Shown here piece by piece: positions 1 to 64,000 of a DNA stretch of 64,000 nt. Each line of letters opens with the position of its first letter. Within the stretch, counting starts at the first letter, position 1. The notes beneath the pieces are model-generated. The model ran no database searches and had not been told where the DNA came from. It was given only the letters and a program-made list of their open reading frames with translations. Origin of the DNA: Thermodesulfobacteriota bacterium. Lineage in GTDB: Bacteria; Desulfobacterota_D; UBA1144; Nemesobacterales; JAJCZQ01. A program made the position numbers and the translations under genes. The stretch is taken from contig OZ244044.1 in assembly GCA_965215275.1 (NCBI GenBank), forward strand, positions 1,152,001 through 1,216,000, read 5' to 3'.

Positions 1-2
1 TC

Positions 3-356
3 AGAGGTTTTGAAGCAGGTATGGGATTTACCGTAGCAGAAAAAAGAGGCTCCGAGGCAAATGACCTGATGTATAAAAAGAAAGACGGTAAGCTGGGCTT
101 TAAGACAAATAACGCCGGTGGCATGCTCGGTGGTATATCAAATGGCGAGGACCTCGTTGTCAGAATAGCGGTCAAGCCAACATCCTCAATATCAAAAGAA
201 CAAAGAACAGTGGATAAAAAAGGTCGTGCCAGAAAGCTGACAGTAAAGGGCAGACATGATCCCTGCCTTTGCCCGAGGGCAGTACCAATTGCAGAAGCTA
301 TGGTTAACCTGGTCCTGATCGACCATCTGCTTGCATCCAGAATTACAAGGGTTTAG
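3..356 (+). CDS. aroC: Chorismate synthase, C-terminal part (5' end lies before the window)
   Basis: Motifs TNNAGGMLGGISNG, KPTSSI and GRHDPC; the frame is open back to the window start. Confidence 0.95.
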   Translation, partial: RGFEAGMGFTVAEKRGSEANDLMYKKKDGKLGFKTNNAGGMLGGISNGEDLVVRIAVKPTSSISKEQRTVDKKGRARKLTVKGRHDPCLCPRAVPIAEAMVNLVLIDHLLASRITRV

Positions 357-370
357 CCTTTACAGCTACA

Positions 371-715
371 GTGGATATTAATTTTAAGATCTTTGTGGAC
401 AATGAAATCATCTACTATGGAAATTTCAGTGAGCTTCCACAAGAACACAGAGAAAAAATCGTTGAGGCGCTGGATGAATGGGGTGAACTGCTTGGAAAAA
501 GCGGCCTGAACGAGACAATATTTTCATTACTTGCATTGTGCGATCAAAGACAATACGAGTGCCCTAAGTGTGGAAAAACCGGCAACGAAGATACCACCTG
601 TCCTGACTGTGGAGACAAGACGGCTCAAAAAGACACATATCCGCATAACGAAAAAATATTGACGCTGCTCAACTGTATTGGAATGATAACTCACCTGGAG
701 ATTGAACGACCGTAA
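371..715 (+). CDS. Hypothetical protein with a double CxxC zinc ribbon
   Basis: CPKC...CPDC motifs; stop overlaps the next ATG (TAATG). Confidence 0.6.
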   Translation: MDINFKIFVDNEIIYYGNFSELPQEHREKIVEALDEWGELLGKSGLNETIFSLLALCDQRQYECPKCGKTGNEDTTCPDCGDKTAQKDTYPHNEKILTLLNCIGMITHLEIERP

Positions 716-1002
716 TGAAAATTACCGTGGAAGGACAGATATTTCCGAAAGTATGGGACATTGCAAGCAACGTAAAGAAGATCGGAAATCGCCGTAAAGG
801 CTGGAATCTCGGCAGTGGAACAATGAGTTATCCGGTTTATGAAGTTACTCTTCCGGAAGACACTAAAAAAGAGGGGATATACTTCATCACTCCTCAGGGC
901 GTAAAACTCTACTTCAGCCAAGGCAGCCAATATGAGATCGGTTATCTGATCTCAGACCTGGACAGCGGTTCACTTGCCTGTAAATATTTTCAGGAGAATT
1001 AA
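715..1002 (+). CDS. Hypothetical protein
   Basis: 95-aa ORF translationally coupled to the preceding ORF; no family recognised. Confidence 0.55.
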   Translation: MKITVEGQIFPKVWDIASNVKKIGNRRKGWNLGSGTMSYPVYEVTLPEDTKKEGIYFITPQGVKLYFSQGSQYEIGYLISDLDSGSLACKYFQEN

Positions 1003-1018
1003 TATACTCGGATTTTGC

Positions 1019-2161
1019 TTATAACGAGTCGTTTAAAATCTCAGTTGCTTTTGTAACACCCGCCCCAAAGTTAAAACTGTGACCTAGATTTTTAAGAGTG
1101 GATTCCAGCGCAGATATAACTGCTATCGTATCGGTTGCTTCTATATCTCCAATGTGAGAAAATCTGAATATCTTACCCTTTGCATGATCCTGTCCACCCG
1201 CGATCGTCATACCGAACCTGTCTTTTAGTTCCTTGATTATCTTCGCCGCGCCGATCCGCTCTGGTGCAATTCCCACCGTTAACGCAGTGCTTGGAGAACC
1301 TTTGGCAAATAACCCTATGTTCATGGCGGTCAAGGCTCCCCTGGATGCTCTGGACAGACTGTCATGTCTTTTGTACATATTTGCAAGGCCTTCACTTGAA
1401 AATCTTTTCAGAACCTCCGCAAGACCTATAATAAGGGTGACCGCCGGGGTGTATGGAGTGGTATTCTTAGCAGCACTCGTTCGGTAATTTTTCAGGTCGA
1501 AGTAGAACCTGGGAAGGTCGGAAGTCTCGCTGAATTTCCATGCTTTTTCACTAAGAGCGATGAACGCCAGTCCCGGAGGCATCATAAATGCCTTTTGTGA
1601 ACCTCCCACCAGAACGTCAATACCAACTTCATCAAAACCTAAAGAAAATACGCCAACGGCAGTTATTCCATCCACGATCAATAATACATCTTCCCTTTCA
1701 TTGGTTATTTCAGCTATTTTCTCCGTCGGGTGTCTAACACCAGTTGACGTTTCGCTTGCCTGTAACAGAACTGCCTTTATGGATGGATCATTATCAAGTG
1801 CCTCTTTAATTAAGGAAGGATCAACGGCAGTACCCCATTCCACTACGATCTCCTGTACTTTAAGCCCGTATGATCTTGATATCTTTGCCCACCTTTCTCC
1901 AAATTTGCCGCCGTTCACCACCAACACCTTATCGCCACTGGACATGGTGTTGGAAATAGCAGCGTCCATTGCTCCCGTGCCTGATGAAGCCAGTATTAAA
2001 ACCTCCTGCTCCGTCTGATACACATGTTTCAGCCCCTTTCTTACCTCTTCAAAAATAGCTTCAAACTCTTCCGTTCTATGATGAATAATGGGGTTTGCCA
2101 TCTTGATCAGAATCTCGCTGGGCACTGGAACGGGACCGGGGGTAAATACGTATTTTTTCAC
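1019..2161 (-). CDS. Class V PLP aminotransferase (serine-pyruvate/alanine-glyoxylate family)
   Basis: FTPGPVP N-terminus, ETSTGV, GGSQK with the PLP lysine; AGGAG RBS. Confidence 0.9.
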   Translation of the reverse strand: MKKYVFTPGPVPVPSEILIKMANPIIHHRTEEFEAIFEEVRKGLKHVYQTEQEVLILASSGTGAMDAAISNTMSSGDKVLVVNGGKFGERWAKISRSYGLKVQEIVVEWGTAVDPSLIKEALDNDPSIKAVLLQASETSTGVRHPTEKIAEITNEREDVLLIVDGITAVGVFSLGFDEVGIDVLVGGSQKAFMMPPGLAFIALSEKAWKFSETSDLPRFYFDLKNYRTSAAKNTTPYTPAVTLIIGLAEVLKRFSSEGLANMYKRHDSLSRASRGALTAMNIGLFAKGSPSTALTVGIAPERIGAAKIIKELKDRFGMTIAGGQDHAKGKIFRFSHIGDIEATDTIAVISALESTLKNLGHSFNFGAGVTKATEILNDSL

Positions 2162-2325
2162 TTCTTAATTCTCCTTAAATTATGAATATTGGATGAACCG
2201 GAAAGAGGCAATTTACCTGAAAGCAAATTAAAATCAAAATTGACATAGACAGAACAATGAGTTAAACAACATAGAACTTGAAAGAACACTTTATATCAGC
2301 AACGACTTTTTATAAGGTATATACA

Positions 2326-3436
2326 ATGAGCGAAGATAACAGACTGGATGTAAACCAGCTTCAGAGCAGAATCAAATCTATCTGGGACTCTCTTTGACAT
2401 CGCAGATAAAAATTCACGGTTGAACGAGATAGAATCTCTGATAAACGCCCACGATTTCTGGAACGATAAGACCGAAGCACAGTCAATTTTAAAAGAGCAA
2501 GCACGTATCAGGAACTCACTAAATACGTGGGAATTGCTGCGTTCTGAGCTTGAAGACCTGGAAGTTCTGATAGAACTTTGTGATGAATCCAACGACGAAG
2601 AACTGCAGAGTGAAATTGATATAAAGCACGGTAATCTGGTCTCCAAGATCGAGGAACTTGAGTTTAAAAAGGTCCTCAGTGCCACCGACGACGAAAGAAA
2701 TGCAATAATGTCAATAAATTCCGGTGCCGGAGGCACGGAAGCACAGGACTGGGCGGACATGTTGTTCAGAATGTACTTAAGATATGCTGAAAGCAAAGAC
2801 TATAAGACGAACATATTAGATCTGCAGGACGGAGATGAAGCAGGAATTAAAAATGTAACCTTTTTAATAGAGGGAAGTTATGCATTTGGCTATTTAAAAG
2901 GTGAAAGCGGTGTCCACAGACTTGTAAGAATTTCGCCATTTGACTCTAATAAGCGTCGACACACCTCTTTTGCCTCGGTTTTCGTATCTCCCGAAGTGGA
3001 CGATCTGATTGAAGTGGAAATTGAGGATAAAGATTTAAGGGTCGACACTTTCAGGGCAAGTGGTAAAGGTGGTCAGCATGTTAACAAAACAGACTCCGCC
3101 ATAAGGATCACACATATGCCAACAGGTATGGTTGTCAGCTGTCAGAACGAAAGATCCCAACATCAAAACAGGATTAACGCTATGAAGATACTGAAGGCAA
3201 GGATCTATGAAATGGAAAGAGAGAAGAAACAAAAGTTAATTGAGGAGATGAACTCAAGTAAGATGGAGATAGGCTGGGGCAGTCAGATACGTTCTTATGT
3301 AATGCATCCATACAGAATGGTCAAAGACCACAGAACGAACTTTGAAGAAAGCAACATAGATGCGGTAATGGATGGAGATATTGACAATCTGATCAAAAAA
3401 TATCTACTGTATCAAGCTGACAATAGAGTAAACTAA
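2326..3436 (+). CDS. prfB: Peptide chain release factor 2 with programmed +1 frameshift
   Basis: ATG 2326 reads MSEDNRLDVNQLQSRIKSIWDSL to CTT TGA C (2392-2398); the +1 frame continues into the 2420-3436 ORF with SPF and GGQ motifs. Confidence 0.95.
2383..2398 (+). promoter_or_regulatory. RF2 autoregulatory frameshift site
   Basis: TGGGACTCT-CTT-TGA-C at the expected position in prfB. Confidence 0.9.
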
Positions 3437-3454
3437 ACAATCCGGAGGCAATCA

Positions 3455-4327
3455 TTGAAAATTGGCATCATAGGTAAAAGAGATACAAAAGAAGTTTATT
3501 CCGTTGTAAGTGATCTCATTAAATGGTTTGAAAAAAAGGAAATTGAGTTCTGGGTGGATGAAGAACTTGCACAGAACATCAAGGTTAAAAGATTTTTCAA
3601 GCAGAATGACCTGCCTAAAGAGATTGAACTCGTTGTCGTCTTCGGTGGAGATGGTACTTTCCTCAGTGCCTCTCAACAGGTAAACAAAAACAATATCCCG
3701 ATACTCGGATTCAATCTGGGAGGGCTTGGTTTTCTTACCGAATTTACCGTAAATGAGATCTTTCCTATAATGGAGAAGGTCATTGAAGGTGATTATGAGA
3801 TTGAGGAACGGGAGATGGTGTTGGCGTCTGTGGTCAAATCGGGAAGAAAGCCAGAGGAGTATCATATCCTGAACGAATTAGTTATTAACAATGGCGCAGT
3901 TTCAAGAATTATTGATCTTGCAATATTCATAGATGGTAATAAGATCACGACTTTCAAGGCAGATGGAGTTATTTTTGCTACTCCTACCGGTTCAACCGCT
4001 TATTCTCTATCCGCTGGAGGTCCTATCGCATATCCGACCTTACCTGTAATCTTAATTACACCAATTTGCCCACATATTCTGACAAACAGACCTTTGGTGG
4101 TATCAAACAATATGGAGATCAAGGTTAAAGTACTAACTGAAGATCAGAATGCATACGTAACGCTAGACGGACAGAAAACATTAACACTAGGTATGAACGA
4201 TGAAGTGATACTAAAAAAATCCAGATCCAAAGTCAAGTTAATTAAGTCGCCCTTTAGAGACTATTTCTCTATACTTAAAACAAAGCTTATGTGGGGTGAG
4301 AGATATGGAACAATCAATGAAAAATAG
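3455..4327 (+). CDS. nadK: NAD kinase
   Basis: GGDGT, LGFL, NE and TPTGSTAYSLSAGG motifs; GGAGG RBS before TTG. Confidence 0.95.
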   Translation: MKIGIIGKRDTKEVYSVVSDLIKWFEKKEIEFWVDEELAQNIKVKRFFKQNDLPKEIELVVVFGGDGTFLSASQQVNKNNIPILGFNLGGLGFLTEFTVNEIFPIMEKVIEGDYEIEEREMVLASVVKSGRKPEEYHILNELVINNGAVSRIIDLAIFIDGNKITTFKADGVIFATPTGSTAYSLSAGGPIAYPTLPVILITPICPHILTNRPLVVSNNMEIKVKVLTEDQNAYVTLDGQKTLTLGMNDEVILKKSRSKVKLIKSPFRDYFSILKTKLMWGERYGTINEK

Positions 4328-4471
4328 ACTTTTCCACCGTTGTAGTGCCAAGACAAGGAATCGTGGTAGTTTGATTTATGGAGATTATCTGCTTAATTAC
4401 CAAAAAACTTACATCGCTTCCCTGCACTGACTTTAAAGGTTTGAACAGATTGTTTAGCATAAAAATTATTC

Positions 4472-4501
4472 TTGACATTCATTAATAATACAAAGTAAAA
4501 T
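4472..4501 (+). promoter_or_regulatory. Sigma70-type promoter of S8-like gene 1
   Basis: TTGACA(4472)-N18-TAAAAT(4496); homologous to the promoter at 60091-60119. Confidence 0.7.
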
Positions 4502-4511
4502 AGAAAAAGTC

Positions 4512-7009
4512 ATGAACATCCTGTTTAGAGTAACACCCCCCCCCATAAGTTATTAATTCCCTTTTTCTTTCTTCTGTGCTTTGTAAACGTTGGTGCATAT
4601 GGTCAGACCAGCGTTGATAACTGCGACTCCAGTGCAACGACAGAAGCTACATTGACAGTAGCCGGAAGTACACGTAGTGGAAGTTTAGCTGCCGGTGCTG
4701 ATCCGCATTACTTTCAGATAGACGTGAATGAAAGATTGATCGTGGCTATAATAGTAACCTTCCCCTTCTCCAATGATCAGGGATACAGTTTACAGGTATG
4801 TGACAGCAATAATTATCTGATAGCAAGTGCTGCTGGAGTTCGTATTGAGGATGAGGGTATAGTGAAGGTCACTATAGAAACCCGCCTCAGACCTGGAACG
4901 TACTATATAGTAGTGGGAAGCCGTGTTGCCACGTCCTACAATGTTGCAGTTGTGGTATCTGATCTTAATACTGTATTTGATGATGACTGCCCGGAAAGTA
5001 GTACTACAAATTATCCAAACGACACCTTATACGGTTGTCAGTGGTATCTGAAACGTCAGGCGGGTGAGTTTATATTAGGTGAAAAGACAATACCCGATAC
5101 GGAATATGCAGACATAAACATAGAAGAGGTCTGGGATGATAACGTATTTGGAGCTGAGATTAACGTAGCGGTGGTAGATCATGGCATGGACACAGATCAT
5201 GAGGACCTTGCTGATAACGTGGATACTACACTTTCTCATGATTACTCAGGAAGCGGTGATCTGTACAGTCCTTTCAGTGGTCGCGGCACACGTGTGGCAG
5301 GCATTATAGCAGCAGTGGGTGATAACAGCCTTGGAGTAAGAGGTGTAGCACCTCAGGCAAGCATCTACAGTTATAATTTAGCTGATAACTTCAGTGATAC
5401 TAATGCAAAGGACGCCATGGTCCGTAATAAGGATATAACGGCTGTATCTGTCAACAACTGGGGACCGAAGGACCTGCCGGTTCTTACAGAGGCTTCATCA
5501 GAGTGGGAAGAAGGAGTGGAAACTGGTATAAGAGAAGGATTTGGTGGTAAAGGAGTATTTTACGTATGGGCGGCAGGGGACGGACATGAAGGATCAGACC
5601 AGGCTAATTTTAATGAGTATTCCAACTACTACGCTGTAACTACCGTATGTTCATCAGAGATCGATAGTCATGATAGCTTGATCACTAAGGGTTCGAGTAC
5701 TTTTTCAGAAGAAGGGTTCAATCTATGGGTATGTGCACCGGGTTCTTATATTGTAACTACGGACAATAACGACATTTATACTTTTGAGTTCCCTGGAACG
5801 TCAAATTCAGCTGCTGTTGTTTCAGGAGTAGCGGCACTGATACGGGAGGTAAACAGTGATCTTAGCTGGCGGGATCTGAAACTGATCCTGGCAGATTCAG
5901 CCAGCCAGGGAGACACCCAGTTAATTCCTGTTAGTGATAATTGGAAACCAGGAGCATTTAAATACAGTTCTGATTCAGAACGTTATCGTTACAGTCCGAA
6001 GTTCGGTTTTGGCACGGTAGACGCTGCTGCGGCAGTAGAACTTGCAGGAAGCTGGACCAACGTTCCACCGCCAATGAGACCCGTGACGGTTTCCTCGGGT
6101 AATATCAATACAGTTATCCCGGACTTCACAACGGGAAACTCAGAAGAAGATGTTTCCGTCGTTTTCACACTGACAGTACCTGATATAGATATACCAGACA
6201 CTGAGGGCTTTACGGAATTTATAGAGATCGGTATTAATTTCACTCACCCTTTCTTTCCTTTTTTAAGTATAGAAATAACTTCCCCTGACGGTAGAGTGTC
6301 AAAACTCACTGAGGCATATCCAGCAGAAGCTTTATCACTTTTATTATCTGGCAGATCTCTTACTGTAGACGACTTTGACTATACAGGCAGAGAGCATCGT
6401 TTTGGTTTAGCTAATCACTTGGGAACGGACCCTGCCGGAGAGTGGACCTTGAAGATAACCAACGCTTCAGTCGCAGGTGCGGGGACCTTACACTCATGGA
6501 ACATTAAGGTCTATGGTCATATGTCTGGTGAGACACCTACGTTCGGCGGCTGGACGATACCAGATAAGAATTACGTGCCGGGAACCGCAGTAAAGGAAAC
6601 ACTGCCTGAGGCAACAGCAGGGAATGGAGAACTGACCTACAGCCTTTCCCCTCTTTCTTTACCTGCTGGACTTACTTTCAGTGAAACTGACCGAGTGATT
6701 AGCGGAACACCAACTGCTGTATCTTCCGGCAGTTATACATATACGGTAACGGATGAAGATGGAGATAAGGATGAGCTGAGATTTACTATCAGGGTAACAA
6801 CTACGCCGCCAGAACCAACAGACCCACCAACAACAAGACCACCGACACGAAGACCGACATCATCAGGTACAGGCGGAGGTGGAGGAGGATGTGCGGTCTC
6901 CGATCAGAGCAAAACTGTTCCTGATCTGCTCGCAGCAGTAGCATCTCTGATGCTTATACCTGTATCCGTAGTTATCAGAAGGAAGATAAGGTCTCGGATA
7001 AAGACTTAG
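4512..7009 (+). CDS. Kexin/subtilase-like (S8) surface protein, probably inactive: signal peptide, PPC-like domain, S8 domain, P-domain, one Ig-like repeat, Pro/Thr linker, GGGGGC-TM-basic tail; frameshifted at a C9 tract
   Basis: VAVVD, RGTRVAG (His replaced), AAGDG, GTS, LSWRD, GFG and GEWTLKI motifs. The frame extends upstream of the track's TTG 4652 into a signal peptide (HKLLIPFFFLLCFVNVGAYG) that joins ATG 4512 only if the tract is C10 or C7. Confidence 0.85.
4536..4544 (+). repeat. C9 homopolymer, candidate contingency locus
   Basis: ACA-CCCCCCCCC-ATAAG, 24 nt after ATG 4512. Confidence 0.9.
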
Positions 7010-7192
7010 CAACACAGTCCCTTTCAAGGCATTTAACTAACTGATATCTTTACGTCAGAATATCTGCTGGCTGTTTACGGGGAGAAGAATAGTAAATAGA
7101 AAACCAAAGATAATTTTACCAATAGATTGGTGTTTTTATTATATTGATGCTTGTTTTTTAATCTTGGGTAATACAGTATATAATGCTCTTAT

Positions 7193-8026
7193 TTATTCAG
7201 TTTCACCATTTTGATTTAAGTCAGGTTTTATCCTGGCCTCTACGATCTGTCTGTAGGTCTTTTTGCAAAGTTCTTTCCTGGATACTCTGGGATCATATGC
7301 AATTTTATCTAAAAACCTTATCTCAAGTACAATCGATAGCTGCCTCATCATATTGAACAAATGGGGAAAGAATTTTGCATTACCGTAGTAAAAAACATTA
7401 TCCCTGTTTGCCCGGTCAACAGGAACACCATTAAGCTTGGTATATTCTATACACACTGGGACAACGTCCGCTCGTGCATTTATTGCTGATGCAAAGAGCG
7501 AACTCCTGAAAGGCAGCACATTTTCTCCATTGGAAGTTGTTGTCTCGGGAAACAGCACTACATTATATCCTAAATCTAAAACATTTTCTATGGATCCCAC
7601 ATCCTGCTTTATTCTCAACTTGCTTTTCCTCTCTACAAAAATGCCTCCACCCAGCTTTGCGGCAGTTCCCATGAGAAAACTGCGTTCAATTCCATCCACA
7701 CTTGCAACAAAGATGGAATTCATAACAGATGCAATGGCAAAAATATCAAGATAGGAAACATGATTAGATACCATAAGAAAACCCTTGTTTTCCTTTATTG
7801 ATCCTGTCTCATCAACAACCTTCACACTTACATTAAAAACCATAAGAGAAAGTTTGAGAAAAAAAGTCGTTATCTTGGTTGTATAAAAAAATCTGGAAGC
7901 AGAGTTTTTGAATAATAAAGATATTATAAAGTTCAGGAGCAGAAAAAGGATGAAAAATATCAAAAACAGAAAGGATTTATATAAAACCCTTATCAAGCTG
8001 ATCGTTCTATTCAAATTTCCTACCAC
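7193..8026 (-). CDS. Lysophospholipid acyltransferase (PlsC/OlsA-like)
   Basis: NHVSYLD (HX4D), FPETTTSNG, LPFRSSLF; N-terminal TM segment. Confidence 0.85.
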   Translation of the reverse strand: MVGNLNRTISLIRVLYKSFLFLIFFILFLLLNFIISLLFKNSASRFFYTTKITTFFLKLSLMVFNVSVKVVDETGSIKENKGFLMVSNHVSYLDIFAIASVMNSIFVASVDGIERSFLMGTAAKLGGGIFVERKSKLRIKQDVGSIENVLDLGYNVVLFPETTTSNGENVLPFRSSLFASAINARADVVPVCIEYTKLNGVPVDRANRDNVFYYGNAKFFPHLFNMMRQLSIVLEIRFLDKIAYDPRVSRKELCKKTYRQIVEARIKPDLNQNGETE

Positions 8027-8034
8027 ATTTGCCG

Positions 8035-8061
8035 TTAATGATCCTTTAACGAAACATTAAC
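8035..8061. promoter_or_regulatory. Three TTAA(C/T) direct repeats at 11-bp period (Pho-box/OmpR-family-like site)
   Basis: TTAAT 8035, TTAAC 8046, TTAAC 8057. Confidence 0.5.
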
Positions 8062-8228
8062 GAAAATACAATACTGAATACTGAAACTTTACTCATAATA
8101 CAGCAATGACTTTACTGAAAATGGGCATATAATAAAGAAAGACGGTTGAAAGCATAACGGCAAGAAAACACCTTGCAATATTTAAAGTGATTGTATAACA
8201 ATGTATAAGTTATGCTGGGGTATATAAG

Positions 8229-9305
8229 ATGAAAATACTTTATGCTATACAAGGTACCGGAAACGGACATATAAAAAGGTCAAAAGAGATCTTAAAGCAT
8301 CTGACCAAAAAGGCCGAAGTAGATATTCTCATCAGTGAAACACAGCATGAAGTAAGTTTAGGGTTTAAAATAAAATATCAACTCTCCGGGCTTGGTTTTA
8401 TATTTGGTAACAAAGGCGGAATTGATTACTACAATAGTATAAAAAAAGCCAGACCTTATAAACTGTTGACCGACATATACGAACTTCCAGTTGAAAACTA
8501 CGACATTATAATAAGTGACTTTGAACCTGTTGCATCATGGGCATGTAAAAGAAAAAAGAAAAACTATATATCCCTTTCTCATCAGACCGCTTTTATGTCC
8601 GATAAAATACCAAGACCCAAAAGGAAAAATCATCTGGCAGAATTCATAATCAAATGGTACGCCCCGATATCTGTTCCAATAGGGCTTCATTATAAAAAAT
8701 ACGACAGTTTTATAGAAACACCTATAATAAGAGAGGAAATAAGGAACGCTGATGTAAAAAATGACGGGCATTACACGGTATATCTGCCTTCATTTAACGA
8801 AAAGTACCTTGTAAAAAGACTGAATAACGTAGACGTTAAATGGGAATTCTTTTCAAAATCATACAGAGGAGTTCCCTATATTGATGGAAATGTAAAGATC
8901 TATCCAATTGATAATGAAGGGTTTGTGAAAAGTCTATCCACCTGTGAAGGCATACTCTGTAACTCCGGTTTTGAGACCCCTTCCGAAGCGATATTCTTTG
9001 GTAAAAAAATGCTGACGATCCCCATGAAAGGACAGTACGAGCAGGAATGCAATGCAGAAGCACTTAGGCAGTTTGGCGTCAAGATACTGTATTCAATAGG
9101 AAAAGACTTTGAGGTCCAGCTTGAAAACTGGATAAACTCTGACTTAAAATACGAGGTGAACTACGAAAATAATATACCCCATATTATTGATTTGATCGTG
9201 GAAAGTGGCTCACAACGTAACTATACTGACAACTCATTTATAGTCGAACAATTTTCGGATGTGCAATCGAAAGGACAAAACGACCCATCTTGGGTCCAAC
9301 AATAA
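8229..9305 (+). CDS. GT-B glycosyltransferase (MJ1255/VC2487-like family)
   Basis: MKILYAIQGTGNGH, SDFEP, GFETPSEA, GQYEQ..NA motifs. Confidence 0.85.
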   Translation: MKILYAIQGTGNGHIKRSKEILKHLTKKAEVDILISETQHEVSLGFKIKYQLSGLGFIFGNKGGIDYYNSIKKARPYKLLTDIYELPVENYDIIISDFEPVASWACKRKKKNYISLSHQTAFMSDKIPRPKRKNHLAEFIIKWYAPISVPIGLHYKKYDSFIETPIIREEIRNADVKNDGHYTVYLPSFNEKYLVKRLNNVDVKWEFFSKSYRGVPYIDGNVKIYPIDNEGFVKSLSTCEGILCNSGFETPSEAIFFGKKMLTIPMKGQYEQECNAEALRQFGVKILYSIGKDFEVQLENWINSDLKYEVNYENNIPHIIDLIVESGSQRNYTDNSFIVEQFSDVQSKGQNDPSWVQQ

Positions 9306-9317
9306 TACGGTCTTAAA

Positions 9318-9956
9318 TTAGAGCAATCCACTAAAGTAAAACGGAACGCCAAAGGTAAGAATTCCTAAAAACGCTCCAGCAATAGTCTGCAACACTGTAT
9401 GGTGGGAGAGCTGAACCCGGGACCAGGCAACTATCGGTATCAGCATTGCAAATGGGACGGTCAGGTCGCTTATCTGGGACATTATAACAATACATAACCC
9501 ACTTATGGCAACACTGTGTACGCTGATCTTCCAGAACAGGGTTATGATAAAGATTATTAATATGGATAAGAAAGATGAAATACTTATGAGTATATGAATA
9601 GGAGGTGCTCCTATAATATGAAAAATATATATTCCAAGCAAGGTGTTCAGCGTTATTACAACAAGGGGTTTAATTCTTTCTTTTCTGTTGATCATATGAA
9701 AATCACTAATTACCCCTTTCTTTAAAAGCTTGTAAACAAATAAAGCAGGGGGAGCAATAAACAGCAGCATAAACATCACAGACCACAACAAAGGTAAAGG
9801 AACGTTCAGAGAAGGTGCAGATAATGCCACAGCATATACAACAACAAGAGGGGGTGAAAATATAGCGGATATATAATAAGCAATATAACCCCAGAAAGTA
9901 TGGGATAACTCATCCGAATAATTAGCTTTTGAAGTCAGGTCTTTGTTAATTGACAT
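9318..9956 (-). CDS. PAP2-superfamily membrane protein (lipid phosphatase-like)
   Basis: KISVH and SRVQLSHHT motifs, multiple TM helices; ATG 9956 preferred over the track's 10016 because of a GGTGA RBS. Confidence 0.7.
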   Translation of the reverse strand: MSINKDLTSKANYSDELSHTFWGYIAYYISAIFSPPLVVVYAVALSAPSLNVPLPLLWSVMFMLLFIAPPALFVYKLLKKGVISDFHMINRKERIKPLVVITLNTLLGIYIFHIIGAPPIHILISISSFLSILIIFIITLFWKISVHSVAISGLCIVIMSQISDLTVPFAMLIPIVAWSRVQLSHHTVLQTIAGAFLGILTFGVPFYFSGLL

Positions 9957-10023
9957 ATATTCACCGAGCGTAAATACATTTTTACAGTACAGCAACCTAC
10001 ATAAGGTACCATACACCCAGGTT

Positions 10024-10062
10024 ATTAATTCTGTTTTAACTTAATGTTAAATTTATGTTCAA
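10024..10062 (-). promoter_or_regulatory. Four direct repeats at 11-bp period (Pho-box-like) upstream of the PAP2 gene
   Basis: Minus strand TGAACA-N5-TTAACA-N5-TTAAAA-N5-TTAATA, then 9 nt, then TATGGT (-10-like). Confidence 0.55.
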
Positions 10063-10377
10063 AACCATTTTAAAACAATAAGAACAGAAATGACGGTGGA
10101 AATAGCTCTGATCAACTCCTTAAAAATCCAGTCTTTCGAAAAGAAAGAGATATTTCGGAACAGATATCCACTCTCTGAAAAAATATCACTGAAGATAGTT
10201 TACCTGTAAAACTGTCAATTCTAAACAATAAACATACTTTTTTAAGGAACACTACAAACACTGATAAAAGAAAAGGATTGTTTAAAAAAATCCACAATAT
10301 ATTATAATTATGCTAAGCAGAATGGATTATTAGCAGTAAAGGAAATTTGCTAAACTGATACATTAAGGCATGGCAAT

Positions 10378-11196
10378 TTGTATATAACTTTCAAAAAAAA
10401 CCTCTTTATAACCAAACTTCTTGCACTTGCAGGTTCTTTACTGTCCTTGTACCTTTCCATCACAACGTTGGGCGGCTGGGATATTAATCACTGCCTTACT
10501 GGCAGCGAATGTGATATTGTCAACAGCAGCGCTTATTCAAAGATATTCTGGATTCCTGTATCAGTAGTAGGTTTTTTAGGTTATGCATCAATTCTGATCG
10601 TATCATTTCTGTCAATTTCAGAACAAAACAAGTGGAAAGTCCTGTTTATTCTTACCACGGTCGGAGTGACTTTTTCCCTGTACCTCACCTACATGGAAAT
10701 TTTTCAAATAAATGCAATATGTTCACTCTGTATAGTTTCACTGATAATAATGCTGTCACTTTTTACAATCATATTGTCAGACAAGGGCAGGATGGCACCA
10801 AAGGCATCTTCTTTGAACTTTTTGACATTGGCAATCGTACTATCAGCTACCGTTGTATTCGGTGCAGGCACAATACAATCATCAACCGGTTCACAGGCAA
10901 ACAATCTGCACGTCGGTCTTGCCAGACACCTCGGTAAGGTTAATGCGGTAATGTACGGGGCTTACAACTGCTCTCACTGCAAGGATCAAAAAAACGCATT
11001 TGGAAAGCAGGCATTCAAACATATAAACTATGTGGAATGCAGTATTCAGGGTAAGAATGCCAAACCCTCCCTGTGCTTTGCAAAAGGCATAAAGGCATAT
11101 CCCACTTGGGAGATAGGTGGAAAGTTCTATCAAGGACGACAAAGCCTGCAGAGGCTGTCCGAACTATCAAACTTTAAATATCAGAAAAAATTCTAA
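10378..11196 (+). CDS. VKOR-thioredoxin-like fusion (disulfide bond formation)
   Basis: VKOR loop cysteines (C..SECDIV..S), CSLC, and a C-terminal Trx-like domain with CSHC and YPTW; exact start uncertain. Confidence 0.85.
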   Translation: MYITFKKNLFITKLLALAGSLLSLYLSITTLGGWDINHCLTGSECDIVNSSAYSKIFWIPVSVVGFLGYASILIVSFLSISEQNKWKVLFILTTVGVTFSLYLTYMEIFQINAICSLCIVSLIIMLSLFTIILSDKGRMAPKASSLNFLTLAIVLSATVVFGAGTIQSSTGSQANNLHVGLARHLGKVNAVMYGAYNCSHCKDQKNAFGKQAFKHINYVECSIQGKNAKPSLCFAKGIKAYPTWEIGGKFYQGRQSLQRLSELSNFKYQKKF

Positions 11197-11798
11197 AGAC
11201 GTTCTCTGATGTCCCGCACCAGAGATTTCACACTGGAACTATGGGAGTATCTGGAAATCAATTTACTGTCTCTGCTGATTAAATATATGGACGTTGGATG
11301 ATTCATAAGATAGTCGTCAGTGGGATTGTTGCCATCTTCTTCTTTGAAATACGCAGCACTGAACGTTTTAGCAACCTTGCTCAGTTCCTCGTCCGTGCCA
11401 GTCAGACCGATAAACTCATGGTGAAAACCAGAAAGATGGCCTTTCAGTTTTTGTATACTGTCTCTGCCAGGGTCGATAGAGATAAATAAAAACCGCAGGT
11501 CAGCACGATCACTGCCAAGTTCACTATAGACCTTTTTAAGTTTACCTAACGTTGCCGGACAGATATCCGGACAGTTTGTGTAGCCGAAGAACAAAAGTAC
11601 CAGTTTTCCCCTGAACTGCGACAATGCCACTCTGTCCCCATCATAGTCCGTGAGAACAAAATCCTCGATCTCTTTCTCATTACTGATACCGGCGACCTTT
11701 GTATCCTTGTTATCAAGAACAAGGATATATACGCAAACTAACAAAGCACTGGCAAAAAATATTAAAAAGGCAAATAACGGTTTAGGTTTTAAAAGCAT
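11193..11798 (-). CDS. SCO1/SenC copper chaperone
   Basis: FGYTNCPDICP, DPGRD, conserved His (MNH); N-terminal TM. Confidence 0.9.
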   Translation of the reverse strand: MLLKPKPLFAFLIFFASALLVCVYILVLDNKDTKVAGISNEKEIEDFVLTDYDGDRVALSQFRGKLVLLFFGYTNCPDICPATLGKLKKVYSELGSDRADLRFLFISIDPGRDSIQKLKGHLSGFHHEFIGLTGTDEELSKVAKTFSAAYFKEEDGNNPTDDYLMNHPTSIYLISRDSKLISRYSHSSSVKSLVRDIRERL

Positions 11799-11830
11799 AA
11801 CGAAATATCAGAAAGTAATTCAGGGTCCAT

Positions 11831-11867
11831 AAAAATAAAAGAGCAGGCTTATTGTGAGCCTGCTCTT
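11831..11867 (-). terminator. Rho-independent terminator of groESL
   Basis: 11-bp stem AAGAGCAGGCT/AGCCTGCTCTT followed by a T-rich run on the minus strand. Confidence 0.85.
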
Positions 11868-11909
11868 ACCGTTTGTGAGTTTTTTCAGATTCACAGAAGG
11901 ACTACATTA

Positions 11910-13577
<1,668 letters not shown>

Positions 13578-13613
13578 CTAACTTGCATGTTTTGCTTATA
13601 ATTTTACCGCTTA

Positions 13614-13901
13614 CTATTCTATAATGCCCAGTATATCCTCTTCTCTGAGAATAAGATAATCTACCCCATCAAGAGTAATCTCGGTGCCGCCATATTTGCT
13701 GAACAACACCTTGTCTTTAGGTTTGACATGTAACGGCTGTACACTGCCGTCATCCAGTATTCTCCCATCACCAACTGCAACCACTTCACCTTCCTGGGGC
13801 TTTTCTTTTGCCGTATCAGGGATTATTATTCCCCCTTTGGTCATTTCGTCCACATCCAGTCTCTTGATTAGCACTCTATCACTAAGAGGTCTAATTTTCA
13901 T
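13614..13901 (-). CDS. groES: Co-chaperonin GroES
   Basis: [25 protein letters not shown] 13901 follows AGGAGG. Confidence 0.98.
13868..13894. promoter_or_regulatory. CIRCE-like inverted repeat inside the groES 5' coding region
   Basis: TTAGCACTC-N9-GAGGTCTAA versus consensus TTAGCACTC-N9-GAGTGCTAA (16/18). Confidence 0.45.
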
Positions 13902-14272
13902 TATTGTTTCCTCCTTTGTCACACAACAAATTTAATGTAAAACCAGCACCTGCGATTTCAAAATGCCGACTAAACACGAAACAAGATAATCACATGACAT
14001 GTTTTGTCAAGATAAAAAATTCAATCGTTATCCCTATAAGTATATCAAAGCTGTTTGACAGAGCAAAGGAAATCAGATGATTTTATTTTTTTATGGACTT
14101 TATGTGATCACACAGATTGAAAAACTTAACAGATAGGATATTTTAACCCGTGTGCCATATACTTAAGTAAAAACGGAATGACGTATGGCATAAACCACGT
14201 CAGTAAGATGATCATCCCTGAACTGTAACGGTCCGATAACTGATGATATTTAAACTGATCGGAGTTTTTCCA

Positions 14273-14301
14273 TTGACAAACAAAGTGTTTTACTTTACTT
14301 T
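14273..14301 (+). promoter_or_regulatory. Sigma70-type promoter of the gsp operon
   Basis: TTGACA-N17-TACTTT, 33 nt upstream of ATG 14334. Confidence 0.55.
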
Positions 14302-14333
14302 TGTATATAAAATTAAGTAAACTGCTTATTAAT

Positions 14334-15221
14334 ATGGTCTCATTAAAACACATCTGGGTTCTTAATGTTATTTTGATAATTGCCGTTGCTTACGTGTTTG
14401 CCCGTATAGTAAATGACAGATTATCTAAAGGTATCTATCACCCAACCGCGATCACGAAGGCTGATAACTTAAATAAGTTCAAAGGTTTCGTGCATGCAAA
14501 GACCAAAGAACATGACAGGACATATTATGACATTATATTAAAGAACAATATATTTGTTCCTAACAAAAACGTTTCCCGAAGCAGATTTAAAAACGTCTCT
14601 TTACCTAATGAACCTCAAGTAACTGACCTGAAGGTAGAACTGCTCGGGACGTATTTAAAGAACAACGGTGGAAGATCAATTGCAATAATCAAAAACACCA
14701 ACAGTAACAAGATAGACGGCTATACTACAGGTAACGTGATTTCGGTCATAAGGACGGAAAGGGTTAAATTACTTAAAATTGAGAACTGCAAGGTAACTAT
14801 AAACAGAGGGACCCGTGGAAATGAAGTGATCTCATGTGACAGCACGAACAGGGTAACCAAAAAGATCAGAACTGGTCATACGGCCACTAATAAAACAGGA
14901 ATTAAAAAAATAGAGAAAAACAGATGGCTGATCGAAAAGAAAATGCTTGATGAACTGCTTGAAGATCCCTCAAAACTATTTACGCAGGCCAGGGCAATTC
15001 CCAAAAAAGACGGCTTGAGGTTCGTCAGCGTGCAGCCGAGCAGCGTATTTTTCAAAATAGGTCTTAGAAATGGTGACACCCTGCATACGATCAACGAAGT
15101 TGAACTGAACGATATGAAAAACGTATGGAGCGTATTTGAGCAGTTGAAGGATGAGACGAAATTCATTATTAATTTTACAAGAAAAGGTAATAAACACTCC
15201 TACTCTTACAACGTCAATTAA
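14334..15221 (+). CDS. gspC: Type II secretion protein C (PDZ-containing)
   Basis: N-terminal TM, HR domain (LLGT..AII), PDZ motif GLRNGD; first gene of the gsp cluster. Confidence 0.8.
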   Translation: MVSLKHIWVLNVILIIAVAYVFARIVNDRLSKGIYHPTAITKADNLNKFKGFVHAKTKEHDRTYYDIILKNNIFVPNKNVSRSRFKNVSLPNEPQVTDLKVELLGTYLKNNGGRSIAIIKNTNSNKIDGYTTGNVISVIRTERVKLLKIENCKVTINRGTRGNEVISCDSTNRVTKKIRTGHTATNKTGIKKIEKNRWLIEKKMLDELLEDPSKLFTQARAIPKKDGLRFVSVQPSSVFFKIGLRNGDTLHTINEVELNDMKNVWSVFEQLKDETKFIINFTRKGNKHSYSYNVN

Positions 15222-15239
15222 CAGATCTACAAATTACAG

Positions 15240-17372
15240 ATGAAAATGGCAAAGCATATCAAGAAAATCACCCTGTTATTAGTTTTAAGCTTCGTGATCA
15301 CAACCTCCGGGTACTCACAGCAAATACCCCCTGATAACCACGTAATAAACCTGCAGTCCGAAATGACGATCAAGGACCTGATAAAGGTCATGAGCGAATT
15401 TTCAGGTGAAACTTTCATTCTGGACAAATCGGTAAAGGGGAAAAAAGTAACGATCATTTCACCTGAAGGCGGGTTCAAAAGAGAAAATGCCGAAAAGCTG
15501 TTTGAGATCATCCTGGACTTAAACGGCTTTTCTATAATCAATAAAGACGGTGTAAACAAGATCATAAAAAAGAGAAATATCAAAAGGGAAAGTATTCCAA
15601 CGGAGGTAGGACCAGCGCCTGAGGTCTCTTCCGACAGGTTCATTACAAAGATAGTCCAGCTGCAAAATATCAATGTAAATGACGTTTCAAAGGTACTGAA
15701 GCAACTCACTTCAAAAGAGGGGGATATGCTGTTCTATCCTTCTTCCAATAAGCTGATAATAATTGATAAGGTCGATAATATAAACAGGATCCTCGACATA
15801 ATCGCCAGCCTTGACATAGAAAAAAAGATAGAGTTTATAAAAATACACAACGCCGATGCAAGCGATGTTGCAGCAAAGCTGCTGCAAATATTCAGTTCTG
15901 ATTCTAAAGCTGGCTTAACCTCACAAAAAAGTTCCCGTTCATCAGGCAAGTCCAAGAGTTCAAATAAAACAAGCCAGAACGTGATCTCCGGGCGGGCGGA
16001 TATATTCGGATTTAAAGTAATTACCGAGGAGAGAACTAACTCACTTATACTGATCGCCTACCCGCATAATATGGAAAGGATCAAAGAGACCATAGCTCTT
16101 CTTGATGTTGAAACAGAGAATATAGATCAAGGCATCTACGTTATCAGGATAAAGAACGCCGACGCAGAGCAGATCGTCAGCGTTCTGCTGGGCATAATTA
16201 ACCCAGGCAGGAGCGGTAACACCTCCTACCGCACACAGACTGACCGATCAGGAACGAACAGAATAAATACAGGTTCCACGCTTTCAACCTCTGGAGGAAC
16301 CAGCAGATCAGGCATAAGACAAAGTTCAAGAGAAAATCCAAGACAGACCGGACCCAGCGGCCTGGCTGCAATTTCAGCTGAAGCGGAAGGTCTCAGGATC
16401 ACTGCTGACCCGGCTACAAATTCCGTTATTGTCGTAGGTTCAAGGGATGACTATAAAGCAATTAAAAAAGTCATAGAACAGCTTGATATAAGAAGAAGGC
16501 AGGTATTCGTGGAAGCCGCTATACTGGAAGTCGGTTTAAATGATCTGACCGCATTTGGTCTTAATTTTAATCTTGGTGCATCGGTAAACAACAATAACCT
16601 TATATTTGGAGGACAACAACTTCCAGGTGTATCCAGTTTGCTGGGTGCTGCGATAAGCAGTGAACAGGCCATCAGCACTCTTGGAACCCTTTCCGGTCTG
16701 TTCTTAGGGGTTCTTGGAAAAGAGGTGGATATTGACGGGTCGGGACCCATACCACCAATACCTTCGTTCTCAGCCTTATTTCAGGCACTGTCATCCGTAA
16801 CTGACGTGAACGTGCTCTCAACTCCAAGCATTCTCACTACTGACAACGAACAGGCTGAAATAACGGTGGCCGACGTCATACCATTTCCCACGGGAAGTAC
16901 AGTGGGAACATCAGGAGTTACGGTCAGTACGATCGATCGTCTCCCCGTCGGCATAAGGCTCGCCATTACTCCTCAGATAAGTGAGGGCAATTTTATGAGC
17001 CTTAATATTATAACTGAGGTCTCCAATATCACCGAAGCCCCACAGGGACTGAACACGCAGGTTTTTGGTATTGCCACACAAACCAGAACCGCCGACTCTT
17101 CCATCATAGTAAAGGACGGTCAGACCATTGTGATCGGTGGACTTGTGTCAGACAGGGAACGCACTGCCGAGAACAAAACACCCTTACTCGGAGATATTCC
17201 CATACTCGGCAATCTGTTTAAACAGAAACAAAAGCTGAACCAGAAACTGAACCTGATCATCCTTCTCACGCCTCGCATAGTTGAAACGGACGAAGACGTA
17301 CAAGATATTTTAGAAGAAGAGCAAAGAAGAAGGATGCTGCTTCAGGAAAGAGGGCTCGACATCCTAAAATAA
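15240..17372 (+). CDS. gspD: Type II secretion secretin D
   Basis: N domains, RRQVFVEA, LSTPSILT.DN, PLLGDIPILG.LF. Confidence 0.95.
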   Translation: MKMAKHIKKITLLLVLSFVITTSGYSQQIPPDNHVINLQSEMTIKDLIKVMSEFSGETFILDKSVKGKKVTIISPEGGFKRENAEKLFEIILDLNGFSIINKDGVNKIIKKRNIKRESIPTEVGPAPEVSSDRFITKIVQLQNINVNDVSKVLKQLTSKEGDMLFYPSSNKLIIIDKVDNINRILDIIASLDIEKKIEFIKIHNADASDVAAKLLQIFSSDSKAGLTSQKSSRSSGKSKSSNKTSQNVISGRADIFGFKVITEERTNSLILIAYPHNMERIKETIALLDVETENIDQGIYVIRIKNADAEQIVSVLLGIINPGRSGNTSYRTQTDRSGTNRINTGSTLSTSGGTSRSGIRQSSRENPRQTGPSGLAAISAEAEGLRITADPATNSVIVVGSRDDYKAIKKVIEQLDIRRRQVFVEAAILEVGLNDLTAFGLNFNLGASVNNNNLIFGGQQLPGVSSLLGAAISSEQAISTLGTLSGLFLGVLGKEVDIDGSGPIPPIPSFSALFQALSSVTDVNVLSTPSILTTDNEQAEITVADVIPFPTGSTVGTSGVTVSTIDRLPVGIRLAITPQISEGNFMSLNIITEVSNITEAPQGLNTQVFGIATQTRTADSSIIVKDGQTIVIGGLVSDRERTAENKTPLLGDIPILGNLFKQKQKLNQKLNLIILLTPRIVETDEDVQDILEEEQRRRMLLQERGLDILK

Positions 17373-17390
17373 GAATGACGATCATCCAAG

Positions 17391-19073
17391 ATGAAAGACA
17401 TTAATCATATACTGCAAGAAAAAAATCCTGAGATAGTTGAAAGCTTTCTGCAGATAAAATCTAAAAGCTCAGAGAGTGCCGAAGAGGTACTTATAAAGTC
17501 CAACCTGCTGGACGATGAAAAATTACTGAGCGTCTTATCAGAATACTATGGCGTTCCAGTGCTGCGCGAGATCAGGAACGAAGATATAGATTTTGAACTG
17601 GTCAGAAAACTTCCTATAAAGTTTAGCCGAAAGCACAGACTAATACCTATTTCACAAACCAACGGAACAATGAAGGTGGCACTGGCACCACCGGTCGACC
17701 TGTATGCACTTGATGAGGTCAGATCCCTTTTCAACTGCCCTGTTGAAACTCTCTTGACCTTCAAACACACGCTGTATGAAAATATAAACCGTGCTTATGA
17801 ACAGAATCAGGAAATATCCAGTGATATAGAGCAGGAACAGACAGAGAACGTAGAACTGGACATACATGAGCCAAAGGACCTGCTGGAAGCATACGATGAA
17901 GCTCCGATAATAAAGTTCGTTAACTCGCTTTTGTTCCGGTCAGTTAAAGAAAAAGCAAGCGATATACACATAGAATGCTTTGAAAAGAACATGACGGTGC
18001 GGTTCAGAAAAGACGGAATGCTTCAGAACATAACCTCCGTGGGTAAAAAAGTACAGTCCGCCATAATCTCTCGTGTAAAGATCATGGCAGAACTTGATAT
18101 AGCGGAAAAAAGAAAACCACAGGATGGCAGGATAAGGGTAAAGGTCGCAGGTCGGGACGTTGATATAAGGATCTCCACCGTGCCAACGACATGGGGTGAG
18201 AGCGTTGTTATGAGGCTTCTTGACAGGTCTTCGGTTCTTCTCAGCCTTGAAGATCTGGGACTTGAAGGTGAAAAACTTGCAAAATTCGACTTTCTGATAA
18301 GAAAACCTCATGGAATCATCTTGGTAACAGGACCCACGGGAAGTGGTAAGACCACAAGTCTGTACGCCGCACTGGAAAGAATAAATTCCCCCGATAAAAA
18401 AATTATTACAATCGAAGACCCGGTAGAGTATCAGATAAAAGGGATAAATCAGATCCAGGTCAATAACAAGGTCGATCTGACGTTTGCCAATGGACTCAGG
18501 TCCGTGCTCAGGCAAGACCCTGACGTGATACTCGTAGGTGAAATAAGGGACAGAGAGACGGCAGATATATCTATACACGCATCTTTAACCGGACACCTGG
18601 TGTTCTCCACTCTTCATACCAACGACTCCGCCAGTGCGATCACAAGGATGATCGATATGAACATTGAACCCTTTCTTGTTTCTTCATCGCTGCTCGCTGT
18701 GGTTGCACAGAGACTCGTAAGGGTGCTTTGTTATCACTGCAAGCAAAAGTATATTCCCACCGATGAGGACCTGAGCAGGATCGGTATCAACCGCAACGAC
18801 ATAAAAGATGGAACGGTTTTTAAGAGCAAAGGATGCAAAAAATGTACGGATTCCGGATTTAATGGCCGCGTGGCAATTTTTGAAATTCTGATAATGGACG
18901 ATGATATAAGAAACCTGACCTTGGGTATAACCGACTCCTCAACGATAAAACGTAAAGCCATGGAAAAAGGTCTCACCACTCTCAAGATGGATGGAGCAAA
19001 CAAAGTAATAAGCGGCGTTACCTCGATCGACGAAGTGCTGCGGGTTACCGAGGAAGAGCACAGCAGTTTCTAA
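17391..19073 (+). CDS. gspE: Type II secretion ATPase E
   Basis: ASDIHIE, GPTGSGKT, LRQDPD, tetracysteine motif. Confidence 0.95.
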   Translation: MKDINHILQEKNPEIVESFLQIKSKSSESAEEVLIKSNLLDDEKLLSVLSEYYGVPVLREIRNEDIDFELVRKLPIKFSRKHRLIPISQTNGTMKVALAPPVDLYALDEVRSLFNCPVETLLTFKHTLYENINRAYEQNQEISSDIEQEQTENVELDIHEPKDLLEAYDEAPIIKFVNSLLFRSVKEKASDIHIECFEKNMTVRFRKDGMLQNITSVGKKVQSAIISRVKIMAELDIAEKRKPQDGRIRVKVAGRDVDIRISTVPTTWGESVVMRLLDRSSVLLSLEDLGLEGEKLAKFDFLIRKPHGIILVTGPTGSGKTTSLYAALERINSPDKKIITIEDPVEYQIKGINQIQVNNKVDLTFANGLRSVLRQDPDVILVGEIRDRETADISIHASLTGHLVFSTLHTNDSASAITRMIDMNIEPFLVSSSLLAVVAQRLVRVLCYHCKQKYIPTDEDLSRIGINRNDIKDGTVFKSKGCKKCTDSGFNGRVAIFEILIMDDDIRNLTLGITDSSTIKRKAMEKGLTTLKMDGANKVISGVTSIDEVLRVTEEEHSSF

Positions 19074-19099
19074 ATCCAAGCATTGATACTTATCAGCTA

Positions 19100-20302
19100 A
19101 TGCCAGTTTATAAATATAAAGCGATCAACTCAGATGGTTCCAATAAGGAAGGAATAGTAGACGCAGAATCGGTCAAGGCGGCCTCAGAGAAATTAAAGCA
19201 GCAAGGTCTGTATCTCTCCTCGATTTCCGAAGCTTCAAAAAGCGGAAAAAGAAGTTATATTCCCTTCAGAAGGGTCAGCAGTTCAGAACTGGCCGTTACG
19301 ACAAGGCAGTTTGCATCCCTTATATCCGCGGGGCTTCCACTGGAAGCATCTCTTGTTGCACTTTCTGAGCAGACCGAGGATCAGAAGATAAAAGAGACCT
19401 TCACACAAGTGAGAAACAGGGTAAACGAGGGAAGCTCCCTTGCAAACGCGCTTTCTGAACATAGTGACGTATTTTCCAAAATCTATATCAATATTATCAA
19501 TGCCGGTGAGGTCAGTGGGAATCTGGACATCGTGCTTAACAGACTGGCGGATTTTATGGAAAAATCCACCGCTTTGAGATCAAAGATAAAAAGCGCTTTC
19601 GTTTATCCCGCATTTATGTTCATAGTCGGATCGGGCATCATGTTCTTTATGATGGTATATGTAATACCGAAGATCAGCAAGATATTCGAAGCGAGTGAAA
19701 AGGCACTTCCCTTATCAACGCTCATCCTGATGAACATCAGCAGTTTTCTTATAAATAATTTAATTGTCATTCTCTTGCTCACTTTCGTAACAGGGTTTAT
19801 TTTGATAAAGTTCATAAGGTCCGAAAAGGGAAAAAGATTTACTGATATCCTTGTCTTAAAACTTCCCATATTTGGCAAGCTGATCTCCAAAATCGCAATA
19901 TCAAGGTTCGCAAGGACGACCGGAACGCTCGTGGGGAGCGGTATTCCTCTCCTTAACGCACTGGAGATCGGTGAAGCGGTAATGGGGAACTCCGTGTTCA
20001 CGGACTCGCTGCAAGAGGTGAGGGTCAGTGTCAGAGAAGGTTCCGACCTTGCCTCTCCTCTCCAGGACAGCAAAGTGTTCCCTCCACTTGTCACAAGGAT
20101 GATCAGCGTGGGTGAACAGACAGGTGAAATAGAGGATATGTTCAACAAAATAGCAGACATTTACGACCTGCAGGTCGAGAATACCCTTTCGGCTTTAACT
20201 TCCCTGCTGGAACCCGTAATGATATTGGCAATAGGAGCAGTAATGGCATTTATAGTTTTTGCCATACTGCTTCCCATTTTTGATCTAACTTCAGTAATAT
20301 AA
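19100..20302 (+). CDS. gspF: Type II secretion inner-membrane platform F
   Basis: TRQFASLISAGLPL, GE.SGNL, LLEP motifs. Confidence 0.95.
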   Translation: MPVYKYKAINSDGSNKEGIVDAESVKAASEKLKQQGLYLSSISEASKSGKRSYIPFRRVSSSELAVTTRQFASLISAGLPLEASLVALSEQTEDQKIKETFTQVRNRVNEGSSLANALSEHSDVFSKIYINIINAGEVSGNLDIVLNRLADFMEKSTALRSKIKSAFVYPAFMFIVGSGIMFFMMVYVIPKISKIFEASEKALPLSTLILMNISSFLINNLIVILLLTFVTGFILIKFIRSEKGKRFTDILVLKLPIFGKLISKIAISRFARTTGTLVGSGIPLLNALEIGEAVMGNSVFTDSLQEVRVSVREGSDLASPLQDSKVFPPLVTRMISVGEQTGEIEDMFNKIADIYDLQVENTLSALTSLLEPVMILAIGAVMAFIVFAILLPIFDLTSVI

Positions 20303-20318
20303 AAACAGGAGGTTTATT

Positions 20319-20747
20319 ATGATTAAATCACAGAAAGGTTTCACCTTCATTGAGATCATGGTGGTGGTGATAATCATAGCCAGTCTCGCGGCGATCATCA
20401 CACCAAATATAATGAAACGGCTGGACGAGGCAAACGTCAAAATAACAAAAACAAATATGGCAAATTTAGAAAGTGCCATTAAGCTTTTTAAGTTAGACAA
20501 TGGCTTTTATCCCGATAGTCAGCAGGGACTTTCCGCACTGGTCTCACCTCCCACTATCGGCAGAGAGGCAAGGAGCTGGAATGGACCTTATCTGGGAAAA
20601 AGTCAAGTCCCGCTCGATGCCTGGTCAAATGATTTTGTTTACCTTGGTCCCGAGCATTCCAATAATGGAACATATACACTCAGGTCACTGGGTGAGGATG
20701 GGGTGCCAAATACAGGGGACGATATCTTAAGCACCAGTATTGAATGA
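20319..20747 (+). CDS. gspG: Major pseudopilin G
   Basis: G|FTFIE prepilin motif, LDNG.YP...QGL, DAW, SLGEDG. Confidence 0.92.
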   Translation: MIKSQKGFTFIEIMVVVIIIASLAAIITPNIMKRLDEANVKITKTNMANLESAIKLFKLDNGFYPDSQQGLSALVSPPTIGREARSWNGPYLGKSQVPLDAWSNDFVYLGPEHSNNGTYTLRSLGEDGVPNTGDDILSTSIE

Positions 20748-21295
20748 CCAAAAATGCAGGCTTTACATTAATTGAACTTCTCCTGGTGATGTTCATTCTG
20801 GGAAGTTTATTGCTTATAGCCTTACCGAGGTTTAACAGCGTCACTGATACAAGTATAAAAAGCGCATCAAGAAACCTGAGCGGCATAATAAAGTATCTTT
20901 ACAACGATTCCATATTTAAAAAAAACATATACAGGTTGAGACTTGACATAGACAATGATCAATACTGGGTCGAACATATCGAAGGTAAGGAATTTACCGT
21001 TTCCACCGATCCGAATTTAAAAAAAAGGAAACTTCCCGATGGCATTTTCTTTGAGGACGTGTTCACGCAAAGGTCACAGAAAAAAATTAAAAAAGGGGAT
21101 GAAGTCTTTATTCTCTTCTTACCCAGCGGTTTTGTTGATTATGCCGTCATACACCTTGGCAGCGTTGATAATAAAAGTTATACGATAGAAACCAAACCCT
21201 ACACTGGTGGGACAAAAATATATGATCAGTATTACGATCTCAGAGAAAAAAGTGACCTGCAACGAATTAACAAGTTACGGAAGGTCAGAGAATAA
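20744..21295 (+). CDS. gspH: Minor pseudopilin H
   Basis: G|FTLIE motif; position after gspG. Confidence 0.75.
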   Translation: MTKNAGFTLIELLLVMFILGSLLLIALPRFNSVTDTSIKSASRNLSGIIKYLYNDSIFKKNIYRLRLDIDNDQYWVEHIEGKEFTVSTDPNLKKRKLPDGIFFEDVFTQRSQKKIKKGDEVFILFLPSGFVDYAVIHLGSVDNKSYTIETKPYTGGTKIYDQYYDLREKSDLQRINKLRKVRE

Positions 21296-21644
21296 GGGAT
21301 TTACACTTCTTGAAGTCGTTATAGCCATCACGCTGATCGGAACAGCAATGGTCATATTGCTCGGGTCCGTCAGTAATAACATAAATTTTGCTTCCAAATC
21401 CAAAAATAATCAGACCGCAACTCTCCTGGCAGAGCAGATGATGGCTGAGATCGAACTTGAGGAAATACTTTATGAAAGGGAAGAAAGTGGTACTTTTCCA
21501 AATCACGGAGAATTTAAATGGTTCGTATCCGTATATCCCTACGAGCTACCTTTTTTAAATATCAAGATCATGATGGTAAGACTTTTAATAACATGGGACA
21601 ATGACAATTCATCATTTGAAATATTCACGGCAATGCCGAACTGA
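21252..21644 (+). CDS. gspI: Minor pseudopilin I (start uncertain: 21207, 21222 or 21252)
   Basis: G|FTLLEV motif; synteny. Confidence 0.75.
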   Translation: MTCNELTSYGRSENKGFTLLEVVIAITLIGTAMVILLGSVSNNINFASKSKNNQTATLLAEQMMAEIELEEILYEREESGTFPNHGEFKWFVSVYPYELPFLNIKIMMVRLLITWDNDNSSFEIFTAMPN

Positions 21645-22356
21645 AAAAGGGTTTACCCTGATCGAGATACTGGTGGTGATGTTCATTACGGCCATTATAG
21701 CGACAATGCTGTACGGTTCACTTTTTCAGATCATAGACACAAAGGAAAAGATCGAGAACGAGCTGGAGGTCCTTCATGAAGCCAGAATGGTCTTTTCAAA
21801 AATAAGCAAGGACCTGAGGAACGCATACCCAAGGGGCAGGGTTTCAAGTATAAAATCCAGCAGCTATCCTTATTTTTACTTCAAAGGTGAAAAAGACCCT
21901 GTAAACGAAAAAAACAGCAGACTGCATCTGTCATCATATGCGTCAAGCACGGCTTATTTCAGCCAAAACCCTGATCTGACCCTGAACCGCCAATCAGACC
22001 AGTCGGAAGTCACATACTTTTTAGAGGAACTGGACGAGCAGGACCAACCACACACGGATCAAAGCCAGCTGTACGCACTGGTACGACGTGAAAACCCATG
22101 GTTTGGTAATGAACAGGGCGGTATTCAATATGCCTTATCTGAAAGGGTTTCAAGTTTCAGGATCACTTATCTTAACGACAAGAAAATAAAAAATCCAGAC
22201 CTGACACTTAATACGGAAGGTATTACAAAATGGAACGCAGGCAATCCTGCAGACACAGGCTACCCAAAAGCCGTTGAAGTAAAGCTCGTACTAATAGATA
22301 ACCTCGGAAAAGACCAGTCGTTCAGTACAACTATCTTTTTACCCATTACAAAATAG
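21601..22356 (+). CDS. gspJ: Minor pseudopilin J
   Basis: G|FTLIE, SKDLRNA, C-terminal PKAVEV. Confidence 0.8.
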   Translation: MTIHHLKYSRQCRTEKGFTLIEILVVMFITAIIATMLYGSLFQIIDTKEKIENELEVLHEARMVFSKISKDLRNAYPRGRVSSIKSSSYPYFYFKGEKDPVNEKNSRLHLSSYASSTAYFSQNPDLTLNRQSDQSEVTYFLEELDEQDQPHTDQSQLYALVRRENPWFGNEQGGIQYALSERVSSFRITYLNDKKIKNPDLTLNTEGITKWNAGNPADTGYPKAVEVKLVLIDNLGKDQSFSTTIFLPITK

Positions 22357-22361
22357 AAACG

Positions 22362-23444
22362 GTGAACATGCTTATCAAAAGAAAGAAAGAAAAAGGAACA
22401 GTGCTTGTAATGGTGCTGATCGTCATTGCAATACTGACCATTATAGTCGCCGAGTTCACTTTCAGCACATATATTGACCTCGCAATTTCCAAAAACACCC
22501 AGAACGATATAAAAGCACGATACATAGCCAAATCCGGAATAAGTCTGGTCTCAAGCATAATGAAGACCAAGAACCCCGAAACGATGGATAGAGTGGCAAA
22601 GTTCATACCATCGATGTACTTAGGGAACAACGAAAAAGGGATGTGGACACTGACAGTGTCATCTTTTCCTTTGGGCGACGGTGCAGTCTCTTTAACGATG
22701 GAAGACGAAAGAGCAAAAATAAATTTAAATTCTCTGGTTAATCCAAAAAGCAATAAAGTTGACTTTCAGGTACTGACGGCACTTACACAACTCTTCAAGT
22801 TTTTAAAAGTTGACCAGGAAAAATCCAACCTGTTCATATCCAGCCTGGTCAACTGGTTAGATAGAGAACTGAAAGGGTCACCGAACGATCAGGAATCTTA
22901 TGGAGTTAATGAAAAATTTTATGAACAACTTGATACTCCATATCAAATTAAAGACGGACAGATAGACAGCATAGAGGAAATCCGAATGATCGAGGGAATG
23001 GATACAGAATTCTATAATAAGATAAAAAATTATATAACGGTTTATCCTTCGAATAAATTAGTTAATTTCAGCACCGCCCCCAGACCGGTCATGATGGCGG
23101 TAATAGCAGCTTCTCATGTATCTTCAATTAAGAAAAAAGACCCCGCTGAGATAAACCATTCCACAGTTGAATCCATTGTCAGCGAGATATTGGAAAAAAG
23201 AGAAGACGATAACGTGATTTCAAGAAAGGAAGTCAAAAATATTGTAAATAAAATAGGTACAGAACATAACATCTCCGCTGGTCTGAGCGGGCTTGTTTTG
23301 AAGTACGGAAAAAGCGATATATTTTCAGTCAGATCAACAGGCGTTGCCGGAAGCGGAGATATTACAATAAAAAATATTGAGGCAGTTGTTAAAAAACCAA
23401 GCCGTAGCAACGCCCAGCAAATTGTTTCATGGAAAGAGGAATAG
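22362..23444 (+). CDS. gspK: Minor pseudopilin K
   Basis: G|TVLVMVL without Glu5, DERAKINLN, VNFSTAP. Confidence 0.85.
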   Translation: MNMLIKRKKEKGTVLVMVLIVIAILTIIVAEFTFSTYIDLAISKNTQNDIKARYIAKSGISLVSSIMKTKNPETMDRVAKFIPSMYLGNNEKGMWTLTVSSFPLGDGAVSLTMEDERAKINLNSLVNPKSNKVDFQVLTALTQLFKFLKVDQEKSNLFISSLVNWLDRELKGSPNDQESYGVNEKFYEQLDTPYQIKDGQIDSIEEIRMIEGMDTEFYNKIKNYITVYPSNKLVNFSTAPRPVMMAVIAASHVSSIKKKDPAEINHSTVESIVSEILEKREDDNVISRKEVKNIVNKIGTEHNISAGLSGLVLKYGKSDIFSVRSTGVAGSGDITIKNIEAVVKKPSRSNAQQIVSWKEE

Positions 23445-23462
23445 ACGTTCCCCTATGAAACC

Positions 23463-23909
23463 TCACTTCATGGGTATCTCTCTTATGAACTCGTCCCAGT
23501 GATCTTTAGTGATCAGACCTATTTGTTTTCTTGGTCCGCTGTACCCACCTTCTCCTGGGAATATTTTGTTGTAAACTTCGTCCTTTATTTCAAGCCATTT
23601 ATCTATCGCTGCATAGTTTTTGAATTTTACAATGGTTTTATATGTCCAGAGAGGCTTGATGGTGTGAATTCTCTGAGAATACATTCTGTATTGATCAACA
23701 ATTAAACCCATCTCTTCCATTTTCTGCCAGAACGGAAAGAGCCTTGATCTGTATATATCCAGAAATTTTTCCTTATTTTCCTCATCTACAAGATAATAGC
23801 TTTCTTCAATTACCGTTTTGTAATCACTTTTCTTTCCATATACGTCACCGTTCATAATAATTAAAAAACATAATGTTAACAGAGTAAACGACGTTAAAGA
23901 CCGTGTCAT
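23463..23909 (-). CDS. Hypothetical exported protein (possibly NIPSNAP-like fold)
   Basis: Signal-peptide-like MTRSLTSFTLLTLCFLII after a GGGGG RBS; the fold is a guess. Confidence 0.6.
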   Translation of the reverse strand: MTRSLTSFTLLTLCFLIIMNGDVYGKKSDYKTVIEESYYLVDEENKEKFLDIYRSRLFPFWQKMEEMGLIVDQYRMYSQRIHTIKPLWTYKTIVKFKNYAAIDKWLEIKDEVYNKIFPGEGGYSGPRKQIGLITKDHWDEFIREIPMK

Positions 23910-24090
23910 AGTACACCCCCTAAATTGAACTTTACAGTTATTTATAACAACGATACGTGATAAATCAATCAGTTTGTCCCTGCAGTCAAATCTAATACAC
24001 ATTTGCTTTTGAAATAATTCATCTGTAAAATTTCCACTATCTATCCATAGTTATAATTTTCCGAGCTTAGCGAAATCTCCATATACCACA

Positions 24091-24846
24091 ATGAACGAAA
24101 CACTTTTTGAAACACTGTTAGGAGCAACTTCTGGCACTGGAGTAGTAAGTCTGATATTGGCTGCTGGCCCAGTGGTAAAGTTTGTTCTTTTGATCCTGGT
24201 GATAATGTCAGTTGTTTCATGGTCCATTATTTTTTCAAAGTGGTTTACGTTAAGGTCGGCAATCCAGAAGTCAGAGGAATTTCTGAAACTTTACAGAAAA
24301 AGCACTAATTTCTGGCAACTTCATTCGGCAACGAAACAATTCGACGGACCCACAGCAGAATTATTTAAATCCGGCTTCTCAGAAATAATAAAATTTAAAA
24401 AGGCCAGAAGAGCCGAAAGTAACGAAAAACAAAGCAAAAACAGTCAGGAAGATAACGACATGCTGCCGGAAATGGGTGTGATAGACCTGGTGGAACGAGA
24501 GCTGAAAAGATCAATGTCCGCTGAGATTACCAAGTTAGAAGGGTCCCTTATATTTCTTGCAACTACAGGAAGCACCGCACCATTTATAGGGCTCTTCGGA
24601 ACCGTCTGGGGAATAATGACATCTTTTATCAGCCTTGCAGGTGGTGGTGGAGTTCCTTCGCTACAACTCGTGGCACCTGGCATAGCCGAGGCACTGATCG
24701 CAACGGCTATAGGTCTTGCTGCAGCAATTCCTGCTTCCGCCGCCTATAATCACTTTCTAAGTAAAATCAGAAAAATCGATATAGAGATGGAAAACTTTGC
24801 CTCTGAGTTTTTAAATATTACAGAAAGATATATGAAGCAGTCTTAA
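24091..24846 (+). CDS. tolQ: TolQ (MotA/TolQ/ExbB family)
   Basis: APFIGLFGTVWGIM, APGIAEALIATA. Confidence 0.92.
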   Translation: MNETLFETLLGATSGTGVVSLILAAGPVVKFVLLILVIMSVVSWSIIFSKWFTLRSAIQKSEEFLKLYRKSTNFWQLHSATKQFDGPTAELFKSGFSEIIKFKKARRAESNEKQSKNSQEDNDMLPEMGVIDLVERELKRSMSAEITKLEGSLIFLATTGSTAPFIGLFGTVWGIMTSFISLAGGGGVPSLQLVAPGIAEALIATAIGLAAAIPASAAYNHFLSKIRKIDIEMENFASEFLNITERYMKQS

Positions 24847-24854
24847 GCTTAACA

Positions 24855-25316
24855 ATGGGAATCGGAAGTCAAAACAGCAGAGGCCGTACAGTTTTGTCTG
24901 AAATTAACGTCACGCCGTTCGTGGACGTAATGCTCGTCTTGCTCGTTATATTTATGGTAACTGCACCGATCCTGCATCAAGGTATAGACGTTAAGCTTCC
25001 TAAAGCATCATCTCAGCAAATATCGTCCTCACAAACCGATAAAAATATCATTATAACAATAAACAGGGATGGAGAACTCTTTATAGAAAATAAGCGCTAT
25101 GATCTTTCAGAGATAAAACTAAAGATCAGAAACAGCATATTGGGCAAAGGTAAACGATCAGACAAAGGTCAGATATTCATAAGAGCAGATAGTTCAGTGT
25201 TTTACGGTAAAGTAGTTGAAGTAATGAACGAGATCAAAAAATCAGGTGTTCAAAACCTGGGATTGATCACTGAACCAAGACGAACAGATAGAATCCACAA
25301 TGTCAGGGGACAATAA
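24855..25316 (+). CDS. tolR: TolR (ExbD/TolR family)
   Basis: SEINVTPFVDVMLVLLVIFMVTAP. Confidence 0.92.
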   Translation: MGIGSQNSRGRTVLSEINVTPFVDVMLVLLVIFMVTAPILHQGIDVKLPKASSQQISSSQTDKNIIITINRDGELFIENKRYDLSEIKLKIRNSILGKGKRSDKGQIFIRADSSVFYGKVVEVMNEIKKSGVQNLGLITEPRRTDRIHNVRGQ

Positions 25317-26232
25317 AAAAAACAAGAGTTCTCTCTTGGGAATCTCTCTATCCGTGTTACTCCATATAGTCGTTGTACTTCTCATAGTGTTTTGGGGAGT
25401 AAGCAATATAGATATTTTTACTCAAAATAAACCCATAAATATATCACTGTCGGGTTCAGTTCAAGAGAATACCGCAGAGAAAGATCCGAATAGCAAGAAA
25501 GAACCTAAACAGTTATCTCAAACTCAAGAGGATTCAAAAGAAGCCAAGATAAAAGCTGAAGAAAAAAGAAAAGCTGAAGAAAAAAGAAAGGCTGAAGAAA
25601 AAAGAAAGGCTGAAGAAAGAAGAAAAGCCGAAGAAAAAAGAAAGGCTGAAGAAAAAAGAAAAGCCGAAGAAAAAAGAAAAGCCGAAGAAAAAAGAAAAGC
25701 CGAAGAAAAAAGAAAGGCTGAAGAAAAAAGAAAAGCTGAAGAAAAAAGAAAGGCTGAAGAAAGAAGAAAAGCTGAAGAAAAAAGAAAGGCCGAAGAAAAA
25801 AGAAAGGCTGAAGAAAGAAGAAAAGCTGAAGAAAAAAGAAAGACACTAAAAGATATGAGAAAGCGAAGTGCACTGAAAGATCTAAGAAAAAAGAAGACTG
25901 ATATGGAAGCTGCCGATGAAAAGGCCATCAGCGCAAGGCGAACGAAGTTAAATCTGTACTTTGATAATATCTCCAACAAGATTCAGAACAAATTCAACAT
26001 ACCACTTAATATTTTACGGGACGGGTCACTTAAAACATTGATTTCTTTTAATATAGACGAAGATGGACATCTTCTGAATGTAAAAGTTGAACGATCTTCC
26101 GGTAATTCAGTTTTTGACAATTCTTGCACAAAAGCCGTTAGATATTCATCTCCATCCACACCTCCACCTAAAAAGATCGCAAAGCAGGTAACTGAGGAAA
26201 AATTTTTAATTTGGCTTGATAATAATCCGTAA
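25300..26232 (+). CDS. tolA: TolA (TM anchor, charged helical repeat, TonB/TolA C-domain)
   Basis: SVLLH TM motif, (AEEKRK)n, SSGNSVFD. Confidence 0.85.
   Translation: MSGDNKKNKSSLLGISLSVLLHIVVVLLIVFWGVSNIDIFTQNKPINISLSGSVQENTAEKDPNSKKEPKQLSQTQEDSKEAKIKAEEKRKAEEKRKAEEKRKAEERRKAEEKRKAEEKRKAEEKRKAEEKRKAEEKRKAEEKRKAEEKRKAEERRKAEEKRKAEEKRKAEERRKAEEKRKTLKDMRKRSALKDLRKKKTDMEAADEKAISARRTKLNLYFDNISNKIQNKFNIPLNILRDGSLKTLISFNIDEDGHLLNVKVERSSGNSVFDNSCTKAVRYSSPSTPPPKKIAKQVTEEKFLIWLDNNP
25555..25842 (+). repeat. 16 x 18-bp tandem repeat encoding AEE(K/R)RK
   Basis: GCYGAAGAAARAAGAAAR units spanning 288 bp. Confidence 0.95.
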
Positions 26233-26253
26233 AATACAACACTACTGAATTTC

Positions 26254-26856
26254 ATGAAGTTAATACTTGTAAGACATGGTGAAACCGATTGGAATAAATT
26301 TGGGAAATGCCAAGGTATAAGCGATATTCCGCTCAATTCAACTGGAGAAAAGCAAGCCAGGGACCTTGGTTATTCATTAAGGAACGAAAAGATATCCGCG
26401 ATCTTCTCAAGCGATTTACAAAGGGCCATTAATACCGCTAAGCATATTTCTGAATACCACAACCTTGAAGTGCAAACGGACAGAAGGTTCAGGGAAATGG
26501 ACCAAGGAGACTTTGAAGGAGTTGATTTTATATATTTAAGAAAAAATTATTCTCACGTACTTAAAAAGTGGCGAGAAGAACCAGAAACAACTAGGATCCC
26601 AGGTGGTGAATCTTTGGCTGAGGTACAGAGTAGGGCATTGAGAGCATTTGATAGTTTACTGAACAAATACAGAGGGAAGAACGTTATTCTTGTGACACAT
26701 AATCTGACAATAGTTACCCTGCTGTGTAAGTTCTCAGGCAAATCGCTTAAATCGTTCATCGAGTTTGAGATTCACGAGACCTCCAAGACTGTAATCAACT
26801 GTAGTAACGATAAATTTAAAATAGAACTGCTAAGTGATACTTCGCACATAGTTTAA
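26254..26856 (+). CDS. Histidine phosphatase family protein (CobC/PspA-like)
   Basis: RHGET, SSDLQRA, PGGES, VTH. Confidence 0.88.
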   Translation: MKLILVRHGETDWNKFGKCQGISDIPLNSTGEKQARDLGYSLRNEKISAIFSSDLQRAINTAKHISEYHNLEVQTDRRFREMDQGDFEGVDFIYLRKNYSHVLKKWREEPETTRIPGGESLAEVQSRALRAFDSLLNKYRGKNVILVTHNLTIVTLLCKFSGKSLKSFIEFEIHETSKTVINCSNDKFKIELLSDTSHIV

Positions 26857-26864
26857 AATCTCAA

Positions 26865-28538
26865 ATGATCAAAGATCAGATAAAAAACATAATTACAAAG
26901 TCAGTTGAAAAATATCTGCTTAACAATGATATAGAGATGCTGGCTATCAGTTTCGATGTTGAGATCCCAAAAAACGAACAGTTTGGAGATTATTCATCAA
27001 ATGTTTCACTGATACTGTCAAAAAAAATCCAGAAACTACCCAGGGACATTGCTTTTGATCTGGTGAAAGTTATAAAGGTTGAAAACCAGGGGTTCTTTAA
27101 AAAAATTGAAGTTGCTGGCCCGGGATTTATTAATTTTAAAGTTACTGAATCCGTATTTTTAAGCAGTCTGAGAGAAATTTATACTGCTGGAGACCACTGG
27201 GGCAAATCGGACATTGGTAAAGATAAAAAGGTACTTGTTGAATTCGTAAGTGCTAATCCCACTGGATACCTGCATTTTGGCCACGCAAGAAATGCAGCCG
27301 TTGGAGAATCTATTTCACGAATACTGAATTTCTGCGGATACGAGGTAACCAAAGAATTTTATATAAATGACGCCGGCAGACAGATGCAGTTGTTGGGCGA
27401 ATCGGTGCTGGCACGGTATAAGTTACTGCTTAAAATTGAAGCCGAATTTCCAGAAGAGGGCTATAAAGGTGAATACATTGGATCAATAGCTGAAAAATTA
27501 ATAGAGAAAGTGGGAAATGGTTTAGTCAGAATAGACGGTAAAGAAGCAGAAAAAAAATGTACCGAATTTGCCTACAACATACTACTGGACGAAACAAAAG
27601 AGGACCTTAAAAATGCAGGGATTGAGTTTGACAACTGGTACAGTGAAAAAAGTGAGATACACGACAGACCGAAAGGATTGAACAAACTGGAAGAAGTTCA
27701 ACGATTACTGGAAAGAAAAGAATGTTTATATGAAAAAGAAGATGCCACCTGGTTTAAATCAACGGATCATGGAGACAGCCAGGATTGGGTCTTAATTAAA
27801 AAGAATGGAGAACCAACTTACTTTTACTCTGATATAGCCTACCACTACGATAAGATCAGAAGGGGTTATGACAGATTAATTAACATCTGGGGGGCAGATC
27901 ACCACAGCCACGTATCAAGACTTAAATCTGCAATAAAAGCCATGGGTAACAATGAATCAATACTGACCTGCGTCTTGATTCAATTTGTAAGGCTTGTAAA
28001 AGAAAACAAAGAAGTACCTATGTCGAAGAGGGAGGGAAGCTATGTAACCCTGCGTGAGGTTATCAGCGAAGTTGGAGCAGACGTAACGCGTTTTTTTCTT
28101 TTAATGAGAAGTACTGACAGGCATCTGGACTTTGATCTTGATCTGGCTAAAAAAGAATCAAGTGAAAATCCAGTATATTATGTACAGTACGCACATGCCA
28201 GAATAGAAAGCCTTTTGGCAAAGGCAGAAGAACAAAAAAAATCATCTCTGAACGAGCATTTGGAGTTACTTACCTTAAACGAGGAGATGGATCTGGTAAA
28301 GAAATTATTGAACTTTCAGGACATAGTTCTGGAAAGTGCAAGATCGCTCTCTCCGCACAAAGTAGCCTTTTATCTACTGGACCTGGCTTCCGATTTCCAT
28401 TCCTACTATAACAGAAATAAAATAATAACTGAGGATGAACACTTAACTTCTGCCAGATTATATTTTATAATCTGTATACAGATAGTTATGAAAAATGGAC
28501 TTCATCTATTGGGAATAAAAGCCCCTAGGAGGATGTGA
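26865..28538 (+). CDS. argS: Arginyl-tRNA synthetase
   Basis: VSANPTG.LHFGH, MSKR, YVQYAHAR, C-terminal P.RM. Confidence 0.97.
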   Translation: MIKDQIKNIITKSVEKYLLNNDIEMLAISFDVEIPKNEQFGDYSSNVSLILSKKIQKLPRDIAFDLVKVIKVENQGFFKKIEVAGPGFINFKVTESVFLSSLREIYTAGDHWGKSDIGKDKKVLVEFVSANPTGYLHFGHARNAAVGESISRILNFCGYEVTKEFYINDAGRQMQLLGESVLARYKLLLKIEAEFPEEGYKGEYIGSIAEKLIEKVGNGLVRIDGKEAEKKCTEFAYNILLDETKEDLKNAGIEFDNWYSEKSEIHDRPKGLNKLEEVQRLLERKECLYEKEDATWFKSTDHGDSQDWVLIKKNGEPTYFYSDIAYHYDKIRRGYDRLINIWGADHHSHVSRLKSAIKAMGNNESILTCVLIQFVRLVKENKEVPMSKREGSYVTLREVISEVGADVTRFFLLMRSTDRHLDFDLDLAKKESSENPVYYVQYAHARIESLLAKAEEQKKSSLNEHLELLTLNEEMDLVKKLLNFQDIVLESARSLSPHKVAFYLLDLASDFHSYYNRNKIITEDEHLTSARLYFIICIQIVMKNGLHLLGIKAPRRM

Positions 28539-28539
28539 C

Positions 28540-29019
28540 ATGAAAAAAGAAGGCAATATCAACATATATCTGTTATTACTTTTCTTGCTGATCTTTATAC
28601 TGGGTGCAATGATTGGCAGGATGCTGATTTCCAAAAAAACTCACGTGCCTCAGCAGCCAAAAGTTGAAAAACTGGAAATTAAACCCAGACCAACTATCAA
28701 GGAAAAGAAACCAGAGGTTGTTTCTGTAAAGGTTCCCGTAAGCACAGAGGAGGTTGAAGAAAAACTTCCTGAAACAGACCCAGAGGGTAAATACACGGTT
28801 CAAATCGCCTCTTTTAAGAAGATGGATAATGCACAAAAATTCACAGAGCAGTTAAAAAGCAAAGGCTACCCGGCATTTATAACGAAAGCGCTGATCAGTA
28901 AAGGAACTTGGTACAGAGTTAGAGTAGGTACTTTCGCTGATAAGAAGAAGGCCCGTAAATACTCAGAGATGATAAAAAGTAAAGAAAAGTTAAAAACAGC
29001 CTATATCGACTTCAAATAA
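28540..29019 (+). CDS. SPOR-domain cell division protein (FtsN/DedD-like)
   Basis: TM, linker, YTVQIASF...WYRVRVG; follows argS. Confidence 0.85.
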   Translation: MKKEGNINIYLLLLFLLIFILGAMIGRMLISKKTHVPQQPKVEKLEIKPRPTIKEKKPEVVSVKVPVSTEEVEEKLPETDPEGKYTVQIASFKKMDNAQKFTEQLKSKGYPAFITKALISKGTWYRVRVGTFADKKKARKYSEMIKSKEKLKTAYIDFK

Positions 29020-29098
29020 ATAAAGGATAGTTCCACTACAGATAAAGCAGGTTTTTTAGTACTTAAGGAACATTCAGGTCCGGCTTTGTTGTTTTCAG

Positions 29099-29590
29099 CT
29101 ATTCCGCAGAAAGTACAACAACAATGGCGTTTGCATCAACGGTGTCGCCTTCTTTAACCTTAATTGACTTGATCTTACCGGCTTGAAGTGCTTTAAGTTC
29201 GGTTTCCATCTTCATGGCTTCAACTATTACCACGCCTTCGTTCTGGGATACGTCTTCCCCTTCCTGCTTCAATATCTTTACAACGCGGCTTGGCATTGGA
29301 GAAATTATTTCCAGTCCATCTCTTGCGATACCGGCTTTAGACAAATCCCTTCCCGAAACTGATTCAAGTTCGTAAAGATTGCCGTCGTAAAATACCTGCA
29401 GTTTCTTACCCTCTCTGAAAACCCCAATGGTTAAAGACCGGTTATCAAGAATTATGGAAAAAAGATTTGCATCAAGCTGAGCATATTCGATCCGGTGCTT
29501 ACATCCGTTAATTTCCACCACGCTACCGTTCTCGTCTTGCTCAACAACGGTTTTGTAGATCTGATTGTTCAGTTTAAAGTTGTAACTCAT
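29099..29590 (-). CDS. Biotin carboxyl carrier subunit
   Basis: SPMP and EAMKM biotinylation motif. Confidence 0.92.
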   Translation of the reverse strand: MSYNFKLNNQIYKTVVEQDENGSVVEINGCKHRIEYAQLDANLFSIILDNRSLTIGVFREGKKLQVFYDGNLYELESVSGRDLSKAGIARDGLEIISPMPSRVVKILKQEGEDVSQNEGVVIVEAMKMETELKALQAGKIKSIKVKEGDTVDANAIVVVLSAE

Positions 29591-31086
29591 AGTACAGGAT
29601 TTCCGGAAACACCCATTCGCCTTGAAAACATCTTCCAGCCTGAAGCTGTTTGAGGTTTTTCACTTTCACCTTCTTTAACGTCTACCTCTTCCATTGCAAT
29701 TCCCGCGGCTATCAGAACAGGTTCGATATCATCACCGCCTGCCTGCAAAAGTTCTGGATGGCGATCAATGTAGTTCGTATCTATAGAAGCTCTTCTGAAT
29801 TCTTCCTCTTTCATTACTCCAATTAAAAAACCCAGGTTGGTTTTTACGCCCAAAACAATATATTCTCTGAGAGCAGATGCCATCCTGTTGATCGCGTACT
29901 CCCGCGTTTCACCCCAGGTAACCAGCTTGGAAAGCATAGGGTCGTAATATGATGTCACCTCATAACCCGTATAAATTGACGAATCGTCTCTAACTCCAGG
30001 ACCTCCAGGAGTTTTAACATATTGAAGAAGTCCCGGAGAGGGTAGAAAATTGGTCTCCGGATCTTCGGCATAAACCCTGCATTCTACCGCGTGTCCGTTT
30101 ATTTTAATATCCGACTGTTTAAACGGTAAAGGTTCTCCGCAAGCGACCCTGATCATCCATTTAACAATATCAATTCCCGTTATCATTTCGGTAACAGGGT
30201 GTTCAACTTGAATTCTCGTGTTCATTTCAAGAAAGTAGAAATTCTGCTCCTGGTCCATTATGAATTCCACCGTACCAGCACCTTGATAATTAACGGCTTT
30301 GGCAATGTTTACAGCTGTCTCCCCCATTTTTTTTCTTGTTTTATTTGATATAAAACCTGATGGGGCTTCTTCTATGACTTTCTGATGACGCCTTTGAATT
30401 GAGCATTCCCTTTCAAACAAATGCAGGATTTTTCCATGTGAATCCGCAAGGATCTGTATTTCAATGTGTCTGGGTTTCTCAATAAATCTTTCCACAAATA
30501 CAGAATCGTCCCCAAACGCCGAAAAAGCCTCGCTTCTTGCCATTCTGAGCGAGTTTTCAAATTCTCCCTTGTCCCTTACAAGTCTCATCCCCTTACCTCC
30601 TCCCCCGGCAGAAGCTTTTATCATTACAGGATAGCCTATCTTTTCGGCAACTCTTGAGGCTTCCACGTCGCTCACGGCACCGTCCGAACCCGGCACAAGC
30701 GGAACTTTCGCATCACGTGCGATCTTCCTTGCCGTTATCTTATCTCCCATGAGCTTGATAGCTTCTGGAGTTGGACCTATGAAAGTAATACCTTCTTTTT
30801 CACAGAGTTCCGCAAAGGAATCGTTTTCAGCCAGAAATCCAAATCCGGGATGAACCGCCTGAACTCCTGATTTTTTTGCAGCATCTACTATATTTTCTTT
30901 TACCAGATAGCTCTCGGCCGGCTTAGGACCCCCAACGTTGTACGCTTCGTCGGCCAGTGCCACGTGTGCTGAATTTCTGTCGGCGTCAGAATACACGGCA
31001 ACCGTCTTGGCTCCCAGTTCTCTGCACGCTCTTATTATTCTAACGGCTATTTCGCCTCTGTTTGCAATAAGTATCTTATCGAACAC
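29587..31086 (-). CDS. Biotin carboxylase subunit of an acyl-CoA (propionyl-CoA-type) carboxylase
   Basis: ANRGEIA, GGGGKGMR, RECSIQRRHQK, EMNTRIQVEH. Confidence 0.95.
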   Translation of the reverse strand: MFDKILIANRGEIAVRIIRACRELGAKTVAVYSDADRNSAHVALADEAYNVGGPKPAESYLVKENIVDAAKKSGVQAVHPGFGFLAENDSFAELCEKEGITFIGPTPEAIKLMGDKITARKIARDAKVPLVPGSDGAVSDVEASRVAEKIGYPVMIKASAGGGGKGMRLVRDKGEFENSLRMARSEAFSAFGDDSVFVERFIEKPRHIEIQILADSHGKILHLFERECSIQRRHQKVIEEAPSGFISNKTRKKMGETAVNIAKAVNYQGAGTVEFIMDQEQNFYFLEMNTRIQVEHPVTEMITGIDIVKWMIRVACGEPLPFKQSDIKINGHAVECRVYAEDPETNFLPSPGLLQYVKTPGGPGVRDDSSIYTGYEVTSYYDPMLSKLVTWGETREYAINRMASALREYIVLGVKTNLGFLIGVMKEEEFRRASIDTNYIDRHPELLQAGGDDIEPVLIAAGIAMEEVDVKEGESEKPQTASGWKMFSRRMGVSGNPVL

Positions 31087-31102
31087 CTGAATTCCCTTTT
31101 AA

Positions 31103-32647
31103 TTAAAGTGGTATGTTCCCGTGTTTTTTAGGAGGATTTGTCGACCTCTTTCCGTCCAGCATGTCAAGTGCCAGTGCAACTCTATGCCTCGTATCCTCAG
31201 GCCTTATAACCTCGTCTATGTATCCCAGTTCGGCTGCTCTGTACGGATTGGCAAAGTTATTTTTATATTCCTCTATCAACGTTAATCTCTCAGAGTCCGG
31301 ATCATCTGCAGATGCAATTTGCCCTTTGAATACTATGTTCACGGCTCCATCGGGACCCATAACGGCAATCTCCGCGGTAGGATAAGCAAAATTTATATCA
31401 CCACCTATATGTTTTGAGGACATAACGTCATACGCACCACCGTAAGCCTTTCTGGTTATAATCGTTATCAACGGGACCGTTGCTTCACAGTACGCGTAAA
31501 GCAGTTTCGCTCCGTGCTTTATAATACCGTTCCATTCCTGATTTGTACCAGGTAGAAAACCAGGAGTGTCAACAAATGAGACTATGGGTATATTAAAACA
31601 GTCGCAGAACCTGATAAATCTTCCGGCTTTGATAGATGCATCTATGTCAAGACAGCCTGCCAGCACGGTCGGCTGATTTCCAACAATGCCAATGGACCTG
31701 CCATTTATTCTTGCAAATCCCACAACTATATTTTGGGCAAAGTGCTCATGGACCTCAAAAAAATACTCATCGTCCACGACCTTGTTTATTACTTGCTTAA
31801 TATCATAAGGCTTATTGGGATTTGTAGGAATAATGTCACGCAGACTCTCTTCCTTTCTGTCTATCGGATCGTCACATCTGACCCTGGGTGGGTCTTCCAT
31901 ATTATTAGACGGGATAAAGCTCAGCACTTCTTTAATGACAGATATAGTATCCTCATCATCTTCTGCGGCAAAATGTGCAACGCCACTTTTGGAGCTGTGT
32001 ACTACTGCACCACCCAGTTCCTCGGAAGAAACTTCTTCATGGGTAACCGCTTTTATAACGTCAGGACCTGTAATGAACATATAGCTGGTTTTTTTTGTCA
32101 TTATGATAAAATCGTTCATTGCGGGTGAATAAACCGCTCCACCAGCACACGGTCCCATTATTGCCGCGATCTGCGGCACAACGCCAGAAGCACGGGCGTT
32201 TCTTTTAAAGATGTCCGCGTATGCTCCCAGTCCTTCCACCCCTTCCTGAATTCTCGCCCCTCCAGAATCGTTAAGCCCTATGACAGGAACTCCCACTTCT
32301 ATCGCTTTGTCCATTATTTTGCGTATCTTTCCGCCGTGTGCGAGACCCAGCGATCCCCCCAAAACGGTAAAATCCTGTGCATAGACAAAAACCTGTCTAC
32401 CCTCAACCTTCCCATATCCCGTGACAACGCCATCGCCGAGGAACTTTTTCTGTTCCATTCCAAAATCTTTGCACCTGTGAGTAACCAGCTTATCCAGTTC
32501 AACAAAACTGTTTTTGTCTAAAAGAAGGTCTATTCTTTCCCGGGCAGTCAGTTTTCCCAGTTTATGCTGTTTTTCTATCTTCTCTTTCCCGCCACCTGCT
32601 TCAGCTTCTTTTTCCTTTTGCTCTAATAGGTCTATCTTTTTCTTCAT
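31103..32647 (-). CDS. pccB: Acyl-CoA carboxylase carboxyltransferase (PccB-like)
   Basis: [35 protein letters not shown]. Confidence 0.88.
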
Positions 32648-32769
32648 TATGGAGTCTCCAAGTAACCGAGCACTTAAAAATCAGCGTGAGTATGATACAT
32701 TTAAATGAACCATTTGTCAGTAAATGGTAAAATATATCATAATATCGAATGTTATAAACATTACCGGTT

Positions 32770-33387
32770 TTATGTAATTTTATCAGTTGAGGTCTGTATG
32801 GTTTCCCATATTTTTTTGACCTGTAACTCGGTTCTTTCAATACTTTCTGTATTATCTACAACAAAATCGGCCAGCTTTGCCTTTTGATCATCGCTGATCT
32901 GGGACCTTATTCTTGAAAGGATTTCTTCACTGCTCAAATTGTCTCTTTTTTTAATTCTGCTTATACGCGATTTTTCATCCACTGATACCACGATAAGTTT
33001 ATCAAACAATTTCAGCAGCCCTTTTCTCTCAACTAAAAGAGCTGCTTCAACTATCACCGTTCTCGCTTCATTGTCAGATCTGTATTTATCAATTCTGCTT
33101 ATGATCTCCTCTTGTATCCTAGGATGCATTATACTGTTGAGTTTTGCTCTTTTGTCCTGGTCTTCAAACACGACCTTGGCCAATAAACCCCTGTTGAGGG
33201 TCTGATCATCATTTAACATTTCCTTGCCAAACTCCGATACTATTCTTTTCCAGATAAATTTCCCCGGTTCAACTATCTCTCTGGCAATTTCGTCCGCATC
33301 TATAACGTTTGCTCCAAGTTCGCTGAAGATTTTTGCAACCGTAGATTTACCTGACCCTATACCCCCAGTCAGACCGATTATTTTCAT
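32770..33387 (-). CDS. coaE: Dephospho-CoA kinase
   Basis: GLTGGIGSGKS, IDAD, HP. Confidence 0.95.
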   Translation of the reverse strand: MKIIGLTGGIGSGKSTVAKIFSELGANVIDADEIAREIVEPGKFIWKRIVSEFGKEMLNDDQTLNRGLLAKVVFEDQDKRAKLNSIMHPRIQEEIISRIDKYRSDNEARTVIVEAALLVERKGLLKLFDKLIVVSVDEKSRISRIKKRDNLSSEEILSRIRSQISDDQKAKLADFVVDNTESIERTELQVKKIWETIQTSTDKIT

Positions 33388-33421
33388 ACCATTAAATTAT
33401 AATCTATAATAGTCATTAGTC

Positions 33422-34249
33422 ATGACATCTGTTCGGTGGAAAATATTTTTAATAATCGCCTTTATAACCTCAGGTATACTTGGACAACACAAGGAAGCAA
33501 TTGCAGACTTTGACAAAGCAATAGAGATTGCAATAGCTTACTACAACAGAGGACTTACCAAATGCGAACTTGGTCAATACAAGGAAGCAATTGCAGACTT
33601 TGACAAAGCAATAGAAATTACAATAGTTTACTACAACAGAGGACTTGCCAAATACGAACTTGGTCAATACAGGGAAGCAACCGCAGACTTTGACAAAGCA
33701 ATAAAGATTGCAAGAGTTTTCAATAACAGAGGACTTGCCAAACATGACCTTGGTCAATACAAAGAAGCGATCAATGACTATGACAAAGCAATAGAGATAG
33801 ACCCACAATTAGCAAGAGCTTTTTTCAATAACAGAGGACTTGCCAAACATGAACTTGGTCAATACAAGGAAGCAACCGCAGACTTTGACAAAACAATAAG
33901 GATAGATCCACAATCAGCAATAGCTTACAATAACAGAGGACTTGCCAAACATGAACTTGGTCAATACAAGGAAGCGATCAAGGACTATAACAAAGCAATA
34001 GAGATAGACCCACAATTAGCAATAGCTTACTACAACAGAGGACTTGTCAAACATGAACTTGGTCAATACAAGGAAGCGATCAAGGACTATGACAAAGCAA
34101 TAGAGATAGACCCACAATTAGCAAGAGCTTTCAATAACAGAGGACTTGCCAAATACGAACTTGGTCAATACAAAGAAGCGATCAAGGACTATGACAAAGC
34201 AACCAAAACAGACAATAAGACATTGCTGATTTATAAGAGTAAAGATTGA
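33422..34249 (+). CDS. Tetratricopeptide-repeat protein with hydrophobic N-terminus
   Basis: Seven and a half A.AY.NRGLAK.ELGQYKEAI.D.DKAIEI(DPQL) units. Confidence 0.85.
   Translation: MTSVRWKIFLIIAFITSGILGQHKEAIADFDKAIEIAIAYYNRGLTKCELGQYKEAIADFDKAIEITIVYYNRGLAKYELGQYREATADFDKAIKIARVFNNRGLAKHDLGQYKEAINDYDKAIEIDPQLARAFFNNRGLAKHELGQYKEATADFDKTIRIDPQSAIAYNNRGLAKHELGQYKEAIKDYNKAIEIDPQLAIAYYNRGLVKHELGQYKEAIKDYDKAIEIDPQLARAFNNRGLAKYELGQYKEAIKDYDKATKTDNKTLLIYKSKD
33479..34201 (+). repeat. Near-identical DNA tandem repeats underlying the TPR units
   Basis: ACAGAGGACTT recurs at 33546, 33636, 33726, 33831, 33933, 34035 and 34137 (periods 90, 90, 105, 102, 102, 102). Confidence 0.9.
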
Positions 34250-34378
34250 AAATCAGATGTTATAAACCGTCTGCAGTTTTTACTGGGTAATATTCAGCAA
34301 AAGACATAACTTTTCGGATAATAAACATGGATGTTTCATACCAATCCATTCCATTCTATCAGCTATATAACATGCTTT

Positions 34379-34921
34379 TTAATCATCAAAAGGTGGTTTT
34401 ATCCAATTGATCTTTTTTGTATTTTCTTCTTTCTTGTATCCTAAATATTCATCTAATAATTTTCCTCGTTCTTTATCTCTTTCTTTGTAGAACTCCCTAA
34501 TCTCTTTTTCTAATTCTTCATCATATAAAACTCTTAACCATTTCTTATTAAAATTAGAAATTTGATGATCAAAGATTATATCTAATTTATCTTCTGGAAA
34601 TACTCTTTTTATAATCTCCATCTCTGCTTCGTCTTCTGGAAAGAAATCCATCTCATAATATTCCAACTCTTTTTTATCTTCCCAAGTCTCTCTCCATAAA
34701 TTCTCACAAACAACTTCAGCACCTACAAGATCACGAGCTAAATTTGATGAATTAAGTTTTTCAGCATAACAATAAGCTCCATACATTAAATCCATTTTAT
34801 CTCTAAGATCAGTATGAGTAACAGAAGCAAGTTGAATATACCGTTCTGCCGCTTTCAGTATTTCTTCCTGAGTAGATTTTTCAGCAATCTCATCAATCTC
34901 CATTTCATCAATTTCAATCAT
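34379..34921 (-). CDS. Hypothetical acidic protein in an AT-rich islet
   Basis: 180-aa ORF with AAGGGAG RBS; no family recognised. Confidence 0.6.
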   Translation of the reverse strand: MIEIDEMEIDEIAEKSTQEEILKAAERYIQLASVTHTDLRDKMDLMYGAYCYAEKLNSSNLARDLVGAEVVCENLWRETWEDKKELEYYEMDFFPEDEAEMEIIKRVFPEDKLDIIFDHQISNFNKKWLRVLYDEELEKEIREFYKERDKERGKLLDEYLGYKKEENTKKINWIKPPFDD

Positions 34922-35154
34922 ATTATTATCTCCCTTAATTCAACTCTCCATATCTTTCTTTCAAATACCGAACATGTTTAACATCAGTTTCTATACAGAC
35001 AGGTAATCTTAATTTCCTTATCTGCTTTAACCCTTGAAATTTTTAAAAAGGTCAATAAATGAATACAATAAAAAATTATGGGAATAATATACTTTAGCGA
35101 TCAAGATATTATAATCTCTATAATTAAAGTTATAAAAAATAGGAGATATAATAA

Positions 35155-35580
35155 GTGAGTTTTTTAGATGGGGAATGGTTTAAAGAAGTAAAAGAAATTA
35201 CTTTTATGTTAAGAAAGCCAACTAATTTACCAGACCTTTCTGGTAATCCTGATCGTTCTATTCTTTCTATGGTTCATAAAGGAGATAAAGGTGATATCTT
35301 TGTAGAAGATGCTGAAAGTAAGATTATGCATGTAAGATGTCTTTCTCATCCAGACATATTTTATTTTATAAATTTAAAATTAGAAAATGGTAGTGAAAAA
35401 TTTTTTAGAAGTAATGGAAGAAGTTGGAAAGAATGTGATAGTAAAGAAAAATCATATAAATATGTTCCAGAAAAATATAGAGGGACTGTACATGAATTAA
35501 AATCAGGATGGAAACATAAAAATAACGCTACTCGTTTTATGAAATATGCTATTTTCGTTTTAAGTCTTTTTCAAAGATAA
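35155..35580 (+). CDS. Hypothetical protein in an AT-rich islet
   Basis: 141-aa ORF with AGGAG RBS and GTG start; no family recognised. Confidence 0.55.
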   Translation: MSFLDGEWFKEVKEITFMLRKPTNLPDLSGNPDRSILSMVHKGDKGDIFVEDAESKIMHVRCLSHPDIFYFINLKLENGSEKFFRSNGRSWKECDSKEKSYKYVPEKYRGTVHELKSGWKHKNNATRFMKYAIFVLSLFQR

Positions 35581-35665
35581 GACACTTGATTGCTAAAGTA
35601 TATTATTCCTAAAATTATTATCTAAACCATCTGACGCTATTAAGATAATGCAACAACAAGGTCAA

Positions 35666-35737
35666 TGGCGACGGGTGGATTTGAACCACCGACAAATGCC
35701 TTATGAGAGCACTGCTCTACCCCTGAGCTACGCCGCC
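35666..35737 (-). tRNA. tRNA with CAT anticodon, most likely elongator tRNA-Met; CCA not encoded
   Basis: GGCGGCG/CGTCGCC acceptor stem with paired G1-C72 (not initiator), TAGCTCAG D-arm, CTCATAA loop, GTTCAAATC T-loop. Ile2 identity not formally excluded. Confidence 0.9.
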
Positions 35738-35951
35738 AACAGAGTTGGGATTATAGCACTTGAAATTTTATCTTTCAAGAAGAGGCAAACAAGGATAAAA
35801 TGGAGAGGATTTCATTCCTATAATACAAAACAGGCTATAACTGAAGATTAATTTTTTCAACTTTTGAACTATTGTCTAAATAAGACTTTTCGTCTAAGTT
35901 TAATCAAGCTTGATCAAACACCTCAACCCGTTGTTTTAATACTGTTTTCTA

Positions 35952-36590
35952 TCAGACCAGACCCTGCTGGACTAATTCTCCATAGGCAAGAGTGTGTCTC
36001 CCAAGTTTCTTTAAGATTTCCAAATCCTCGGGTCTGTCGATATCGAGTGCAAAGTTCCTCATTTCGTAAATTTCATACGGAACTCGTTTTTCTTCAGCCT
36101 GCTCACGATGCTTTCTAAAACTATCGTGACCAAACATGGATTTAAGTATGTTTGGAGGCTTTCTCAATATCGCATTTGTACCGAGCTTGTCTCCGGAAGG
36201 TACCAGTATTACGTGAGGGGGGTCTTTTGCCTTTTCTAATATAGAGTCAATGTCTTCAGCGGTCATAAGGGGAGCATCTGCCGGAATAACCAAAACCGAA
36301 TCAGCACCTAACTGACCACATATCTCAACAGCGTAATCAACTGAGCTGCTCTCACTTTCCTGTTTGCTCTCCTCAATGATCAAAAAATTATATTTTTCCG
36401 CCATGGAAATTGCCTTTTTATCCATCGTTACCACTGCAACCTTATCAGCAAGCATAGATTTGACCGCAGAGTTATAAACGTCTTGCAGCATGGCATAGGC
36501 AAGAGCAGTTCTGCTCTCCTGCGACAGGACAGAAGAAAGCCTCTCATTAGCAAATTTTAGATTTTTTACAGGTATTAAAACAAATTTCAT
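35952..36590 (-). CDS. cofC: 2-phospho-L-lactate/PEP guanylyltransferase (F420 biosynthesis)
   Basis: IPVK...ERL, AMLQDV, ADAP, GTNA, FG.DSF..H, DIDRPEDL. Confidence 0.85.
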   Translation of the reverse strand: MKFVLIPVKNLKFANERLSSVLSQESRTALAYAMLQDVYNSAVKSMLADKVAVVTMDKKAISMAEKYNFLIIEESKQESESSSVDYAVEICGQLGADSVLVIPADAPLMTAEDIDSILEKAKDPPHVILVPSGDKLGTNAILRKPPNILKSMFGHDSFRKHREQAEEKRVPYEIYEMRNFALDIDRPEDLEILKKLGRHTLAYGELVQQGLV

Positions 36591-36739
36591 ACAACAAATT
36601 TACAGTAAATTAAACTTTTTACTACAAAAGATGTACGTTTAAGTATCAGCATTTTCTGTTTGCTTTACCGACTATCGATCATTTTTTACAACTAAACAGC
36701 GCTTGTTAAAACTAGGTATAGCTGGATATAATTTCCTTT

Positions 36740-39328
36740 ATGGAAGCACAAACTCCCATGATCAAACAGTATAATAAGATCAAGAACAACCACCCGGATT
36801 CTATACTGTTTTTCCGCCTAGGGGATTTTTATGAAATGTTCTTTGATGATGCCAAAACGGCTTCAAAAGTGCTTGGCATTACATTAACGTCAAGGAACAA
36901 GTCAAATAAAAGTTCAATCCCTCTATGCGGCTTTCCCCACCACAGCGTTGAACCATACTGTGCCAAGCTGCTGGAAAATGGGTATAAAGTGGCAATATGC
37001 GAACAAGTTGAGAAACCAAAGGACACAAGGAACGTTGTAGAAAGAAAAGTGGTGAAAATCCTAACTCCCGGAACAATTCTTGACTCGGAAAATCTGGAGT
37101 CCAAATCCAATAACTATATAGCAGCCGTTTATTTAAGTGAGAAGGAACCTACTATCTCTTACTGTGACATATCAACAGGTGAATTAAGAATATCTTCTCT
37201 CAATGATCACAATGATATGATGGATGAGATAGTACGGGTTGAACCAAGAGAAATATTAATAGATCAAAGGCAGAGGGAAAACCTGTCTTTAACAAAACAG
37301 TTCTTTAACCCGCTCATAACTGAAATAGATGAATGGAAGTGGGATTACAAAAATTCCAAGAACGTTCTGCTGGAACACTTAAACGTTGCCAGACTGGAAT
37401 CATTTGGCATTGAAGATAATCACGGTGCTGTAATTTCATGTGGGGTGCTTCTCAGTTACCTGTCTGAAACTCAGATGGACTTCATGCCGAATTTGCAGGA
37501 CCCACAGCTTTACAAACCAAGCGACTATCTAGAAATAGATGATTCAACCAGAAAAAACCTGGAGATATTAAAACCTCTAAATGATGACAAGAACGGACCC
37601 TCTCTGCTTTCAACCATAGACAGAACATCGTCTGCCATGGGAGGCAGATTAATGAAACAATGGCTCAACTACCCGCTTAAAAACACAGACGATATAACAA
37701 AACGGCTTGATTCCGTGGATGAACTTAGAAGGTCCTCGGAACTTAGGGACAGTATCGCCGTAGAACTGAAAAAAATAAACGACATTGAAAGGTTAATTGG
37801 AAGGATCTCCACCGCGGCTGCAAAACCAAAGGATATGGCAGGACTCAGGGATTCAGCATTCTCAATTGAGGAAATCAAATCACTTACGGGTAATTTCAAT
37901 TCAGAACTGCTAAGATCTGTTTATAACGAACTTGATGATCTTGCCGATATTAAAGAACTGCTTTTAAGTGCTCTTGTAGAACAGCCCCCTCATTCATCCA
38001 GAGAGGGCGGGATATTCAAAGAAGGTTTCAACGAAGAACTGGACCAGTTCAGATCAATTCAAAATGAAGGCAGGAGATGGATCTCTGATTTGGAGGCAAA
38101 GGAGAGAAAATCTACAGGTATCGGTTCCCTTAAGGTCAAGTATAATAAAGTCTTTGGATATTACATTGAAATTACCAAGTCCAATACCTCTCTTGTTCCT
38201 TCAAACTATATAAGAAAACAGACGGTCAGTAACGCGGAGAGGTTCATTACGCCTGAACTGAAGGACTTTGAGGAAAAAATACTCAACGCCAAAGAAAAGA
38301 TACTGGAAATTGAGACAGATCTTTTTGAAAAACTTCGCTCAGCCGTATCAGACAAGTCCGCAAGGATCAGAAAGACCGCTTCCCTGATAGCTCGGCTTGA
38401 TGTACTTTGCTCCCTTGCAGAGGTTGCAGACAAGAACGGATATGTAAAACCCACGGTCAACAGCGGCGAAAAGATCTATCTTAAAGACAGCAGACATCCG
38501 GTCGTGGAAAGCCTTGAACTGGAAAACGGGTTCGTTTCAAACAATATAATTCTTGATAAGGAAAATCAGGTCCTTATTGTCACTGGTCCGAACATGGCAG
38601 GTAAATCCACTCTTATCCGTCAGGCGGCTATCATAGTCCTTCTCGCTCAGACCGGAAGTTTCGTCCCTGCATCCAAAGCAGAGATCGGGGTCGTGGACAA
38701 GATATTCACCAGGGTCGGGGCATCTGACAATCTGGCAAAGGGATTATCCACTTTTATGGTCGAGATGGTAGAAACCGCTTATATATTGCGAAATGCCACT
38801 GATAAGAGTTTTGTAATACTGGATGAGATCGGCAGGGGGACCAGTACGTTCGATGGAATGAGCATCGCGTGGGCAGTTGCCGAATACCTTCACGACATGG
38901 GAGCAAAAACCCTGTTTGCCACCCACTACCATGAGCTTGCTCAGCTGACCCGTTCCAATCCACGAGTAAAGAACTACAATGTTCTTGTAAAAGAGGATAA
39001 AGATAAAATTATATTTCTGAGAAAACTTGTCCCGGGATACTCAAGCCACAGTTATGGGATACAGGTTGCAAAACTGGCAGGAATTCCTCAAAAGGTCATA
39101 ACGTCTTCCAGGAACATGCTTTCAACCCTGGAGAAGGTCCAGTCAAAACTTACAGAGCTGATGACAGGCGATCAGATGGTTCTCTTTGATGAAACTGCTG
39201 ATAATGAAATAGATGAAAATACTCACAGTGAGATCATAGAATATATTAAAGAAATCGATCCAATGAACCTGACACCTATGGAATCCCTGGCAAAGCTGAT
39301 CAAACTGAAGGAAAAGATAGGAAATTAA
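36740..39328 (+). CDS. mutS: DNA mismatch repair protein MutS
   Basis: TPMIKQY, GDFYEMF, GPNMAGKST, DEIGRGTST. Confidence 0.98.
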   Translation: MEAQTPMIKQYNKIKNNHPDSILFFRLGDFYEMFFDDAKTASKVLGITLTSRNKSNKSSIPLCGFPHHSVEPYCAKLLENGYKVAICEQVEKPKDTRNVVERKVVKILTPGTILDSENLESKSNNYIAAVYLSEKEPTISYCDISTGELRISSLNDHNDMMDEIVRVEPREILIDQRQRENLSLTKQFFNPLITEIDEWKWDYKNSKNVLLEHLNVARLESFGIEDNHGAVISCGVLLSYLSETQMDFMPNLQDPQLYKPSDYLEIDDSTRKNLEILKPLNDDKNGPSLLSTIDRTSSAMGGRLMKQWLNYPLKNTDDITKRLDSVDELRRSSELRDSIAVELKKINDIERLIGRISTAAAKPKDMAGLRDSAFSIEEIKSLTGNFNSELLRSVYNELDDLADIKELLLSALVEQPPHSSREGGIFKEGFNEELDQFRSIQNEGRRWISDLEAKERKSTGIGSLKVKYNKVFGYYIEITKSNTSLVPSNYIRKQTVSNAERFITPELKDFEEKILNAKEKILEIETDLFEKLRSAVSDKSARIRKTASLIARLDVLCSLAEVADKNGYVKPTVNSGEKIYLKDSRHPVVESLELENGFVSNNIILDKENQVLIVTGPNMAGKSTLIRQAAIIVLLAQTGSFVPASKAEIGVVDKIFTRVGASDNLAKGLSTFMVEMVETAYILRNATDKSFVILDEIGRGTSTFDGMSIAWAVAEYLHDMGAKTLFATHYHELAQLTRSNPRVKNYNVLVKEDKDKIIFLRKLVPGYSSHSYGIQVAKLAGIPQKVITSSRNMLSTLEKVQSKLTELMTGDQMVLFDETADNEIDENTHSEIIEYIKEIDPMNLTPMESLAKLIKLKEKIGN

Positions 39329-39346
39329 ACAGGGTCGTATGCTCCG

Positions 39347-40375
39347 TTAACTAAAAAGCCCCTTCTGGCCTTCAGGGGTCTTAACGTTGAGATGTTTAAA
39401 TGCAAGATGGGTCACCTTCCGGCCCCTTGGGGTTTTCTCAAGCAGACCCTCCCTGATAAGAAATGGTTCATAAACGTCCTCGATCGTATCTTTATCCTCG
39501 CTTACCGCAGCCGCGATCGTATCTATTCCCACCGGCCCGCCGTTAAATTTCGTAATTATTGTCTCCAGGATGGTCCTGTCCAGATTATCAAGCCCTTTTG
39601 CATCCACTCCTAACTGTTTCAAGGCAGCTTTTGCAAATTCTCCACTTACAACACCGTCAGCTTTCACCTCAGCGTAATCCCGCACCTGTTTTAACAACTT
39701 GTTTGCAATTCTTGGTGTTCCTCTTACCCTCAGGCTGAGTTCATCAGCTCCTTCATCTTTGATCCGAACGTTCAAAAGACGTGCGGACCTCAATATGATC
39801 TGTTTCAGTTCATCAACGGAGTAATAATCCAGTCTCAGGTCCACTCCGAACCTTGACCTCAGAGGTGAAGTAAGTAATCCCGTTCTGGTCGTAGCTCCGA
39901 TAAGCGTGAACCTGCTAAGGTTGATCTTCATTGATTTGGCAGTCGGACCTTCTCCAACCATCAAATCAATGTAGAAGTTCTCCATTGCCGAGTAAAGGTA
40001 CTCCTCAATAACCCTTTTAAGTCTGTGTATCTCATCTATAAATAAAACGTCTTTTTCTCCTAAGTTCGTAAGTATGGCGGCAATGTCGCCGGTCCTCTCA
40101 ACCACCGGGCCCGAGGTTGAATGAAACCCAACTCCAAGTTCGTTTGCCACAATGTGTGCAAGCGTCGTCTTTCCAAGACCCGAGGGACCACAGAGAAGGA
40201 CATGATCCAGAGCTTCTCTTCTTTTTTTTGCAGCTTTTATGAATATTCCGATCTTTTCCTTAACCTTTGACTGTCCCAGATATTCATCAAGGTTATTTGG
40301 TCTGAGAGAGCTATCAAAAAAGTCTTCACTCTGATCTGCGGGGTTTACTATTCTGTTTCCTTCTTCACGTTCCAT
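39347..40375 (-). CDS. ruvB: Holliday junction helicase RuvB
   Basis: [22 protein letters not shown]. Confidence 0.97.
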
Positions 40376-40396
40376 CCTCTGTTCAGCTCCTTGGCC

Positions 40397-40984
40397 TTAT
40401 CTTTTTTTCATTATTTTCAACGATTCTTTCACTTTCTCTTCAGTGCTTACTGATCTGTTCGATATTTCATTAAGCTGGGCCGCATTTTCTTCAATTTCAT
40501 TCCTGGTAAAGCCAAGGCTTAACAGTACCGACCTAACGTCACTTATAACACCGCTGGCGGCACCTGTGTCCTCTTCAAGACCATAGCTGGGAAGTTTGTC
40601 TTTCAGTTCAGCTATTATCCTTGCAGCGTTCGCAGGACCGACTCCAGGCACTTTCCTTGACCCCAGATCACCTGTCATGATGGACTTTATAAGATCCTGC
40701 GGGGTTATATTGGACAAGATCTTAGTTGCTACTGCAGGACCTATCTTTGGAACGCCTATAAGACATTGGAAAAGTTTTTTTTCACTATCTGTAAGAAACC
40801 CAAAAAGTTCAAAGGATTTTTCCGTAACGTGGGTATGGATCTTCAGTTCCACCTCCGTACCCGTGTCCGGCAGACTGGAAAAAATCAACAGCGGGACCGT
40901 AACGCCGTATCCCACCCCTCCAACGTCCACGATCAGACTTCCATCAGATTTTTCTGCTATTTTGCCTCTTAGTAGTGATATCAT
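40397..40984 (-). CDS. ruvA: Holliday junction binding protein RuvA
   Basis: DVGGVGY, LFGF, HhH motifs. Confidence 0.95.
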   Translation of the reverse strand: MISLLRGKIAEKSDGSLIVDVGGVGYGVTVPLLIFSSLPDTGTEVELKIHTHVTEKSFELFGFLTDSEKKLFQCLIGVPKIGPAVATKILSNITPQDLIKSIMTGDLGSRKVPGVGPANAARIIAELKDKLPSYGLEEDTGAASGVISDVRSVLLSLGFTRNEIEENAAQLNEISNRSVSTEEKVKESLKIMKKR

Positions 40985-41519
40985 CTAAAGTAAATTTTTG
41001 ACGCTTCCGGCGGCGCGACCGGGTTTTTATATCCAGGCCGGTCACACTTGCATAATTGGAAAAGTTAATGTGGCATAGAGCTATTGCAAGAGCGTCCGAA
41101 ACGTCATTTCTGTCACAATCATCAATTCCAAGTGCATAAGAAACCATCTTCATAATTTCAAATTTTTTTGCCCTGCCACTTCCCGTTATGGCAAGTTTTA
41201 CCTTTGTTGGTGAATACTCATGAATGCTCAAACCCGACTCTTCAGCAGCCAGCATGGCAACCCCTTTGGACTGCCCGAGCTTGATCGCACTCTTTACGTT
41301 CTTGGCAAAAAATATATCTTCAAGTGACATTACCTGAGGGGAATGCTCATTTATCAATTCCATAAGGGACAGGTAAATAAACTGTAATTTTTTAGAAAAA
41401 TCAAAAGTTCGAGAAGGCGTGATCGCACCGCTTGTAATGTGCTGAAGCCCGCCCTTGCTGCTCTCAAGAACTCCATAACCACAGGATATGGAACCTGGAT
41501 CTACCCCTATAACCCTCAC
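40944..41519 (-). CDS. ruvC: Holliday junction resolvase RuvC
   Basis: GVDPG, EDIF, EYSP..VK..TGSG.AKK, DALAIA. Confidence 0.95.
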   Translation of the reverse strand: MRVIGVDPGSISCGYGVLESSKGGLQHITSGAITPSRTFDFSKKLQFIYLSLMELINEHSPQVMSLEDIFFAKNVKSAIKLGQSKGVAMLAAEESGLSIHEYSPTKVKLAITGSGRAKKFEIMKMVSYALGIDDCDRNDVSDALAIALCHINFSNYASVTGLDIKTRSRRRKRQKFTLDDITTKRQNSRKI

Positions 41520-41525
41520 GCGGCG

Positions 41526-42272
41526 TTATCCCAGTGCCTCAAGCAGCTCTTCAGATATATCAAAATTGGAATACACGTTCTGAACATCGTCACTGTCTTC
41601 CAGCGATTCCATAAGTCTGATCATATGTTCGGCTTGCCTGCCTTCGATTTTAATATTGGTCTTGGGTATCATCGTCACTTCAGCACTTTCATATTCAAAT
41701 CCGGCATCCTTTAACGCGGATCTAACTTCTTCAAAGTCCTCAGGTCTTGTAACAACGACAAAATCACTGTCTTCGCTGATCAGATCCTCGGCCCCTGAAT
41801 CAATAGCCGTTTCGAACAGGGTTTCCTCATCCGCAGAATCACCTTTGATCAGGATCCTGCCTTTCATTTCAAATATCCACGACACACATCCGGACTCTCC
41901 AAGGTTCCCACCGTTCTTGGTAAATAATTTTCTTATCTCAGCCACGGTCCTGTTCCTGTTATCGGTCAGCGTCTTAACGTAAACTGCACTTCCTCCAGGA
42001 CCATAGCCTTCATAGAAGATCTCCTGATATTCAACTCCATCCAGTTCCCCGGTACCTCTCTTTATGGCTCTTTCGATCGTGTCGTTGGGCATGTTCTGCC
42101 CCTTAGCGGCACCGATCGCCGTTCTGAGACGCGGGTTGGAATCAGAATCGCTGCCGCCTTCCCTGGCCGCAACCGTAAGTTCTCTGATGAGCTTTGTGAA
42201 CATCTTGCCTCTCTTGGCATCCACAGCGGCTTTCCTGTGTTTGATATTTGCCCATTTAGAATGTCCTGCCAT
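41526..42272 (-). CDS. yebC: YebC/PmpR family protein
   Basis: [22 protein letters not shown]. Confidence 0.97.
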
Positions 42273-42530
42273 AATATTTTTACCCCTTGCGTGATTTTAT
42301 AAGCTAAATTATAAGCCGTTGAAAGTTTCTACACAACAGCTAACAATATCATATAATTTGCCAATTCTTCAAGATATTTATAAAACCTATTGACAAAATC
42401 AATAATTAGAGTGGATAATAGTAGTAAGTATTAGCAAGAGTGCTTTAAATACCGTTCTGAACGACCTCTTCTCACGTATGTTTGCAAACATTGATTGTAG
42501 ATTAATAATTTTTTAAGGATTTCAACCATT

Positions 42531-43874
42531 ATGACTAAAGATACCAAATTACATCCAAAGACCAAAGACGACCAGAATGGAAAGAACGTTTCTTCTGAAG
42601 TTATGGACAAATCTCCCAAACTGATCAGTCTGAACGAACTCAGGAAAATAAAGAATTCCGATATTATAAAAATGGCCAGGGAATCCGGGGTCGAAGACGT
42701 TTCAAGAATGACGAAGCAGGACGCAATATACGCAATATTAAAGGCACAAAGCAACAGGCAAGGCGGAATTATCGTAGCAGAAGGGGTGCTTGAAATACTG
42801 TCCGAAGGTTATGGTTTTCTACGCTCACCCAAATACAGCTACCTTCCCGGTCCCGATGACATCTACGTGTCCAAATCCCAGATACGCTCGTTTAACTTAA
42901 AAACAGGAGATACCGTAAGTGGACAGGTAAGACTTCCCAGAGATGGAGAAAAGAACCTGGCCCTGCTTAAGATCGAGGCCATAAACTACAGGCCGCCGGA
43001 AGAATCACGGGAACGAAATCCGTTTGAAAGCCTCGTACCGCTCCATCCTGAGGAAAAACTCGTACTGGAGTACAACAAAGGTGAATTCAGCACGAGAATA
43101 ATGGACCTTTTCATACCGATCGGTAAAGGACAGAGGGCCCTGATCGTTGCTCCGCCAAGAACTGGAAAGACCATACTGCTTCAGAGACTTGCAAATGCCA
43201 TAACTGACAACAACCCGGAGGTAAAACTCATAGTCCTTCTGATAGATGAAAGACCCGAAGAAGTAACCGATATGCAAAGGTCGGTCGTAGGGGAAGTGGT
43301 AAGTTCCACGTTCGACGAACCTTCCCAGAGGCATATACAGGTCGCAGACATGGTACTTGAAAAAGCTAAAAGATACGTTGAGGACAAACAGGACGTGATA
43401 ATCCTGCTTGACAGTCTTACCAGACTTGCAAGAGCGAGCAACACCGTAACGCCGGCAAGCGGCAGAGTTCTGTCCGGCGGTATGGAGGCAAACGCACTTC
43501 AAAGGCCAAAGAGATTTTTCGGTGCCGCAAGAAACACCGAGGAAGGAGGCAGTCTGACCATTATCGCCACAGCGCTCATTGACACGGGCAGCAGAATGGA
43601 CGAGGTGATCTTTGAAGAATTCAAAGGTACCGGTAACATGGAAGTTTATCTGGACAGACGGCTTGCTGATAAAAGGGTCTTTCCCGCCATTGATCTGCAA
43701 AGGTCCGGAACCAGAAAAGAAGAGCTTTTATTAAGCGAAGACGAACTCCAAAGGGTATGGCTCCTGAGAAGGGTCCTGAATCCAATGAACACTACAGAGG
43801 CAATGGAATTTCTGCTTGACAAGATGAGAGGAAGCAAGTCCAACAAGGACTTTCTAAAACTGATGAACCAGTAG
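42531..43874 (+). CDS. rho: Transcription termination factor Rho
   Basis: [36 protein letters not shown]. Confidence 0.98.
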
Positions 43875-43879
43875 CACGG

Positions 43880-44191
43880 CTAATCGATCTTTACCAGAAT
43901 ATCGTTTTCTTCTACCTTTACTTCATAGGTCTCTATCGGTTCGATCGCAGGAAGACACATGGCTTCACCGGTCTTAACGTCGAACTCGGCCCCGTGATAA
44001 GCGCAGATCACTTTACCGTCCTCCATCTCTCCATCTGCAAGAGGTAAAAGTTCATGGCTGCATTCATCTCTGAACGCGTAAAGGTTATTATTTAAATTAC
44101 AGATCACCACAGGAACGTTGCGAACTAAAAAAGATTTCATCTCGCCATCCAGCACGTCCCCTGCATCTGCTACTTTATGGAACTTACTCAT
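43880..44191 (-). CDS. Rieske-type [2Fe-2S] ferredoxin
   Basis: CSH...CAYH motif; ATG 44191 overlaps the sufD stop. Confidence 0.9.
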   Translation of the reverse strand: MSKFHKVADAGDVLDGEMKSFLVRNVPVVICNLNNNLYAFRDECSHELLPLADGEMEDGKVICAYHGAEFDVKTGEAMCLPAIEPIETYEVKVEENDILVKID

Positions 44192-45524
44192 TACCGCTAC
44201 CCCTGCTGTCAAACCATTCACTTGCGGTTTTTTCCATTTCCGTCCTTATAGCGTCTATTTCCATATTGGCAAAGTTCTCCTTTGTAAAACCTTTCAGCAT
44301 GATCGCCTGTGCCTCGCTCTGGGAAATCCCTCTGGACCTGAGATAAAATATCGCGTTCTCATCCATCTGCCCTATGGTCGCACCGTGAGTACACTTCACG
44401 TCATCATTATATATCTCAAGTTGAGGCTTTGTATCTATCTGAGCGGTATCGGACAAAAGCAGATTCTTATTACTTTGCTTGGCATCGGTCTTTTCAGCAC
44501 CTTCATGAACGATTATCCTTCCATGGAACACGCCCCTGGACCTGTCATCTAAAACGCCGTTATAGAACTGTCTGCTGTCACAGTTGGGGCTTTTATGCTC
44601 AACTTTCATAAAATTATCCATCTGCTGTCTGCCGTTTGACATATAAAGACCGTTTATCAGAGAATTACAACCTTGCCCGTTTAAAACCGGGTGCACGTTG
44701 TTCCTCACTATGGCACCACCAAACAGAACAGAATGAGAGTTAAGATTACTGCTTCTCTGCTGTTCGACCCTCAGTGTTGAGACGTTGTAGGACAGTCTGC
44801 TTTCAAACTCGAGCATGTAATGCTCAAGGACGCTGTTCTCTCCAACGAAGATCTCAGACACGACGTTTGAAAAATAAGCTGCCTCCGAAAGCGAAACGTA
44901 ATGCTCTATTACCTTCAGCTCACAGCTGTCACCGATCACTATAAGGTTTCTCGGATTCACGATCGCCTGCTCGTTACCCGTTGAGATATAAATGGAATGT
45001 ATCGGGACGTCAAGAACGGTGCGGCTGGGAACGTAAACAAACGTGCCATCTTGAAAAAGAGCCGTATTTAAAGCGTTAAACGCTTCCGTCCTGGTGGTCA
45101 GCAATTTGCCGAAATGATCAGAAACTATACCATCGCCGTTTAAAAACGCTTCGGACAAAGAAGATATTATTACTTTGTTCCGCACGCCTTTAAGATCTGA
45201 TATATCCTCTGCAAACTTACCGTTCACAAATACAAGCCTGTGAGAATCCATGGGCTTGAACGATAATTTTTCAATACGCTTTGAAGTCACGCTGCCGCCG
45301 GGCTTGTCGTACAGGGTGAATTCAGACCTTGAGATCGGAGCCAGATTAGTAAATTTCCAATCTTCGTCCAGCAGAGTAGGAAATCCCAGTCTGCAGAAAT
45401 CGTTCATTGCATCCTCTCTGAGCAGTTTAACGTAGCTCGGATGCTTATCTATTCCGTCACTTTTTTTAAACTCGTTAAAACCCTGAAGATAGCCTGTAAT
45501 TTCAGGACCGAACTTGATCGACAT
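44184..45524 (-). CDS. sufD: Fe-S assembly protein SufD
   Basis: EDWKFT, KPQLEIYNDDVKCTHGATIG, FYLRSRG. Confidence 0.95.
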   Translation of the reverse strand: MSIKFGPEITGYLQGFNEFKKSDGIDKHPSYVKLLREDAMNDFCRLGFPTLLDEDWKFTNLAPISRSEFTLYDKPGGSVTSKRIEKLSFKPMDSHRLVFVNGKFAEDISDLKGVRNKVIISSLSEAFLNGDGIVSDHFGKLLTTRTEAFNALNTALFQDGTFVYVPSRTVLDVPIHSIYISTGNEQAIVNPRNLIVIGDSCELKVIEHYVSLSEAAYFSNVVSEIFVGENSVLEHYMLEFESRLSYNVSTLRVEQQRSSNLNSHSVLFGGAIVRNNVHPVLNGQGCNSLINGLYMSNGRQQMDNFMKVEHKSPNCDSRQFYNGVLDDRSRGVFHGRIIVHEGAEKTDAKQSNKNLLLSDTAQIDTKPQLEIYNDDVKCTHGATIGQMDENAIFYLRSRGISQSEAQAIMLKGFTKENFANMEIDAIRTEMEKTASEWFDSRGSGNE

Positions 45525-45537
45525 CTACACGTACTCC

Positions 45538-46287
45538 TTAAGCAGCGTCCTTTTCCACCCAGCCGTAGCCCTGCTCTTCAAGTTCAAGGGCAAGGTCCTT
45601 ATCACCGGACTTCACGATCTTTCCATCGACCAGAACGTGGACGAAATCAGGAACAATATAGTTCAAAAGCCTTTGATAGTGGGTAATGACAAGAAAAGCC
45701 CTCTCCTTACTTCTCATTGAGTTCACACCTTCTGCCACGATCTTCAGTGCGTCAATATCAAGACCTGAATCCGTTTCATCCAAGATGGACAGTTTAGGTT
45801 CCAGTATCTGCATCTGAAATATTTCATTTCGCTTTTTCTCTCCTCCGGAAAACCCTTCGTTCACGGACCTTTTCAGAAGTTCATTATCCATTCCAAGATC
45901 TTCCATCTTCTTTCTTGCCATTTTACCGAACTCAACGTGCTTGAGAGGCTTTTCACCTCTGTATTTTCTGATCGAATTCAGAGCTTCCCTCAGCAGATAG
46001 GTGTTTGCAACCCCTGGGATCTCAACCGGGTACTGAAAAGCAAGAAATATCCCCTCGCATGCCCTTTCCTCAGGATCAAGTTCCAGCATGTCCTTACCTT
46101 CAAATAATATCTCCCCTTCCGTTACCTCATAAGAATCCTTACCGGCAAGTACTTGGGCAAGCGTGCTTTTACCGGATCCGTTCGGTCCCATGATGGAGTG
46201 GACCTCCCCTTTATTTATCGTCAGATTTAACCCTTTTAATATCGTCTTATCTTCAATTTGAACGTGTAAGTTCCTTATCTCAAGCAT
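45538..46287 (-). CDS. sufC: Fe-S assembly ATPase SufC
   Basis: [29 protein letters not shown]. Confidence 0.97.
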
Positions 46288-46333
46288 TTAAAACTCTCCT
46301 GAATAATATTAACTTGTGGAAAAATAAAATGGA

Positions 46334-47770
46334 TCAGCCAACGCTGCCTTCAAGGCTGACACTCAGAAGCTTTTCGGCTTCAACGGCAAACTCAAATGGA
46401 AGTTCCTTGAACACCTCTTTGCAAAATCCGTTAACGATCAGCGAAACGGCATCCTCAGCGGACAACCCCCTCTGCTGGCAATAAAATATCTGATCCTCGC
46501 CAATTTTCGAGGTGGAAGCTTCATGCTCCATGTGAGCGGTAGAGTTCTTAACTTCAATATAGGGAAAAGTATGAGCACCACACCTGTCACCTATGAGCAT
46601 AGAGTCACACTGTGTGTAGTTCCTGGCGTTATCGGCATTTTTGCCTATATCAACGAGGCCTCTGTAGGTATTCTGTCCATAACCCGCAGATATTCCCTTT
46701 GAAACTATCGTGCTGGTGGTACCCTTGCCTGCATGGATCATCTTTGTTCCCGTGTCAGCCTGCTGATGCCTGTTCGTAAGGGCCACGGAATAAAACTCTC
46801 CCACCGAATTATCTCCCTCCAGGATACAGCTTGGATACTTCCAGGTGATTGCCGAACCCGTTTCAACCTGCGTCCATGAGATCCTTGAACTGCTTCCCAC
46901 GCAGCGCCCGCGTTTTGTTACAAAGTTATAAATGCCCCCTTTTCCATTTTTGTCCCCTGGATACCAGTTTTGAATCGTTGAATATTTTATCGTTGCATCC
47001 TTGTGGGCCACAAGTTCCACCACTGCCGCGTGAAGCTGGTTCTGATCCCTTTGAGGAGCCGTGCATCCCTCAAGGTAGCTTACATGGCTTCCCTCCTCAG
47101 CCACGATCAACGTCCTTTCGAACTGTCCTGTATTTTCAGCGTTGATCCTGAAATACGTTGAGAGTTCCATAGGACATCTGACCCCTTTTGGCACGTATAC
47201 GAAAGAACCATCAGTGAACACGGCGGAATTCAGCGCTGCGTAAAAGTTATCTCTGCGAGGCACAACGTACCCCAGATATTTCCGTACAAGTTCCGGATGT
47301 TCCTGCACTGCCTCTGATATCGAACAGAATATCACTCCCTCTTCGGCTAGTTTTTCCTTGAAAGTCGTTATTACCGACACGCTGTCAAAAACCGCATCCA
47401 CTGCAACTCCGGCCAGCATTTTCTGTTCTTCCAGCGGTATTCCGAGCTTATCGTAGGTTTCCTTGATCTCAGGGTCGATCTCGTCCAGGCTTTTCGGAGC
47501 TGGGTTATTTTTAGGGACGGCGTAATAGCTTATATCATTAAAGTCGATTTTGGGGTACTTGATAAAAGCCCACTTGGGCTCTTTCATCTTAAGCCAGTGC
47601 TTATAAGCTTCAAGCCTCCAGTCCAGAAGCCATTGAGGTTCGTTCTTCTTGGAGGATATCAGTTTTATCACATCTTCGCTGATCCCCTTTGGAGCGATCT
47701 CCTGCTCCACGTCCGTCGTAAAGCCATATTTATATTCCTGCTTTGCTAATTCTTCAAAATCAATGCTCAT
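46334..47770 (-). CDS. sufB: Fe-S assembly protein SufB
   Basis: [30 protein letters not shown]. Confidence 0.97.
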
Positions 47771-47784
47771 TTACAAACCTCGTA

Positions 47785-48201
47785 TTAATGCTTTTCCGAA
47801 CCACCTTGGTTCAGAAGGTCCTGCAGCTTTGTATTTTCCAGAAGCTTTATCATAGAGACCTTCAGTTTATCCCAGACCGGAAGCTGCGTGCAGTTTTCGT
47901 AAAGTGCACATACGCTCTCCTGGTCCATGCAGTCTATAACCCTTATTTCACCTTCCACCGCTTCATAAATGTCCTTCAGACTTATCTCGTCGGGACTTTT
48001 GTCAAGAAAATAACCACCTTCCCGGCCAACCACCGACCTTACAAGCCCCCTTTCCACAAGGCGTCTCATTATCTTTGCCAGATAGTTCTGCGGAATATGC
48101 TGGGCCTGGGATATTTCCTCCATGTTCATACGGGAAACCTCATGATTTCCCATATAGATCAAGGACCTGACCGCATAATCAAGTGTTCTGCTTACCTGCA
48201 T
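47785..48201 (-). CDS. Rrf2-family Fe-S transcriptional regulator
   Basis: DYAVR, G.EGGY.L, C-X6-C-X5-C; ATG 48201 preceded by GAGG. Confidence 0.9.
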   Translation of the reverse strand: MQVSRTLDYAVRSLIYMGNHEVSRMNMEEISQAQHIPQNYLAKIMRRLVERGLVRSVVGREGGYFLDKSPDEISLKDIYEAVEGEIRVIDCMDQESVCALYENCTQLPVWDKLKVSMIKLLENTKLQDLLNQGGSEKH

Positions 48202-48372
48202 TGTAACTGCAACCTCAAAATACCGATGATAATATAATAAAGTAACCACTTATATAAGGTCTTGTCAACCTGTCTCCACAGATCGGCCGTTACGGATAAA
48301 CGCAGCAAGTGTTCCTTTAACATGTGTATAAGCTGACTGGATACCGTTTACCAGTTCCCGTAATAATAACAA

Positions 48373-48401
48373 TTGACTTAATGGTTATTGTCCCATACAA
48401 T
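48373..48401 (+). promoter_or_regulatory. Sigma70-type promoter upstream of thiL
   Basis: TTGACT-N17-TACAAT. Confidence 0.6.
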
Positions 48402-48517
48402 TTCTATAAACTGACCTATGAGCAGATCTGAACCCTATAAGCGAAGGTTAAGATTCAAGACCCATTCAAAACCCGTGTCCATCCGTCCATTCTTTATTAT
48501 CATTAAGGATAGGTTTA

Positions 48518-49495
48518 ATGTTTAACGAGACCGACGTTCTCAAAGAACTAAAAGAAAGATTCAGACCCAGTTCGGAAGATGTACTTATAGGCATAGGTGA
48601 TGACTGTGCTGCAATAAGATCAGATGCAAACGACCTTCTGCTCATATCCACTGACTCACTGGTCGAAGACGTTCATTTCCTAAAACCTTATTTCAAGCCG
48701 GAGGAGATAGCAAAAAGATCCGTAGCCGTTTCTATAAGCGATATCGCTTCCATGGGAGGCAGACCGAGGTTCATACTTTCCACGATCGGTTTTCCAAAAT
48801 GCTCGGACAGGAACCTTGTGGACGGACTACTGAAGGGTATTGAAAACTCCTGCGAACTTTACAACGTGGACCTGATAGGCGGGAACGTAACGAGCAGCAA
48901 AGAACTCTTTTTAAATATAACGATCATTGGACAAACGGAAAAAGACAGGGTCGTCAGAAGGAGCGGCGCTAAAGCAGAGGATCTGGTTTTCGTGACGGGG
49001 AACCTTGGAGATTCGGCACTGGGACTAAAGGTCTTACGATCAGAAGAAAAGATCGAAGACAGAACTGTAATAAACGCTCATAAAGACCCTCGGCCCAGGA
49101 TCAAGGTCGGCAGAGAGTTATCAAGGTCAGGTCTTGCAAGCTCAATGATAGACGTCAGTGACGGATTACTGATCGATCTTGAAAGAATAACAACGGAGCA
49201 GGGCGTAGGAGCTGAAATATACGCTGAGAACGTTCCTTTATCCGCTTCCTACCTGAGTTTGATCTCAAGATTTGAAAAGGACCCGCTCAGACTGGCACTT
49301 ACAGGCGGTGAAGACTACGAGCTTTTATTTACGTCCCCACCTGACCGCAGGGATAAAATAAAGGAACTGGAAATATCCACTGGCACCCGGATCTCGGAGA
49401 TCGGGACCGTCGTTCGTGAGAAGAAAGTAAAACTCTTTGATAAGGGAGGAAACACTTTAAGCTACAGAAAAAGTGGTTTTGTACACGCCTTATAG
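48518..49495 (+). CDS. thiL: Thiamine-monophosphate kinase
   Basis: GIGDDCA, SDIASMG, IDVSDGL, GGEDYELLF. Confidence 0.95.
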   Translation: MFNETDVLKELKERFRPSSEDVLIGIGDDCAAIRSDANDLLLISTDSLVEDVHFLKPYFKPEEIAKRSVAVSISDIASMGGRPRFILSTIGFPKCSDRNLVDGLLKGIENSCELYNVDLIGGNVTSSKELFLNITIIGQTEKDRVVRRSGAKAEDLVFVTGNLGDSALGLKVLRSEEKIEDRTVINAHKDPRPRIKVGRELSRSGLASSMIDVSDGLLIDLERITTEQGVGAEIYAENVPLSASYLSLISRFEKDPLRLALTGGEDYELLFTSPPDRRDKIKELEISTGTRISEIGTVVREKKVKLFDKGGNTLSYRKSGFVHAL

Positions 49496-49498
49496 TTA

Positions 49499-50857
49499 AT
49501 GGACGCACCTTTAATTTATAATTTAATCCTCATAGTTCTGCTGCTGCTGAGCTCAGCTTTTTTCTGCTTTGCCGAAGGTTCTTTATTTGCTCTGGGCAGA
49601 CATCAGAAGCAAAAACTGTTCAAGGAAGACACAAGAAGCAGCAGGATAATCAAAAACCTGCTCAGCAATCCTGTTAAGCTCATAGTCACGATCCTTTTTG
49701 CCGACGAGGTCGTCAACGTGGCATTTTCAAGCATTGTCGGTCTTACGGTCCAGAGTTTAATGACAGAATCGTCCGAGAAGACAGTTACCATCGTCTCAAT
49801 AGCCATTGCATCACCCACTCTGTTGATCATGGGTGAGATCGGACCGAAGACCATCGCCGTAAAATTTCCCCGCGTCATAGCAAGAGCAGTTGCCTACCCG
49901 CTGCACGTTTTCCACGTACTGATCACACCTGTCAGATGGGTCATTATGTTAATATCCACAGGGTTTACCAGACTTCTTGGCGGGAAGGTCGGACATGAGG
50001 ACAGCAGCGGCTTCTCGGCTGACGAACTGAAAATACTGCTCGGGATAGGTAACGAAGAGGGTGTACTGAACGAAGTCGAAAACAACCTTGTCAGCAGTTT
50101 TTACAAACTGGAGAACCTTCCGGTCCATAAGATAATGACACCGAACGTTGACTGTTTTATGCTCTCTTCCAGACAAAGCGTTAAAAAATCGATCTATGAG
50201 ATAAAAAAAAGAGGGTACTCAAGAACACCCGTGTACGAGGATGATGACGTCAACAATATTATAGGGATCCTGTTCATCAAGGACCTGCTGACCTCAAACG
50301 CACTCAGTATTGACGATGGTGCCTGTTCAATAAAAAAATACCTGAAGAGACCACAGTTCATTCCCAGGACCAAAATGGCATTTAATCTGCTCAGGGAATT
50401 CCAGAAAGACCGTAACCACATAGCGATCGTCGTGGATGAATACGGGCGGATGGACGGGATCGTCACGTTAGAAGATATACTTGAAGAACTTTTCGGAAAT
50501 ATTGAAGATGAGACCCACCTTGACGCCAGACCGAAAGCCAAGATATCGAACCGGAGCGTAACGGTTCCGGGAACCATGAAAATAGATGAGTTTAACAGCA
50601 ACTATCTGTTTATGGTCACGCGATACGGAGGGCTGAACAAACTGGACGAAAATATCAGAAAATCCGTTTTACCCGCTGAAGAAGAACATGAGACCTTAGG
50701 AGGGTTCATCTTTGACCTTTTCGGACGTTTTCCCACCGAGGGACAGAGCATTGATCATGGCAGTCTTCGTTTTAAGGTCTTAAAAATACACAAAAAAAGG
50801 ATCGCAGAGATAAAAGTAGAGATAGCAGAATCGGAGGTGGCATCCCATGTCGCTTGA
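49499..50857 (+). CDS. CNNM/CBS/CorC-HlyC (hemolysin C-like) transporter
   Basis: N-terminal DUF21-like TMs, [19 protein letters not shown]. Confidence 0.9.
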   Translation: MDAPLIYNLILIVLLLLSSAFFCFAEGSLFALGRHQKQKLFKEDTRSSRIIKNLLSNPVKLIVTILFADEVVNVAFSSIVGLTVQSLMTESSEKTVTIVSIAIASPTLLIMGEIGPKTIAVKFPRVIARAVAYPLHVFHVLITPVRWVIMLISTGFTRLLGGKVGHEDSSGFSADELKILLGIGNEEGVLNEVENNLVSSFYKLENLPVHKIMTPNVDCFMLSSRQSVKKSIYEIKKRGYSRTPVYEDDDVNNIIGILFIKDLLTSNALSIDDGACSIKKYLKRPQFIPRTKMAFNLLREFQKDRNHIAIVVDEYGRMDGIVTLEDILEELFGNIEDETHLDARPKAKISNRSVTVPGTMKIDEFNSNYLFMVTRYGGLNKLDENIRKSVLPAEEEHETLGGFIFDLFGRFPTEGQSIDHGSLRFKVLKIHKKRIAEIKVEIAESEVASHVA

Positions 50858-52073
50858 GATGGTAGTGCTCTCCATCTGTTCCCTTGTAATGCTGCAGGCC
50901 TTTTTTGCCGGTTCTGAGATCGCGCTGATCTCCTGCGACAAGATAAAGATGAGGTTCCTTGCAGAACGTGGCTCAAAAGGTGCAAGGCTCGTGCTGAACG
51001 CCTACAGTGAGATCGATAAGTTCCTTGGAACTTCACTTATCGGGATCAACCTGGCGCTCATTACGGCAACCTTGTTGCTTACGTTCTACATTGAACGCGA
51101 GTACGGTAACAGCAGCGAACTGTACACCGCTCTGATCCTGTCACCGATCATAGTGATATTCGGACAGGTAGTTCCAAAGTCGGTCTTTCAAAGTAACAGC
51201 AACAGGATAATCCTCTGGGTCATCTACCCGCTCTGGGTAGCTTCAAAGATACTTTTTCCGGTCCTCGTTATTGTAAGACTGTTTACTCAGACGGCTTTAA
51301 AGATCACAGGTGCAAAGCAGAACTCAAGTATTACCAGGGACGAACTTCTGGACGTTATATCAGGCGACAAGAACAGTCAGATCGACGAAGCTCGCTCTCT
51401 GCTTCTGAAAAGGATATTCAGGTTCTCGGAAAAAACGGTGGACGAGATAATGATCCCGCTCGTCAACCTTAAAATGCTGGATCAGAACGCGACCGTTGAG
51501 GACGCAATAAAGTTAATAAAGGAAACCGGACACACCAGGATACCTGTCTACAGTGAACGGATCGATAATGTAACGGCGCTGCTTCATTCGTTCTATCTGA
51601 TAGGGGACGTGGACACTGAAGTTCCTGTAAAAAAATATGCTCTGAAACCGTTTTACGTACCTAAATCAAAACTGGTCAGTGAACTGCTTGATGAAATGAA
51701 ACAGGGAAGGACCGGAATGGCAATAGTCGCTGATGAATACGGCGGTACCGTCGGGGCCATTACACTTGAGGACATACTGGAGGAAGTCGTTGGTGAGATC
51801 GAGGACGAGCACGATATGGACGTAAATCTGTGGAGAAAAACAGCGGACAATAACTACCTGATAAACCCGATCATAGAGATCGATCAGATCAACAACGATA
51901 TAGGACTTGGTATACCGGAAGGGGAGGACTATGATACACTTGGCGGGTTCCTGCTATACAGATATGGTTCCTTTCCGGAAGTCGGTGAGAAAATAGTATT
52001 TAAGAATCTGGTCTTCGAGATAAGTAAGGCCACTTCCAGATCGGTAGAGGAAGTAAGGCTTACCGTGAAATAA
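50847..52073 (+). CDS. CNNM/CBS/CorC-HlyC transporter, second paralog
   Basis: [32 protein letters not shown]. Confidence 0.9.
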
Positions 52074-52088
52074 CCGGCCCTGTATCCT

Positions 52089-52682
52089 TTACGTTCTGCT
52101 TTTCAAGACGTGCCTTCTTATTATTTTTTCATACGTCTGCGCTGACTGTGCCCCGTGCACCCTGAAATCACCGAAGTAAACCGTCGGCACGCCTATCACC
52201 ATACTTTCCCGTGCTGACCTTTTATTGCTTTCCACAAGTTCTCTCATAGCTCCCGACCTGAGCTTTTCTTCAAGATCTTCGGTGTTCAGACCGATCTTTT
52301 TGCTGATATTCAATACTACGTCCAATCTGCCGATGTTCTCCCTTTTGAAAAAGTAATGATCAAAAACCTCGTCATGAAACTGCATGAACCTGCCTTTGCT
52401 TTTAGCATATTCAGATGCTTCAAGGCAAAGTCTGGTACTGGTTACGAACCCGGGAAGCTTGATCTCCATACCATCCTGACCGGCAATCTCACAGAGCGTT
52501 CGTTGCAGATGTTCCGTTCTGGGGGTTCTTTTCCTTTTTATTCCCTCGGAGCTGTATTCAGGATGGATCTCAATACCCTTCCAGTTGACCTCAAAAATCA
52601 ACTTATCCGACAGTTCTTGAATTCTTTTCGAACCCAGGTAGCAAAACGGGCACAGATAATCGTAATAAAAATCAATCGTCAT
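52089..52682 (-). CDS. DsbA/FrnE-family oxidoreductase
   Basis: DYLCPFCY, GVPT, GAQ. Confidence 0.85.
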   Translation of the reverse strand: MTIDFYYDYLCPFCYLGSKRIQELSDKLIFEVNWKGIEIHPEYSSEGIKRKRTPRTEHLQRTLCEIAGQDGMEIKLPGFVTSTRLCLEASEYAKSKGRFMQFHDEVFDHYFFKRENIGRLDVVLNISKKIGLNTEDLEEKLRSGAMRELVESNKRSARESMVIGVPTVYFGDFRVHGAQSAQTYEKIIRRHVLKSRT

Positions 52683-53145
52683 CCTGACCTCTTTCCATCA
52701 TGTAGATCACAGAACTTGAGGTCAGTCCCCTGTTCCGACCAACCGTCATTTTACTGTTACCTTTCTGATAAGTACTTATATTCTCGCCGCTTTTCATAAG
52801 ACTCCAGCCCGGCCTGTTCGATTCATCCAGATAAAATCCTTCAATCCCATCATCGGTTTTGACCTTGAATACCCATGTTGGGTTCTTACCCGTTCCAAAT
52901 GAAATACCCACGGTCTCAGTAATTTCCGGGTATGGAACAAAACCCGTTTGCAGCAGTCTGTCTTTTGCACTGCTTTGATAAAACAAAATGACTGCAAGAG
53001 CGGGAATTAATAAAAACCCCACGGATAAAAAGGACGCTCTTGCTATCCATGGAAATCTTCCGGCAGGGGCTTTATATCCAAGGTAGTAAGATATACCCAG
53101 CAGAATAAAAGCAAAAACCATCAGTAAAACAGTGGACTTTTCCAT
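52672..53145 (-). CDS. Hypothetical membrane protein
   Basis: Two N-terminal TM segments; coupled to its neighbours. Confidence 0.65.
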   Translation of the reverse strand: MEKSTVLLMVFAFILLGISYYLGYKAPAGRFPWIARASFLSVGFLLIPALAVILFYQSSAKDRLLQTGFVPYPEITETVGISFGTGKNPTWVFKVKTDDGIEGFYLDESNRPGWSLMKSGENISTYQKGNSKMTVGRNRGLTSSSVIYMMERGQDDD

Positions 53146-53146
53146 A

Positions 53147-54148
53147 TTAATTAACTCTCTCTCCTCTGATCATCTTAAAAAAGACGGAAAGATGGTCCTT
53201 TGCGCTGCCGAAGTTTGCCAAATAGGAAACGTGTTCCTCCGGCCTTTGAAGATCGACCTCGATCGACCAGAGGGGATCGGTGCCGTTCGGACTGGAAGAA
53301 TACCTTACATCTCCTATCCTGTCCCCGTGTTCTTTTGCCATATATCCCCTGGTGAAAGTGGCAAATCTCTTTATATCGTTATAAACAACTGAGTCTTTAC
53401 TTAAGTCCGGATACTCTTTCTCCATTACAAAGCTCCTGATCGACCTTCCCTGATAAAGCTTTGGCCGGGAAAATGGAAATATCCTGACGCTGTCGACGTG
53501 GTAAACGCCGGAGCTGAGGTAAATACTTCTCCACAGCACGAGATTGGCAAGATTGGGATAGACGAACAGTTTTTCTGCGTTATGTCCACGTAAGGAAACA
53601 ACGTTCAGTAAAAAATCCTCCGCCTGTGCCTTCTGATGCAGACCGAGCAAAAGATAAGAGACGCACAGCAGTACCCCGGCTCTTGCAACCGCTTTTGATC
53701 GCCTGGTAACTGCAAACGTTACAAGCAGCAGCAACAATAAAGTAAAAAACGGGTCCACAACGGAAATATTCCCCAGTGCAAACCTGTAACTGGAAAACGG
53801 CCACAGCAGCTCCGTTCCATAAGCCGTACAAACGTCAAGCAGACAGTGCGTTGCGTAACCGAGAGTAGAATACAAAAGCACAGTGGTGAACTTCATCTTC
53901 TTCTTGAAGATGAGCCAGAAGATCACTGCCATAATAGATCCACCAACGGGTATAAATACAAATGAATGGGTGAACTGCCTGTGGTATTCAAGAAAAAGCA
54001 GCGGGTCTTCAGCCGATCTTATAAGGACGTCCAGGTCCGCTGACATTCCGGAGACCGCACCTATAAGCGTGGCTTTCCCTATCTCCTTTACACCGGAGAC
54101 GCTCTGCGGAAAAATCGCTCCTACCAGTCCCTGGCTTATTGGATCCAT
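53147..54148 (-). CDS. Membrane metal-dependent hydrolase (YdjM-like)
   Basis: MDPISQ, DLD, HRQFTHS, HCLLD...YGT.LLWPF. Confidence 0.85.
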   Translation of the reverse strand: MDPISQGLVGAIFPQSVSGVKEIGKATLIGAVSGMSADLDVLIRSAEDPLLFLEYHRQFTHSFVFIPVGGSIMAVIFWLIFKKKMKFTTVLLYSTLGYATHCLLDVCTAYGTELLWPFSSYRFALGNISVVDPFFTLLLLLLVTFAVTRRSKAVARAGVLLCVSYLLLGLHQKAQAEDFLLNVVSLRGHNAEKLFVYPNLANLVLWRSIYLSSGVYHVDSVRIFPFSRPKLYQGRSIRSFVMEKEYPDLSKDSVVYNDIKRFATFTRGYMAKEHGDRIGDVRYSSSPNGTDPLWSIEVDLQRPEEHVSYLANFGSAKDHLSVFFKMIRGERVN

Positions 54149-54317
54149 AACTGAAAAGGAAATACTCTATATCAGAACTTATAACTTAATTTTCCAGGAA
54201 TATTTTTATATTAATTGGAATAATACTGTAAACGGATAAGATTAACAACGAACAGATGTAAAAGGTCGCTTTGTTAAAGCCGTTACAAATAAGGTTTACA
54301 CGAACAGGAGGTATAAA

Positions 54318-55199
54318 ATGGATATATTTGAAACGATCGGCAACAGGAGAAGCATAAGGTTCTTTAAACCCTGGAAGGAAGTTGAGGACTGGAAGATACA
54401 GATGATGCTGCAGGCTGCAAGACACGCATCGTGTCAGGGTAACTGCGGTTCCACGGAGGCGATCGTGATCGATAAAAAGACCTATCCGAAAAAGAAATTC
54501 GAACAGATCGTGGAATGTGCTTCACCTTTTAACGAAATACAGATCAGACAAGCTCCAGTGGTCATAGCGTGGCTGATAAACCTGGATGCCTGGTACAAAG
54601 AGCTCGTGCAGTCGTTTGCAGTTCTCTTTCCTTCGCGAGCGATCACCGCGGCACACGGCTGGACGTATAAACTGCTTACCGAACAGACCTATCCCAGACT
54701 TATGAGCTTTCCCAAGGACAGAACGGAAGACCTGCTGAGAGTTGAAGCAGGTCAGGCAATGGCACACGCTCTTCTGATGGCAACTGAACTGGGACTTGGA
54801 TGCTGCCTTCTGGCAACGGGAAGAAAACCGGCAGAATTCCCCAAAGTACTTGGCACTCCCGATAACGTTGTGCCTTTATGGTTAATGGCCGTTGGCTACG
54901 CGGCGGAAAATCCAGGACAGAGACCAAGAAAACGTTTTGACAAATTGTTCCATTACAACAAATACGGCAAGGCATATAAGGAAGACAAGGAAGTTAAGGA
55001 AGAACTGACGGCACTTGGAATGATACAGCCAAAAGATCCCCTTCCGGGAAGAGAAGAGGAACTGAAACACGTCTGCAGGATGTTCGGACTTAAGGAAGAT
55101 ATGCCGGATATGCCTAAAAACAGGATCAAAGAGATGTACAAAAAAGACTCTATCTACTATGGTGAGCTACCTCCAGGATTGGAAAAGAAGGGAGTTTAA
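54318..55199 (+). CDS. Nitroreductase-family flavoprotein
   Basis: RRSIR.F, A.ELGLG.C, VGY, RPRK; AGGAGG RBS. Confidence 0.85.
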   Translation: MDIFETIGNRRSIRFFKPWKEVEDWKIQMMLQAARHASCQGNCGSTEAIVIDKKTYPKKKFEQIVECASPFNEIQIRQAPVVIAWLINLDAWYKELVQSFAVLFPSRAITAAHGWTYKLLTEQTYPRLMSFPKDRTEDLLRVEAGQAMAHALLMATELGLGCCLLATGRKPAEFPKVLGTPDNVVPLWLMAVGYAAENPGQRPRKRFDKLFHYNKYGKAYKEDKEVKEELTALGMIQPKDPLPGREEELKHVCRMFGLKEDMPDMPKNRIKEMYKKDSIYYGELPPGLEKKGV

Positions 55200-55302
55200 C
55201 CAGAAGCCGTACAGAAAAACTATGATGCCAAGTACTTAGGGATGTGCGATTTAAGTCACCTTACTTTGTTACTTTGCTAATTCCCGTTAGAATACTGCTG
55301 TA

Positions 55303-55890
55303 ATGAAAAGACAGGCTACCGTTAACAGAAAGACCAAAGAAGTAAAATGTGAGATAGAACTGGACCTGGACGGTTCCGGGAAGTTCGAAATAAAAACAGG
55401 GGTGCCGTTCTTCAGTCACATGCTCGAGCAGTTTGCAAAGCACGGCTATTTTGACCTTAAGATCACAACCGCAGGCGATACGAACGTGGACTTTCATCAC
55501 ACCGTGGAAGATACGGGAATAGCCTTAGGTGAAGCATTTTACAAGGCACTTGGGGACAAAAAAGCTATACGGCGGTTCGCTCATTCCTCAGTGCCGTTCG
55601 ACGAAAGCCTCGTGTGCGTAGCTGTGGACCTGAGCGGCAGACCATATCTTGTATTCAATGGTGATATACCTAAATCAAAGGTAGGGGACTTTGACGTTGA
55701 GCTTGTTGAAGAGTTCTTCAAGTCGTTTGCTCACTCAACGAAATGCAACCTGCACATCGAACTGAAGTACGGAACTAACCTGCATCACAACATTGAAGCT
55801 ATGTTCAAGGCAGTGGGAATAGCTCTGGACGAGGCTACATTGATAGATACACGTTCCAACACCGTTCCTTCCACGAAAGGAAAGCTTTGA
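55303..55890 (+). CDS. hisB: Imidazoleglycerol-phosphate dehydratase
   Basis: HHTVED, N.HH.IEA.FK, PSTKG. Confidence 0.97.
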   Translation: MKRQATVNRKTKEVKCEIELDLDGSGKFEIKTGVPFFSHMLEQFAKHGYFDLKITTAGDTNVDFHHTVEDTGIALGEAFYKALGDKKAIRRFAHSSVPFDESLVCVAVDLSGRPYLVFNGDIPKSKVGDFDVELVEEFFKSFAHSTKCNLHIELKYGTNLHHNIEAMFKAVGIALDEATLIDTRSNTVPSTKGKL

Positions 55891-56513
55891 TGATCGCGAT
55901 AGTTGACTACAAAATGGGCAACTTAAGAAGCGTTCACAAGGCCTTTGAAACCCAGGGATACACTGCCTCGGTCATCAGTGACCCGGATGCGATAGAAAAA
56001 GCCGACGGACTGGTACTGCCGGGCGTGGGAGCGTTCGGAGACTGTCTGAAAAACCTCAGGGAAAAAAATCTGCTTGAACCCATAAAGGACTTTATCTCCT
56101 CAGGCAGACCATTTCTAGGTATCTGCCTTGGCCTGCAGGCCCTGTTCAATGAAAGTGAAGAATCACCGGGAGTAAAGGGGCTCGGCGTATTTAACGGAAA
56201 GGTGATAAAATTCTCCAGCCTTCCGCCAAACGGGCTGAAGGTCCCTCAGATCGGATGGAACCAGGTCGAATTTGATCGTCAGATCGCCGCACTGAAGAAC
56301 GTTCCGCAAAAAAGCTGGTTTTATTTTGTTCACTCATACTACGTTAAGCCAGACGACAAGGACCTCAGCATCGTCAGGTCGGACTATGGCGTCGAATTTA
56401 CCGCAGCAGTTGCAAAAGATAACATCTTTGCATGTCAGTTCCATCCGGAAAAAAGTGGCGAACTCGGGCTTATGATCATCAGAAACTTTGCAGAACTGAC
56501 AAAGGGCGGATAA
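55890..56513 (+). CDS. hisH: Imidazole glycerol phosphate synthase glutaminase subunit
   Basis: GNLRSV, LPGVG, GICLG, FVHSY, QFHPEKS. Confidence 0.97.
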   Translation: MIAIVDYKMGNLRSVHKAFETQGYTASVISDPDAIEKADGLVLPGVGAFGDCLKNLREKNLLEPIKDFISSGRPFLGICLGLQALFNESEESPGVKGLGVFNGKVIKFSSLPPNGLKVPQIGWNQVEFDRQIAALKNVPQKSWFYFVHSYYVKPDDKDLSIVRSDYGVEFTAAVAKDNIFACQFHPEKSGELGLMIIRNFAELTKGG

Positions 56514-56602
56514 ATAACAAGCACTGCGGCCGTCCTTCCAGAACCGTTTACTTTGCTGAAGCCTAATTTATTTCGCTCGTGCGGGCTGTATAATGTTGCT
56601 AC

Positions 56603-57730
56603 ATGAAAAACAAAAACCATCTGATCATTGATTCAAGCGAAGTCAACTCAGACTTTTATTACAAGACGAGATTCTTTGTGCCGGACCCGGTTATTTTTAT
56701 AGACCACGGAGGCATTTCCACTCTGGTCTTAAGCGACCTTGAATACGAACGTGGAAAAAAAGAGGCGAAAGTGGATGAAGTTATCGCCTACTCCGAATGC
56801 GCTGAGGAACTTCGCAAAAAGAACATCAGAAAGATCGGACACCTGGATATAGCTGATCTGGTCTTGAAACAAAAAAGGATCAGGAGTTTGACCGTTCAGA
56901 AACAGTTCCCGCTGCATTACGCAGATGAGCTAAGAAAAAGAGGTTACAAGATCAGAACGGCAAACCATTCCATGCTTTATCCCGAAAGGTTACAAAAATC
57001 TTCTAAAGAACTGCAAAGTATTAAACACTCGATCAAAAGAACGACCGAGGCAATGGATCAGGCGATCTCAACAATATCACGGGCAACCATTAAAAATAAC
57101 CGGCTTTATTTCCAGAAAAGTGCACTTACGGCAGAAAAGGTCAAAGGACTGATCGACAGTTACCTGGCACAAAACGGTTTTACTTCAGTTCATACGATCG
57201 TTGCATGCGGCAGCCACTCACAAATGCCCCACAACACGGGACATGGACAACTATATGCACATAAACCGATAATTATCGATATATTTCCCAAGTCGCAATC
57301 AACGGGATATTTCGGAGATATGACAAGGACCGTCACTAAAGGTAATCCCCCTGAAAAACTGATAGATATGTACAACGCCGTGCTCGAGGGACAAAAACTC
57401 GCAATAAATATGATCAAAAGCGGGATAAAAAGCAGAAATGTCCATTCCAAAATACTGAAACTGTTTGAAAGTAAAGGTTTTAAGACAGAAAACATAGATA
57501 ATAAACCGCAGGGATTTATCCATTCAACTGGTCATGGACTTGGACTCGACATACATGAACCTCCAAGAATTGGCCGCGGGAACGACACGCTCAGGGAAGG
57601 GAACGTCGTCACGGTGGAACCGGGTCTGTACTATGACAAGCTCGGAGGAGTAAGGATCGAAGACGTGGTATACGTTAAAGATAACGGGTGCGAGAATTTA
57701 ACTAAATACAGGAAAAAATTCGTAGTATGA
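56603..57730 (+). CDS. Xaa-Pro aminopeptidase (M24)
   Basis: GDMTRT, HSTGHGLGLDIHE, TVEPGLY, GVRIED. Confidence 0.92.
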   Translation: MKNKNHLIIDSSEVNSDFYYKTRFFVPDPVIFIDHGGISTLVLSDLEYERGKKEAKVDEVIAYSECAEELRKKNIRKIGHLDIADLVLKQKRIRSLTVQKQFPLHYADELRKRGYKIRTANHSMLYPERLQKSSKELQSIKHSIKRTTEAMDQAISTISRATIKNNRLYFQKSALTAEKVKGLIDSYLAQNGFTSVHTIVACGSHSQMPHNTGHGQLYAHKPIIIDIFPKSQSTGYFGDMTRTVTKGNPPEKLIDMYNAVLEGQKLAINMIKSGIKSRNVHSKILKLFESKGFKTENIDNKPQGFIHSTGHGLGLDIHEPPRIGRGNDTLREGNVVTVEPGLYYDKLGGVRIEDVVYVKDNGCENLTKYRKKFVV

Positions 57731-57751
57731 TAAACCGCAAGCTAAAACGCC

Positions 57752-58528
57752 ATGACAAAGAAAAATTTTGAAGATCTGGTAAAACTGACAAAACATCTTC
57801 GTGGAGATAAAGGCTGTCCATGGGATAAAGATCAGAATCTGCTTTCCATAAGAAGTTATATGATTGAAGAGGCTCACGAAGCAGTTCAGGCAATAGAGTC
57901 AGGTAATAAAGATGAAATGATCGAAGAACTCGGAGACCTGTTGCATCAGGTGGTTTTTGCCTCTCAAATTGCAAGAGATGAAGGAAAATTTGATATAGAA
58001 GAAGTGGTTGACCAGCTCCACAATAAACTGATCAGGCGTCACCCTCACGTGTTTGGTGAGGAAAGTGCCAACGATGCCGAAGAAGCGGTTAAGACGTGGC
58101 ACAAACAAAAGTTGAAAGAAAAAAACCGTAAAAAAAGTCTGACCGACATGCCAAGGTCCATGCCGGCCCTGCTAAGAGCTCAAAGAGCGGGAGAAAAAGC
58201 ATCTCAGGTCGGCTTTGACTGGAAAAACATCCATGACGTACTGGATAAGGTGAAAGAAGAAATTACTGAAATCGAAGAAGAATTAAAAGAAGGTAGCAGG
58301 GACAAACTTGAAAAAGAATGGGGAGATCTTATATTCGCCGTGGTCAACTTGGCTCGCCATTTAAAAATAGACAGTGAATCCGCGGCACGGCGATCAGTTG
58401 ACAAGTTTATAGACAGGTTTGGAAAAGTAGAAGATATGGCAGATCAGAAAGGAAAAACACTTATGGAAATGACTCCTGAAGAAATGGAGTCATTGTGGAA
58501 AGAGGTAAAGAGCAAGGAAACAAATTAG
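57752..58528 (+). CDS. mazG: Nucleoside triphosphate pyrophosphohydrolase MazG
   Basis: GCPWD, EELGDLL, RRHPHVF, GFDW. Confidence 0.95.
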   Translation: MTKKNFEDLVKLTKHLRGDKGCPWDKDQNLLSIRSYMIEEAHEAVQAIESGNKDEMIEELGDLLHQVVFASQIARDEGKFDIEEVVDQLHNKLIRRHPHVFGEESANDAEEAVKTWHKQKLKEKNRKKSLTDMPRSMPALLRAQRAGEKASQVGFDWKNIHDVLDKVKEEITEIEEELKEGSRDKLEKEWGDLIFAVVNLARHLKIDSESAARRSVDKFIDRFGKVEDMADQKGKTLMEMTPEEMESLWKEVKSKETN

Positions 58529-58699
58529 AGACGAAATTATCCCATTCGGTTGAAATACAAGGATTTAAATTTAATCCTCACGTCAGATCACCTGACGGAA
58601 ATAAAGGGAACCTGCAAACGATTACAGAAATATTCAAAGATAGAACATTTAAAAGCACAAAAATTATAAGAGAAAAAACAGTTTAAAATAAGACAAGAA

Positions 58700-59908
58700 T
58701 TAATCCTTTTCAATAAGCATTCCCATCAATTTCCACCCTTCATTAATATAAACACCTGTCTTTGCTGCGGAGTCTTCCGTGTAGGCAAACGATTTGTTCT
58801 TCACGTTCATGTCCGATGAATCCACTATGGCAAAAGGCACCGGTTCATTCACGTGGGTCCTGACGTCAATCGGAGTTGGATGGTCGGACATAACAAGTAT
58901 CCTGTAATCTTTATATTTTTTTACACCTTCCAGTGCTCTACCGACAACCCATTTATCAAAATCCTCTATTGCCTGAATTTTTAATTCTGCCTTTCCAACG
59001 TGCCCTGTCTCATCCGTGGATTCAATATGTATCATGGTCAGGTCGACGTTGTTCAACGAATTAAGAGCATAATCAACCTTGCCTTCATAATTAGTGTCCA
59101 GATAGCCCGTGGCACCTGGAACGTCCACTACGGTCATACCAGTGTAATGCCCTATACCCTTGACCAGGTCCACGGCAGAGATCACAGAACCTTTTATACC
59201 ATACATATCCTCAAGTGCCGGCATTTTCGGTGCAGTTCCCTGTCCCCAAAGCCAGATACTGTTGGCAGGGTCTTCTCCTCTTTTTATCCTGTTTATATTT
59301 ACGGGATGATCTTTAAGTATTTGCCATGACCTTTTGATCAACTCGTTCAACTTATCAGACCCTGCACCAGTGGGAAAATAGGTGTTTATTTCCCTGTCCG
59401 ATATATCATGAGGAGGCGTTGTCGTTATATCTGCATTTCCATTTGTCCAAACCAGTAAGTGCCTGTAACTGACGCCCGGATGAAATATCAGTCCGTCCGT
59501 CTCAAGTTCGCTTTTAACATCGGTCAATATCCTGCATGCTTCATCCGTTGAAATATGACCAGCACTGTAGTCCTTCATTACCATTCTGCCCTGTTGCTCT
59601 TTTAAAGTCACTAGGTTGCACCTCAATGTAACGTCTGCAGGCTTCAGATCAATTCCAATGCTTGCCGCCTCCAGAGGTGATCTCCCAGTGTAGTAAACCA
59701 TAGGGTCGTAACCGAGTACGGAAAGGTTGCCAACGTCACTGCCGGGCGGAAGACTGTCAGGAATTGTCCTGGCCATACCAAACACCTCAGCGGTCCGGGC
59801 AACGAGATCAAGGTTCGGTGTATCGGCAACCTCAAGTGGAGTTTTATTTTCCAGATCAGGCAGTCTATGATCGGGCATGCCATCACCTTGCAGGATTATG
59901 TATTTCAT
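58700..59908 (-). CDS. apgM: Cofactor-independent phosphoglycerate mutase (ApgM type)
   Basis: GDGM.D, TPLE.A.TPNLD, PGSDV, GRSPLEA, SDHPTP. Confidence 0.9.
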   Translation of the reverse strand: MKYIILQGDGMPDHRLPDLENKTPLEVADTPNLDLVARTAEVFGMARTIPDSLPPGSDVGNLSVLGYDPMVYYTGRSPLEAASIGIDLKPADVTLRCNLVTLKEQQGRMVMKDYSAGHISTDEACRILTDVKSELETDGLIFHPGVSYRHLLVWTNGNADITTTPPHDISDREINTYFPTGAGSDKLNELIKRSWQILKDHPVNINRIKRGEDPANSIWLWGQGTAPKMPALEDMYGIKGSVISAVDLVKGIGHYTGMTVVDVPGATGYLDTNYEGKVDYALNSLNNVDLTMIHIESTDETGHVGKAELKIQAIEDFDKWVVGRALEGVKKYKDYRILVMSDHPTPIDVRTHVNEPVPFAIVDSSDMNVKNKSFAYTEDSAAKTGVYINEGWKLMGMLIEKD

Positions 59909-60090
59909 GCAGGTAAGAGATTAAATACTACTGATGAATAATCAAGAACAGTGATTTGAAACTGAATTGATCGGGATATTCTACAAAGAAAATTATTTAC
60001 TATTTCAATTACAGTAAACAAGATAAAAAAGGAAGTAATCCTCACATCCTGAAGAACTTTATCATTGTAATAAAGGAAAGAAGTCCATAC

Positions 60091-60119
60091 TTGACATCCG
60101 TTCATAATACGAGTAAAAT
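60091..60119 (+). promoter_or_regulatory. Sigma70-type promoter of S8-like gene 2
   Basis: TTGACA-N17-TAAAAT, homologous to 4472-4501. Confidence 0.7.
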
Positions 60120-60128
60120 ATCAATGTT

Positions 60129-63100
60129 ATGAAAATACCAAACATAAAAACATGTAGTTCCATTACCCCCCCCCGTGTATACCTGAACTTTCAACCTGGT
60201 ATAAGTATTTTGTAAGAACAATGTTTAAGATAATACCCCCCCCCATCTAAGTCATTACTAACGTTAGTCTTATTTCTTCTGATTATTATGGTCATAGCTG
60301 CAAAAGGGCAGAGCAGCCTGGAAGAAACATTATCTGAATGCAGAGGAATCAGTGCAGACACGGAAGATCCGTTATACGGATGTCAGTGGCATCTGAAAAA
60401 TACAGGACAGCTTGGTTTTTCCGGAAAGGAAATAACTGCAGGAGAAGATATAAACATAGAGGGAGTGTGGAACGAAGAGGTATATGGTACAGGAATTAAC
60501 GTAGCAGTAGTAAGCGACGGCATTGACCTTTCACATGAGGACCTTTCTGCAAACGTTCGTTCCGGACCGAACTATGATCATTCAGACAGTTCATCTTTTA
60601 GTGGAACACGAGCGGCAGGAGTTATAGCAGCAACTGGATATAACGGACTGGGAGTAAGAGGAACTGCACCTGGTGCGAGTATATACAGTTACAGGTTATC
60701 CGGTGATCTCAGTGAAGCGGACGCGGTGGTCCGTAATAAGGAAATAACAGCAGTATCGGTTAACGGCCGGGGATCTGAGGACGGAGCTTTTTTTCAGGAG
60801 GCTTCATCTTCCTGGGAAGAAGGAGTGGAACTTGGTATAAAGAAAGGGTTTTATGGTAAAGGAGTGTTTTACGTCCGGGGAGCAGGGGACGGGCATGAAA
60901 GAGGAGATCAGGCTAATTTTAATGAATATTCCAGCTATTACGGAGTAACAGCCGTTTGTTCAACTGACGGTTTTGGAAAAAAGAGTATTTTTTCAGAAGA
61001 GGGAGTAACTCTATGGGTATGTGCACCTGGTTCTGATATTGTAACCACTGATAACAACAACGATTACGTTGTAACTTCCGGAACATTTCTATCAGCTTCA
61101 CAGGTTGGAGGAGTGGCAGCACTGCTGAGAGAGATAAACGACCAGCTGAGCTGGAGGGATATAAAGCTTATACTTGCGGGTTCAGCACGGCAGAACGACG
61201 TTTCTGACCTTAGCTGGGAGACTGGAGCGGTTAAATACGGCTCTGACACGGAAAGATATAAATATAATCCTAAGTATGGTTTTGGTGTGGTTGACGCAGA
61301 AGCAGCCGCAGAACTTGCCAGAAGCTGGAAAGGCGTTGGAGAAATGAGGACCGTTACCGCCTTTTCAGATAAAGAAATAACAATTCCTGATGGAGAAGGA
61401 AATGGAGAAGGAGAGGCAGACGGGGTCCTTGTCTCAAGACTTATTATCCCTGACCTGGAAGAAACAACGTTTACGGAGTTCACAGAAGTTGAACTTGTTC
61501 TCTCGTGTGACTGCTTACAGGACCTTAATATACAGATAACCTCTCCTTCCGGAACAGTATCTGAACTTGTGCGGGAGTTTGTAAGTGGACCTTCGGATGA
61601 AGAAAAAAACTGCGTCAGTTACCTGAGAAGAACACATCGTTTCGGGTCGGCTAAACACCTCGGAGAAGACCCTTCCGGAGAATGGGTCCTTAAAATATCC
61701 GATACTGCTTCCGGAGATACAGAAAATGAAAAAAACACTGTTACCTTACACTCATGGAGCATTAAGGTATACGGGAATTTTTATCAGGAACATGGCAGTG
61801 AGATAAGTGCTAAACATCATGATCTTAGTTTTGGTGGTGCGACAGTTCCGGATCAAATCTACAGAGTAGGAACACAAGTAAACTACAGGTTGCCTAGTGC
61901 AAGTGGAGGGGGTGGTGGACGTACATATAGTTTATCTCCTCGTTTACCTGCTGGATTGGACCGTCAAAACATATTAGTAATAAGAGGAACACCAACTACT
62001 GTAACACCTAATACACTTTATACATTAACTGCTACAGGTTTCAACGGAGATAAGGATAGTCTAACGTTCAATATCACAGTAAAAGAACCTGACACATCAC
62101 CAACCTTTTCAGGAGCAACGGTCCCTGAACAGATATGGACGGAAGGGGTAAGGATACCAACGTTACGTTTTCCTAATGCAACGGGAGGTAACGGAACTTT
62201 AACATACTTTTTAAGTCCTGCGCAGCCAGTTGGTATCAGCAGACAGGACAACAGGTTATTCGGAACACCTACGGAAACTCAAAGAAGATCTCGTTATACA
62301 TGGACAGTCAGAGACAAAGATGATGATGAAGATTCTATTCAGTTCTATATTACTGTAAGAGAGAACGTCCCTACCTTCGGAGGTCAGACAATACCTCAGC
62401 AGAATTATATAGTAGGCAGAACAATACAAAGATTAGTATTTCCTCGTGCAACGGGAGAGGAGCCGTTAACTTACAATTTAGAAGGAGGTCCGACTAATTT
62501 ACCAGGTGGATTGAACTTAGTAAGTAATCCAACAAGTATAATCGGAACACCAACTACAACGGCGGACATTAATTACAGATGGACAGTTACGGACAAAGAT
62601 GGAGATAAGACAGAACTTCCGTTCAGGATGAAGATAAGAACTGCATCTGAAGTACCGGACTTCGGCAGTGAGACGGTAGAAGATCAGGTGTGGGGTAACG
62701 GCAGAGCAGTAACGTTAACTCTGCCTCAGGCAACGGGAGGGGATGGAACTTTAAATTACAGTTTAAGCGGTGTAATACCAAATGGACTTATTTTTAACAG
62801 TAACACCAGAACGTTAAGTGGAACGCTCGACGTTGCTGCTCCAAGTGTATTACCCATAACTCTTTCATATACTTACAAGGTAACTGACTCTGACTCAGAT
62901 GATGACGGGGATTCTGACAGTATTACTTTCTCTATTACTATAGAAACTAACCAAGAACCGAGCTTTGGAGGTCAGTCAATTCCTGATCAGATATATATTC
63001 AAGGGACAACGGTAGGTCTTCCGGTAACGCTTCCTGCTGCCACTGGTGGTAATTCTCCACTTGTTTATAGTATCTCTCCTGCTTTACCTTCTGGATTGAG

Positions 63101-64000
63101 CTTTGAGCCTGCTACCAGAGAGATAAGCGGAGCACCAACTAATATTTCGGGTTTGATAACAAATTATACATATAAGGTAACGGACAGTGATGGAGATACG
63201 GCTAATCTGAGTTTCCGCCTGCAAATAATCGGTAACACCCAGCCAGTCTTTAATAATACGATAACAGATAAGGTGTATTATACGTTTACAGGAGTAACGG
63301 AAACGTTACCTGAGGCAGCACAAAATAATAATCCACCTTCAACTTACAGTTTAACTCCTGCATTACCTGATGGACTGAGATTTACCCCTGCTACCAGAGA
63401 GATAACAGGAACACCGACCACTGCAATGTCTGAGACTGATTATACGTATACGGTTGCTGATCTAAATGGAGATACGGATGATCTGACGTTCAGCATAACT
63501 GTATTAGCAGGAACTGACACGGAACCAACCTTTGGCAGTGAGAGTATAGATAATAAGGTGTACATTAACGGCATTACAGCAGTAACGTTAACTCTGCCTG
63601 CTGCTACTGGAGGGGATGGGACTTTAACTTACAGTTTAGAGAGGGACCCTGGAGATGGTATTTTCACTACTGCTTTATTTAAGGGATTGACATTTACTGC
63701 AAACACCAGAGAGTTAAGCGGAACACCCAATCTTGATATTCATCCAAGTCTATTTCCTGCAACTCAGGATCATAAATATGAAGTAACAGACAATGATGGA
63801 GATACAGCAGAGATAACGTTCAGTATAACAATAGAAGAAGACAGCGAACCGGACTTCAGCGGTGTGACAATACCAGATCGTGTGTACACGGGGAGAACAA
63901 TAGAGCTGCCAGAGGCAGCGGGAGGGAATTTACCGGTTACATACAGTATAACACCTGATCTGCCAGCTGGATTGAGATTTAACGAAGTAACGCGGGAAAT
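60129..64000 (+). CDS. Large kexin/subtilase-like pseudo-protease with P-domain and at least 8 Ig-like (He_PIG-like) repeats; runs off the window; 5' end interrupted by two C9 tracts
   Basis: Absent from the ORF track. By hand translation the frame is open from 60234 to the window end (>1240 codons): signal peptide SKSLLTLVLFLLIIMVIAAKG, DPLYGCQWHLKN, LSWRDIK, GFGVVDA, GEWVLKI, then PxFG..IPD...D.DGD repeats. True start 60129 or 60221; first in-frame ATG is 60288. Confidence 0.88.
60166..60174 (+). repeat. C9 homopolymer (tract 1 of gene 2)
   Basis: ATTA-CCCCCCCCC-GTG. Confidence 0.9.
60236..60244 (+). repeat. C9 homopolymer (tract 2 of gene 2)
   Basis: ATAATA-CCCCCCCCC-ATCTAAG. Confidence 0.9.
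61824..64000 (+). repeat. Tandem 90-108 aa Ig-like repeats
   Basis: Units start near 61824, 62100, 62370, 62655, 62958, 63243, 63525 and 63849 with LSFG/PTFS/PTFG/PDFG/PSFG/PVFN/PTFG/PDFS. Confidence 0.85.

Follow-up and report, generated by a model that had tools for sequence, protein, structure and literature searches.

The window analyzed here, a stretch of 64,000 nucleotides from a genome assembled as one contig of 1.99 Mb (42.5% GC), carries two genes for S8 peptidase-like proteins, locus 1 and locus 2, both on the plus strand. Locus 1 is headed by a putative sigma-70-type promoter (4472–4501) consisting of a -35 box TTGACA (4472–4477), an 18-nt spacer and a -10 box TAAAAT (4496–4501), the function of which is predicted from its sequence; this promoter and that of locus 2 each scored 11/12 against the sigma-70-type consensus. 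The start codon at 4512, which lies 10 nt past the -10 box and lacks a Shine-Dalgarno (SD) sequence, opens an OFF-state peptide of only 14 codons with a terminal stop (4512–4556). A C9 tract is located within it (4536–4544), and the gain of one C would join this ATG to the signal-peptide frame of the 820-codon main frame (4547–7009).

The head of locus 2 was found to be more elaborate. Its promoter (60091–60119; TTGACA at 60091–60096, a 17-nt spacer and TAAAAT at 60114–60119) is followed after 9 nt by the first ATG (60129), from which a 28-codon OFF-state peptide (60129–60215) is read to a stop ending 5 nt before an internal ATG. A first C9 tract (60166–60174), one base short of the read-through frame, precedes a second, decayed promoter-ATG copy (60183–60223; CTGAAC, 17 nt, TATTTT, 9 nt and the internal ATG at 60221), and a second C9 tract (60236–60244), which overshoots the signal-peptide frame by one base, leads into the main frame of 1350 codons (60246–64000 within the window), which ends 298 nt past the window. 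The deviations of the two tracts, one base short and one base over, leave the net frame unchanged, yet a stop intervenes between them. Both genes are thus out of frame as assembled, and neither has an in-frame ATG, GTG or TTG ahead of its hydrophobic signal segment. A search for the promoter-ATG pattern returned two matches in the window, namely the two heads, and none in 100 shuffles. The original prediction had placed a promoter, a close ATG and a C9 run at each locus, and all of these were recovered; it had, however, overlooked the C9 at 60166–60174 and assigned a single tract to locus 2, and the stretch it aligned to the locus 1 head (60216–60257) belongs, according to the head anatomy, to the decayed second member of a tandem duplication of the unit.

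The proteins of this family share a layout of signal segment, S8 domain, P domain, one to many He_PIG immunoglobulin (Ig) repeats and a Cys tail, the last being a Gly-run-Cys, hydrophobic and basic segment. In locus 1, the S8 domain (about 5153–5917), the P domain (about 6221–6508) and one He_PIG repeat (about 6557–6799), all on the plus strand, are accompanied by a hydrophobic signal segment, a variable N-domain, a Pro/Thr linker and the tail. Locus 2 likewise has a signal segment, an S8 domain, a P domain, He_PIG repeats and the same tail, with five He_PIG stretches passing Pfam inside the window. No prodomain was detected by Pfam, and the last 69 residues of locus 1 matched no NCBIfam family at E values up to 0.1. 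The best solved relatives of the S8-P region were Kex2 and furin (E 8e-34), and in the alignment the catalytic His position of locus 1 holds Arg, with the oxyanion Asn of this locus also replaced by Asp; the triad positions are occupied by Asp/Arg/Ser in locus 1 and Ser/Ser/Phe in locus 2. The cargo called kexin-like in the original prediction has an S8 domain followed by a P domain, as kexins do, but is for the most part a pseudoprotease and not an active kexin; the triad is incomplete in both window proteins.

What had been described as two paralogues proved to be a family of 59 dispersed loci (64 rows minus 5 downstream pieces), besides which one remnant head of 51 codons and two orphan promoters were found. 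A 5' tract of C8–13 was present in 52 of the 59, with 24 single heads and 28 double heads that together hold 80 C/G runs, compared with a tract near the start in 8 of 1007 other ORFs of at least 250 codons. As read from their sequences, none of these eight is a housekeeping gene; the prediction that other paralogues would bear tracts and ordinary genes would not was thereby borne out. A promoter of the TTGACA type (TTGAC) and an SD-less ATG occur in 51 of the 52 tract-bearing copies, and the predicted absence of SD sequences extended to the family, an SD-like word preceding 1 of 51 cassette ATGs versus 281 of 825 long ORFs. The 52 tract-bearing frames occupy approximately 7.8% of the genome and are dispersed, with a median gap of 25.5 kb and 7 of 51 gaps under 6 kb; their flanks, inspected by eye, have patches of unequal length in common and show no shared end. 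A full catalytic triad was retained in only 1 of 49 tract-bearing S8 domains versus 6 of 7 tract-less copies. Four tract-less copies and the one triad-bearing tract copy form one supported group in the tree, so the association between triad and tract reflects one event rather than many.

Several further features of the copies were observed. The tract-bearing copies show a strand bias (44 on the plus strand, 8 on the minus strand) that is seen in both GC-skew halves (23/8 and 21/0), the other long ORFs being about evenly distributed; it may stem from spread by direct-repeat recombination or from selection against inversions. Three copies with tract-less heads (genome positions 518332, 605571 and 668426) have body tracts, G13, C9 and C17, respectively, that break the frame. 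A CPBP/Rce1-like membrane protease gene (680830–681114, minus strand), the one CPBP-type gene found, is situated directly upstream of the family copy at 680561, a position that would suit a sorting enzyme.

The frame states of the paralogues were mixed, as had been anticipated: 5 of 50 scorable copies were in frame, comprising 4 of the 22 single heads that could be scored and 1 of the 28 double heads, and the rest were out; two further single heads would be in frame if translation began at an ATG located 6 nt past the -10 box. A change of at most one base per tract resolves the frame in 50 of 52 heads, the shifts needed being +1 in 13 and -1 in 5 single heads, and -1 in 20 and +1 in 3 at tract 2 of the double heads. 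Counted by tract, 17 of 78 family tracts were in frame overall and 6 of 39 at the modal C9. The p values of the binomial tests on these frame states (0.03 and 0.02) overstate significance because the paralogues are kin.

All 28 double heads contain, between their tracts, a -35-like hexamer, 17 nt, a -10-like hexamer, 9 nt and an ATG, and this constant layout identifies the inter-tract segment as a second copy of the promoter-ATG unit, near consensus in two copies (206429 and 289999) and decayed in most. In all 24 haplotypes, one inter-tract frame was open and the other two were closed. Crude nulls for stop avoidance in the open frame gave 0.004 and 0.008, and the support is modest, as 2 of 61 observed alleles would make a stop on the majority string and are found only together with a neighboring change. 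Read in the modal-C9 frame, 27 of the 28 double heads reach a stop no more than 5 nt from the internal ATG, and in the third frame 25 of 28 meet one at least 34 nt earlier. This arrangement of frames and stops implies that tract 2 is obligatory and that tract 1 likely adds a second condition, either as a strict AND gate or as a three-level control composed of read-through, restart at the internal ATG past the adjacent stop, and early stop. Four copies have the left flank of tract 1 fused to the right flank of tract 2, the product that a loop-out between the tracts would leave. Single and double heads are scattered over the body clades, well-supported branches forcing at least six changes in a tree that was built by a quick method on 36 of the 59 family rows (18 were lost to the motif filter and 5 had no start motif) and that does not resolve the basal order. 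An antisense promoter reading through tract 2, a candidate prompted by flanks resembling the spacer-type promoters of relatives, appeared unlikely; its -10 side scores at background and its best spacing is mostly off.

The tracts were next set against the run-length spectrum of the whole genome, which holds 139 C/G runs of at least 8, where extrapolation from the C5/C6 and G5/G6 counts gives fewer than one. C and G runs number 36 and 42 at length 6, fall to zero at length 7 and have a mode of 9 beyond, whereas A and T runs decay smoothly up to length 9. The 59 non-family tracts fall largely in methylase-, TPR-, glycosyl-, sulfo-, methyltransferase- and lipoprotein-like genes, assigned mostly from motifs by eye and in one case confirmed by Pfam. 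The lengths of 8–13 in the family are exceeded in part by those of four methylase-remnant heads (12, 12, 14 and 26), and these longer runs indicate that C runs slip in this DNA. Absent mismatch repair was ruled out as the cause of the tracts, since the frames of mutS (868 aa, window 36740–39328) and mutL (617 aa) are both intact; intact MutS and MutL would lower the switching rates.

Among the other tract genes, a second family of paralogues, TPR-like in sequence, carries C9–11 inside the reading frame (19539, 20737, 31545, 1068992, 1899949, 1901573, 1914729 and 1964984). In three lipoprotein-like genes (94069, 1295437 and 1301357), G9–10 stands five bases before the ATG at the place of the SD sequence, possibly serving as a translation-start switch. 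The dinucleotide TA precedes 30 of 59 non-family C runs versus 72 of 865 C5–C6 runs, across many unrelated genes, and this flank is also common in relatives.

The bodies behind the heads appeared to be maintained. They were open to the tail in 47 of 52 copies and broken downstream in 5, and the dN/dS values were 0.35 in the locus 1 clade (9 OFF copies) and 0.29 in the locus 2 clade (16 OFF copies), compared with 0.36 among 4 tract-less copies. The OFF copies have diverged to a dS of about 0.25 without acquiring stops. Purifying selection at a dN/dS of about 0.3 indicates that the OFF copies are selected as proteins and hence are expressed at some time.

Tract lengths were then compared across sequencing runs and assemblies. 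In none of 10 tract-by-run comparisons did the length differ from the assembly, so that no switching event was observed, with the restriction that the run contigs may include the source sample and that contigs drop minor alleles. The contigs of runs X1, X2 and X3 span three family tracts each (C9, C11 and C10) and those of X5 span one, with no gap or substitution relative to the assembly; these identical lengths in independent contigs remove assembly error as an explanation. At locus 1, the listed long contigs end at 4492, short of the tract at 4536, and pieces of paralogues pile up there. In other assemblies, four clear orthologues (91–97% identity) were found, for which the state was judged from called protein starts rather than from DNA, and a search with shorter homologues yielded no further orthologues. 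Two loci that are in frame in this genome have the same state elsewhere (91–96% identity). One OFF locus has a downstream start call there as well and is apparently OFF in both; for the locus at 1482199, in frame here, two other assemblies (95% identity) have the protein called from a start further downstream. Judged from these gene calls, the state appears different in one of the four orthologues, which suggests that it is partly conserved among assemblies. An orthologous methylase has C13 here and C9 in the sister species G001. The identity between paralogues is patchy along the protein. Family DNA was not found in the scanned JGI metagenome contigs, a set from which near-identical records may be missing.

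With regard to the origin of the head, a profile of the family promoter retrieved two stray family copies, one orphan promoter and then three methylase-remnant heads (E 0.03–0.3). The head of the copy at 1389821 aligns to the methylase-remnant head at 496990 on both sides of the tract, a match equaled in 0 of 1000 shuffles upstream and 0 of 1000 downstream (best of 8 targets); downstream of the tract, a methylase match at no more than 6 of 1000 shuffles was obtained for 3 of 7 family heads tested, two heads besides that of 1389821 reaching 4 or fewer. The two window heads compared with the methylase heads gave 13 and 629 of 1000 shuffles at best. Methylase genes with C9 heads also exist in G001, where the S8 family was not found (this genome being 80% complete), and the transfer from methylase to S8 is therefore the simpler direction. 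From these alignments, derivation of the head from the 5' end of a DNA-methylase gene seems reasonably probable to us.

Of 101 genomes of the order searched at E 1e-30, one contained the S8-P region, and relatives with intact triad motifs exist elsewhere at 40–50% identity, so that the family looks like a recent local expansion. The nearest relatives of the NAD kinase encoded beside a window gene include Candidatus Dadabacteria and 'Thermodesulfobacteriota', the best four being 70–84% identical, and at these four closest loci the gene had no S8 or acyltransferase match beside it, so that a precise empty site could not be delimited. The number of C9 runs in 30 relatives varied from 0 to several hundred overlapping matches. 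Unrelated TTGACA-ATG-poly-C heads occur on large fn3/Calx-beta proteins in the relatives G025 and G005 and at one locus of G011. G runs are placed within promoter spacers of a collagen-like lipoprotein family in G011 and G025 (G9–13) and of He_PIG lipoproteins in G001; 18 of 20 sampled spacer-type loci of G011 have a -35 box, with spacers of 14–16. The spacing of the poly-G promoters of these dispersed lipoprotein families is mostly 14–16 or 19 nt. The sole S8 hit of G002 and two tract loci of the same genome look low-complexity or non-bacterial, and binning contamination is possible there. We offer only tentatively the wider scenario in which a portable head captured from a phase-variable DNA-methylase gene came to sit on 52 surface genes and was doubled on 28 of them into a two-input switch, at the same time as protease activity was lost, yielding a default-OFF, antigen-like repertoire of about 8% of the genome as one of several independent solutions of Dadabacteria lineages to the same end, among them frameshift heads and promoter-spacer G runs.

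Based on these observations, we propose, with a probability of roughly 0.7, slipped-strand phase variation of a default-OFF repertoire of surface proteins. The one or two poly-C tracts between the start codon and the signal sequence would act as slippage switches, and the gain or loss of one C at replication would turn each copy on or off independently and heritably, the population displaying a handful of proteins from a large and for the most part silent repertoire. Transcription would be near-leaderless, given an ATG 9–10 nt past the -10 box, and the products, predicted to be exported and anchored via the Cys tail, would present catalytically disabled kexin-like domains on Ig stalks for binding rather than cutting. 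We consider the head a probable acquisition from the 5' end of a phase-variable DNA-methylase gene, after which it would have been distributed and reshuffled among the paralogues. In Campylobacter jejuni, poly-G/C tracts have a modal length of nine, and tracts of G8 tend to lengthen whereas those of G11 tend to shorten (PMC3401435); if the same tendency applies here, most loci would rest in the OFF state, as only 6 of 39 C9 tracts are in frame. Against the proposal stand the unchanged lengths in the 10 tract-by-run comparisons, the partial conservation of state among assemblies and the intact MutS and MutL frames.

Three other explanations were weighed against this one. The DNA could be fixed and the decoding leaky, all copies being displayed at a low level through transcript slippage, frameshifting or restart at an internal ATG. 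Such decoding would account for the purifying selection on OFF copies, for the constancy of majority tract lengths across runs (0 of 10 differing), for a state common to other assemblies at three of four clear orthologues and for the proximity of the modal-C9 stop to the internal ATG (no more than 5 nt in 27 of the 28 double heads). The shifts needed, however, run in both directions, unlike those of a programmed ribosomal shift, and C runs are poor slippage sites for RNA polymerase in comparison with A/T runs. Moreover, the tract lengths vary among paralogues and are longer in decayed genes, and relatives have tracts of the same kind in promoter spacers, a setting in which nothing but the length of the DNA could have an effect; we accordingly regard leaky decoding as improbable. 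Somewhat more doubtful still is a slow switch or silent archive, in which tract changes occur only on an evolutionary timescale, selection keeps a few loci on and the OFF copies are chiefly a source of sequence for gene conversion into them. The patchy identity between paralogues, the scatter of head types over body clades and the same loci being in frame in diverged strains fit this idea, but pure donors have no need of the promoter and start kept by 51 of 52 copies, nor of the signal segments and tails, and the OFF copies remain without stops at a dS of about 0.25.

Decay or error, that is, homopolymer miscalls or mutational traps disabling redundant copies, was judged very unlikely. Five of 52 bodies are indeed broken, a 51-codon remnant head and two orphan promoters exist, and catalytic residues have been lost; nevertheless, three tract lengths were reproduced by independent contigs, adjacent tracts are off in opposite directions, A/T runs fall smoothly to 9 and the dN/dS matches that of tract-less copies. 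Slipped-strand variation of a default-OFF repertoire remains our preferred reading. Three marks of a translational contingency locus were found in this family, namely an excess of tracts, a 5' tract that sets the frame and intact bodies behind OFF heads; a difference in state between strains is suggested by one of the four orthologues and by none of the 10 contig comparisons.

Exact-phrase searches of open-licence papers returned none joining 'Dadabacteria' with 'phase variation', none on two homopolymeric or repeat tracts in series with phase variation, and nothing on this S8-P-Ig family. Among characterized systems, the opa paralogues of Neisseria are dispersed and carry their repeat in the signal-peptide coding region. 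They are reported as complete paralogues, 11 per strain, each with a frame-shifting repeat tract (PMC5320596, PMC11868660). The family described here resembles opa in its dispersed, complete paralogues, each with a promoter and a 5' repeat, and differs in that opa has a pentamer repeat, beta-barrel adhesins and about one fifth of the copies, whereas poly-C and S8/P/He_PIG proteins are found here. We know of no tandem duplication of promoter, ATG and tract in opa. NalP is a subtilisin-like protein. Together with MspA (AusI), it is reported to have poly-C in the coding sequence of a surface protease, with lengths of 6–15 and the on state at 7, 10 and 13 (PMC3723659); the term 'new phase-variable system' in the original prediction therefore goes too far, the mechanism being that of known contingency loci, which include this published poly-C surface protease. 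NalP and MspA are single-copy, active autotransporters, in contrast to 52 copies of a kexin-type protein with a P domain, mostly without the triad and with a Cys/membrane tail. Kexin and furin (S8B) likewise share the S8 and P domains with a family in which the triad is mostly incomplete.

For the tracts of C. jejuni, rates of 4e-4 to 4e-3 per division have been given (PMC3401435). The modal length of nine is common to both, although C. jejuni has 11–29 tracts per genome in unrelated genes, compared with 139 here, 80 of them in the heads of one family and in a genome whose MutS and MutL frames are intact. A poly-C paralogue family has reportedly also been described in Chlamydia pneumoniae. The vlhA repertoire of Mycoplasma gallisepticum comprises, as reported, 30–50 surface-protein genes with repeat-controlled promoters, of which few are strongly expressed (PMC6258824). 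Its GAA repeats lie upstream of the promoter and act on transcription, in 3–5 clustered cassettes of lipoprotein genes, unlike the dispersed genes described here, whose tract follows the ATG and would act on translation. A head with two tracts would provide a built-in means of keeping on-rates low while a repertoire expands, and the methylase link hints at the route by which new genes acquire switches. Should the organism live with an invertebrate host, the system would also offer a test of what selects antigen-like variation without adaptive immunity (phage, host lectins or phagocytes). The family works like Neisseria opa and nalP and Mycoplasma vlhA and is a member of none of them. Being larger than the opa set and similar in size to vlhA, it would carry surface variation by contingency loci on a large scale beyond cultured pathogens, into an uncultured, phylum-level lineage.

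Follow-up and report, generated by a model that had tools for sequence, protein, structure and literature searches.

The window (the whole stretch of 64,000 nucleotides analysed here) belongs to a genome assembled as one contig of 1,990,023 bases (1.99 Mb), whose RuvB has its nearest named matches in Thermodesulfobacteriota (83%) and Ca. Dadabacteria (78%). In the gene at 4512..7009, a promoter, an ATG, a homopolymeric C tract and a signal-peptide region follow one another, and the protein-coding part continues through the following features.

4472..4501, plus strand: sigma70-type promoter, TTGACA-18-TAAAAT, with an 11/12 consensus match, ending 10 nt before the ATG
4512..4556, plus strand: start codon and 14-aa OFF product MNILFRVTPPPISY, then stop, by translation from ATG 4512
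4526..4528, plus strand: TAG closing the main frame 5' of the tract, from frame reading
4536..4544, plus strand: C9 tract, which puts the gene in the OFF phase; C10 or C13 would restore the frame; C7 fits too, but a run of 7 is absent genome-wide
4547..4603, plus strand: hydrophobic and cleavage part of the predicted signal peptide (..AYG, then Q), holding the most hydrophobic 11-mer of the protein
4613..4963, plus strand: predicted N-terminal all-beta domain, pLDDT about 60-80
5153..5917, plus strand: S8 kexin-like domain, from Pfam, a PDB sequence search and a structure model
5177, 5282, 5579 and 5801, plus strand: catalytic positions of a predicted pseudoprotease, with Asp 5177 kept, His replaced by Arg at 5282, the oxyanion Asn replaced by Asp at 5579 and Ser 5801 kept
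6221..6508, plus strand: proprotein convertase P domain, from Pfam
6557..6799, plus strand: He_PIG (putative Ig) repeat, from Pfam, then a Pro/Thr linker, from sequence
6872..7009, plus strand: Gly run, Cys, hydrophobic helix and basic tail, a predicted Cys-type C-terminal sorting signal; stop at 7007-7009

Relative to ATG 4512, the main frame is shifted by 2 (mod 3), and so a tract of C10 (or C7 or C13) joins this start codon to the main frame. The tract length sets the reading frame of the window gene, and the ORF is otherwise intact. A preliminary description of the locus had placed a C9 tract at 4536-4544, had read ATG 4512 into a short peptide followed by a stop and had found the main frame shut by TAG 4526, and the sequence agrees with it in all three respects. 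Its proposal that one extra C (C10, or C7) fuses the two frames holds for both lengths, but C7 gives one Pro fewer than was written there. The description also held that the main frame has no ATG, GTG or TTG before the hydrophobic segment, so that a start at 4652 loses the signal peptide. In agreement with this, no common start codon occurs in the main frame until TTG 4652, which lies 3' of the hydrophobic segment, and only the rare starts ATT 4556 and CTG 4574 precede it. Translation from TTG 4652 was considered and rejected, because it would give no signal peptide and the paralogs start at the upstream ATG. The C/G runs longer than 6 elsewhere in the window are just those at 60166 and 60236, the two at 60.2 kb that had already been named as the only comparable ones.

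The closest paralog of the window gene, with 88% identity, has a C8 tract and is in frame, and the in-frame paralog at genome position 1336561 begins with MNIFFKIIPPP. The promoter module scores 10-11 of 12 across 47 paralog leaders, none of which (0/47) has a Shine-Dalgarno core between the -10 box and the ATG. These paralog leaders, together with the promoter lying 10 nt before the ATG, suggest near-leaderless initiation at 4512 on an mRNA predicted to have no Shine-Dalgarno core. We infer that the signal peptide is cleaved after AYG, and G-Q at this predicted site is invariant in 9/9 aligned paralogs. The gene follows prfB-nadK (window 4328-7192; L155 and L156), and the genomes G002 and G003 carry different genes after nadK, so that the window gene looks like a lineage-specific insertion.

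Catalytic residues and C-terminal tail of the window protein

A first fold prediction for the N-terminal 300 aa, made with nine sequences, was poor (pLDDT 45). The structure model has a pTM of 0.86 and a TM-score of about 0.77 to Kex2 and furin, and the window gene has the S8 plus P-domain fold seen in kexin/furin (S8B) and Aeromonas ASP. Unlike those proteases, the window copy has Arg in place of His, which breaks the Asp-His-Ser triad, and Asp in place of the oxyanion Asn. The label 'S8-like' given previously therefore suits the fold, but not the catalytic His and the oxyanion Asn. An Asn-to-Asp change at the oxyanion position alone need not abolish activity, as in PC2. By the triad test, the window protein is not an active S8 protease, and its sequence predicts a pseudoprotease. 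No Pfam beta-barrel translocator domain is found at its C-terminus, which has a helix and a basic tail, and so it is not an autotransporter of the NalP type.

Cys-containing C-terminal sorting signals have an invariant Cys, a hydrophobic helix and a basic cluster and are handled by CPBP sortases (bioRxiv 2023.06.07.544157). A tripartite tail with an invariant Cys and a CPBP protease are both present in this genome. The Gly-Gly-Gly-Cys/helix/basic pattern occurs on 58 ORFs, and the only CPBP/Rce1-like protease (L133:1477-2121, minus strand; genome 680806-681450) is encoded directly upstream of an S8 paralog closely related to the window gene. In having a Cys, a helix and a basic tail, one CPBP protease and no rhomboid found, the genome resembles the MYXO-, JDVT-, Synerg- and CGP-CTERM systems. 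It differs from them in that about 10 polar residues lie between Cys and helix, that the window tail falls below every curated CTERM cut-off (9.6 bits against the JDVT-CTERM model, whose cut-off is 27) and that the protease scores below all Mrt cut-offs. No tail model other than JDVT-CTERM is among the matches for the window tail. The CPBP protease is a candidate sortase for the Cys tail, and the family is predicted to be anchored at the surface. GlyGly-CTERM with rhombosortase was rejected, since the genome has no rhomboid protease (0 matches to PF01694). A type II secretion-like cluster with secretin, ATPase, inner-membrane platform and pseudopilins, named by eye from the ORFs, lies at window 14301-23444.

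The S8 paralog family and its leaders

The genome contains 57 kexin-like S8 paralogs (found by tblastn as 56 clusters, one with two genes). A 5' poly-C tract is present in 50/57, as a single tract in 22 and as a double tract in 28, and 6/57 have no 5' tract. The remaining paralog, at genome 518332 and 518941, carries a 5' G11 and a frameshift at an internal G13 that splits it, both runs having G on the coding strand, and was left unscored. Two extra family members without an S8 domain have 5' tracts and the same C-terminal tail, and two of the tract-free copies have an in-frame poly-C deeper inside the gene. The family tracts are 8 to 13 long and cover all three frames. From the promoter-proximal start, 5/50 copies are in frame (4/22 singles and 1/28 doubles). 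Among the singles, however, two come into frame if translation begins at another ATG 3-4 nt further upstream and one has an in-frame Met after the tract; four doubles are in frame only when read from their second ATG. Because of these uncertain start assignments, the true ON count is 5 to 12 of 50. Counted by tract, 17/78 are in frame, which is below one third (p=0.03, with tracts that are not independent).

The five ON tips are scattered over the family tree beside OFF sisters. Three copies with identical S8 cores have C13/C10 (OFF), C10/C9 (ON) and C9/C10 (OFF), and such identical cores indicate that gene conversion or recent duplication occurs. Where the 60-nt inter-tract segments of two copies are identical, tract length differs in 3/3 pairs; where they have at most 2 mismatches, it differs in 16/20. 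Orthologs in other assemblies (93-100% identity, compared as gene calls, not DNA) are apparently in the same state in 4/5 cases. In the fifth case, the copy in this genome is ON, and the gene calls elsewhere begin at an internal Met (P0153/P0233), as would fit an OFF state there; this points only indirectly to length variation across strains. One methyltransferase site has C9 in G001 and C13 in this genome.

The full set of catalytic residues (D/H/N/S) is kept in 6/6 tract-free copies and in 26/27 aligned distant homologs, and in 0/50 poly-C copies. A triad residue is missing in 49/50 of the latter, in one by deletion, and the exception keeps D/H/S. A tree of 54 family rows and four Dehalococcoidia outgroup rows (copies 518958, 797023 and 1505453 omitted) places the tract-free copies at the base. 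A single clade (95/99) unites the 49 tract copies, and within it 48 copies, all lacking the full triad, group together (97/100). Acquisition of the tracts and loss of catalytic residues would thus be about one event each, followed by expansion, and so the match between tracts and dead copies is not statistically independent and does not amount to 50 cases.

Apart from the frame at the tract, 41/45 OFF copies are open to the tail. A second lesion is present in 4/45, and a lesion is also present in 1/6 tract-free copies. The dN/dS ratio, computed by NG86 on nearest pairs with two mixed pairs left unsummarised, has a median of 0.40 for OFF-OFF pairs (n=29, range 0.17-0.74, the unscored G11 copy included) and is 0.32 for OFF-ON pairs (n=5) and 0.40 for tract-free pairs (n=4). 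Between the window gene and its nine clade mates, it is 0.33-0.52. These ratios indicate that the OFF copies are under purifying selection and are not decaying, although gene conversion could mask decay.

The second paralog in the window begins at one of the 28 double leaders.

60091..60244, plus strand: double leader, with promoter at 60091-60119, ATG1 at 60129, C9 at 60166-60174, a degenerate promoter-like segment, ATG2 at 60221 and C9 at 60236-60244; both tracts out of frame
60246..64000, plus strand: ORF of 1354 codons stop to stop, extending past the window end; catalytic positions S/S/D/F

The segment between the two tracts resembles a second promoter-ATG module and has the same register in 25/25 distinct segments, with a 17-nt spacing and mostly 9 nt to ATG2; its score is strong in 2/25 and weak in the others. 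A working second promoter in most double leaders was therefore rejected. In 28/28 leaders, the ATG2 frame stays open through the inter-tract segment, compared with 0 and 3 for the other frames; these counts are not independent, because the double leaders share ancestry. The openness of the ATG2 frame implies that read-through from ATG1 is preserved and that both tracts must be in frame, and the two-tract leaders are predicted to act as AND gates. When the first tract is out of frame, a stop lies within -8 to +5 nt of ATG2 in 16/20 leaders, so that re-initiation could give a middle expression level. In three singles, the upstream flank of tract 1 is fused to the downstream flank of tract 2, and from this arrangement they are read as collapses between the tracts.

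When the last tract of the S8 leaders (also window 60236-60255) is read on the opposite strand, an nTGACn hexamer precedes it in 28/50, a TATAAT-like hexamer follows it in 16/50 and both are present in 12; at first tracts, the arrangement is found in 0/28. These hexamers look like an inverted copy of the promoter-spacer cassette of the relatives, or an antisense promoter.

Long G/C runs in the genome and its relatives

The length distribution of G/C runs in the genome is bimodal: there are 787 runs of 5, 78 of 6, none of 7, 6 of 8, 68 of 9, 32 of 10, 18 of 11, 6 of 12, 5 of 13, 2 of 14, 1 of 17 and 1 of 26, giving 139 runs of at least 8. Geometric extrapolation from the runs of 5 and 6 predicts 7.7 runs of 7, of which none was seen, and 0.08 runs of 9, of which 68 were seen. 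The longest A/T run is 9. The absence of G or C runs of exactly 7 extends over all 1.99 Mb, whereas 30/30 relatives have some. The leaders of the S8 family hold 79/139 long G/C runs. MutL scores above its family cut-off and is intact, and a full-length MutS-like ORF, named by eye, is present.

Around 20 other tract regions, 26 ORF pieces were scanned, and 22 had a Pfam match. The classes include DNA methyltransferases, restriction-modification enzymes, SAM methyltransferase, glycosyltransferases, sulfotransferases and TPR proteins, and a phase-variable methylome and glycan are possible on this basis. Long G/C tracts lie in or beside TPR, type ISP/IIG/III and N6/N4 methyltransferase genes (L134, L137-L139, L141-L146, L148, L151 and L153), and the same set of loci includes SAM methyltransferase, sulfotransferase and glycosyltransferase genes with tracts. 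A TPR-repeat ORF lies at window 33422-34249, and several related TPR genes elsewhere in the genome have an internal poly-C.

Among 30 related genomes, there is no full-length match to the S8 family. Scans of genome and metagenome contigs gave relatives of only 35-43% identity (5 and 12 loci) and no same-species DNA for tract comparison. Of these 17 loci, 12 were inspected: their S8 domains, where complete, retain the catalytic motifs, and a tract at the start of the gene is absent from all 12. An excess of runs of at least 9 over runs of 7 is found in G001 (21 vs 6), G011 (130 vs 15) and G025 (113 vs 16) and is absent in the other 27/30. Poly-G lies between the TTGAC -35 box and the -10 box in 20/30 of the first 30 tracts of G025, in 14/30 of the first 30 of G011 and in 6/20 examined in G001, suggesting that these sister lineages have a promoter-level switch system. 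Their spacers (G025 L053-L082, G011 L083-L112 and G001 L113-L132) follow the pattern TTGAC..Gn..TA(G/A)AAT or TAAACT and are mostly 15 (G011) or 19-20 (G025) long, not 17. The long-tract tool is common to the order, and its use on the S8 family was found only in this genome.

Probable switching at the C9 tract

The preliminary description had named a homopolymer consensus error as the main alternative to switching, that is, a true sequence of C10 and an intact gene. Four public runs (X1, X2, X4 and X5) were compared at the locus as assembled contigs, which drop rare variants. ACA directly before a C run occurs once in the genome, at the tract 4536-4544. A 92-nt contig that spans 4485-4564, contains ACA-C9 and has neither differences nor gaps occurs in X1, X4 and X5, which come from two studies (X5 from the second), at depths of 134, 17 and 4.6, respectively. 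In X1, which is possibly the source sample, the flanking unique contig has a depth of 117. At window 4493-4545, X2 has identical flanks at a depth of about 470, yet no record bearing the allele of the window locus itself. Five paralog tracts matched by eye in the run contigs have the same lengths as in the assembly. By a crude classifier applied across the genome, 12/21 G/C runs of at least 8 look broken, compared with 9/133 internal A/T runs of 8-9, 12/544 G/C runs of 5-6 and 36/1173 random sites. An error in a single-contig assembly is made easier to conceive by run platforms that are not on record, by the possible origin of the assembly in X1, by the low depth in X5 and the missing allele in X2, and by a C9 record that has only 20 letters to the right of the tract, under the 31-letter bridging rule. 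However, the gapless record recurs in two studies, breakage concentrates at long G/C runs, and a consensus error cannot account for the tract placement or the missing runs of 7. C9 is unlikely to be an assembly error and probably is the real state, and a consensus error as the explanation of the locus is extremely improbable.

The C9 tract probably works as an ON/OFF switch by slipped-strand mispairing. It would be one of 50 such switches in a predicted surface-anchored, mostly dead kexin-like family of which each cell would display a small, changing subset. The window locus has the sequence features of an SSR phase-variable contingency locus, namely an over-represented homopolymer, frame control and length variation among paralogs. 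The slipped-strand reading, already put forward in the preliminary description, is indirectly supported by the family-wide tract placement, the in-frame paralogs of other lengths, the length differences between identical leaders and the purifying selection on OFF copies. The run contigs with the locus allele have C9 only, and switching at C9 would follow from this indirect support. Against switching stand the contigs of the four runs, in which no tract-length variant or indel row appears at C9 (rare variants would be dropped, but in X1 the C9 record is about as deep as the flanking contig), the five paralog tracts that agree with the assembly, the apparently unchanged state of four of the five orthologs, the intact MutL with a MutS-like ORF beside it in the gene set, and the low share of tracts in frame. 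The run contigs, the orthologs and MutL would also suit a slow or frozen switch, whose tracts change only over evolutionary time, with C9 fixed now and the gene a silent copy or gene-conversion donor heading for decay; so would C9 in 3/3 runs holding the allele, the second lesions in OFF copies and the recent conversion or duplication indicated by the identical S8 cores. Such freezing is unlikely, however: OFF pairs and tract-free pairs have equal dN/dS, a tract-free copy has a lesion as well, lengths differ between identical leaders, a common sample or campaign may lie behind the runs, and their contigs hide minorities. Leaky recoding, in which RNA-polymerase slippage or ribosomal frameshifting at the C run yields a little full-length protein from every copy whatever the DNA length, is very unlikely. 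It would explain why most copies are out of frame yet conserved, and the stops near ATG2 in doubles would permit re-initiation, but the DNA tract lengths span 8 to 13 in all three frames and the similar tracts of the relatives sit in promoter spacers, where DNA length alone matters.

If C9 is a slipped-strand switch, transcription would start a few bases before ATG 4512, and the ribosome would make the 14-aa peptide from C9 and an 832-aa precursor after the addition of one C. The precursor would be exported by Sec, cut at its Cys-containing tail by the CPBP protease and then passed to the surface through type II secretion. In the 28 paralogs with two serial tracts, both of which would need to be in frame from the first ATG, the AND gate would lower the ON share. 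The dead S8/P/Ig scaffold may form a variable coat that serves in binding or as a decoy, with phage, grazers or a host as the opponent, and the six tract-free active proteases would stay on.

The Neisseria opa/pilC genes and Chlamydia pneumoniae ppp (Cpn1054) are dispersed paralogs whose 5' repeat lies in the signal-peptide region or ahead of it; these families have about a dozen copies or fewer and are not known to have a pseudo-enzyme scaffold. To our knowledge, they contain no tandem promoter-ATG-tract cassette. The paralogs described here are likewise dispersed, each with a 5' repeat near the signal peptide, but they differ in their 50 tract copies, their pseudo-enzyme scaffold and their tandem promoter-ATG-tract cassettes. 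NalP is a subtilisin-type protease. In Neisseria meningitidis, NalP and MspA have a coding poly-C of 6-15, with expression only at 7, 10 or 13 (PMC3723659). The window gene resembles them as a predicted surface protein gated by a coding poly-C tract. Unlike NalP, a single active autotransporter, the family here has 50 paralogs, of which 49 lack a triad residue and 28 have two serial tracts, and it combines a kexin-type P domain with Ig repeats and a C-terminal tail of the Cys type. In Campylobacter, G/C tracts peak at 9 and 10 (53% and 26%), coding-strand C accounts for 5% of cases and a C. jejuni isolate singled out as high has 81 tracts (PMC6321876). As in the Campylobacter phasome, tract lengths peak at 9 and 10 here (68 and 32 of 139) and methyltransferase and glycan-modification genes are included. 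Unlike in Campylobacter, there are 139 tracts, the main family has its C runs on the coding strand, one paralog family is gated by more than half of all tracts, and MutL is intact. A literature search, which left most subscription journals uncovered, gave nothing on Dadabacteria phase variation or sponge-symbiont homopolymeric phase variation, and nothing relevant on MAG phasomes, phase-variable pseudoprotease families or double-tract gates.

The mechanism itself is already known, and what is new is the scale, the division into dead and active copies and the serial switches. A broader reading, which we put forward tentatively and hold to be about as open to doubt as to belief, is that an uncultured member of the Dadabacteria turned one protease gene into a 50-member dead-enzyme coat, each member switched by poly-C, with AND gates made from stacked promoter-ATG-poly-C cassettes. 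Each cell would then show a random handful of decoys or adhesins with six active proteases on, which would be antigenic variation on a pathogen scale outside the known pathogens, and the sister lineages would have reached the same end by promoter-spacer poly-G. Repeat-driven phase variation has mostly been studied gene by gene in human and animal pathogens; here, 139 tracts in 2 Mb, 79 of them on one family, would make up phase variation on a larger scale. The lineage is uncultured and its mutL is intact, and the phase variation would go together with a wholesale loss of catalytic residues. Serial double switches would set the number of coat variants shown per cell, and about 50 matched loci in one genome could give switching rates as a function of tract length and context. 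In such families, automatic gene calling cuts off the signal peptide, of which the 785-aa record P0100 is an example.

What the first reader, a model, noticed from the sequence alone, without database searches (positions are those of the whole stretch)
60129..60290. Two C9 tracts in series: a possible two-switch (AND-gate) phase-variation leader
Seen: ATG 60129, the positional equivalent of ATG 4512, reads MKIPNIKTCSSITPPRVYLNFQPGISIL-stop(60213). With C10 at tract 1 it reads stop-free (PCIPELSTWYKYFVRT) into ATG 60221; the third frame stops at once. From ATG 60221 the frame reads MFKIIPPPI-stop, and C8 or C11 at tract 2 gives MFKIIPPPSKSLLTLVLFLLIIMVIAAKG|QSS and the giant ORF. Expression from the first ATG therefore needs +1 at tract 1 and -1 at tract 2. 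Alternatively, tract 1 tunes re-initiation at 60221 while tract 2 is the ON/OFF switch. The needed shifts go in opposite directions, which argues against one programmed ribosomal frameshift and for DNA or transcript slippage. All three tracts being exactly 9 could also reflect consensus calling.
Basis: partly seen in the sequence, partly recalled or inferred. Interest (0 to 1): 0.85.

Follow-up and report, generated by a model that had tools for sequence, protein, structure and literature searches.

The report
Stacked poly-C switches on surface genes
In an uncultured bacterium, 28 related genes for predicted surface proteins each carry two runs of cytosines in a row, likely because a small promoter-start-run unit was stacked in front of an older copy, so the second run would switch the gene on or off and the first would likely act as a dimmer rather than a second key.

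Summary
They are not a one-off. This Ca. Dadabacteria genome has 139 C/G runs of 8 or more and none of 7; 49 of 57 kexin-like paralogues carry a run after the start codon, 28 of them two runs. The DNA between the runs is a second, decayed copy of a promoter-ATG-poly-C cassette: a profile of the spacers retrieves such cassettes as 10 of its top 10 hits. Run 2 sets the frame of the gene. Run 1 decides whether ribosomes from the first ATG read through, stop 5 nt before ATG 60221 (the commonest state), or stop 34 nt earlier. On/off plus dimmer is my best reading (0.5); a strict AND gate is a rival (0.2). A sibling run 1 differs by one C between samples in otherwise identical 5.2-kb contigs. All 49 run-bearing paralogues lack the catalytic His/Ser pair. 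No expression data were found. The scan noted this family's poly-C switches earlier, elsewhere in this genome (e1-1509725); the stacked architecture was not in the lines I saw of that note. New variant of known contingency loci.

The parts
60091..60119 (+). Promoter-like site P1 (TTGACA, 17 nt, TAAAAT), 9 nt before ATG 60129; predicted to give an almost leaderless mRNA
   Evidence: 11 of 12 consensus matches; a like site in all 28 double leaders. Start of transcription inferred, not mapped
60129..60215 (+). Leader ORF from ATG1, 28 codons in the assembled C9 state, stop 5 nt before ATG2
   Evidence: no stop in the ATG1 frame before run 1 in 23 of 23 distinct paralogous segments
60166..60174 (+). 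Run 1 (C9): sets where the leader ORF ends
   Evidence: 9-13 long across 28 paralogues
60183..60211 (+). Decayed second promoter-like site P2 (CTGAAC, 17 nt, TATTTT), in register with P1-type cassettes; its TGA (60184-60186) is the early stop of the third frame
   Evidence: only 7 of 12 consensus matches here, not called by the scan; 9-10 of 12 in three paralogues
60221..60223 (+). ATG2, start codon of the older cassette; no Shine-Dalgarno match
   Evidence: present 9 nt behind the -10-like hexamer in 28 of 28; longest anti-SD match 3 nt
60236..60244 (+). Run 2 (C9): sets the frame of the surface-protein gene; out of frame as assembled
   Evidence: in frame in 5 of 28 paralogues
60246..60308 (+). 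Predicted signal peptide body (hydrophobic core, AKG before QSS)
   Evidence: hydropathy window 3.8; no signal-peptide predictor was run
60246..64000 (+). Long ORF (ends about 300 nt beyond the window): kexin-like S8 domain with catalytic Asp, His and Ser replaced, P domain, He_PIG Ig-like repeats, C-terminal Gly-rich-Cys, hydrophobic stretch and basic tail
4472..7009 (+). Single-cassette paralogue in the same window: promoter-like site, ATG 4512, C9 at 4536-4544, out of frame as assembled

Best explanation
The leader holds two copies in tandem of a promoter-ATG-poly-C cassette; run 2 sets the reading frame of a predicted surface protein and would be the on/off switch, while run 1 lies in a short upstream ORF and likely acts as a three-level dimmer. 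Shown: the anatomy, the frames, the cassette homology, and a one-base length difference of a sibling run 1 between samples. Inferred: a new cassette landed in front of an older one, whose promoter then decayed; the strong P1 makes an almost leaderless mRNA; ribosomes from ATG1 read straight into the ATG2 frame (C10, high), stop 5 nt before ATG2 and restart there (C9, the resting state, medium), or stop 34 nt upstream (C8 or C11, low); slipped-strand mispairing changes each run independently; recombination between the two runs collapses the leader to one switch. The products would be a repertoire of catalytically dead, membrane-anchored kexin-like proteins, most of them off in any one cell.
For: Spacer = cassette: a profile of the 44 nt before ATG2 ranks promoter-ATG-poly-C cassettes as 10 of its top 10 among 56,605 other ATGs, of which 137 are followed by a run; 8 of 10 when trained on the decayed main group alone. 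ATG2 and its spacing are kept in 28 of 28. The ATG2 frame has no stop in 24 of 24 distinct spacers, against 23 and 21 of 24 for the other frames; simulated chance 0.012-0.030. The ATG1 frame is open in 23 of 23 segments and 19 of 23 differ in length by multiples of three. At its modal length run 1 is in the stop-beside-ATG2 state in 13 of 14 loci; the last run is in frame in 4 of 33 loci at modal length and 7 of 16 at other lengths. Of the 5 loci with run 2 in frame, 4 are in the stop-beside-ATG2 state, 1 reads through, none stops early. Run 1 at genome 1505400 is C12 in the assembly and run X1 but one shorter in X2, X4 and X5; the X2 and X4 contigs span 5.19 kb with no other difference. Leaders that join the left flank of run 1 to the right flank of run 2 exist at 421717, 436326, 633539 and 652456. 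P2 has 6-8 of 12 consensus matches in 25 of 28.
Against: No RNA, ribosome or protein data. ATG2 has no Shine-Dalgarno match, so restart is assumed. The 4:1:0 split is what independence predicts within noise (expected 2.5:1.4:1.1 from the marginals). The stop beside ATG2 may be inherited, not selected: 3 of 4 stand-alone methyltransferase-type cassettes that I read by eye carry a stop in the same frame with no upstream ORF. The spacer peptide shows no protein-level constraint (9 synonymous, 59 non-synonymous codon changes). The simulation treats recombining paralogues as a tree and may overstate. At 431141 a cassette with C9 sits before a gene that no frame joins or abuts, so such a run can persist without a fusion or restart role. 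Only 1 of 6 runs bridged by listed contigs differed between samples.
Confidence: 0.5

Rival explanations
1. Strict AND gate: only ATG1 initiates (leaderless), ATG2 is a relic, and protein is made only when both runs are in frame, so about one of the 28 genes is on at a time.
For: P2 is decayed in 25 of 28; ATG2 has no Shine-Dalgarno match; the read-through frame is kept open; exactly 1 of 28 is fully in frame, 1.4 expected; family members with long N-regions before the hydrophobic core exist (401564, 1533632), so a 31-residue extension could be tolerated.
Against: ATG2 is invariant in 28 of 28 while 31 of the 45 columns before it vary; the resting state stops 5 nt before ATG2; GGAG-type motifs stand before only a minority of 311 clear starts in this genome, so starts without Shine-Dalgarno are ordinary here.
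Confidence: 0.2
2. Two promoters: P2 still fires, giving a short mRNA that starts at ATG2 and bypasses run 1; run 1, ending 8 nt before the -35-like hexamer, at most tunes P2 as the sabA T-tract does.
For: 17-nt and 9-nt spacings and the last T of the -10-like hexamer are kept in all spacers; P2 has 9-10 of 12 matches at 206486, 289951 and 319664; sabA precedent (PMC4081817, passages).
Against: At this locus P2 has 7 of 12 matches and is not called, against 11 of 12 for P1; five paralogues have lost the A at position 2 of the -10-like hexamer.
Confidence: 0.12
3. Run 1 is a passenger of the cassette insertion, kept by mutational bias and gene conversion; only run 2 matters.
For: No peptide constraint on the spacer; the 431141 cassette keeps a C9 with no frame to join; run length follows the 5' neighbour base genome-wide, which points to a mutational floor.
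Against: Open ATG1 and ATG2 frames and mostly in-frame indels; all 21 runs found by their right flank without a length filter, apart from two interrupted ones, are 9 or longer.
Confidence: 0.11
4. The DNA is fixed and the frames are repaired during expression, by RNA-polymerase slippage on the C run or +1 ribosomal shifting at CCC-C, giving low leaky expression of all paralogues.
For: A sharp floor at 9 nt, the length of the RNA-DNA hybrid (recalled); 20 of 28 run-2 states need a +1 shift; most sibling runs did not differ between samples.
Against: Lengths of 8-13 in the family and a DNA-level difference between samples; needed shifts go both ways; no stable structure behind run 1 (z = +0.64 here, none below -1.8 of 28).
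Confidence: 0.05
5. Homopolymer errors of the assembly; the genes are really in frame.
For: Long C/G runs are error-prone in sequencing (PMC4235727, passage); the platform of the runs is not on record.
Against: Contigs of other runs reproduce five sibling runs without gaps; no 7-mers and a mode at 9-10; the runs sit at one position in 49 paralogues; a protein from another assembly starts in frame where our C8 allele is in frame (P0055).
Confidence: 0.02

Closest known systems
Helicobacter pylori sabA (CT repeat in the coding start plus T-tract beside the -35; PMC4081817, abstract-level and passages seen)
   Same: Two hypermutable repeats on one adhesin gene, one on/off and one graded.
   Different: There the graded repeat acts on RNA polymerase binding; here both repeats are poly-C behind a start codon, arise from a stacked cassette, and recur in 28 paralogues.
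Streptococcus gallolyticus pil1 leader (PMC3894217, abstract and Discussion read)
   Same: A repeat in an upstream leader ORF changes where that ORF stops and so sets downstream expression.
   Different: pil1 works through an intrinsic terminator; none is found here, the leader can fuse to the gene, and a second repeat follows.
Neisseria meningitidis NalP and AusI (PMC5472700, passages)
   Same: Poly-C in the coding region of a surface serine protease gene; NalP is subtilisin-like.
   Different: Single tract, active protease, autotransporter export; here two tracts, catalytic residues replaced, predicted C-terminal membrane anchor, 49 copies.
Haemophilus influenzae lic2A-type loci with several start codons around the repeat (seen only as passages and a reference in PMC4235727 and PMC5084427; the original paper was not held)
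   Same: Alternative starts turn a repeat into a multi-level control.
   Different: One repeat with several starts, not two repeats each behind its own start.
Campylobacter jejuni poly-G phasome (PMC4235727, passage)
   Same: Genome-wide G/C homopolymer contingency loci.
   Different: 12-27 loci and no mismatch repair there; 139 runs with open mutS and mutL frames here.

Membership tests
Homopolymer contingency locus (translational phase variation) | Run far longer than composition predicts | tested here: met
Homopolymer contingency locus (translational phase variation) | Run in the 5' coding region sets the reading frame | tested here: met
Homopolymer contingency locus (translational phase variation) | Length differs between otherwise identical isolates | tested here: inconclusive
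   Met for the sibling run 1 at 1505400. For this locus one 72-nt contig of X5 is one base short, but has only 10 letters beyond the run and a paralogue one mismatch away
Homopolymer contingency locus (translational phase variation) | High-frequency reversible switching of expression within a population | not testable with these tools
   only contigs, no raw reads or RNA holder listed
sabA-type two-repeat control | Coding repeat giving on/off frameshift | tested here: met
   run 2
sabA-type two-repeat control | Second repeat beside a working -35 element, acting on transcription | tested here: inconclusive
   run 1 ends 8 nt before a -35-like hexamer, but that site has 7 of 12 matches here
pil1-type leader-peptide attenuation | Repeat in a leader ORF moves its stop codon | tested here: met
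pil1-type leader-peptide attenuation | Intrinsic terminator between leader and gene | tested here: not met
   0 terminator-like sites; spacer folds no better than shuffles
Programmed ribosomal frameshift | Fixed slippery site, one shift direction, stimulatory structure | tested here: not met
   variable lengths, both directions, no structure
Active S8 kexin-like protease | S8 plus P domain | tested here: met
Active S8 kexin-like protease | Asp-His-Ser catalytic triad | tested here: not met
   Asp, His and Ser align to Ser, Ser and Phe against kexin; 0 of 49 run-bearing paralogues keep His and Ser together, 8 of 8 others do
Named C-terminal sorting signal (GlyGly-CTERM and kin; names recalled) | Match to a curated C-terminal anchor model | tested here: not met
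   no NCBIfam match for the last 99 residues at E 0.1; the Gly-Cys, hydrophobic, basic pattern is present in 52 of 57 frames

The most novel reading that the evidence does not exclude
A mobile promoter-start-poly-C cassette is stacked on itself to multiply two switching probabilities, so that a 28-member surface-antigen family is expressed about one gene at a time without an expression site, invertase or regulator; decay of the inner promoter completes the gate and recombination between the runs removes it.
Probability: 0.2. Interest if true: 0.8.

Novelty: new variant of a known kind. Interest (0 to 1): 0.55.

Why it matters
Contingency loci are mostly known from pathogens and usually carry one coding repeat per gene. 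Here an uncultured Ca. Dadabacteria lineage with mismatch-repair genes spends a large share of a 2-Mb genome on 49 switchable, catalytically dead kexin-like proteins, and 28 of them carry two switches built from one repeated cassette. The paralogues show the apparent stages side by side (single cassette, stacked with intact inner promoter, stacked with decayed inner promoter, collapsed). The 130-nt leader can be tested in a nine-construct reporter panel, which would show whether serial repeats give graded or AND logic.

Tried and rejected
One search took the ATG of a three-codon overlap (ATG TTA TGA) as ATG1 in 11 loci; redone, and only one search is used for states. Attenuator hairpin: rejected. 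Selection on the state of run 2: the contrast between its two left flanks (10:0 against 3:7, p = 0.003) is confounded by a genome-wide flank rule and is not used. Orthologous leaders in relatives: not found by DNA in 40 genomes, by protein at E 1e-30 in 100 genomes of the order, by cassette pattern in 40, by P domain in 4 of the family; a two-run pattern in 5 genomes gave one match that is a single long run. Several of these genomes are incomplete (the same-genus one 80%). Metagenome contigs: 0 matches to the spacer pattern; 4 distant loci at 41-44% identity, of which I checked 2 and found no such leader. No RNA holder listed. Contigs laid on this locus are confounded by paralogues; the 69-nt skip in X1 may be a collapsed paralogue and is not used. 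The tree is the quick one, unfinished, and used only for broad groups. Literature searches for a serial two-run leader (listings, with passages) showed no such case, but the library lacks most subscription papers and I read no supplements. (listings only) gave nothing on phase variation in Dadabacteria. Habitat or host was not tested.

Full report
Observation. The two C9 runs lie at 60166-60174 and 60236-60244. ATG 60129 gives 28 codons and stops 5 nt before ATG 60221. ATG 60221 gives 9 codons. One more C in run 1 joins the two frames; one fewer C in run 2 opens a 1350-codon frame. With C8 in run 1 the leader stops 34 nt before ATG 60221. ATG 60288 would drop the hydrophobic core and has an in-frame Met counterpart in only 11 of 28 paralogues.

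Organism and background. The window lies in a single 1.99-Mb contig of 42.5% G+C. The neighbouring phosphoglycerate mutase has its best matches in records titled Ca. Dadabacteria or Thermodesulfobacteriota. The genome has 78 C/G runs of 6, none of 7, and 139 of 8 or more; extrapolation predicts 0.08 runs of 9. mutS and mutL frames are open; rho and efp are present. Among 40 relatives, exact 9-mers number 0-20 in 39 and 87 in one, against 68 here.

The gene family. The ORF encodes an S8 domain, a P domain and He_PIG repeats, closest to kexin and furin among solved structures, and ends in a Gly-rich-Cys, hydrophobic, basic tail that matches no NCBIfam model. The genome has 57 P-domain matches: 28 with two runs in the leader, 21 with one, 8 with none in frame. 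Against kexin the catalytic Asp, His and Ser are Ser, Ser and Phe in this protein. None of the 49 run-bearing paralogues keeps His and Ser together, while all 8 others do and 7 have the full triad. So the switchable set is predicted to be non-catalytic; a binding or surface-display role is inference.

What lies between the runs. Every double leader begins with a near-consensus promoter-like site, 9 nt, then ATG1. The spacer repeats that layout: hexamer, 17 nt, hexamer, 9 nt, ATG2. In three paralogues the inner site has 9-10 of 12 consensus matches, in 25 it has 6-8, here 7. A profile trained on the spacers alone, with neither the ATG nor the run scored, ranks promoter-ATG-poly-C cassettes as 10 of its top 10 among 56,605 other ATGs, only 137 of which are followed by a run. 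Dropping the three intact spacers gives 7 of 10, the decayed main group alone 8 of 10, this locus alone 3 of 10. The hits include first cassettes of the family and stand-alone cassettes before methyltransferase-like frames. The leader is therefore two cassettes in tandem. That the outer one arrived later and the inner promoter then decayed is inference. Double leaders occur in more than one protein group of a quick tree, which suggests that leaders move by recombination. Four leaders join the left flank of run 1 to the right flank of run 2, as a deletion between the runs would.

States. In the assembly run 1 is read-through in 8, stop-beside-ATG2 in 14 and third-frame in 6 of 28; run 2 is in frame in 5 of 28; both are in frame in 1, 1.4 expected. 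In the third frame the stop lies 34-40 nt before ATG2 in 25 of 28 spacers and 8 nt past it in 3. Single leaders are in frame in 6 of 20 with an assigned ATG; two of the six depend on which of several ATGs is chosen. At modal length the last run is in frame in 4 of 33 loci, at other lengths in 7 of 16 (p = 0.025, paralogues not independent), so off is the resting state.

Is run 1 functional? For: the ATG1 frame is open in 23 of 23 distinct segments and 19 of 23 differ by multiples of three; the ATG2 frame is open in 24 of 24 distinct spacers, which a substitution simulation gives with probability 0.012-0.030; no decayed run 1 was found apart from interrupted ones. Against: no peptide constraint (9 synonymous, 59 non-synonymous changes); the simulation may overstate; the stop beside ATG2 (27 of 28) also occurs in 3 of 4 stand-alone cassettes read by eye; and at 431141 a cassette keeps its C9 before a gene it cannot join. 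No terminator or stable hairpin lies in the spacer.

Does the DNA vary? Only contigs were available, from four runs of two studies, one of which may be the source of the assembly. On a 19.9-kb stretch with 8 runs, listed contigs bridge 6. Five match the assembly. Run 1 at 1505400 is C12 in X1 and one base shorter in X2, X4 and X5, with no other difference over 5.19 kb in X2 and X4; by the phases that moves it into the read-through state. At the locus in question one short X5 contig is a base shorter at run 1, but it is weak evidence. Contigs drop minor variants, so switching within a population is not shown. A protein from another assembly begins in frame where our C8 allele at 1336585 is in frame (P0055).

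Mechanism. Most likely (0.5): run 2 is the on/off switch and run 1 a three-level dimmer acting through read-through, restart at ATG2, or early stop. Rivals: strict AND gate (0.2), active inner promoter (0.12), passenger run (0.11), slippage during expression (0.05), artefact (0.02). Rho acting on the C-rich untranslated RNA in off states is possible but untested.

Comparison. The parts have precedents: two-repeat control of H. pylori sabA (PMC4081817, passages), a repeat in the leader ORF of S. gallolyticus pil1 (PMC3894217, abstract and Discussion), poly-C in Neisseria nalP and ausI (PMC5472700, passages), and several starts around one repeat (PMC4235727 and PMC5084427, passages). My searches showed no case of two coding homopolymer switches in series made by stacking one cassette and repeated across a paralogue family; the library is incomplete and no supplements were read. 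The leader was not found in the relatives searched, so conservation beyond this species could not be tested.

Verdict. A real feature, a new variant of a known kind, interest 0.55. The stacked architecture is well supported; the logic it computes is not yet shown.

Noticed in passing
G000 genome-wide; G011, G001: Run length follows the 5' neighbour: after A, 63 of 91 C runs are exactly 9; after T, 40 of 45 are 10 or longer, in family and non-family loci alike. G011 shows the same (A+C9 70, A+C10 18, T+C9 4, T+C10 12); G005 and G010 do not. Cause unexplained.
   Followed up: partly
G000 paralogues at 429057, 516950, 520020, 529809, 608002, 668114, 795128, 1361555: The eight paralogues without an in-frame leader run keep catalytic His and Ser; several have C or G runs inside or near the coding region instead (518332, 518941, 605571, 668426).
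   Followed up: partly
G000 384576, 496975, 828763, 899130, 1401687, 1814694: Stand-alone ATG-poly-C leaders, several with the same promoter-like cassette, precede DNA-methyltransferase-like frames (DPPF-type motif read by eye; label recalled), many truncated; one run is C26.
   Followed up: partly
L164, L166, L170, L173 (G001): In the same-genus genome several runs read as G9 between a TTGAC-like and a TA..AT-like hexamer on the other strand, as promoter-spacing switches would (read by eye); G000 94069, 1295437 and 1301357 look alike.
   Followed up: no
window 60124-60132: ATG TTA TGA overlaps ATG 60129; probably upstream of the transcription start and absent from many paralogues.
   Followed up: partly
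G000 404458, 1486513, 1505400: These spacers form a 10-12 bp stem that takes in three C's of run 1 (-14.6 to -16.2 kcal/mol, z -0.3 to -1.8); could be a DNA operator or chance.
   Followed up: partly
G000 19539, 20737, 31545, 1068992, 1899949, 1901573, 1914729, 1964984: A second paralogue family, with TPR-like repeats by eye (label recalled), carries a C run about 77-98 codons into the frame.
   Followed up: no
G000 1119762: The paralogue nearest in leader sequence has an in-frame TGA in its P domain, so it is truncated even when both runs are in frame.
   Followed up: no
G000 genome-wide: Strand bias: 109 C runs against 30 G runs on the + strand; of runs next to a long frame, 86 have C and 19 have G on the coding strand by a rough rule.
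   Followed up: partly

Follow-up and report, generated by a model that had tools for sequence, protein, structure and literature searches.

Organization of the gene 2 locus

In the window analyzed here, which is the whole stretch of 64,000 nucleotides, two genes of one S8-like family are considered, gene 1 and gene 2 (Table 1). Gene 2, on the forward strand from 60234 onward, encodes a head with a furin-like/kexin fold from which all three cutting residues are gone, followed by a P-domain and a stalk of Ig-like repeats. The frame ends 298 bases beyond the window, in a tail made up of a GGGGGGC motif, a hydrophobic stretch and a basic cluster.

Table 1. Features of genes 1 and 2 in the window
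Feature	Positions	Strand	Basis or remark
Gene 1, Asp-Arg-Asp-Ser clade (10 copies)	4529..7009	+	own C9 tract at 4536-4544, off phase too
Sigma70-type promoter-like site, TTGACA-17-TAAAAT	60091..60119	+	pattern found upstream of most paralogs; presumed function
Promoter-proximal ATG; stop after 28 codons, 5 nt short of the second ATG (off phase)	60129..60215	+	
Poly-C tract 1 (C9), candidate slipped-strand switch	60166..60174	+	
Second ATG, which opens the signal-peptide n-region; stop after 9 codons (off phase)	60221..60250	+	
Main open frame, 1354 codons	60234..64000 (ends at G000:C1:1216298, outside the window)	+	frame list, genome contig
Poly-C tract 2 (C9), on which the frame from the second ATG into the signal-peptide core depends	60236..60244	+	
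Signal-peptide hydrophobic core and putative cleavage region, main frame	60245..60308	+	read from the sequence, no predictor
S8B/kexin-type pseudo-peptidase domain	60366..61334	+	Pfam PF00082 (E 2.9e-21), Kex2 alignment, model, Foldseek
Catalytic Asp position, now Ser	60513..60515	+	Kex2 alignment, translation
Catalytic His position, now Ser	60600..60602	+	Kex2 alignment, translation
Trp of the SWG substrate-binding strand, now Arg	60768..60770	+	Arg in 21/29 triad-less clade genes
Arg at a position held in other paralogs by a Trp ahead of the oxyanion motif	60876..60878	+	Arg in 21/29 triad-less genes
Oxyanion Asn position, now Asp	60888..60890	+	Kex2 alignment, translation
Nucleophilic Ser position, now Phe	61086..61088	+	Kex2 alignment, translation
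Proprotein-convertase P-domain	61344..61775	+	Pfam PF01483 (E 3.1e-12); pN/pS 0.32
Stalk of 8 He_PIG-type Ig-like repeats (last crosses the window end)	61824..64000	+	Pfam, repeat HMM

An earlier note on this DNA described the frame of gene 2 as intact. This holds from 60234 downstream; upstream of that point it does not, as translation from the ATGs at 60129 and 60221 runs into stops by way of the two C9 tracts. An in-frame ATG does exist at 60288, at the end of the signal-peptide core, and would yield no signal peptide. Because both upstream ATGs reach stops and the third start gives no signal peptide, gene 2 as assembled reads as off. As in homopolymer contingency genes, a long C run in the first codons sets the reading frame. 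An assembly slip is an unlikely source of the off state, since contigs from sequencing run X1 span both tracts without a gap and at the same lengths, with the caveats that X1 may come from the source study and that one paralog has identical flanks at one of the two tracts. The read indels listed at gene 2's own tracts are not separable from those of paralogs.

The same note stated that the domain begins with no propeptide. In gene 2 this is the case, with only 19 residues between the putative mature start (60309) and the S8 domain; it is not a peculiarity of the inactive gene, as no propeptide family is matched by Pfam either in gene 2 or in the five intact paralogs of this genome that were scanned. 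The intact paralogs do carry 120-140 extra N-terminal residues with a PPC-like look, and one of the five scanned has a weak PPC match in Pfam (E 0.006). For gene 1's copy, Atlas matches at 0.95 include PPC clusters among others.

A kexin-type head without its catalytic residues

The S8, P_proprotein and He_PIG families are all matched above Pfam cut-offs in gene 2, which together with an open frame of 1354 codons confirms that the structural motifs and the P-domain are preserved. The head aligns with Kex2 at E 1e-33, pairing AAIVDDG with VAVVSDG, YHGT with FSGT, ASGNG with GAGDG and GTSA with GTFL. The four substitutions previously placed at 60513, 60600, 60888 and 61086 are borne out by this alignment and by translation. 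An AlphaFold2 model of the head built on 62 sequences (pLDDT 76, pTM 0.85) retains the kexin fold; Foldseek places it at a TM of about 0.81 to Kex2 and furin, at 25-26% identity, and the closest solved relatives are Kex2, furin and Aeromonas ASP. The order of an S8 domain followed by a P-domain with a kexin fold is thus present in gene 2, and the Asp-His-Ser triad of an active S8B kexin-type peptidase is absent.

A structurally alternative, intact triad had been named as a finding that would overturn this assignment. The sequence comparison finds no His that is fixed in the triad-less clade and missing from the intact genes; those His residues that the clade does conserve occur in most or all of the intact genes too, and a substitute triad in gene 2 is therefore unlikely. 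Gene 2 has the properties of an S8 non-peptidase homologue, or pseudoprotease, in that the fold is retained, the catalytic residues are gone and the domain is under selection (vide infra). These features support a reading of the gene 2 head as a pseudo-convertase, with no predicted proteolytic activity.

By sequence comparison, the cleft of the triad-less heads is remodelled beyond mere stripping. Trp161 and Trp197 are each replaced by Arg in 21 of the 29 triad-less genes, and Asn136 by Arg in 19. Gene 2 retains two Asp residues, one adjoining the lost catalytic Asp and one in the SEDG loop.

Family members and distribution

Frames with a gene 2-type head number 57 in the 1.99-Mb single-contig genome, where they take up 175 kb, or 8.8% of the DNA. 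Tabulation of the triad over paralogs and relatives, which the earlier note had proposed, shows 29 of the 57 without any of the triad residues, and 6 with every position intact. At the Asp, His, Asn and Ser positions, the states outside the triad-less class are DHNS (6), DHDS (1), DRDS (10), DRDA (5) and DRNA (2); the 29 triad-less genes comprise SSDF (11), STDF (9), SSDV (4), STDV (4) and GTDF (1), and four odd or partial frames make up the remainder. A downstream break is found in 5 of the 57 genes, 3 of them triad-less, and the other 26 triad-less frames are unbroken across 780-1390 codons.

The state DHNS predominates outside this genome, in 91 of 102 aligned heads (120 best protein matches minus 47 matches to the genome's own genes, plus 22 of 24 genome loci, plus 7 distant S8 proteins from relatives). 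The named relatives are proteins of Dehalococcoidia, Tepidiformaceae and Acidimicrobiia MAGs (Chloroflexota and Actinomycetota), at 38-49% identity. Dead forms (DRDS, ARDA, STDL) also occur among close relatives in other assemblies (P0019, P0029, P0053, P0057 and P0063), and the family is thus no assembly artefact. No close homologue was detected in 30 related genomes with the queries used (best 32% identity), nor in four other genomes of the same taxonomic family, two of which are only 80-83% complete; a metagenome scan returned four loci at 40-42%. As far as these comparisons indicate, the family was likely acquired by transfer and then expanded. The size of the genome and its gene content suggest that the organism is host-associated.

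Poly-C tracts in the family and the genome

A 5' tract of C8-C13 is present in 50 of the 57 frames. No tract is found in any of the six DHNS genes, nor in the seventh exception, the downstream half of a gene that an internal G13 splits. The match between tract and catalytic state is complete, in that none of the six intact genes has a tract, and it belongs to one clade, hence to one event and not 50. From base composition, about 13 C/G runs of length 8 or longer would be expected in the genome as a whole; there are 139, and 80 of them lie within 200 nt of family frame starts. Runs of length 6 number 78, and runs of exactly 7 are absent. Loss of mismatch repair was considered as a cause of the tracts and rejected, given that MutL and MutS are both present. 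Judged by eye from their translations, frames behind other runs resemble DNA methyltransferases, TPR proteins, sulfotransferases and lipoproteins, which are the usual classes of contingency genes.

The promoter-like pattern is preserved in 49 of the 52 tract-bearing genes scored, and in 45 of these 49 an ATG lies 9-10 nt behind the -10 hexamer. Few copies are in phase: 11 of 50 tract genes are in frame from some nearby ATG, and 6 of 49 from the promoter-proximal one. Two tracts are present in 28 genes; among the 27 of these that were scored, one is in frame from the first ATG and five from the second. One in-frame copy is also in frame in two other assemblies (P0053 and P0127, against P0128).

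Tract lengths were compared in four sequencing runs over 20 kb. One C12 family tract with unique flanks is C11 in X1 (on a 5189-nt contig that is otherwise identical) and in X5, C12 in X2 and apparently mixed in X4, a variation to which homopolymer sequencing error could contribute. Four unique C8-C10 tracts in the same 20 kb have no listed indel in the four runs, so short tracts, including the C9 runs of gene 2, may switch rarely.

Order of catalytic loss

The earlier note observed that the catalytic His is replaced differently in genes 1 and 2 and left open whether inactivation was progressive or independent. In a quick tree with SH-aLRT values, in which two partial paralogs were omitted and 28 of the 102 outside rows were taken in, the genes of this genome group with their close relatives in a single clade (SH-aLRT 100). 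The intact genes are basal, followed by DHDS and then by a 53-row clade (SH-aLRT 99) nearly all of which lacks the His; the 30 triad-less rows are nested deepest (SH-aLRT 100). The codons at the His position are one step apart (CAT, CGT, AGT), and those at the Ser position pass from TCA to GCA, GTC and TTC with one synonymous step between. The Arg of gene 1 is probably the intermediate toward the Ser of gene 2 at the His position. With nested clades and codon states one step apart, catalytic loss is better read as stepwise, and of the two options the independent one is disfavored. The fine order of loss is uncertain, because recombination is strong in every group and the S-H-D-A gene is a mosaic.

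Selection, recombination and the variable stalk

Ratios of pN/pS were obtained by counting segregating changes, and pairwise dN/dS by counting methods. In the S8 domain, pN/pS is 0.28 (95% 0.23-0.33) in the 29 triad-less genes, versus 0.35 in the six intact ones; within the triad-less genes the cleft motifs and the P-domain both stand at 0.32. Pairwise dN/dS in the triad-less genes is 0.285 for the S8 domain and 0.272 for the P-domain, and in the intact six 0.36 and 0.51. The dN/dS comparison had been suggested as a check, with neutral evolution as the outcome that would undo the claim. Neutral decay of the dead heads is rejected on a pN/pS of about 0.3, with the caveat that gene conversion can hold pN/pS low without selection on each copy. 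The data support purifying selection on the dead heads. The smaller Asp-Arg-Asp-Ser clade is tighter in its cleft, with 32 of 35 columns invariant and a pN/pS of 0.08, and its members have only one stalk repeat.

Each of the four groups gives a recombination signal (0 of 1000 permutations in every case). The family accordingly shows what is expected of multigene families for antigenic variation: many paralogs, recombination mosaics and most copies off. The variable part of the family is the stalk, and the head is its conserved part. Median identity is 82% for heads and 50% for stalks, stalk lengths range from 204 to 804 residues (28 genes), and the repeat arrays are all different, with 29 arrays in 29 genes. 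At matched synonymous divergence, pN/pS is 0.32-0.37 in heads versus 0.50-0.65 in close repeat pairs, the latter from 333 close pairs among 163 repeats, which are not independent. The 163 repeats were split by HMM; a pattern-based split had caught only 71. The out-of-frame start, the size of the family and the stalk rather than the head as the diversified part are points that go beyond the earlier note.

C-terminal tail and predicted surface location

The Cys tail described above for gene 2 closes 52 of the 57 frames. The genome has a single CPBP protease gene, which sits immediately upstream of a family gene, and a GspD-type secretin is encoded in the window. This arrangement is that of the MYXO-, JDVT-, Synerg- and CGP-CTERM systems, which likewise have an invariant-Cys motif, a hydrophobic helix and a basic cluster, with a CPBP gene beside a substrate gene and a type II secretion secretin. 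Unlike these systems, the tail has no NCBIfam model match: sorting-signal models gave none for four full-length proteins (E up to 10) or for the tail of gene 1 alone. In Myxococcus, a CPBP enzyme is described as cleaving Cys-type tails so that the proteins are anchored at the surface, and type II secretion is predicted (PMC11980579); related Cys-type sorting signals have also been described (10.1101/2023.06.07.544157). The signal peptide, the tail and the CPBP neighbor suggest that the family is displayed on the surface. Two head-less genes (at 627284 and 1649106 in G000) have the same cassette and tail.

Comparison with known systems

Gene 2 resembles the S8B enzymes Kex2, furin and Aeromonas sobria ASP in its S8 domain and P-domain, and these are its best sequence and fold matches. 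It differs from them in lacking the catalytic Asp, His and Ser, and in its Ig-repeat stalk, its tail, its 57 copies and its poly-C switch. PMC5638518 describes ASP as a kexin that is deficient in a propeptide and has an external chaperone.

Other systems share single properties. CspC and CspA of Clostridioides difficile are subtilisin-fold pseudoproteases with a non-enzymatic role, according to passages of PMC6636752. In CspC the Asp and an uncleaved prodomain remain, a jelly-roll insertion is present, and the protein is soluble and single-copy; gene 2, in contrast, has lost all three residues, has a P-domain and belongs to a multi-copy family with an anchor. The CspC model (NF040808) scores 22 bits, against a cut-off of 675. 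The PRT1/kexin family of Pneumocystis carinii, a host-restricted organism, has 39 copies, many predicted to be surface-anchored (PMC4764891, in part); it is eukaryotic and has a GPI anchor, and those passages mention neither catalytic loss nor homopolymer switching.

Parallels for the switch are a subtilisin-like protein, NalP, and other poly-C/G contingency loci. NalP is a Neisseria meningitidis surface protease switched by a poly-C tract of 6-15 bp in its coding sequence (PMC3723659). NalP is one active autotransporter, whereas here there are about 50 inactive paralogs with a switch each, 28 of them with two tracts, and the intact proteases of this genome, unlike NalP, carry no poly-C switch. 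A sponge archaeon has 11 S8 genes, which PMC6790972 reads as nutritional, with expanded S8 proteases beside serpins. In the open-licence literature, no report was found of a switchable multigene family of triad-less kexins. By analogy, the family would appear to work as phase-variable surface families do, with a partial resemblance to CspC, the Pneumocystis carinii kexins and NalP.

Proposed function and alternatives

The best explanation, to which we assign a probability of roughly 65%, is that the family is a phase-variable, recombining, non-enzymatic set of surface coat proteins or adhesins, with gene 2 a member that is off at present. Each copy would be toggled on or off as its C runs slip, and only a few copies would be shown per cell. 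In two-tract genes both runs would need the correct frame if translation begins at the promoter-proximal ATG, making an AND gate; alternatively, ribosomes could restart at the second ATG, and tract 1 may tune the level. A protein in phase would be exported via its signal peptide. The single CPBP protease would then cut it at the Cys-containing tail and anchor it there, and the type II secretion system would bring it to the surface. The conserved dead head might cap the stalk stably or act as its constant binding unit, and the shuffled Ig repeats would alter coat length and surface against host recognition or phage. The earlier proposal that the head is under selection for binding holds as far as purifying selection on a pseudo-convertase is concerned.

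A more ambitious version of this coat reading is possible but still tentative. A bacterial symbiont would have built, out of a horizontally acquired kexin, a coat of about 50 pseudo-convertases that varies antigenically, with the loss of catalysis coming together with the poly-C switch. The doubled switch would act as an AND gate on a near-leaderless message and leave all but one or a few of the 29 triad-less copies off in any cell, giving near-exclusive expression with no dedicated expression site.

The alternative that survives best, although we consider it unlikely, is that the dead head is a folding or export module only, needed by the type II system or by the fold, and that all binding resides in the Ig repeats; the proteins would still be phase-variable adhesins. 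A constant head on a diversified stalk fits this alternative. So do cleft motifs no tighter than the rest of the head (pN/pS 0.32 vs 0.28, 29 genes), where the positions once held by His, Ser and Trp alternate between two states. The two head-less genes with the same cassette and tail, however, argue that the head is dispensable for the pathway, and the near-invariant remodelled cleft of the one-repeat Asp-Arg-Asp-Ser clade points to a head function there.

Two further proposals are each improbable, and to a similar degree. One holds that the dead heads are decoys or regulators, which either absorb protease inhibitors of the host or act as partners of the six intact paralogs, as CspC reportedly forms a heterodimer with CspA. 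Intact tract-free paralogs do coexist with dead ones here, S8 pseudoproteases with signalling roles are known (CspC, PMC6636752), and the sponge archaeon offers a case of expanded S8 proteases beside serpins (PMC6790972). A cleft filled with Phe or Val and Arg would nevertheless be a poor fit for canonical inhibitors, a regulator would not need 29 copies with 29 different stalks, and the low CspC model score also speaks against this proposal. The other treats the copies as a silent, decaying donor pool, few of which are ever expressed and the rest of which persist by duplication and gene conversion. The prevalence of off copies, the strong recombination and the downstream breaks in five genes are all compatible with such a pool. 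Against it stand the promoter-like site and tract kept in 49 of 52 genes, the long unbroken frames of 26 of the 29 triad-less genes, a pN/pS of about 0.3 in head and P-domain, and the dead forms in the five other assemblies.

The suggestion of the earlier note that the head binds and shields, or mimics, targets of host furin-like convertases fares worst. Furin's cleft is acidic and binds Arg-rich sites, so that the Arg gains in the cleft would disfavor polybasic furin sites. The fold shared with Kex2 and furin (TM 0.81) and the two retained Asp residues give this suggestion some basis, but it is very improbable, given that the nearest relatives are bacterial (38-49% identity, against 25-26% to furin and Kex2), that the two Trp-to-Arg changes and Asn136-to-Arg would repel Arg-rich sites, and that nothing demonstrates furin specificity even for the intact paralogs.

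If the phase-variable coat reading is correct, a multigene variable-surface system of the type found in pathogens would have been built from a pseudo-convertase and would occupy 8.8% of a 2-Mb genome. The two-tract leader would be a testable design for reducing the share of cells that express each copy. One genome also holds a graded series from intact to dead, D-H-N-S, D-H-D-S, D-R-D-S, D-R-D-A and S-S/T-D-F/V, a rare natural record of how a pseudoenzyme originates and what it is retained for. Finally, if the organism is an invertebrate symbiont, as its genome suggests, the family would allow antibody-less hosts or phages to be tested as the drivers of coat switching.

Remodelled and retained catalytic sites

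The Asp-Arg-Asp-Ser clade, named for the residues at its catalytic Asp and His, oxyanion Asn and nucleophilic Ser positions, comprises gene 1 and nine paralogs. Across these 10 copies the remodelled cleft is nearly invariant (32 of 35 columns, pN/pS 0.08) and each gene carries exactly one Ig repeat, a combination that marks the cleft as a candidate site for binding a specific ligand or for non-canonical chemistry. In many of the paralogs in which the catalytic Asp, His and Ser are all replaced, the loop before the former His contains Ser/Asn/Glu-rich five-residue repeats of variable copy number; the gene 2 loop contains none.

One split family gene has His and Ser intact, with a G13 run splitting the frame immediately 5' of the catalytic Asp motif; a further run lies close to the beginning of the gene. 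This gene is possibly a switchable active protease.

Homopolymer tracts and the C-terminal tail

The source genome (G000) contains 78 C/G runs of 6 bases and 139 of at least 8, and none genome-wide of exactly 7; both MutS and MutL are encoded. Poly-C tracts occur at the 5' ends of the genes of another multi-copy family, which looks TPR-like on visual inspection. In three lipoprotein-like genes that are related to one another, G/C runs sit immediately 5' of the ATG, outside the frame, and might act as switches of the promoter or ribosome-binding site.

Two head-less genes combine a PPC-like domain, a poly-C cassette and the Cys-type tail, and lack the S8 domain. Elsewhere, the C-terminal tails of converging family genes are almost identical, and a fragment of a third tail lies between the genes; this locus is a possible inversion or recombination hub. 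The only CPBP/Rce1-type protease gene in the genome (L062) lies immediately upstream of one family gene, and its product is a candidate sortase for the family's Cys tail.

Coordinates of the features discussed, in the window or on the genome's single contig (G000:C1)
Feature	Coordinates	Strand
Loop preceding former His, gene 2	window 60570-60600	
Gene 1	window 4529-7009	
Split family gene	G000:C1:513692-518958	-
Converging family genes	G000:C1:421709-427645	
Head-less gene	G000:C1:627284-628603	
Head-less gene	G000:C1:1649106-1650047	
TPR-like family	G000:C1:19539, 20737, 31545, 1068992, 1899949, 1901573, 1914729, 1964984	
Lipoprotein-like genes	G000:C1:94069, 1295437, 1301357	
CPBP/Rce1-type protease gene L062	G000:C1:680830-681114	-
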